A DNA stretch of 15,043 bases, from positions 1 through 15,043 of the forward strand of contig NZ_QEFP02000013.1 of NCBI RefSeq assembly GCF_003086415.1, in the 5' to 3' direction. Shown here piece by piece: positions 1-15,043 of the stretch. A program made the translations under genes and the position numbers. Each line of letters starts with the position of its first letter. Position 1 is the first letter of the stretch. The notes under the pieces were generated by a model. That model was not told where the DNA came from. It worked only from the letters and a program-made list of their open reading frames with translations, and did not search any database. Source of the stretch: Candidatus Nanobsidianus stetteri (GTDB lineage Archaea > Nanobdellota > Nanobdellia > Nanobdellales > Nanobdellaceae).

Positions 1-55
1 AATGCCAATAGAATATAATGGATTGGAAAATTTGGAAAATGATATTAAGAATTAT
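1..55. repeat. Left arm of a perfect 55-bp terminal inverted repeat (partner 14989-15043)
   Basis: The reverse complement of 14989-15043 is identical to 1-55 by direct base-by-base comparison. Identity ends at position 56 (a versus t). The arm carries the ATG and first 18 codons of ORF 2-424. Confidence 0.9.
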
Positions 56-424
56 AAGGAAAAGAAGTATGATATAATTGAAATGGAAAAATTAAAAGAA
101 TCTTTATTATATCATATTAGAAATATAAGAAATTTAATTGAAGATAAGAGGGAAGAAATATTATTGAGATTTAAATATTCAATAATTGATAAAGAAAAAA
201 ATAAAAACTATGATCTATATTTGTCAAAATCTAAATTATATATAGTAACAGAAAATGGAATCGATATATATGATTATAATGGGAATAAAATCGGTACATT
301 TAATGATCCAAAATATAGGGAAGAAATGATTAAAGACATTAGCAAAGATGGTTTAAATTATTTAGACAATAATGTTATTAGTGCACTAAATAAAATATTT
401 AAAGATTATTATATATCAAAATAG
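2..424 (+). CDS. Hypothetical protein (140 aa), no family recognised
   Basis: Uninterrupted ORF with ATG at 2 and only a 2-nt gap to the downstream eL33 gene. Lys/Glu/Asn/Ile-rich composition matches the other genes. The first 54 nt belong to the terminal inverted repeat. The window edge prevents judging the upstream region. Confidence 0.5.
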   Translation: MPIEYNGLENLENDIKNYKEKKYDIIEMEKLKESLLYHIRNIRNLIEDKREEILLRFKYSIIDKEKNKNYDLYLSKSKLYIVTENGIDIYDYNGNKIGTFNDPKYREEMIKDISKDGLNYLDNNVISALNKIFKDYYISK

Positions 425-426
425 AG

Positions 427-771
427 ATGAAGGGAATAATATTAAATTATAGGATGGGTAGGCATCATATATATCCAAATCAAGTAATAGTAAAATTTGA
501 AAATATAAACAATAAGTATGAGGCAAGTAAATATATTGGAAAGCATGTAATATGGGTAAGTCCAGGAAAGAAAATTTTTATTGGAAAAATTGTTGATATA
601 CATGGAAATAAGGGTAATTTAAGGGTTAGATTTAATAAAGGAATACCTGGACAAGCTTTGGGAGATATCGTTTTATTAATTGATAATATAGATAAAGTAA
701 AGGAAATAAGGGAAAAAATAAAAAATGCAAAGGATATAAATCAAATAAGGAGTATTTTAATTAATGCTTAA
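427..771 (+). CDS. rpl35ae: Ribosomal protein eL33 (L35Ae) with a C-terminal extension of about 25 aa
   Basis: 'RMGRHHIYPNQVIVKFENI..ASKYIGKHVIWV...GKIVDIHGNKGNLRVRFNKGIPGQALGDIV' follows the L35Ae family pattern (R-G-R-H...N-Q, HGN-x-G-x-hR-x-xF, P-x-x-A-x-G). Its end overlaps the next gene by 8 nt. Confidence 0.85.
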   Translation: MKGIILNYRMGRHHIYPNQVIVKFENINNKYEASKYIGKHVIWVSPGKKIFIGKIVDIHGNKGNLRVRFNKGIPGQALGDIVLLIDNIDKVKEIREKIKNAKDINQIRSILINA

Positions 772-1429
772 ATTTACTGGAACTGAAGGTTTAATATTTT
801 TTGATAAAATTTTGGTTATTTCTGATCTACATATTGGTATAGAAAGGGAATTATATAAAAAGGGGATAAATATTCCTTCCCAAGTAAATTACTATATAAA
901 TAAAATAAAGAAAATTCATGAAAAATATAAAATAGAGTATTTAATAATTGATGGAGATTTAAAACATAATATACCTGAAACAACTTTACAAGAAATGTCG
1001 GATATTCCTTATTTTATAAATGAAATTTCTCAATATTTCAAGAAAATATATATAATAAAGGGGAATCATGATGGAGATATTGAAGAATTAATTAATGGAA
1101 TAAATAATGTTAAAATTTTGAAGGCATTAAAAATAAAAAATGTTGTATTTACTCACGGAAATTTAAATACAAAATTGAAAGGAAAATATTATGTTATTGG
1201 GCACCATCATTTTGCAAAAAGTATTTCTACAAGTATTGGAGAAAGCATATATGAAAAAGTTTTTGTAATTGGATATAAAGATAATAAAGTAATTATAATT
1301 TTACCTGCATTTTCTGATTTAGCTGGATTATGGGATGTTGGGGAATTTCAAGGTCCAATTGCAAAGGGAATAAAAAAATATGAAGTATATACTTTAGACG
1401 GAATTTTAATTGAAGAAAAGGAAATATAA
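764..1429 (+). CDS. Binuclear metallophosphoesterase (calcineurin-like, MPE/SbcD-related small archaeal type)
   Basis: Ordered metallophosphoesterase motifs are present: 'ISDLHIG' (DxH), 'IIDGDLKH' (GDxxH), 'IKGNHD' (GNHD), 'FTHGN' and 'IGHHH' (GHxH). Confidence 0.8.
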   Translation: MLKFTGTEGLIFFDKILVISDLHIGIERELYKKGINIPSQVNYYINKIKKIHEKYKIEYLIIDGDLKHNIPETTLQEMSDIPYFINEISQYFKKIYIIKGNHDGDIEELINGINNVKILKALKIKNVVFTHGNLNTKLKGKYYVIGHHHFAKSISTSIGESIYEKVFVIGYKDNKVIIILPAFSDLAGLWDVGEFQGPIAKGIKKYEVYTLDGILIEEKEI

Positions 1430-1563
1430 AAATTTTAATATTGTACAATATGTCAATTTTATTTATTAAATTAATTTATTTTTTGAGATTTTTTTAATTT
1501 ATATAATTAATTGAAATTTTAATATTTTTTAAAAGAATTTTTCAATATTTTTATAATGCTATA

Positions 1564-1571
1564 TTTATAAA
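1564..1571 (+). promoter_or_regulatory. TATA box (TTTATAAA) upstream of the helicase gene
   Basis: The octamer TTTATAAA is centred about 31 nt upstream of the ATG at 1599, in a 169-bp intergenic spacer. The same octamer recurs at about -27 of four other transcription-unit starts in this window. Confidence 0.4.
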
Positions 1572-1598
1572 AAATTTTTAGAAAAATATAAATTATCT

Positions 1599-2750
1599 AT
1601 GACATATAAACTTAATAAAAAAGTAGAAGAATTGTTCTTTGAAAGATTCAAAGATTTTACTCCAATTCAAAAAATAGCAATTCCAGAAATATTAAGTGGA
1701 AATAATACTTTAATTGTTGCACCTACAGGATCTGGAAAAACAGAGGCTGCAATATTACCAGTATTTTCAAAAATATTGGAATTAAAGGAAAAAGGGATTG
1801 AAAATCAATTGTTGGGAATTTATATATCACCATTGAGAGCATTGAATAGGGATTTATTGGATAGAATAAAATGGTGGTGTGATAATTTAGGAATAACTGT
1901 TGCAGTAAGACATGGGGATACTGAAGAAAAGGAAAGGGCAAGATTATCTAAAAAACCTGTAGAATTTTTAATAACAACGCCAGAAACTTTCCAAATATTA
2001 TTTTTAGGAAAAAGATTAAGAGAACAATTAAAAACAATAAAATATGTTATTGTAGATGAATTACATGAATTATTAAATGAAAAGAGAGGAATACAACTAT
2101 CTTTAGGTTTAGAAAGATTGGTAAATTATGCTGGAGAATTTCAGAGAATTGCATTATCTGCAACAATTGGAGATTTGGATGAAGCTGCAAAATTTATTTT
2201 TGGATATAGGAATTATAAAATTGCATATTGGTATGCGGAGAAAAAATACCATATAGAAGTATATTATCCAGAAATTAGTGAAGAAGATTTGGAATTGGCA
2301 AAGAAATATAATTGGAATCCAAAAATAGCATGGAGTTTAAGGAAAATAAAGGAAATATTGGATAAACATAGATCTGTAATAATATTTGTAAATACAAGAG
2401 AAATGGCAGAATTATTATCTTCAAGATTTAAGGTTTGGTTACCAGAATATAAGATTGAAATACATCATAGTTCTTTATCAAGGGAGGTAAGGGAAAGAAA
2501 TGAAAAATTATTTAAGGAAGGGAAAATTAAGGCAATTATTGCAACATCTTCTTTAGAACTTGGTATAGATATTGGATATGTAGATGCTGTTATTCAATAT
2601 AATTCACCCAGACAGGTTACAAGGTTAATACAAAGGATCGGAAGAGCAGGTCATAAATTGCATGAAGTATCTATTGGATATATAATTACAACAGATATAG
2701 ACGATTATGCAGAAAGTTTGGCAATTAAAAAATTTACATTGGAAAAATAA
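1599..2750 (+). CDS. Lhr-like superfamily 2 DExH helicase, RecA1+RecA2 core only (383 aa)
   Basis: Motifs seen: motif I 'APTGSGKTEAA' preceded by 'FTPIQKIAIPEILSGNNTLIV', motif II 'VDELHEL', motif III 'SATIG', motif V 'ATSSLELGIDIG', motif VI 'QRIGRAGH'. The ORF ends about 30 aa after motif VI, so the winged-helix and domain-4 parts typical of Lhr proteins are absent. Confidence 0.85.
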   Translation: MTYKLNKKVEELFFERFKDFTPIQKIAIPEILSGNNTLIVAPTGSGKTEAAILPVFSKILELKEKGIENQLLGIYISPLRALNRDLLDRIKWWCDNLGITVAVRHGDTEEKERARLSKKPVEFLITTPETFQILFLGKRLREQLKTIKYVIVDELHELLNEKRGIQLSLGLERLVNYAGEFQRIALSATIGDLDEAAKFIFGYRNYKIAYWYAEKKYHIEVYYPEISEEDLELAKKYNWNPKIAWSLRKIKEILDKHRSVIIFVNTREMAELLSSRFKVWLPEYKIEIHHSSLSREVRERNEKLFKEGKIKAIIATSSLELGIDIGYVDAVIQYNSPRQVTRLIQRIGRAGHKLHEVSIGYIITTDIDDYAESLAIKKFTLEK

Positions 2751-2751
2751 A

Positions 2752-4047
2752 TTAATGAAGAAGCTTTTCTAAAAATTGTATCCTTCTATTAACTAAATTT
2801 TTTAATTCTCTTATATAATTTTTTGATTTATTTAATGCAGAGAATATACCTATTTCATATTTCCTATTATCAGGATCATTGAAAATGTGTCTAAGTCTCA
2901 ATTCAATATTTCTTTTAAATGCATCTTCAAATTCATCAAACCTCATCAATAATGTTTCTACTTTTCTATATTCATTTATTGTATCTTGTATATCTTTAAA
3001 TATTTGACTATATGGACCTCCTTGTGAATGAAAAATAAATATATAGCTATAATGCAGTAGATTTTCTAGTTTTGATTTATGACTAGCAAGATATTTAAGA
3101 TTATCAATTATTTTTTGTATCTCCTCATAAAGATCTTTTGTTGATTTTTCAGTATCTAATATCTCTGATTTATGCATACGACCTCTTATTTTTATTAAAG
3201 TGTTAATAAAATTGTCTTTTTCCTTTATTTGCTCGGGTGAAAGAAGATTCTGATTTTGAAGCTGGTTAAAGTATATCTCACATCTATTTATAAAATTATT
3301 AATAAATGCTCTGTATGCATTTTCTAATTCAGATAAAGTAGTTTCGAATTTTGCATTTGCATTGCTAAGTTGATTGTTTATATTTTCTATATCATTATCA
3401 ATTTTTTCTCTTCCTTCTTCCAGATATTTTATATCTTGTTCAGAAAGATCTTTTCTTGCTTTCTTTAATTCCCCTTCTACTTTTAATAACTCTTTTTCTA
3501 CATTAGCTACAAAGGATTTAGCTGCATAATGGAAGCTTTTTCCATAAGAAATTGTAGCTCTTCCAAAGAAAAATAAAGCTATTAATACAAGTATTAATAA
3601 AATAAATCCGTAAAGATTAAGTAAAAATGGTATAGCATAACCTATTGCTATTGCAGAAAATGCGCTTAGAGCAAATACAAATAATATTTTTGATTTTCTC
3701 ATTGTTTCACTTTCAGTTATTTTAGCTCTTTGTATAAATATTTCAAAAAGATATGTATATATTGCAATAAAGAATAAAGTAGTTATTAAAAATATTACAA
3801 TAGTCCAAACATAAGATGGTACTCCATTAATAGATAAAAAATTAGCTAAATATTGACCCGCGGTTGAATAACCATTAAACGAAGAGTTAATAAGCTCTTG
3901 GATAATCAAGTTCGATTCTAAACTACTTACTTCATTATTTTGTCCAGATGTTGTTTGTGAATACACTGAATAAATAAACCCTATTAAGAATAGGATAGTA
4001 AATATGGGTATTCGTAGCTTCTTATTAATATTTTTTGTACCTTCCAT
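2752..4047 (-). CDS. Membrane protein: signal peptide, short ectodomain, 3 TM helices, helical/coiled-coil cytoplasmic domain of about 250 aa (431 aa)
   Basis: N-terminus 'KKLRIPIFTILFLIGFIYSVYSQT' is signal-like. Three hydrophobic stretches follow ('VWTIVIFLITTLFFIAIYTYLF', 'ILFVFALSAFSAIAIGYAIPFLL', 'GFILLILVLIALFFF'), then a long heptad-like Lys/Glu/Asn/Leu-rich region. A TTTATAAA box lies 27 nt upstream. No family recognised. Confidence 0.6.
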   Translation of the reverse strand: MEGTKNINKKLRIPIFTILFLIGFIYSVYSQTTSGQNNEVSSLESNLIIQELINSSFNGYSTAGQYLANFLSINGVPSYVWTIVIFLITTLFFIAIYTYLFEIFIQRAKITESETMRKSKILFVFALSAFSAIAIGYAIPFLLNLYGFILLILVLIALFFFGRATISYGKSFHYAAKSFVANVEKELLKVEGELKKARKDLSEQDIKYLEEGREKIDNDIENINNQLSNANAKFETTLSELENAYRAFINNFINRCEIYFNQLQNQNLLSPEQIKEKDNFINTLIKIRGRMHKSEILDTEKSTKDLYEEIQKIIDNLKYLASHKSKLENLLHYSYIFIFHSQGGPYSQIFKDIQDTINEYRKVETLLMRFDEFEDAFKRNIELRLRHIFNDPDNRKYEIGIFSALNKSKNYIRELKNLVNRRIQFLEKLLH

Positions 4048-4070
4048 TTTGTTATATAAATTTGTTGAAA

Positions 4071-4078
4071 TTTATAAA
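4071..4078 (-). promoter_or_regulatory. TATA box (TTTATAAA) for the 431-aa membrane protein gene
   Basis: The palindromic octamer is centred 27.5 nt upstream of the ATG at 4047 on the minus strand. Confidence 0.45.
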
Positions 4079-4168
4079 TTATTTCCTTACAACTATAACA
4101 AAAAAGGAATAAACATAGAAAAAATTAAATAAAAATATTAAATAAATAAAAAAAGTTATAATGTAGTG

Positions 4169-4271
4169 GCTTTATATGTATTCGGGATTTTTTCTTCATA
4201 ACTTCTTTTATTTCTAAAACATTTTCTAATGCTAAATTTAAGGTAATATTTAATTCTTTACTTGAAATTTC
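4169..4271 (-). pseudogene. Decayed duplicate of the 3' end of rrp41
   Basis: 4210-4271 aligns without gaps to 5945-6006 (54 of 62 identical by hand alignment), including the exact 20-mer ttttctaatgctaaatttaa. Weaker gapped similarity extends to about 4169 versus 5913. Same orientation as rrp41, with no open frame. Confidence 0.6.
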
Positions 4272-4282
4272 GTATTTTTATA

Positions 4283-4400
4283 GTTTAGAAAGAATGGTAA
4301 ATTATGTTGCGGAATTTTAAAGGAAAGAATTTTTCTTTAATATCTAAGAATGAAAAATTAAAATGAATTTTGTAAAATTTATTTAAATTTTTTGGATTAG
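4283..4400 (+). pseudogene. Decayed duplicate of an internal segment of the helicase gene
   Basis: 4283-4318 aligns to 2107-2142 (31 of 36 identical: gtttagaaaga.tggtaaattatg..g..gaattt). A second patch matches, (t)aaaatttattt..ttttggat.a at about 4371-4400 versus 2186-2212. The segment between is more degraded. Same orientation as the helicase. Confidence 0.5.
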
Positions 4401-4563
4401 ATGTAAGATGGGGAAAGGCATCTTATCAATAGATCTTTCTAAAGATTTGAGCTTTTTAAATGTAATTTTATCATTTTAATTTCTTTTGATAATTTTAAAG
4501 TTCTATAATTAGATTTGTAAATAGTTCGATAAGAATATAACACTTTATGCAAATTATAGTTAA

Positions 4564-5832
4564 TTAACGTATTCTAAAAATTTTTAAAATACTTATAGAT
4601 AATCTAAGTATTCTAGCGGTCAGGAATAATAATCTTTTTGGATTTCCCCTAAATCTACGTAAATAAAGTAAAAGTTTAGATAATTTTTTTATAGATCTAC
4701 GAGTTTTAGATAATATTTCCATTCTTTTTAATGGAGATATCCTTGGATTTTTAGAAATAGCAGCGGTGGAGTTTCGCATTATTTGTATTTCTTTTATTAG
4801 AGCTCTTTTATTATTATTATTTATAGGTAAAAGAGAAACAGTATTAGTATCTATATTTAAAGTGTTATTTATTTCATTTGCATATTTCCTACTAATAGTT
4901 TCTGCAGAAATTAACAATCTATTTAAATCTGCGAATATTTTCTGACCTTCTTTGTATGTAGTATTTAATCTCGTAATCAAGTCGTTTAGTATTTTTCTTA
5001 ATACTATCAAATACTTTGGTGTAAATTTATTTGTTCTAAATATTCTATTTCCAAATCTTCTTAATAAAGAAATATTGCTAAACATAGTACTTATTATTCT
5101 ACTTAACTGTTTGGTTTTATATATAGCATTATTATATATTATATTGAATTTTGATGAATAAGCTACTAACATATGTTGAGTTAATCTTTCATTTTCGGTT
5201 TCTTTTAATAGTTGGAATATTATATTATTTAGAGTTTCTATATCTTTTTCTATAGAATTTAGTAAGTTTCTTATGTAAGGATGATTTAATATTCTATTTA
5301 GTTTATATATATCTTTTAAAATTTTATTTTCATTATTAAAAAAATTTCTAATATCTGATGTTGTTCTTGAAAAAATACTTCCTAATCCAGGATTAATCTT
5401 ACTTAAGCTTTCTTTAAGACTTTCTAATTTAGATTTACCAATTCTAAATACTTTTATTATAAATGCAGTAATTAATATAGGCATAACAAAAGGCCAAAAG
5501 AGGTATGTAAGTATTAAAGATATCAATGCTGAGATTAGCAATTTTTGGGATTCGGGAGCTAAACTATTAAAAATATTTAAGAATCTTCTAAATATAAAAA
5601 ATAAAGCAAAAAAGGAGATTATATATGGTAAATTTTCTAAAATAATTGGTGCCAAAGGACCTAAATATTGAGAAAGAATATTAGCAGATGATTCTAATAA
5701 TTGTTTATCTAAATATAATGTACCTATAGATTCATTATACCATGTATAAATATAATTATTTGATTGTGAATAAATATTAGTAAAGTTTAGGATAAAAGTT
5801 AAGATCATCAGATATTTATAATTTCTTCCCAT
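4564..5832 (-). CDS. Membrane protein: signal peptide, short ectodomain, 3 TM helices, long helical and very basic cytoplasmic domain (422 aa)
   Basis: Signal-like 'YLMILTFILNFTNIYSQS'. Hydrophobic stretches 'PYIISFFALFFIF', 'LLISALISLILTYLFWPFVMPILITAFIIKVF'. About 280 aa of helical Asn/Ile/Leu/Arg/Lys-rich sequence ending in an Arg/Lys-rich tail. Same architecture as the 431-aa protein, with a shared ectodomain 'QYL' motif. Own TTTATAAA box 27 nt upstream. Confidence 0.6.
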   Translation of the reverse strand: MGRNYKYLMILTFILNFTNIYSQSNNYIYTWYNESIGTLYLDKQLLESSANILSQYLGPLAPIILENLPYIISFFALFFIFRRFLNIFNSLAPESQKLLISALISLILTYLFWPFVMPILITAFIIKVFRIGKSKLESLKESLSKINPGLGSIFSRTTSDIRNFFNNENKILKDIYKLNRILNHPYIRNLLNSIEKDIETLNNIIFQLLKETENERLTQHMLVAYSSKFNIIYNNAIYKTKQLSRIISTMFSNISLLRRFGNRIFRTNKFTPKYLIVLRKILNDLITRLNTTYKEGQKIFADLNRLLISAETISRKYANEINNTLNIDTNTVSLLPINNNNKRALIKEIQIMRNSTAAISKNPRISPLKRMEILSKTRRSIKKLSKLLLYLRRFRGNPKRLLFLTARILRLSISILKIFRIR

Positions 5833-5855
5833 AATGATCTAAAAATATTTTATAC

Positions 5856-5863
5856 TTTATAAA
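5856..5863 (-). promoter_or_regulatory. TATA box (TTTATAAA) for the 422-aa membrane protein gene
   Basis: The octamer is centred 27.5 nt upstream of the ATG at 5832, inside the 48-nt spacer downstream of rrp41. Confidence 0.45.
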
Positions 5864-5872
5864 AGTTGTTAT

Positions 5873-5878
5873 AAAAAA
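5873..5878 (-). terminator. Oligo-T tract (T6 on the minus strand) just after the rrp41 stop
   Basis: A6 on the plus strand, equal to T6 on the coding strand, starts 3 nt after the rrp41 stop codon (5881-5883). Archaeal RNA polymerase is known to terminate at oligo-T tracts. Confidence 0.35.
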
Positions 5879-5880
5879 TA

Positions 5881-6639
5881 CTAATAAATAAAATTACCTG
5901 ATGAAGATAAATGCTTTAATATATTACTTTTCATTAAATTCTTTATTTCTAAAGCTTTTTCTAATGCTAAATTTAAAGCATCATTTAATTCTCTATTTGA
6001 AATTTCTCCATCCAATTGTATTAAAGTAAATTTTTTCTCCGAAGGAATTATTGCAACAGGTATATCTGTAGCTCTTCCTTCTCCATAATATTCTATATAT
6101 TTTGATTTTTCAGGATCTTTCCTTAATTTTTCTGAATCATAATCTTCTTCTTCTTTGTTTAAATCTACAACAATTTTTTCTCCAACCTTTCCAACTGCCA
6201 AACCTATTACTAAATCTTTCATTGGAATACCTGCTAAAGATAATGCCAAAGATGCAGCATTTATACTTGCAGTCCTTGTTCCAGCATCTGCATTTAATAT
6301 TTCAATATATATATCTATAATACTTCCAGGAATTTCTTCTAATAATAATGCGGGCTCTAATGCTCTTTTAATTACTTCAGATAATTCAATTTCTCTTCTA
6401 CCTGGTGTAGGTTTTTTCCTTTCAGGTGTAGAAAATGTTAGCATATTATATCTAACCCTTAAGAATGCTTTTTCATAATCTAAAGACATTTTTGAAGGTT
6501 TTGGCCCATATACAGCAGCTAATGCAACAGTATCACCAAAAGAAAATATTGCAGATCCTTTTGCATTATCTATTACATTTAACTTTATATTTATTTTTCT
6601 TAATTCATTATATTCTCTACCATCAAATCTTTTTACCAT
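5881..6639 (-). CDS. rrp41: Exosome complex exonuclease Rrp41 (RNase PH domain)
   Basis: 'RFDGREYNELRKI', 'GSAIFSFGDTVALAAVYGP', 'PGRREIELSEVIKRALEPALLLE' and the RNase PH signature 'LNADAGTRTASINAASLAL'. It sits immediately downstream of rrp4, the conserved archaeal order. It contains an apparent insertion of about 18 aa, 'KLRKDPEKSKYIEYYGEG'. Confidence 0.9.
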   Translation of the reverse strand: MVKRFDGREYNELRKINIKLNVIDNAKGSAIFSFGDTVALAAVYGPKPSKMSLDYEKAFLRVRYNMLTFSTPERKKPTPGRREIELSEVIKRALEPALLLEEIPGSIIDIYIEILNADAGTRTASINAASLALSLAGIPMKDLVIGLAVGKVGEKIVVDLNKEEEDYDSEKLRKDPEKSKYIEYYGEGRATDIPVAIIPSEKKFTLIQLDGEISNRELNDALNLALEKALEIKNLMKSNILKHLSSSGNFIY

Positions 6640-6641
6640 TT

Positions 6642-7241
6642 TTATTTATTTTCCAAAATTTCTTTAACCTTTTCAGTTAAACCCCTTTTATATGAATTAT
6701 TTATAATGAATCTAATAATATCTACTGCCTTTGATACTTCATTTATATCACCATTTAAATATATTCTACCATTTTTTCCAATTATTATGTCAATTTTTAA
6801 ATATTGTTTAATTAAATTTAGCATTGAAGAATTTTTTCCAATTACTCTTGGAATTCTTGCAGGATCTACCTTTAATATTAACCCATCATTTAATTTTTCC
6901 TTTTTCTTAATATCCAAATCTATTAATTTATTCTTTGTCATTCTTACAATTTGACATAATATATAATCCCCATAAGTATATATATCATTTGGATCCATTC
7001 CAATATCTTTTAAAGATAACTTTCCTATATATGGGGAATTTATATCAACTAACCATCCATTAGATAATACATCAATTACTTTTCCAATTACAATATCATT
7101 TACTTCTGGCATGTAATATCCAAAAAGCCTTGTAGTTTTATCCTCATTTACTAATAATATATATTTTGAATAATAATTATTTTCTCTTTCATATGAATTA
7201 TTATCTTTTTTCTTTAAGTTATCTCCAGGTATTAATATCAT
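6642..7241 (-). CDS. rrp4: Exosome RNA-binding subunit Rrp4 (N-terminal, S1 and KH domains)
   Basis: 'ILIPGDNL' N-terminal motif. S1-like 'YMPEVNDIVIGKVIDVLSNGWLVDINSPYIGKLSL'. KH-like 'PARIPRVIGKNSSMLNLIKQYLKIDIIIGKNGRIYLNG'. A 2-nt gap separates it from the rrp41 start. Confidence 0.85.
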   Translation of the reverse strand: MILIPGDNLKKKDNNSYERENNYYSKYILLVNEDKTTRLFGYYMPEVNDIVIGKVIDVLSNGWLVDINSPYIGKLSLKDIGMDPNDIYTYGDYILCQIVRMTKNKLIDLDIKKKEKLNDGLILKVDPARIPRVIGKNSSMLNLIKQYLKIDIIIGKNGRIYLNGDINEVSKAVDIIRFIINNSYKRGLTEKVKEILENK

Positions 7242-7242
7242 C

Positions 7243-8349
7243 TTATAGATAATATATTATATCATTTTTAAACATGCTCTCAAGCATATACTTCTCCTCA
7301 TTTTTGTGTTTTATTTTTTCTGCTTCATTTTCTAATATAGAAAATACATCTTTTATTGTTGAATATAGATCATATCCATGATCATCAATTGAAAATTTAC
7401 CATTATTATATATTAATTTTGCTCTAATTTGGTAATATATTTTTTTATTTGCTTTATCTTCATTTACCTTTTTAATATGTATTAATAATCTTATATTTTC
7501 TCCTAAAACATTTCTATATTTTTTATAAAATCTCTCATACATTTTCTTTATATAACTTATATCAATTTCATCTAAAGGTATTCCATGAACAACTAAATTA
7601 TACTCTTTTTCCTTTTTATATTGTAAATAATTTATTAATATATCTTTAGCAGTTATTATTCCAACCAAATTTCCATTATCCAATATTGGTAATGAAAATA
7701 CCTTATTTTCTATCATTAAATTAATTATTTTCTCTATATCATCATCTTTATTTGCAAATATTAATTTATTGCTCATTATAGATTTTATTTTTATATCAAA
7801 ATCTTTCTCATTTGGTGTTCTTATATTATTACTATTATCAATTAACATATATTTTAGAATATCTGTTAATGAAATTATTCCAGATACTTTATTATTTTTA
7901 TCTAATACTATTAATCTTGATATACCCTTATCTTTCATTATACCAATTGCTTTTTTAATATTTTCATCTTCATATATTGTATAAGCTTCATTTATTATTT
8001 CATTTAGATTCATTTTTCTCAATATTTCTTTATCATTCAGTATTTCCTTTAATACATCATATATATTAACCACCTTTATTTGTCCATCTTCTCTTACAAA
8101 AGTTACTCTAGAATTAGAATTAATTAATTTCTCTACAATATCTATTATATTATCAGTTTTTAATGGTTTTATTTTATTTACTATTTTTTCAATTTTTGTA
8201 TCTGGCCTATATAAATATCTAATTGCTTTAGAATTTTCTAAAACTCCAATAGGTTTTCCATTATTATCTGTTACAATTATATCTTCTCCCTTTTTTATAT
8301 ATTCAACAATATCTCCAATTTTTTTATCTTTAGATATAAATACTGCCAT
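7243..8349 (-). CDS. Four CBS domains (two Bateman modules) fused to a C-terminal HPF/RaiA-like (ribosomal S30AE-fold) domain (368 aa)
   Basis: Four CBS repeats, for example 'GISRLIVLDKNNKVSGIISLTDILKYM' and 'VFSLPILDNGNLVGIITAKDILINYL'. The C-terminal ~115 aa, 'YNLVVHGIPLDEIDISYIKKMYERFYKKYRNVL..IRLLIHIKKV..YYQIRAKLIY.NGKFSIDDHGYDLYSTIKDVFSILENEAEKIKHK', parallels the HPF/YfiA beta-alpha-beta-beta-beta-alpha layout and its 'D-x-Y-A-A-I-D...KHK' end. The CBS call is firm. The HPF call is pattern-based only. Confidence 0.75.
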   Translation of the reverse strand: MAVFISKDKKIGDIVEYIKKGEDIIVTDNNGKPIGVLENSKAIRYLYRPDTKIEKIVNKIKPLKTDNIIDIVEKLINSNSRVTFVREDGQIKVVNIYDVLKEILNDKEILRKMNLNEIINEAYTIYEDENIKKAIGIMKDKGISRLIVLDKNNKVSGIISLTDILKYMLIDNSNNIRTPNEKDFDIKIKSIMSNKLIFANKDDDIEKIINLMIENKVFSLPILDNGNLVGIITAKDILINYLQYKKEKEYNLVVHGIPLDEIDISYIKKMYERFYKKYRNVLGENIRLLIHIKKVNEDKANKKIYYQIRAKLIYNNGKFSIDDHGYDLYSTIKDVFSILENEAEKIKHKNEEKYMLESMFKNDIIYYL

Positions 8350-8386
8350 TAATCTATATAATAAAAAATTTTTAAATGATTATTTT

Positions 8387-9034
8387 CTATCTTTTTGTAT
8401 GTTCTGGTAATTCATATAGAGCTTCTGCAGGTGCTAGGATAAAGTATTTCTTCTTACGTTTCTTCTTTGGATGTTCTTCTTTGTGATATACCCAATATAT
8501 AGCTGCAATTATAAATCCTATTATTATAATGAATGGTAGTAAACCAGTATATATCAATGCAAGGAATATTTCTATTATTATATTTTGAGCAGTTGCTCCA
8601 AATCCGTTAAAATCTGTTGAAGATGCATATAAAAATGCAAATAGAACTGTAAGAGTTATAAATCCAACAATAACATTATGCGAATATTGTTTATATCTTT
8701 GAAATTCCTCATCTTCCTCCTCTTTGTATGGTTCTGATATACCTGCCATTAATGCAATTATCATTAAAATAAAAAATATAACGAGTACTTCAAAGAAAAA
8801 GAATGATATAAAGTTTGATGTAAATATAACATCTGATATATTATATAAATAATAGAATGTTATGACGATAGAAATTATTGCATAAAATTTTTCTTTATTT
8901 GGATTATCCTTTCCAAACAAACCAGTTTTTCTAAGAGATCCATATAATAGTGAAAATACTAATAAAAATGGTGCTACAAATGTAAATACACCATATTCTG
9001 AAAATAAAGTATAAATAAAGGATGATAGATCCAT
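8387..9034 (-). CDS. Multi-pass membrane protein, paralog C of a tandem family (215 aa, poly-Lys tail)
   Basis: N-terminal motif 'FSEYGVFTFVAPFLLVFSLLYGSLRKTGLFG' is shared with the two upstream genes. Several hydrophobic helices, an acidic loop 'YKEEEDEEF', and the tail 'HKEEHPKKKRKKK'. A 1-nt gap separates it from the preceding ORF. Confidence 0.65.
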   Translation of the reverse strand: MDLSSFIYTLFSEYGVFTFVAPFLLVFSLLYGSLRKTGLFGKDNPNKEKFYAIISIVITFYYLYNISDVIFTSNFISFFFFEVLVIFFILMIIALMAGISEPYKEEEDEEFQRYKQYSHNVIVGFITLTVLFAFLYASSTDFNGFGATAQNIIIEIFLALIYTGLLPFIIIIGFIIAAIYWVYHKEEHPKKKRKKKYFILAPAEALYELPEHTKR

Positions 9035-9035
9035 T

Positions 9036-9305
9036 TTATCTAGACCTTAATATTATTGGGCCTCCAGTTCCTTCCTCTTCTTCCTCTTCCTTTTCTCCAC
9101 CACCTACTATCCACATTAATACCATAAATATAAGCACAAACATAATTAATAATGCTAAAATACCCGATTGCATAAGGTAATTAAGTGTAAATAATAATAA
9201 AGATACTATTGGTGATGAAGTAGATCCTGCTATGCTTAAAGAATTTATTGCTAACCATAATATTATTCCTACAATAAGAAATGCAAAAAAAACGCTCTTA
9301 ACCAT
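9036..9305 (-). CDS. C-terminal half of membrane paralog B, as a separate 89-aa frame (poly-Glu tail)
   Basis: ORF 'MVKSVFFAFLIVG...SIAGSTSSPIVS...MWIVGGGEKEEEEEEGTGG' overlaps the upstream ORF by 37 nt. The Ser-rich loop plus final TM plus charged tail mirrors the C-terminal half of paralog A ('YVASAASASSSVLSS...IAYWAIKPSKG'). It is probably joined to 9269-9640 by a -1 shift in the T8 run at 9285-9292. Confidence 0.55.
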   Translation of the reverse strand: MVKSVFFAFLIVGIILWLAINSLSIAGSTSSPIVSLLLFTLNYLMQSGILALLIMFVLIFMVLMWIVGGGEKEEEEEEGTGGPIILRSR

Positions 9306-9640
9306 GAAGGTATCTTTTTATTTGTAATTGCTAATACAATTACTATTAAAGTAAATCCAATTATAGCTATAGTAGCGCTGGGAATAAAAGATAATAACCA
9401 TCTTACTAAATTTTGATTATATATTGATAAAAGGGCAAATCCGAAAGAAAATAATGCATTTAATTTTCTACCTACATCATCATCAGGACTTACTTTTAAT
9501 AAGTTAGATAATTCTAATATCATGAATACCAAAGAAAATATTAATAAAAATGGTAAAACAAAATCTATAAATCCATATTGTGATAACAATTGATTAAAAT
9601 TTGCTGGATTAAAATTTATTTGTGGTATTTGATTTATCAT
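9269..9640 (-). CDS. N-terminal half of membrane paralog B (123 aa as written)
   Basis: Start chosen at the ATG at 9640, which forms an ATGA start/stop overlap with the upstream gene. The longer track ORF to 9691 would overlap paralog A by 55 nt. Carries the family motif 'LSQYGFIDFVLPFLLIFSLVFMIL'. It is about half the length of its two paralogs. Confidence 0.6.
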   Translation of the reverse strand: MINQIPQINFNPANFNQLLSQYGFIDFVLPFLLIFSLVFMILELSNLLKVSPDDDVGRKLNALFSFGFALLSIYNQNLVRWLLSFIPSATIAIIGFTLIVIVLAITNKKIPSWLRAFFLHFLL

Positions 9641-10218
9641 CTTGATTGTGAAGGTCCAGATCCTTGGCCTTTTGAAGGTTTTATAGCCCAATATGCTATT
9701 CCAAACATTATTGCTAGAATTATTATTGTTTCTATAAATGGTTCTAATGAAGAAAGTACTGAAGATGATGCTGATGCTGCTGAAGCAACATAATTAAATA
9801 AACCGAGTGTAAATATTACTATCAATGTAAATATAATTATTGCAAATGTTAATAATATCATTCTTGTTCTATTACCTATTTGTATTTCTCCACTCTTTTC
9901 TTCTCTCTGTAAAAATGGAGAAATTGCCAATATAAGGAAAAATACTGTTAATAAAAATAATACTATATATGGAATTAATGTTCTTAATGATAATACAACA
10001 TTTGCAGATCCAACTATGAAAAATCCTGTAGATGCAGATACAATTGATAATAAACTTCTTGTAACTCTCCCTTTATCACCTTCAGCAAAAGGATCACCCA
10101 ATATTTTATACTTACTTAATATACCATACATCACAGCATAAACTAATAGAAATGGTAATATAACATTGAAGAATCCCAGGTTATTCAATAATGTTATAAA
10201 TGTATCATAAAAGGCCAT
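9637..10218 (-). CDS. Multi-pass membrane protein, paralog A of the tandem family (193 aa, Gly/Ser/Gln tail)
   Basis: 'LNNLGFFNVILPFLLVYAVMYGILSKYKILG' motif, multiple TM helices, Ser/Ala-rich loop, tail 'KPSKGQGSGPSQSR'. No Cys or His residues. Confidence 0.65.
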   Translation of the reverse strand: MAFYDTFITLLNNLGFFNVILPFLLVYAVMYGILSKYKILGDPFAEGDKGRVTRSLLSIVSASTGFFIVGSANVVLSLRTLIPYIVLFLLTVFFLILAISPFLQREEKSGEIQIGNRTRMILLTFAIIIFTLIVIFTLGLFNYVASAASASSSVLSSLEPFIETIIILAIMFGIAYWAIKPSKGQGSGPSQSR

Positions 10219-10244
10219 ATTTAAAAATAATATTTCATAATTTA

Positions 10245-10457
10245 TTAATCTTTATCTAATATTTCCTGATAATATATAGCATTTGTGGGGCATGCATTTG
10301 CAGCAGTTTTTATATCCTCTATATCTTCTTCAGAGGAAATTATATTATTTTTTATTACTATTCTATTATTTTCAATTGAAAAAATATTCTTATTTATTAA
10401 ATAGCATGCAAGACAATTTATACATTTACTATAATCAATATCTACTATATATTTCAT
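10245..10457 (-). CDS. Small mono-cluster [4Fe-4S]/[3Fe-4S]-type ferredoxin (70 aa)
   Basis: 'CINCLAC' near the N-terminus and 'ACPTNAI' near the C-terminus give the CxxCxxC...CP pattern. The start overlaps the upstream ferredoxin stop by 1 nt (TAATG). Confidence 0.75.
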   Translation of the reverse strand: MKYIVDIDYSKCINCLACYLINKNIFSIENNRIVIKNNIISSEEDIEDIKTAANACPTNAIYYQEILDKD

Positions 10458-10666
10458 TAATCATTAATCTCTTCTACTTTAACTGAATGTGTTGGGCATG
10501 CAACTTCAGCATCTTTAGCTTTTTCTATTAGATTTGGATCTTCAATAATTTCAATTTTTGCTTTTGATTTTCCATCAGAATCAAATTCATATATTTCTGG
10601 TGCAATTGCAATACAAGTTCCGCAACCAATGCATGTATCTTTATTAATCCATGTTTTTATTTTCAT
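10457..10666 (-). CDS. Small mono-cluster [4Fe-4S]-type ferredoxin (69 aa)
   Basis: 'CIGCGTCIAIAPEIYEFD' plus 'ACPTHSV' gives CxxCxxC...CP, as in the short ferredoxins of thermophilic archaea and Thermotoga. It is the first gene after a TATA box. Confidence 0.8.
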   Translation of the reverse strand: MKIKTWINKDTCIGCGTCIAIAPEIYEFDSDGKSKAKIEIIEDPNLIEKAKDAEVACPTHSVKVEEIND

Positions 10667-10688
10667 CTAAAATATATCGCCGTTATAT

Positions 10689-10696
10689 TTTATAAA
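10689..10696. promoter_or_regulatory. Single palindromic TATA box (TTTATAAA) centred in a 52-bp divergent intergenic region
   Basis: The octamer centre (10692.5) equals the spacer centre. It lies 26.5 nt from the ferredoxin ATG (10666, minus strand) and 26.5 nt from the nuclease GTG (10719, plus strand). Confidence 0.5.
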
Positions 10697-10718
10697 TATT
10701 TAAAACATTAAATAGAGC

Positions 10719-11549
10719 GTGGAAATAAATGATATTTTTGTTAGAGTAACAGATATAACAGATTATATTTTCTGTCCTAGAAAAGTTTATCTGAAAAGAG
10801 TTTTAGGATATTCTGAAGAAGATACTGAACAAAAAATATTTGGATCAATTGTTCATTCTTTATTTGATAAAATAAATGAGAAGGAACAAGAAATAATATT
10901 TAATATAAAAGAGTTTGTAGAATATGAAAAAATATTAAATTTATATGAAAATTTTTTAACAGAATTATTAGAAGAATCTATAAAGGAATTTGAAGAACAA
11001 ATAAAAAATTTGAATTTAGATAAAAACGATATAAAAATAAGGGCATATAGTTATGTAATAAAGGATATAGAAGATAGAGCAAAAAATGTATATAATTTTA
11101 TGAAAGAAAATGATTTATATGGGATAGAATTATGGGAATTCTTAGAACCAAAAATAAAGACAGAACTTGATGTTACATCTTTAAAATATAATATAGTTGG
11201 AAGGATAGATAGATTGGAAATATATAAAAAAGCATATAATACCTTATGAAATAAAATCTGGATTTTTTAGGAGAGAACATATTACACAATTATATTCATA
11301 TTATTTATTATTAAAGGATGAATTTCCAAATTATGATATAAGGAAAGGTATATTATTATATGCAAGAGATAATCGAAAAATGGAAATAGAATTTAGAAAT
11401 AATAATGAAATAAAGAAAATACTTGATATAAAAGATAAAATAATTGATATGATTGATAAAAAAGAAGATCCTGGAAAGAAATTTTCTGAAAAATGCAAAA
11501 AAAATGCGCATTTTATAATATTTGTTGGAAAAATGGAAATAAAAATTGA
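10719..11549 (+). pseudogene. Cas4/RecB-like PD-(D/E)xK nuclease with a Cys4 cluster (DUF83-type), interrupted by two frameshifts; the intact first ORF is 10719-11249
   Basis: - Frame 0: GTG start, 'ITDYIFCPRKVYLKRVLG', 'GSIVHSLF', 'GRIDRLEIYKK', then a stop at 11247.
- Frame +1 from about 11233: 'HIIPYEIKSGFF..HITQLYSYYLLL..GILLYA', giving the ExK and QxxxY motifs.
- Back in frame 0 from 11505: 'CAFYNICWKNGNKN*'. With the C at 11494 this gives the Cas4 C-x2/3-C-x5-C motif.
- The breaks coincide with A6 (11226-11231) and A8 (11497-11504). Confidence 0.7.
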
Positions 11550-12297
11550 TACTAGAAAAAGTATATATGAAAATATAAATGAAATATATGAGAAAATAAA
11601 AGAATTAAAAAATAAAAAGCAAAAGATAGAGAATTTGATAAAAGAATTGGAAGAAAAATTGAATAATATTGAGGAAAAAATAATTATTGAAAAAAAGAAA
11701 GAAGAGATTAAGAGAAATAAAAAATGGTATGAGAAATTTAGATGGATGTTTACAACAAATAATTTTCTATTAATTGCCGGAAAAGATTCTATTACAAATG
11801 AAATTATTATAAATAAATATTTAGAAAAAAATGATTTAGTATTCCATGCGGATATTATAGGATCCCCCTTTGGTATATTAAAAAATGGAAAAAATGCAAG
11901 TGAAATAGATATATATGAAGCTGCAAAATTTGTTGGATCATATTCTAGGGCATGGAAAAATAAATTATCCTCTATAGATGTATATTATGTATATCCAGAT
12001 CAGGTATCAAAAAAGACACCTTCTGGAATGTATTTAAAAAAAGGATCCTTTATGATATATGGAGAGAAAAATTATATAAAAGTGAATTTAGAAATTGCAT
12101 TGGCTTTTGAAGATTATAATATTATTCCAGGAGTACCTGAAAGTATAAAAGATAAATATAAAAGATATGTTATATTAATTCCAGGAAATAAAAAACCAAT
12201 AGATATTGCAAAACAGTTGGAAAATATTTTTAAAGTTGATTACAATATTATATTAGAATACCTTCCTGGTGATAGTGATATACTATACCTCAAGTAA
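11533..12297 (+). CDS. NFACT-R (DUF814) domain protein with an N-terminal coiled coil; an Rqc2/NEMF/FbpA-family C-terminal module only (254 aa)
   Basis: 'KKWYEKFRWMFTTNNFLLIAGKDSITNEIIINKYLEKNDLVFHADIIGSPFGILKNG' and 'YSRAWKNKLSSIDVYYVYPDQVSKKTPSGMYLKKGSFMIYGE' match the NFACT-R/DUF814 pattern. They are preceded by 'IYEKIKELKNKKQKIENLIKELEEKLNNIEEK'. Start chosen at ATG 11533, because codons 11380-11532 of the track ORF encode the middle of the Cas4-like protein. Confidence 0.75.
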   Translation: MEIKIDTRKSIYENINEIYEKIKELKNKKQKIENLIKELEEKLNNIEEKIIIEKKKEEIKRNKKWYEKFRWMFTTNNFLLIAGKDSITNEIIINKYLEKNDLVFHADIIGSPFGILKNGKNASEIDIYEAAKFVGSYSRAWKNKLSSIDVYYVYPDQVSKKTPSGMYLKKGSFMIYGEKNYIKVNLEIALAFEDYNIIPGVPESIKDKYKRYVILIPGNKKPIDIAKQLENIFKVDYNIILEYLPGDSDILYLK

Positions 12298-12302
12298 TAA
12301 CA

Positions 12303-12310
12303 TTTATAAA
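12303..12310 (+). promoter_or_regulatory. TATA box (TTTATAAA) for the surface-protein gene
   Basis: The octamer is centred 26.5 nt upstream of the ATG at 12333. Confidence 0.5.
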
Positions 12311-12332
12311 CTTTTCCATAATAAGTTAAATT

Positions 12333-14264
12333 ATGGATAACAAAGTAGTAGTAACAATAAGAAGATTGTTTAGTTTTTTAATGGGGGTAGTATTATTAGG
12401 ATTGGGAGTACATTCACAATCAATAATAATAGAACCACAGACACAAACAATATTAGCAAATGCAGCAAATAATTTAACATTTATAGTAAAGTTATATGGA
12501 GTAGAACAGACACCCGAAGAGGCAAATTTGTACTTTAATATATATGCACCAAATGGACAGTTAATATACCAATATTATGAACCAATATCAGTATGTACAG
12601 GATTAAATATATATCAAGTATCAGTAAATCCATTAGAATTAGAAAATTTAGTACAACAATATAGTTCAGCAAGTTCATGTTCATCTTATACATGTTCAGT
12701 ACAACAATATAATAATTTCACAGTACAAGCAAATGTAACATTATTATATCCATCAGGTTTAGAATATGTAACAGCAAGTCAAACATATAATTTAACATTC
12801 GTACCATATAATTTAACATTATCATTAGTACAATTACCAGAAGTAATTTCACAACAACAAGCAGAACAATATGGAATAAGTGTACAATCAGTAGTATATT
12901 TACAAAATGTTGAAACAAGTATACAGTCATCTACATTAACATTAACATTATATGATTCGCAAGGAAATATTGTATATCAAACACAGGAAAATGTAAATCT
13001 ACAACCAGGAGAAAATTTATTAACTGTAAATATACCAAACTATTATTTAGAAAATGTACAAGGAGAAATGTATGTATTAGAACAATTGAATGTTGTACTA
13101 TCTAGTGGGCAAGTATTAACACAACAAGCAGAACAATCATTCTATATATCAAATAATCAAAATGGACAAAATATACAGGTAATTTCAATATCACCAAACT
13201 TTAATGCATTGCAAAATTTAGTAAACTCCATATATAATGTAGAAGTATTGATGGAGAACCCAGGTTATCAAACAGTAAATGCAACAGTTCAAATGTTATT
13301 ATATGACCAATATGGAGATTTAATATATAATTTACAAAGTTCACAAATAATATCTCCAGGTTCTCAGGGAGAAGTAACATTACCATTAGATACAGCATCA
13401 TTACAGCCAGGATATTATACATTGATATTATATGTATATCAAAATGGAGCAGAAGTATATCAATATAAATATACAATAACAGTAAACGCACAAGAAATAC
13501 AACCAGTAGATGTATTAAGTGTATATTCAAATACATTTAATGTAAAACCAGGACAATTTGTAGAATTATATGTAAATTTAGAATCTAACTTACCAATGGA
13601 TATACAGGTACAACCAATAGTAGAATCACAGCAATTAAATATATTCCAACAATTATCAACAGTAACATTATCACCAAATCAAGTAACACAATTACCAGTA
13701 GTAATATATATTCCAGGAAATTTAACAGCAGGATATTATCCAATAGAATTTGTATTCAATTATAACGGAATATCACAAACATATACATATAATTTATATG
13801 TAAATGGAAAAGTAATAGTACCAGAACCAATAAGTGCATCATTGGTTGGATATTTACCATTAAAGTATGGACAAAATTCAACAATATACTTAGTAATAAG
13901 CTCAAATACAACACAGATATATAATTTATTAATACAAGCATATGCTGTTGGAGGAGAAGTATATCCAGAACAACAAGAAGTACAAATAGGAGGTACATAT
14001 ACTGAACAAATACCATTGAATGTAACTGCAGAAAGTGATAATGTAACAGTATATGTAAATATAATAGATCAGCAAACAGGACAATTATTATATTCATTAA
14101 ATGAAACATATTCAGCATCTCAAGCACCTTCAATATCATTGCCATCATCAGCATTAATATTCTGGATATTAGTAATATTAGCAATAATAATAATAGCTGC
14201 AGTATTAATAGAATCAAGAAGGGGAGGTAAAAAGGAAAAGGAAAAGGAAAAAGCTGAAGAATAA
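12333..14264 (+). CDS. Secreted, C-terminally membrane-anchored surface protein with repeated beta-sandwich (CARDB/Ig-like) modules; S-layer or adhesin candidate (643 aa)
   Basis: - Signal-like 'RRLFSFLMGVVLLGLGVHSQS'.
- C-terminal TM 'ALIFWILVILAIIIIAAVLI' followed by 'ESRRGGKKEKEKEKAEE'.
- At least 12 N-x-S/T sequons (NLT, NFT, NVT, NAT, NST, NTT, NET).
- Recurrent module 'v.v.LYD..G.lIY......l.PGe...v.l......pG.Y.l', for example 'LTLYDSQGNIVYQTQENVNLQPGENLL' and 'MLLYDQYGDLIYNLQSSQIISPGSQGEVTLPLDTASLQPGYYTLILYV'.
- Gln/Tyr/Val/Asn/Thr-rich and nearly devoid of charged residues, unlike every cytoplasmic protein in the window. Confidence 0.7.
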   Translation: MDNKVVVTIRRLFSFLMGVVLLGLGVHSQSIIIEPQTQTILANAANNLTFIVKLYGVEQTPEEANLYFNIYAPNGQLIYQYYEPISVCTGLNIYQVSVNPLELENLVQQYSSASSCSSYTCSVQQYNNFTVQANVTLLYPSGLEYVTASQTYNLTFVPYNLTLSLVQLPEVISQQQAEQYGISVQSVVYLQNVETSIQSSTLTLTLYDSQGNIVYQTQENVNLQPGENLLTVNIPNYYLENVQGEMYVLEQLNVVLSSGQVLTQQAEQSFYISNNQNGQNIQVISISPNFNALQNLVNSIYNVEVLMENPGYQTVNATVQMLLYDQYGDLIYNLQSSQIISPGSQGEVTLPLDTASLQPGYYTLILYVYQNGAEVYQYKYTITVNAQEIQPVDVLSVYSNTFNVKPGQFVELYVNLESNLPMDIQVQPIVESQQLNIFQQLSTVTLSPNQVTQLPVVIYIPGNLTAGYYPIEFVFNYNGISQTYTYNLYVNGKVIVPEPISASLVGYLPLKYGQNSTIYLVISSNTTQIYNLLIQAYAVGGEVYPEQQEVQIGGTYTEQIPLNVTAESDNVTVYVNIIDQQTGQLLYSLNETYSASQAPSISLPSSALIFWILVILAIIIIAAVLIESRRGGKKEKEKEKAEE

Positions 14265-14270
14265 TTTTTT
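14265..14270 (+). terminator. Oligo-T tract (T6) immediately after the surface-protein stop codon
   Basis: The TAA at 14262-14264 is followed directly by tttttt. Oligo-T is the known archaeal intrinsic termination signal. Confidence 0.4.
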
Positions 14271-14271
14271 A

Positions 14272-14319
14272 TCTGTTAGCTTTAATTCATCATTTTTCAG
14301 CCTGGGACGGTTTCTTCAT
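14272..14319 (-). ncRNA. Candidate C/D-box sRNA (2'-O-methylation guide)
   Basis: Minus strand reads AUGAAGA (C-like, 14319-14313), a 12-nt spacer aaccgucccagg, CUGA (D', 14300-14297), aaa, AUGAUGA (C', 14293-14287), an 11-nt spacer auuaaagcuaa, then CAGA (D-like, 14275-14272). Box order and spacing fit the archaeal C/D architecture. The C and D boxes each deviate by one base and no terminal stem is present. Confidence 0.3.
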
Positions 14320-14324
14320 TTTGT

Positions 14325-14376
14325 GCCCCTACTAACTCAACCTTTTTCATCTATCTAAGGTTACCCTAGTAGGGGC
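14325..14376 (-). other. Relatively GC-rich extended hairpin between convergent genes
   Basis: gcccctacta (14325-14334) pairs with tagtaggggc (14367-14376), 10 bp. aacctt (14339-14344) pairs with aaggtt (14357-14362), 6 bp. The loop is 12 nt. On the minus-strand RNA the 4x4 internal loop GGGU/GAGU can form two G-U pairs and a G-A pair; on the plus-strand RNA (ACUC/ACCC) it cannot pair. The stem's last base is the first base of the amidotransferase stop codon. Confidence 0.6.
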
Positions 14377-14903
14377 TATATATATTCTAAAAAATTAATT
14401 ATTATATCTTTATTTAAAACTTCTGGATGGAACAATGAAAAATATATATTTTTATATTTATATAATACAGGAATATTTTCTACCTTTCCAATTATATAAA
14501 ATTTATCATCAATCTTTGGAATTTTTGTTATTAAAAAATATGCCTCAAAATCTTTATCAATTATTATATCTTTATTTATTACTTTTACATAATATTTTCC
14601 AATCAATTCTTTATTCTCAAAATCATAATTTAATAATTTTGTTAATATTTGGCTTCCAGAACATATTGCAAGAGTTTTTATATTATTTTCAATTATAAAT
14701 TCAAAATTTTTTATGTAATTTAAATAATCAAAATCCATTATTGCAGTACCTGTTATTATTATTTTTTCAAAATATTCATTTATTTTATCTTTATATGAAA
14801 AAACTTTATAATTAATGTTTAGATTTTTTAAAATATTTATTATTGGATATAAAAATTCATATTTTGATAGTTCTTCTTTATTTGTATGAATTATCCCAAT
14901 CAT
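14376..14903 (-). CDS. Class I glutamine amidotransferase, GMP synthase subunit A-like (175 aa)
   Basis: Nucleophile elbow 'LAICSGSQIL' (G/A-x-C-x-G-x-Q) and the His-Glu motif 'LFHPEVLNKDIIINF'. Size matches stand-alone archaeal GATase subunits. The specific partner enzyme is not determinable here. Confidence 0.6.
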   Translation of the reverse strand: MIGIIHTNKEELSKYEFLYPIINILKNLNINYKVFSYKDKINEYFEKIIITGTAIMDFDYLNYIKNFEFIIENNIKTLAICSGSQILTKLLNYDFENKELIGKYYVKVINKDIIIDKDFEAYFLITKIPKIDDKFYIIGKVENIPVLYKYKNIYFSLFHPEVLNKDIIINFLEYI

Positions 14904-14973
14904 TCTAAATAAGCATTCTTTATAATATATTCTGCATAATTTTTTTCTACCTTTATTTCATAATCTTTTATTA

Positions 14974-15042
14974 TTATCCTTTTCTTAAATAATTCTTAAT
15001 ATCATTTTCCAAATTTTCCAATCCATTATATTCTATTGGCAT
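14974..15042 (-). other. Truncated 22-codon ORF (MPIEYNGLENLENDIKNYLRKG*) sharing its first 18 codons with ORF 2-424
   Basis: It begins inside the right arm of the terminal inverted repeat and stops 4 codons after the repeat ends. Probably a non-functional remnant of duplicating the 5' end of ORF 2-424. Confidence 0.3.
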
Positions 15043-15043
15043 T
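14989..15043. repeat. Right arm of the perfect 55-bp terminal inverted repeat (partner 1-55)
   Basis: Direct reverse-complement comparison with 1-55 gives 55 of 55 identical, with a mismatch at the next base inward. Confidence 0.9.

Follow-up and report, generated by a model that had tools for sequence, protein, structure and literature searches.

The stretch of DNA analyzed here (the window) spans 15,043 nucleotides of contig NZ_QEFP02000013.1 from Candidatus Nanobsidianus stetteri. On its minus strand, a gene for a two-module protein lies directly upstream of genes for two subunits of the archaeal RNA exosome. The features of the locus are as follows.

8350..8386, minus strand: AT-rich spacer of 37 nt upstream of hibA, with TTTAAAAA at 8369-8376, 20-27 nt before the ATG
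7243..8349, minus strand: hibA-like gene with an ATG start, 368 aa plus stop
7615..8349, minus strand: N-terminal CBS tetrad, residues 1-245 (Pfam CBS, AlphaFold2 [AF2] secondary structure, Foldseek)
7861..7881, minus strand: CBS3 motif GIISLTD, residues 157-163, in the canonical G-h-h-S/T-x-x-D ribose-binding strand (alignment A1)
7798..7839, minus strand: CBS3-CBS4 loop, residues 171-184, DNSNNIRTPNEKDF, counterpart of the HibA "PTC loop" (Pa-HibA 190-207), from residue mapping and family alignment
7642..7662, minus strand: CBS4 motif GIITAKD, residues 230-236 (alignment A1)
7246..7602, minus strand: HPF/RaiA-like domain, residues 250-368 (profile versus PDB, Pfam per member, AF2, Foldseek)
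7239..7245, minus strand: hibA stop/rrp4 start junction, with TAA at 7245-7243, 1 nt (7242), and the rrp4 ATG at 7241
6642..7241, minus strand: rrp4, exosome S1/KH cap subunit, 199 aa (NF003181, 2e-46; PF21266, PF15985)
5881..6639, minus strand: rrp41, exosome RNase PH subunit, 252 aa (TIGR02065, 4.7e-76; PF01138, 5.5e-35)

The open reading frame that an earlier note on this DNA had picked out at 7243 to 8349 is real and is read from the minus strand. An exact-sequence look-up identified its product with WP_228615392.1 / MCC5447167.1, a "CBS domain-containing protein" of Candidatus Nanobsidianus stetteri. The note had proposed a sensor of four CBS repeats fused to an HPF/RaiA domain, and thus a candidate energy-sensing ribosome hibernation factor. 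That reading fits the HibA/AHA family, with both domains aligning to the solved HibA chain, and we consider it very likely that the product is orthologous to HibA (AHA in the other nomenclature), the ribosome hibernation factor of archaea, and represents it in Nanobsidianus/Nanopusillus. The present analysis shows the domain architecture, the fold, the family-wide conservation, and the homology with both HibA and bacterial HPF. Ribosome binding, translation inhibition, and nucleotide binding would be expected by analogy with the published homologs.

The protein family is already known from experiments of 2025-2026, and only its tight packing with RNA-exosome genes is new. HibA was described from Pyrococcus abyssi (PAB0961/Q9UYR4) and Thermococcus barophilus (Madru et al., Nat Commun 2026; PMC13324472), and AHA from Haloferax volcanii (HVO_2384; Souza et al., bioRxiv 2026; PMC12934967). 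Cryo-EM, genetics, and ITC established the family in Pyrococcus/Thermococcus (PMC13324472) and Haloferax (PMC12934967), and the data-availability statement lists entries 9SR9-9SRF and 9T7H as HibA-ribosome structures (PMC13324472). The source data of the HibA survey include Nanopusillus acidilobi (PMC13324472). HibA reportedly occurs in 47% of archaeal genomes, and the JGI pipeline assigns to near-identical proteins the label [quoted passage not shown]; the earlier view that HPF/RaiA proteins are generally non-archaeal is therefore outdated. Across 13 Nanopusillaceae-type genomes the gene encodes 367-371 aa, at identities as low as 38%. Nanopusillaceae live as obligate ectosymbionts and have genomes of about 0.6 Mb, and the retention of HibA/AHA in such extremely reduced, host-dependent genomes argues for a near-indispensable function. 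For annotation, the HibA/AHA family name should supersede the NCBI name "CBS domain-containing protein", as well as "homoserine O-acetyltransferase" and "transcriptional regulator" on orthologs.

The four CBS repeats that had been claimed for residues ~1-245 were recovered. The window protein matched Pfam CBS at E=5e-30. The AF2 model contained four β-α-β-β-α units, spanning residues 2-47 (CBS1), 58-104 (CBS2), 120-169 (CBS3), and 187-245 (CBS4), with a pLDDT of about 90 in the CBS module, and Foldseek matched it to the CBS tetrads of MJ1225, SriA, Dri, and AMPK-gamma over 258-296 aligned columns at E about 1e-14. When the CBS module alone was compared with the PDB, MJ1225 ranked first (2e-19), followed by 9znf_5, a chain of a Sri complex (2e-16), and HibA was third (2e-14). 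In the published work, the CBS modules of HibA (HibA-CM) form a monophyletic clade, sister to CM-5/SriA, to which that of the window protein may belong. The CBS-tetrad fold is also common to the CBS-only factors Dri of Pyrobaculum and SriA-D/ARC of Methanosarcina (matches 9e6q_3, 9znf_4, and 9zni_6), which bind ribosomal tRNA sites. Unlike the window protein, those factors are without an HPF domain, and Dri has two tetrads; published surveys found the Dri/Sri factors to be largely mutually exclusive with HibA/AHA.

Among the four repeats, only CBS3 and CBS4 retain the canonical ribose-binding motif. In an alignment of 20 family sequences (A1), G157 of the CBS3 motif is invariant and D163 nearly so, and G230, I231, T233, and D236 of the CBS4 motif are nearly invariant. 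The CBS3/CBS4 interface is the AMP/ATP site in both HibA and AHA; HibA binds AMP, ADP, and ATP with Kd values of 12, 65, and 113 μM, respectively (PMC13324472), and AHA carries two AMP (PMC12934967). By analogy, the CBS3/CBS4 pair of the window protein probably binds AMP, ADP, or ATP. Energy sensing is thus a plausible proposal for the window protein; in vitro, however, nucleotides left the binding of Pa-HibA to ribosomes unaltered.

The C-terminal domain was evaluated against sequence profiles, both singly and as a family. The window protein by itself scored below the cutoffs for PF02482 (E=0.021; 16.0 bits for the full protein and 17.4 bits for the domain, versus 23.7) and for TIGR00741, yfiA (E=0.0067; 16.9 bits versus 40.9). 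Fourteen of 18 family members matched PF02482 individually, the best at 1.3e-10, and ortholog P0016 has a precomputed PF02482 match. A profile search against PF02482, which the earlier note had suggested as a check, is thus positive for the family and subthreshold for this member: kinship at the superfamily level holds, but this protein does not count as a canonical member of PF02482 or TIGR00741. A profile of the C-terminal domains of the 18 members (A2), run against the PDB, gave 28 matches, all to HibA or HPF/RaiA/YfiA chains. HibA was matched at 5e-15, and bacterial HPF, RaiA, and YfiA were matched at 1e-6 to 1e-3, with E. coli HPF (4v8h_AX/2rql/6h4n) aligned end to end at about 1e-6. The profile also matched the C-terminal ends of two archaeal chains of ~400 aa, 9l96_a (2e-7) and 9i5v_14 (3e-3). 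The deposited name of the former is "CBS domain-containing protein" and that of the latter is "RaiA".

Structure prediction and fold comparison agreed with the profile searches. The AF2 model of the full protein (pLDDT 88.3, pTM 0.85) and that of the isolated domain (pLDDT 88.9) both showed a β-α-β-β-β-α order, with β1 at residues 251-255, α1 at 264-282, β2 at 287-298, β3 at 303-314, β4 at 317-325, and α2 at 328-367. With the isolated domain as the query, Foldseek ranks 1 to 31 were all HPF, RaiA, YfiA, or PSRP1, with TM scores up to 0.81 and rmsd values of 2.7-3.3 Å. With the full-length model, CBS tetrads dominated, and HibA was absent from the top 50 (library releases up to 2026-04-08); a different inter-domain geometry may contribute to this. 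The element-by-element correspondence with HPF/YfiA that had been drawn up by eye was reproduced by HMMER, which paired E. coli HPF with the window protein as LNITG/LVVHG, ITEALREFVTAKFAKLEQYF/DISYIKKMYERFYKKYRNVL, VYVVLKVEK/IRLLIHIKKV, and QDMYAAIDGLIDKLARQLTKHKDK/YDLYSTIKDVFSILENEAEKIKHK, and the AF2 elements fall at the positions given for them earlier.

The subthreshold PF02482 score could be taken to favor a generic CBS regulator with a C-terminal domain unrelated to HPF, whether ACT-like (β-α-β-β-α-β), enzymatic, or that of a transcription regulator such as HhpR. The labels "homoserine O-acetyltransferase" and "predicted transcriptional regulator" that orthologs P0009 and P0006 carry at source, together with weak, generic CBS matches to the HhpR, PrdR, and CcpN models, point the same way. 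However, those three models scored 24-58 bits against cutoffs of 260-795 and matched the CBS repeats only, and Pfam gave no acyltransferase, hydrolase, or DNA-binding domain at E<=1. The β-α-β-β-β-α topology of both models is unlike that of ACT, a fold that the earlier note had named as a possible counterexample, and ACT was absent from the significant matches of the domain, whether by profile against the PDB or by Foldseek; every one of those matches was to HPF/RaiA. We consider a generic regulator exceedingly improbable. As far as sequence and fold prediction goes, the ACT-like, transcription-regulator, and acyltransferase readings are ruled out by topology and by the absence of a supporting domain.

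With bacterial and plastid HPF, RaiA (YfiA), and PSRP1, the window protein thus has in common a homologous 30S-binding domain. Unlike the window protein, bacterial HPF/RaiA proteins are either standalone or carry the C-terminal dimerization domain of long HPF, which gives 100S particles. That dimerization domain was not detected in the window protein (Pfam, E<=1), in which the long α2 helix forms the end of the protein and the extra module is N-terminal and built of CBS domains.

The closest counterpart of known structure over both modules is HibA. The Pa-HibA chain (PDB 9sr9_H) was matched collinearly in a single stretch, query residues 19-342 against chain residues 32-367, at E=1e-18. Sequence identity is 24.3% over 321 columns, with the CBS module (24.9%) slightly above the HPF domain (22.9%). 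The two proteins share the order and size of the modules, a disk of four CBS domains followed by a β-α-β-β-β-α HPF/RaiA domain with a long last helix, and also the extended β2-β3 hairpin and the canonical nucleotide motif in CBS3 and CBS4. The hairpin is 9 residues longer than that of E. coli HPF and aligns with that of HibA with a 1-residue gap, and by this alignment it appears to be the archaeal-specific insertion (β14-β15), which contacts uS12 in HibA (PMC13324472). A second archaeal-specific insertion of HibA (β13-α11, between β1 and α1) binds the uS19 tail; the corresponding linker in the window protein has 8 residues (256-263), 2 fewer than in Pa-HibA, and E. coli HPF aligns there with the family profile without a gap. 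The window protein further differs from Pa-HibA in its length, 368 versus 392 aa, and in the replacement of many Arg contacts to h44. Mapped onto the ribosome contacts listed in Supplementary Data 1 of the HibA paper, three basic contacts to 16S rRNA are kept in kind (R299 to R273, R336 to K311, and H358 to K333), and most individual side-chain contacts are changed, with R292 replaced by Y, R326 by A, R347 by D, R362 by S, and R366 by N. AHA likewise shares the architecture, the AMPK-gamma-like fold of the CBS tetrad, and a terminal helix longer than that of E. coli HPF.

[quoted passage not shown] Binding to 70S and 30S, blockage of the mRNA and tRNA sites, and inhibition of translation are known only for Pa-HibA and Hv-AHA. 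By analogy with them, the HPF/RaiA domain of the window protein (residues 250-368) would sit in the small-subunit mRNA/tRNA channel at the decoding center, with its long C-terminal helix pointing toward the mRNA exit, and the tethered four-CBS disk would fill empty tRNA sites of the large subunit within one and the same 70S. With the one in the 30S channel and the other in the 50S tRNA sites, idle ribosomes would be silenced, held together, and shielded from nucleases. The earlier note had also suggested that the Bateman modules stand in for the dimerization domain of long HPF. This does not agree with the published structures, in which the four CBS domains form one intramolecular disk on the 50S subunit of the same 70S, in PTC, uL5, or L1-stalk positions, and no 100S dimers are described for HibA or AHA.

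A departure from both homologs lies in the loop that in HibA enters the peptidyl-transferase center (PTC). It has 14 residues here and 18 in Pa-HibA. Of the Pa-HibA loop residues that contact A2834 and the PTC, R190 and K192 are deleted, and Y195, E197, E201, and K202 are replaced by S, N, P, and N, respectively. In alignment A1, the "R..(K/V)GE" motif of the loop is present in Pa-HibA and in DPANN members P0011, P0016, P0020-P0022, and P0026, and it is absent from the Nanopusillus/Nanobdella subclade. Unlike AHA, in which "loop 3" penetrates the PTC, the window protein has a degenerate counterpart. Judging from the alignment, the shortened and diverged loop is a lineage-specific feature, and the loss of the contact residues together with the shorter loop suggests that the PTC-inserted state may be lost or different here. 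These changes could indicate a reduced HibA that acts only via its 30S plug, its CBS tetrad no longer at the PTC and serving mainly to obstruct by sheer bulk, to bind the L1 stalk/uL5, or to sense nucleotides. The HibA authors describe the CBS module as occupying vacant sites without reliance on specific contacts (PMC13324472), which suits such a protein. We nevertheless regard it as rather unlikely, since a 14-residue loop persists and is modeled at a pLDDT of about 88, and the loop may have co-varied with nanoarchaeal 23S rRNA or uL16. It would in any case be a nuance within the HibA identification, leaving the identity the same. The degenerate loop offers a natural variant for probing which of the three 50S-binding modes of HibA matters.

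The genomic setting of the gene is where the locus departs from what has been published. The hibA stop lies 1 nt ahead of the rrp4 start, as had been noted and as direct reading bears out, and 2 nt separate the rrp4 stop from the rrp41 ATG at 6639. Related loci were retrieved with a 9-sequence alignment (A3). The suggested survey for the domain fusion and its linkage to rrp4 gave a divided answer: the fusion occurs in other archaea, and in every one of the 13 Nanopusillaceae-type genomes checked (hibA identity from 96% down to 38%) hibA, rrp4, and rrp41 follow each other directly, 0-2 nt apart or overlapping as TAATG, but no such linkage exists at about 25 full-length HibA loci from Archaeoglobales, Aenigmatarchaeota, Micrarchaeota, and Woesearchaeota. 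In Thermococcales, unlike here, the heat-shock repressor Phr reportedly controls hibA (PMC13324472). A search for Rrp4 homologs returned near-identical Nanopusillus variants only, among the 120 matches listed. From the spacing and its conservation, we infer that hibA is co-transcribed with rrp4-rrp41. Standing at the head of this tightly packed unit in Nanopusillaceae, the hibernation factor is probably co-expressed with the exosome core.

A precedent for this arrangement is aSBDS. The gene for this ribosome-associated factor lies with rrp4-rrp41(-rrp42) in the canonical exosome superoperon of archaea (PMC2890523, PMC8024482). The factor modulates exosome activity in vitro (PMC2890523), and idle P. 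abyssi ribosomes carry it together with HibA or in its place. Like aSBDS, the window protein would be a ribosome-associated factor encoded beside exosome genes, with hibA directly upstream of rrp4 in Nanopusillaceae; unlike aSBDS, it has an unrelated fold and binding site. SBDS, we presume, directly adjoins rrp4 in genomes such as that with AF0491-AF0492. Nothing relevant on SBDS or on the exosome came up for Nanoarchaeota/Nanopusillus in literature searches.

The 13 contiguous loci and the aSBDS precedent could also be taken to mean that the window protein is an accessory or regulatory subunit of the exosome. Its HPF-like domain would then bind RNA substrates or the Rrp4 cap, its CBS tetrad would tune the exosome to adenylate levels, and its place in the operon would reflect membership in the complex and not a ribosomal role. 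We find this very unlikely, however, as cryo-EM maps place two distant homologs of equal architecture on the ribosome, and hibernation phenotypes result when these are deleted. Moreover, the linkage is missing at the roughly 25 HibA loci of other archaea, and tight packing of unrelated genes is frequent in small symbiont genomes. The authors of the HibA study raise the exosome only as the likely nuclease against which hibernation protects (PMC13324472).

If the product is HibA, as we favor, its position suggests a more speculative scenario, toward which we remain doubtful. Nanopusillaceae would have captured hibA as the first gene of the exosome-core operon, in the neighborhood that aSBDS occupies elsewhere, so that a ribosome protector and the main 3'-5' RNA-degrading machine are made from one transcript in fixed proportion. 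The capture may have been accompanied by the loss of SBDS from the operon, by the absence of rrp42 from it, and by a HibA that no longer probes the PTC. If true, the balance between protector and nuclease would be hard-wired, analogous to bacterial HPF, which shields 16S rRNA from RNase R. Through the conserved hibA-rrp4-rrp41 unit, a genetic connection of ribosome hibernation with the archaeal exosome becomes concrete and testable.

Scans for regulatory signals covered positions 5700-10800. A sigma-70 scan gave 46 promoter-like sites versus 50.2 expected, and 0 intrinsic terminators were found in that interval; in an archaeon with 22% GC, the promoter and terminator scan is uninformative. No tRNA genes or Rfam matches were found in the window. 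In the spacer upstream of hibA, the position of TTTAAAAA weakly suggests a TATA box for a leaderless hibA-rrp4-rrp41 transcript. The element is not enriched in the window as a whole (10 sites found versus 14.6 expected), and its copy near rrp4 is constrained by the conserved coding sequence "MFKND". TATA-like elements lie at an equal distance from hibA in relatives.

The gene hibA (7243..8349, minus strand) is a real gene encoding 368 amino acids, carried on a Nanopusillaceae (Nanoarchaeota) contig of 20 to 27% GC whose DNA is 88 to 92% identical to that of neighboring Nanopusillus and Nanobsidianus genomes. Its product is identical to WP_228615392.1, labeled "CBS domain-containing protein," and near-identical members of its cluster receive the name [quoted passage not shown] from the JGI pipeline. 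The four CBS repeats read in the earlier note were borne out by a Pfam CBS match (5e-30), by four units in the AlphaFold2 model and by Foldseek, in which the full-length model resembled the CBS tetrads MJ1225, SriA, Dri, and AMPK-gamma. That note had also paired the C-terminal domain by eye with bacterial HPF, element by element, and in the HMMER alignment the elements of E. coli HPF pair in the same way. As a single sequence, the protein falls short of the curated cutoffs of both PF02482 (residues 265 to 350; E=0.021, 16 bits versus 23.7) and TIGR00741 (yfiA, NCBIfam; E=0.0067), and is thus a noncanonical member. Relatives were therefore gathered: a word-indexed search yielded 17, and an exhaustive HMMER scan that used the last 127 residues as query yielded 11; these were aligned (20-sequence family alignment). 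Scanned singly, 14 of 18 family members match PF02482, the best at 1.3e-10, so the suggested PF02482 assignment holds for the family but not for this sequence alone.

A profile built solely from the C-terminal domains, run against all PDB sequences, gave 28 matches, every one in the HibA or HPF/RaiA/YfiA family. These included 9sr9_H, the HibA chain of Pyrococcus abyssi (5e-15), 9l96_a, a second archaeal CBS-HPF chain (2e-7), and HPF/RaiA of E. coli, Vibrio, and Psychrobacter (∼1e-6, over the full length of those proteins). The full-length AlphaFold2 model on the family alignment (pLDDT 88.3, pTM 0.85) places four CBS units before strand 251-255, helix 264-282, strands 287-298, 303-314, and 317-325, and helix 328-367. 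When the C-terminal domain was modeled by itself (pLDDT 88.9), Foldseek ranks 1 to 31 against the PDB were all HPF, RaiA, YfiA, or plastid PSRP1 (TM up to 0.81, rmsd about 2.7 to 3.3 Å), in line with the fold that had been proposed. Two orthologs carry other names, "homoserine O-acetyltransferase" in NCBI and UniRef (P0009 of Nanobdella aerobiophila, a cultured species, loci L001/L017) and "predicted transcriptional regulator" at JGI (P0006); no domain found backs either label.

An N-terminal CBS tetrad with a C-terminal HPF/RaiA-like domain is the architecture of HibA (Madru et al., Nat Commun 2026, preprint October 2025; PMC13324472) and AHA (Souza et al., bioRxiv February 2026; PMC12934967). 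Surveys put the family in 47% of 4,026 archaeal genomes, or in 2,723 of 6,968 species from 17 phyla (PMC13324472, PMC12934967), and Nanopusillus acidilobi was among the genomes surveyed for HibA (PMC13324472). The architecture is therefore already discovered, characterized, and widespread, and the hibA product is a new, divergent member; the anatomy and hibernation function put forward in the earlier note from sequence alone agree with these 2025-2026 reports. Residues 19 to 342 align collinearly, in one stretch, with chain H of 9SR9, the PDB entry named for HibA in the data-availability statement (PMC13324472), at E=1e-18 and 24.3% identity over 321 columns, similar across both modules. With HibA the product thus shares the CBS tetrad, the HPF fold with profile homology, and full-length collinearity with a characterized member. 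When the CBS module alone was compared with solved structures, HibA was not top-ranked, so the module is a candidate member of the HibA-specific CBS clade. The product and HibA also have an extended β2-β3 hairpin that is absent from E. coli HPF and that in HibA contacts uS12 (PMC13324472). Bacterial CBS-pair proteins were rejected as homologs, as they match only residues ∼40 to 280 (mostly CBS3-CBS4) and not the body of the HPF domain; such generic CBS loci in our genome scan (L038, L041, L046, L049-L058, L067, L071-L073, L078, and L082) came from Macrococcus, Aerococcus, Sulfurovum, Clostridia, and Bacteroidota.

In cryo-EM maps of ribosomes from P. abyssi and from Haloferax volcanii, the HPF domain lies in the 30S mRNA/tRNA channel, like bacterial HPF, while the CBS disk occupies 50S sites at the PTC, uL5, or L1 stalk, and a long CBS3-CBS4 loop enters the PTC (PMC13324472, PMC12934967). 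Pfam found no long-HPF dimerization domain in the hibA product, and the earlier idea that Bateman modules substitute for that domain runs contrary to the published structures. The HibA CBS module binds AMP, ADP, and ATP at the CBS3/CBS4 interface with Kd values of 12, 65, and 113 µM, nucleotides leaving ribosome binding in vitro unaltered (PMC13324472), and AHA carries two AMP (PMC12934967). In the hibA product, the canonical G-h-h-S/T-x-x-D ribose-binding strand occurs only in CBS3 (GIISLTD, 157 to 163) and CBS4 (GIITAKD, 230 to 236), at positions invariant or nearly so across the family alignment, a pattern consistent with putative adenine-nucleotide binding.

At residues 171 to 184, the loop that corresponds to the PTC loop is 4 residues shorter than in P. 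abyssi HibA. Of the Pyrococcus PTC contacts, taken from Supplementary Data 1 (PMC13324472), R190 and K192 are deleted and four are replaced (Y195→S, E197→N, E201→P, and K202→N). The loop motif R..(K/V)GE, present in P. abyssi HibA and other DPANN homologs, is missing from the Nanopusillus/Nanobdella subclade. Three basic residues of the HPF domain that contact 16S rRNA retain their character (R299→R273, R336→K311, and H358→K333); several others do not. Domain architecture, homology, fold, conservation, and the layout of the operon come from the analysis itself. Analogy to characterized homologs suggests that the HPF domain would plug the decoding and mRNA channel of the 30S and that the CBS disk tethered to it would fill tRNA sites on that ribosome's 50S. 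CBS3/CBS4 would bind adenylates, and plug and disk together would silence and stabilize 70S particles and shield their rRNA.

The other features of the window are as follows.
427-771, plus strand: ribosomal protein L35Ae, translation related
764-1429: metallophosphoesterase
1599-2750: DEAD-box helicase
4123-4271, minus strand: relic of the rrp41 3' end and downstream spacer
4564-5832, minus strand: 422-amino-acid ORF
8387-10218, minus strand: three predicted membrane-protein genes
10245-10666, minus strand: two small single-cluster ferredoxin genes, in tandem
10719-11546, plus strand: Cas4/Dna2-like PD-(D/E)XK nuclease gene
11380-12297 as listed, plus strand: NFACT-R RNA-binding protein (RqcH/Rqc2-like), ribosome quality control

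In the direction of transcription, the two ferredoxin genes, the three membrane-protein genes, hibA, rrp4, rrp41, and the 422-amino-acid ORF follow one another on the same strand. The hibA-rrp4 junction reads TAA, 1 nt, ATG, as the earlier note had it, and the rrp4-rrp41 junction TAA, 2 nt, ATG; in more distant relatives, the hibA stop and rrp4 start overlap as TAATG. A genome scan with a 9-sequence alignment recovered 76 loci, whose neighbors were probed by tblastn with the window Rrp4 and Rrp41. The proposed rrp4 linkage held in 13/13 Nanopusillaceae-type loci (Nanopusillus spp., N. acidilobi, Nanobsidianus stetteri Nst1, YN1, Nanobdella aerobiophila, Nanoclepta minutus, and MAGs), where rrp4 and then rrp41 directly follow hibA (96% to 38% identity), but not in ∼25 other full-length archaeal HibA loci (Archaeoglobales, Aenigmatarchaeota, Micrarchaeota, and Woesearchaeota), which had neither Rrp4 nor Rrp41 within 5 kb. 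Because in every relative an AT-rich spacer holds a TATA-like element 20 to 30 nt before the hibA ATG, hibA plausibly heads a hibA-rrp4-rrp41 transcript. The TATA-like motif was not enriched in the window, the promoter scan, of bacterial type, being uninformative for the window, and an internal promoter within the hibA 3' end may operate instead of a single transcript. Under the single-transcript reading, coexpression of the factor with Rrp4 and Rrp41 may keep ribosome protection in balance with decay by the exosome. In other archaea, SBDS probably lies immediately upstream of rrp4 (e.g., AF0491-AF0492). The exosome superoperon of other archaea encodes aSBDS (PMC2890523, PMC8024482), which sits on idle ribosomes with HibA present or absent (PMC13324472). 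Neither the HibA paper nor the AHA preprint mentions the hibA-exosome linkage; the HibA discussion uses the word "exosome" a single time, for the main archaeal nuclease of 3' ends (PMC13324472), and the AHA preprint never uses it (PMC12934967). Fusion of hibA to the exosome operon and the degenerate PTC loop are lineage-specific traits of modest interest.

No rrp42 follows rrp41 at this position in the window or in related loci L007-L019. In the window, its place is taken by the 422-amino-acid ORF, which has a hydrophobic stretch at its N terminus, gave no above-threshold match in Pfam, and evolves fast (63 to 83% identity in close relatives, undetectable in more distant ones). The rrp41 relic lies in an ORF-free gap (4048-4563); its 42 codons match Rrp41 residues 212 to 252 at 52% identity (E=5e-6), and its DNA repeats 5930-6006 at 4195-4271 (83%) and 5833-5872 at 4123-4162 (73%). 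It looks like the remnant of a segmental duplication, ahead of the next gene. Directly upstream of hibA, the membrane proteins (215, 89/140, and 193 amino acids) gave no family matches; those of 215 and 193 keep their position in nearly all sufficiently long Nanopusillaceae-type loci (36 to 93% identity). Nanobdella and YN1 have three ferredoxin genes beyond them. The Cas4/Dna2-like gene, intact in Nanobdella and YN1 (270 to 275 amino acids), has two frameshifts here (frame 3→1 near 11227 and 1→3 near 11500) which reflect either decay to a pseudogene or a fault in the MAG assembly. The listed NFACT-R ORF therefore begins with the Cas4 C terminus, and its true start is near 11533.
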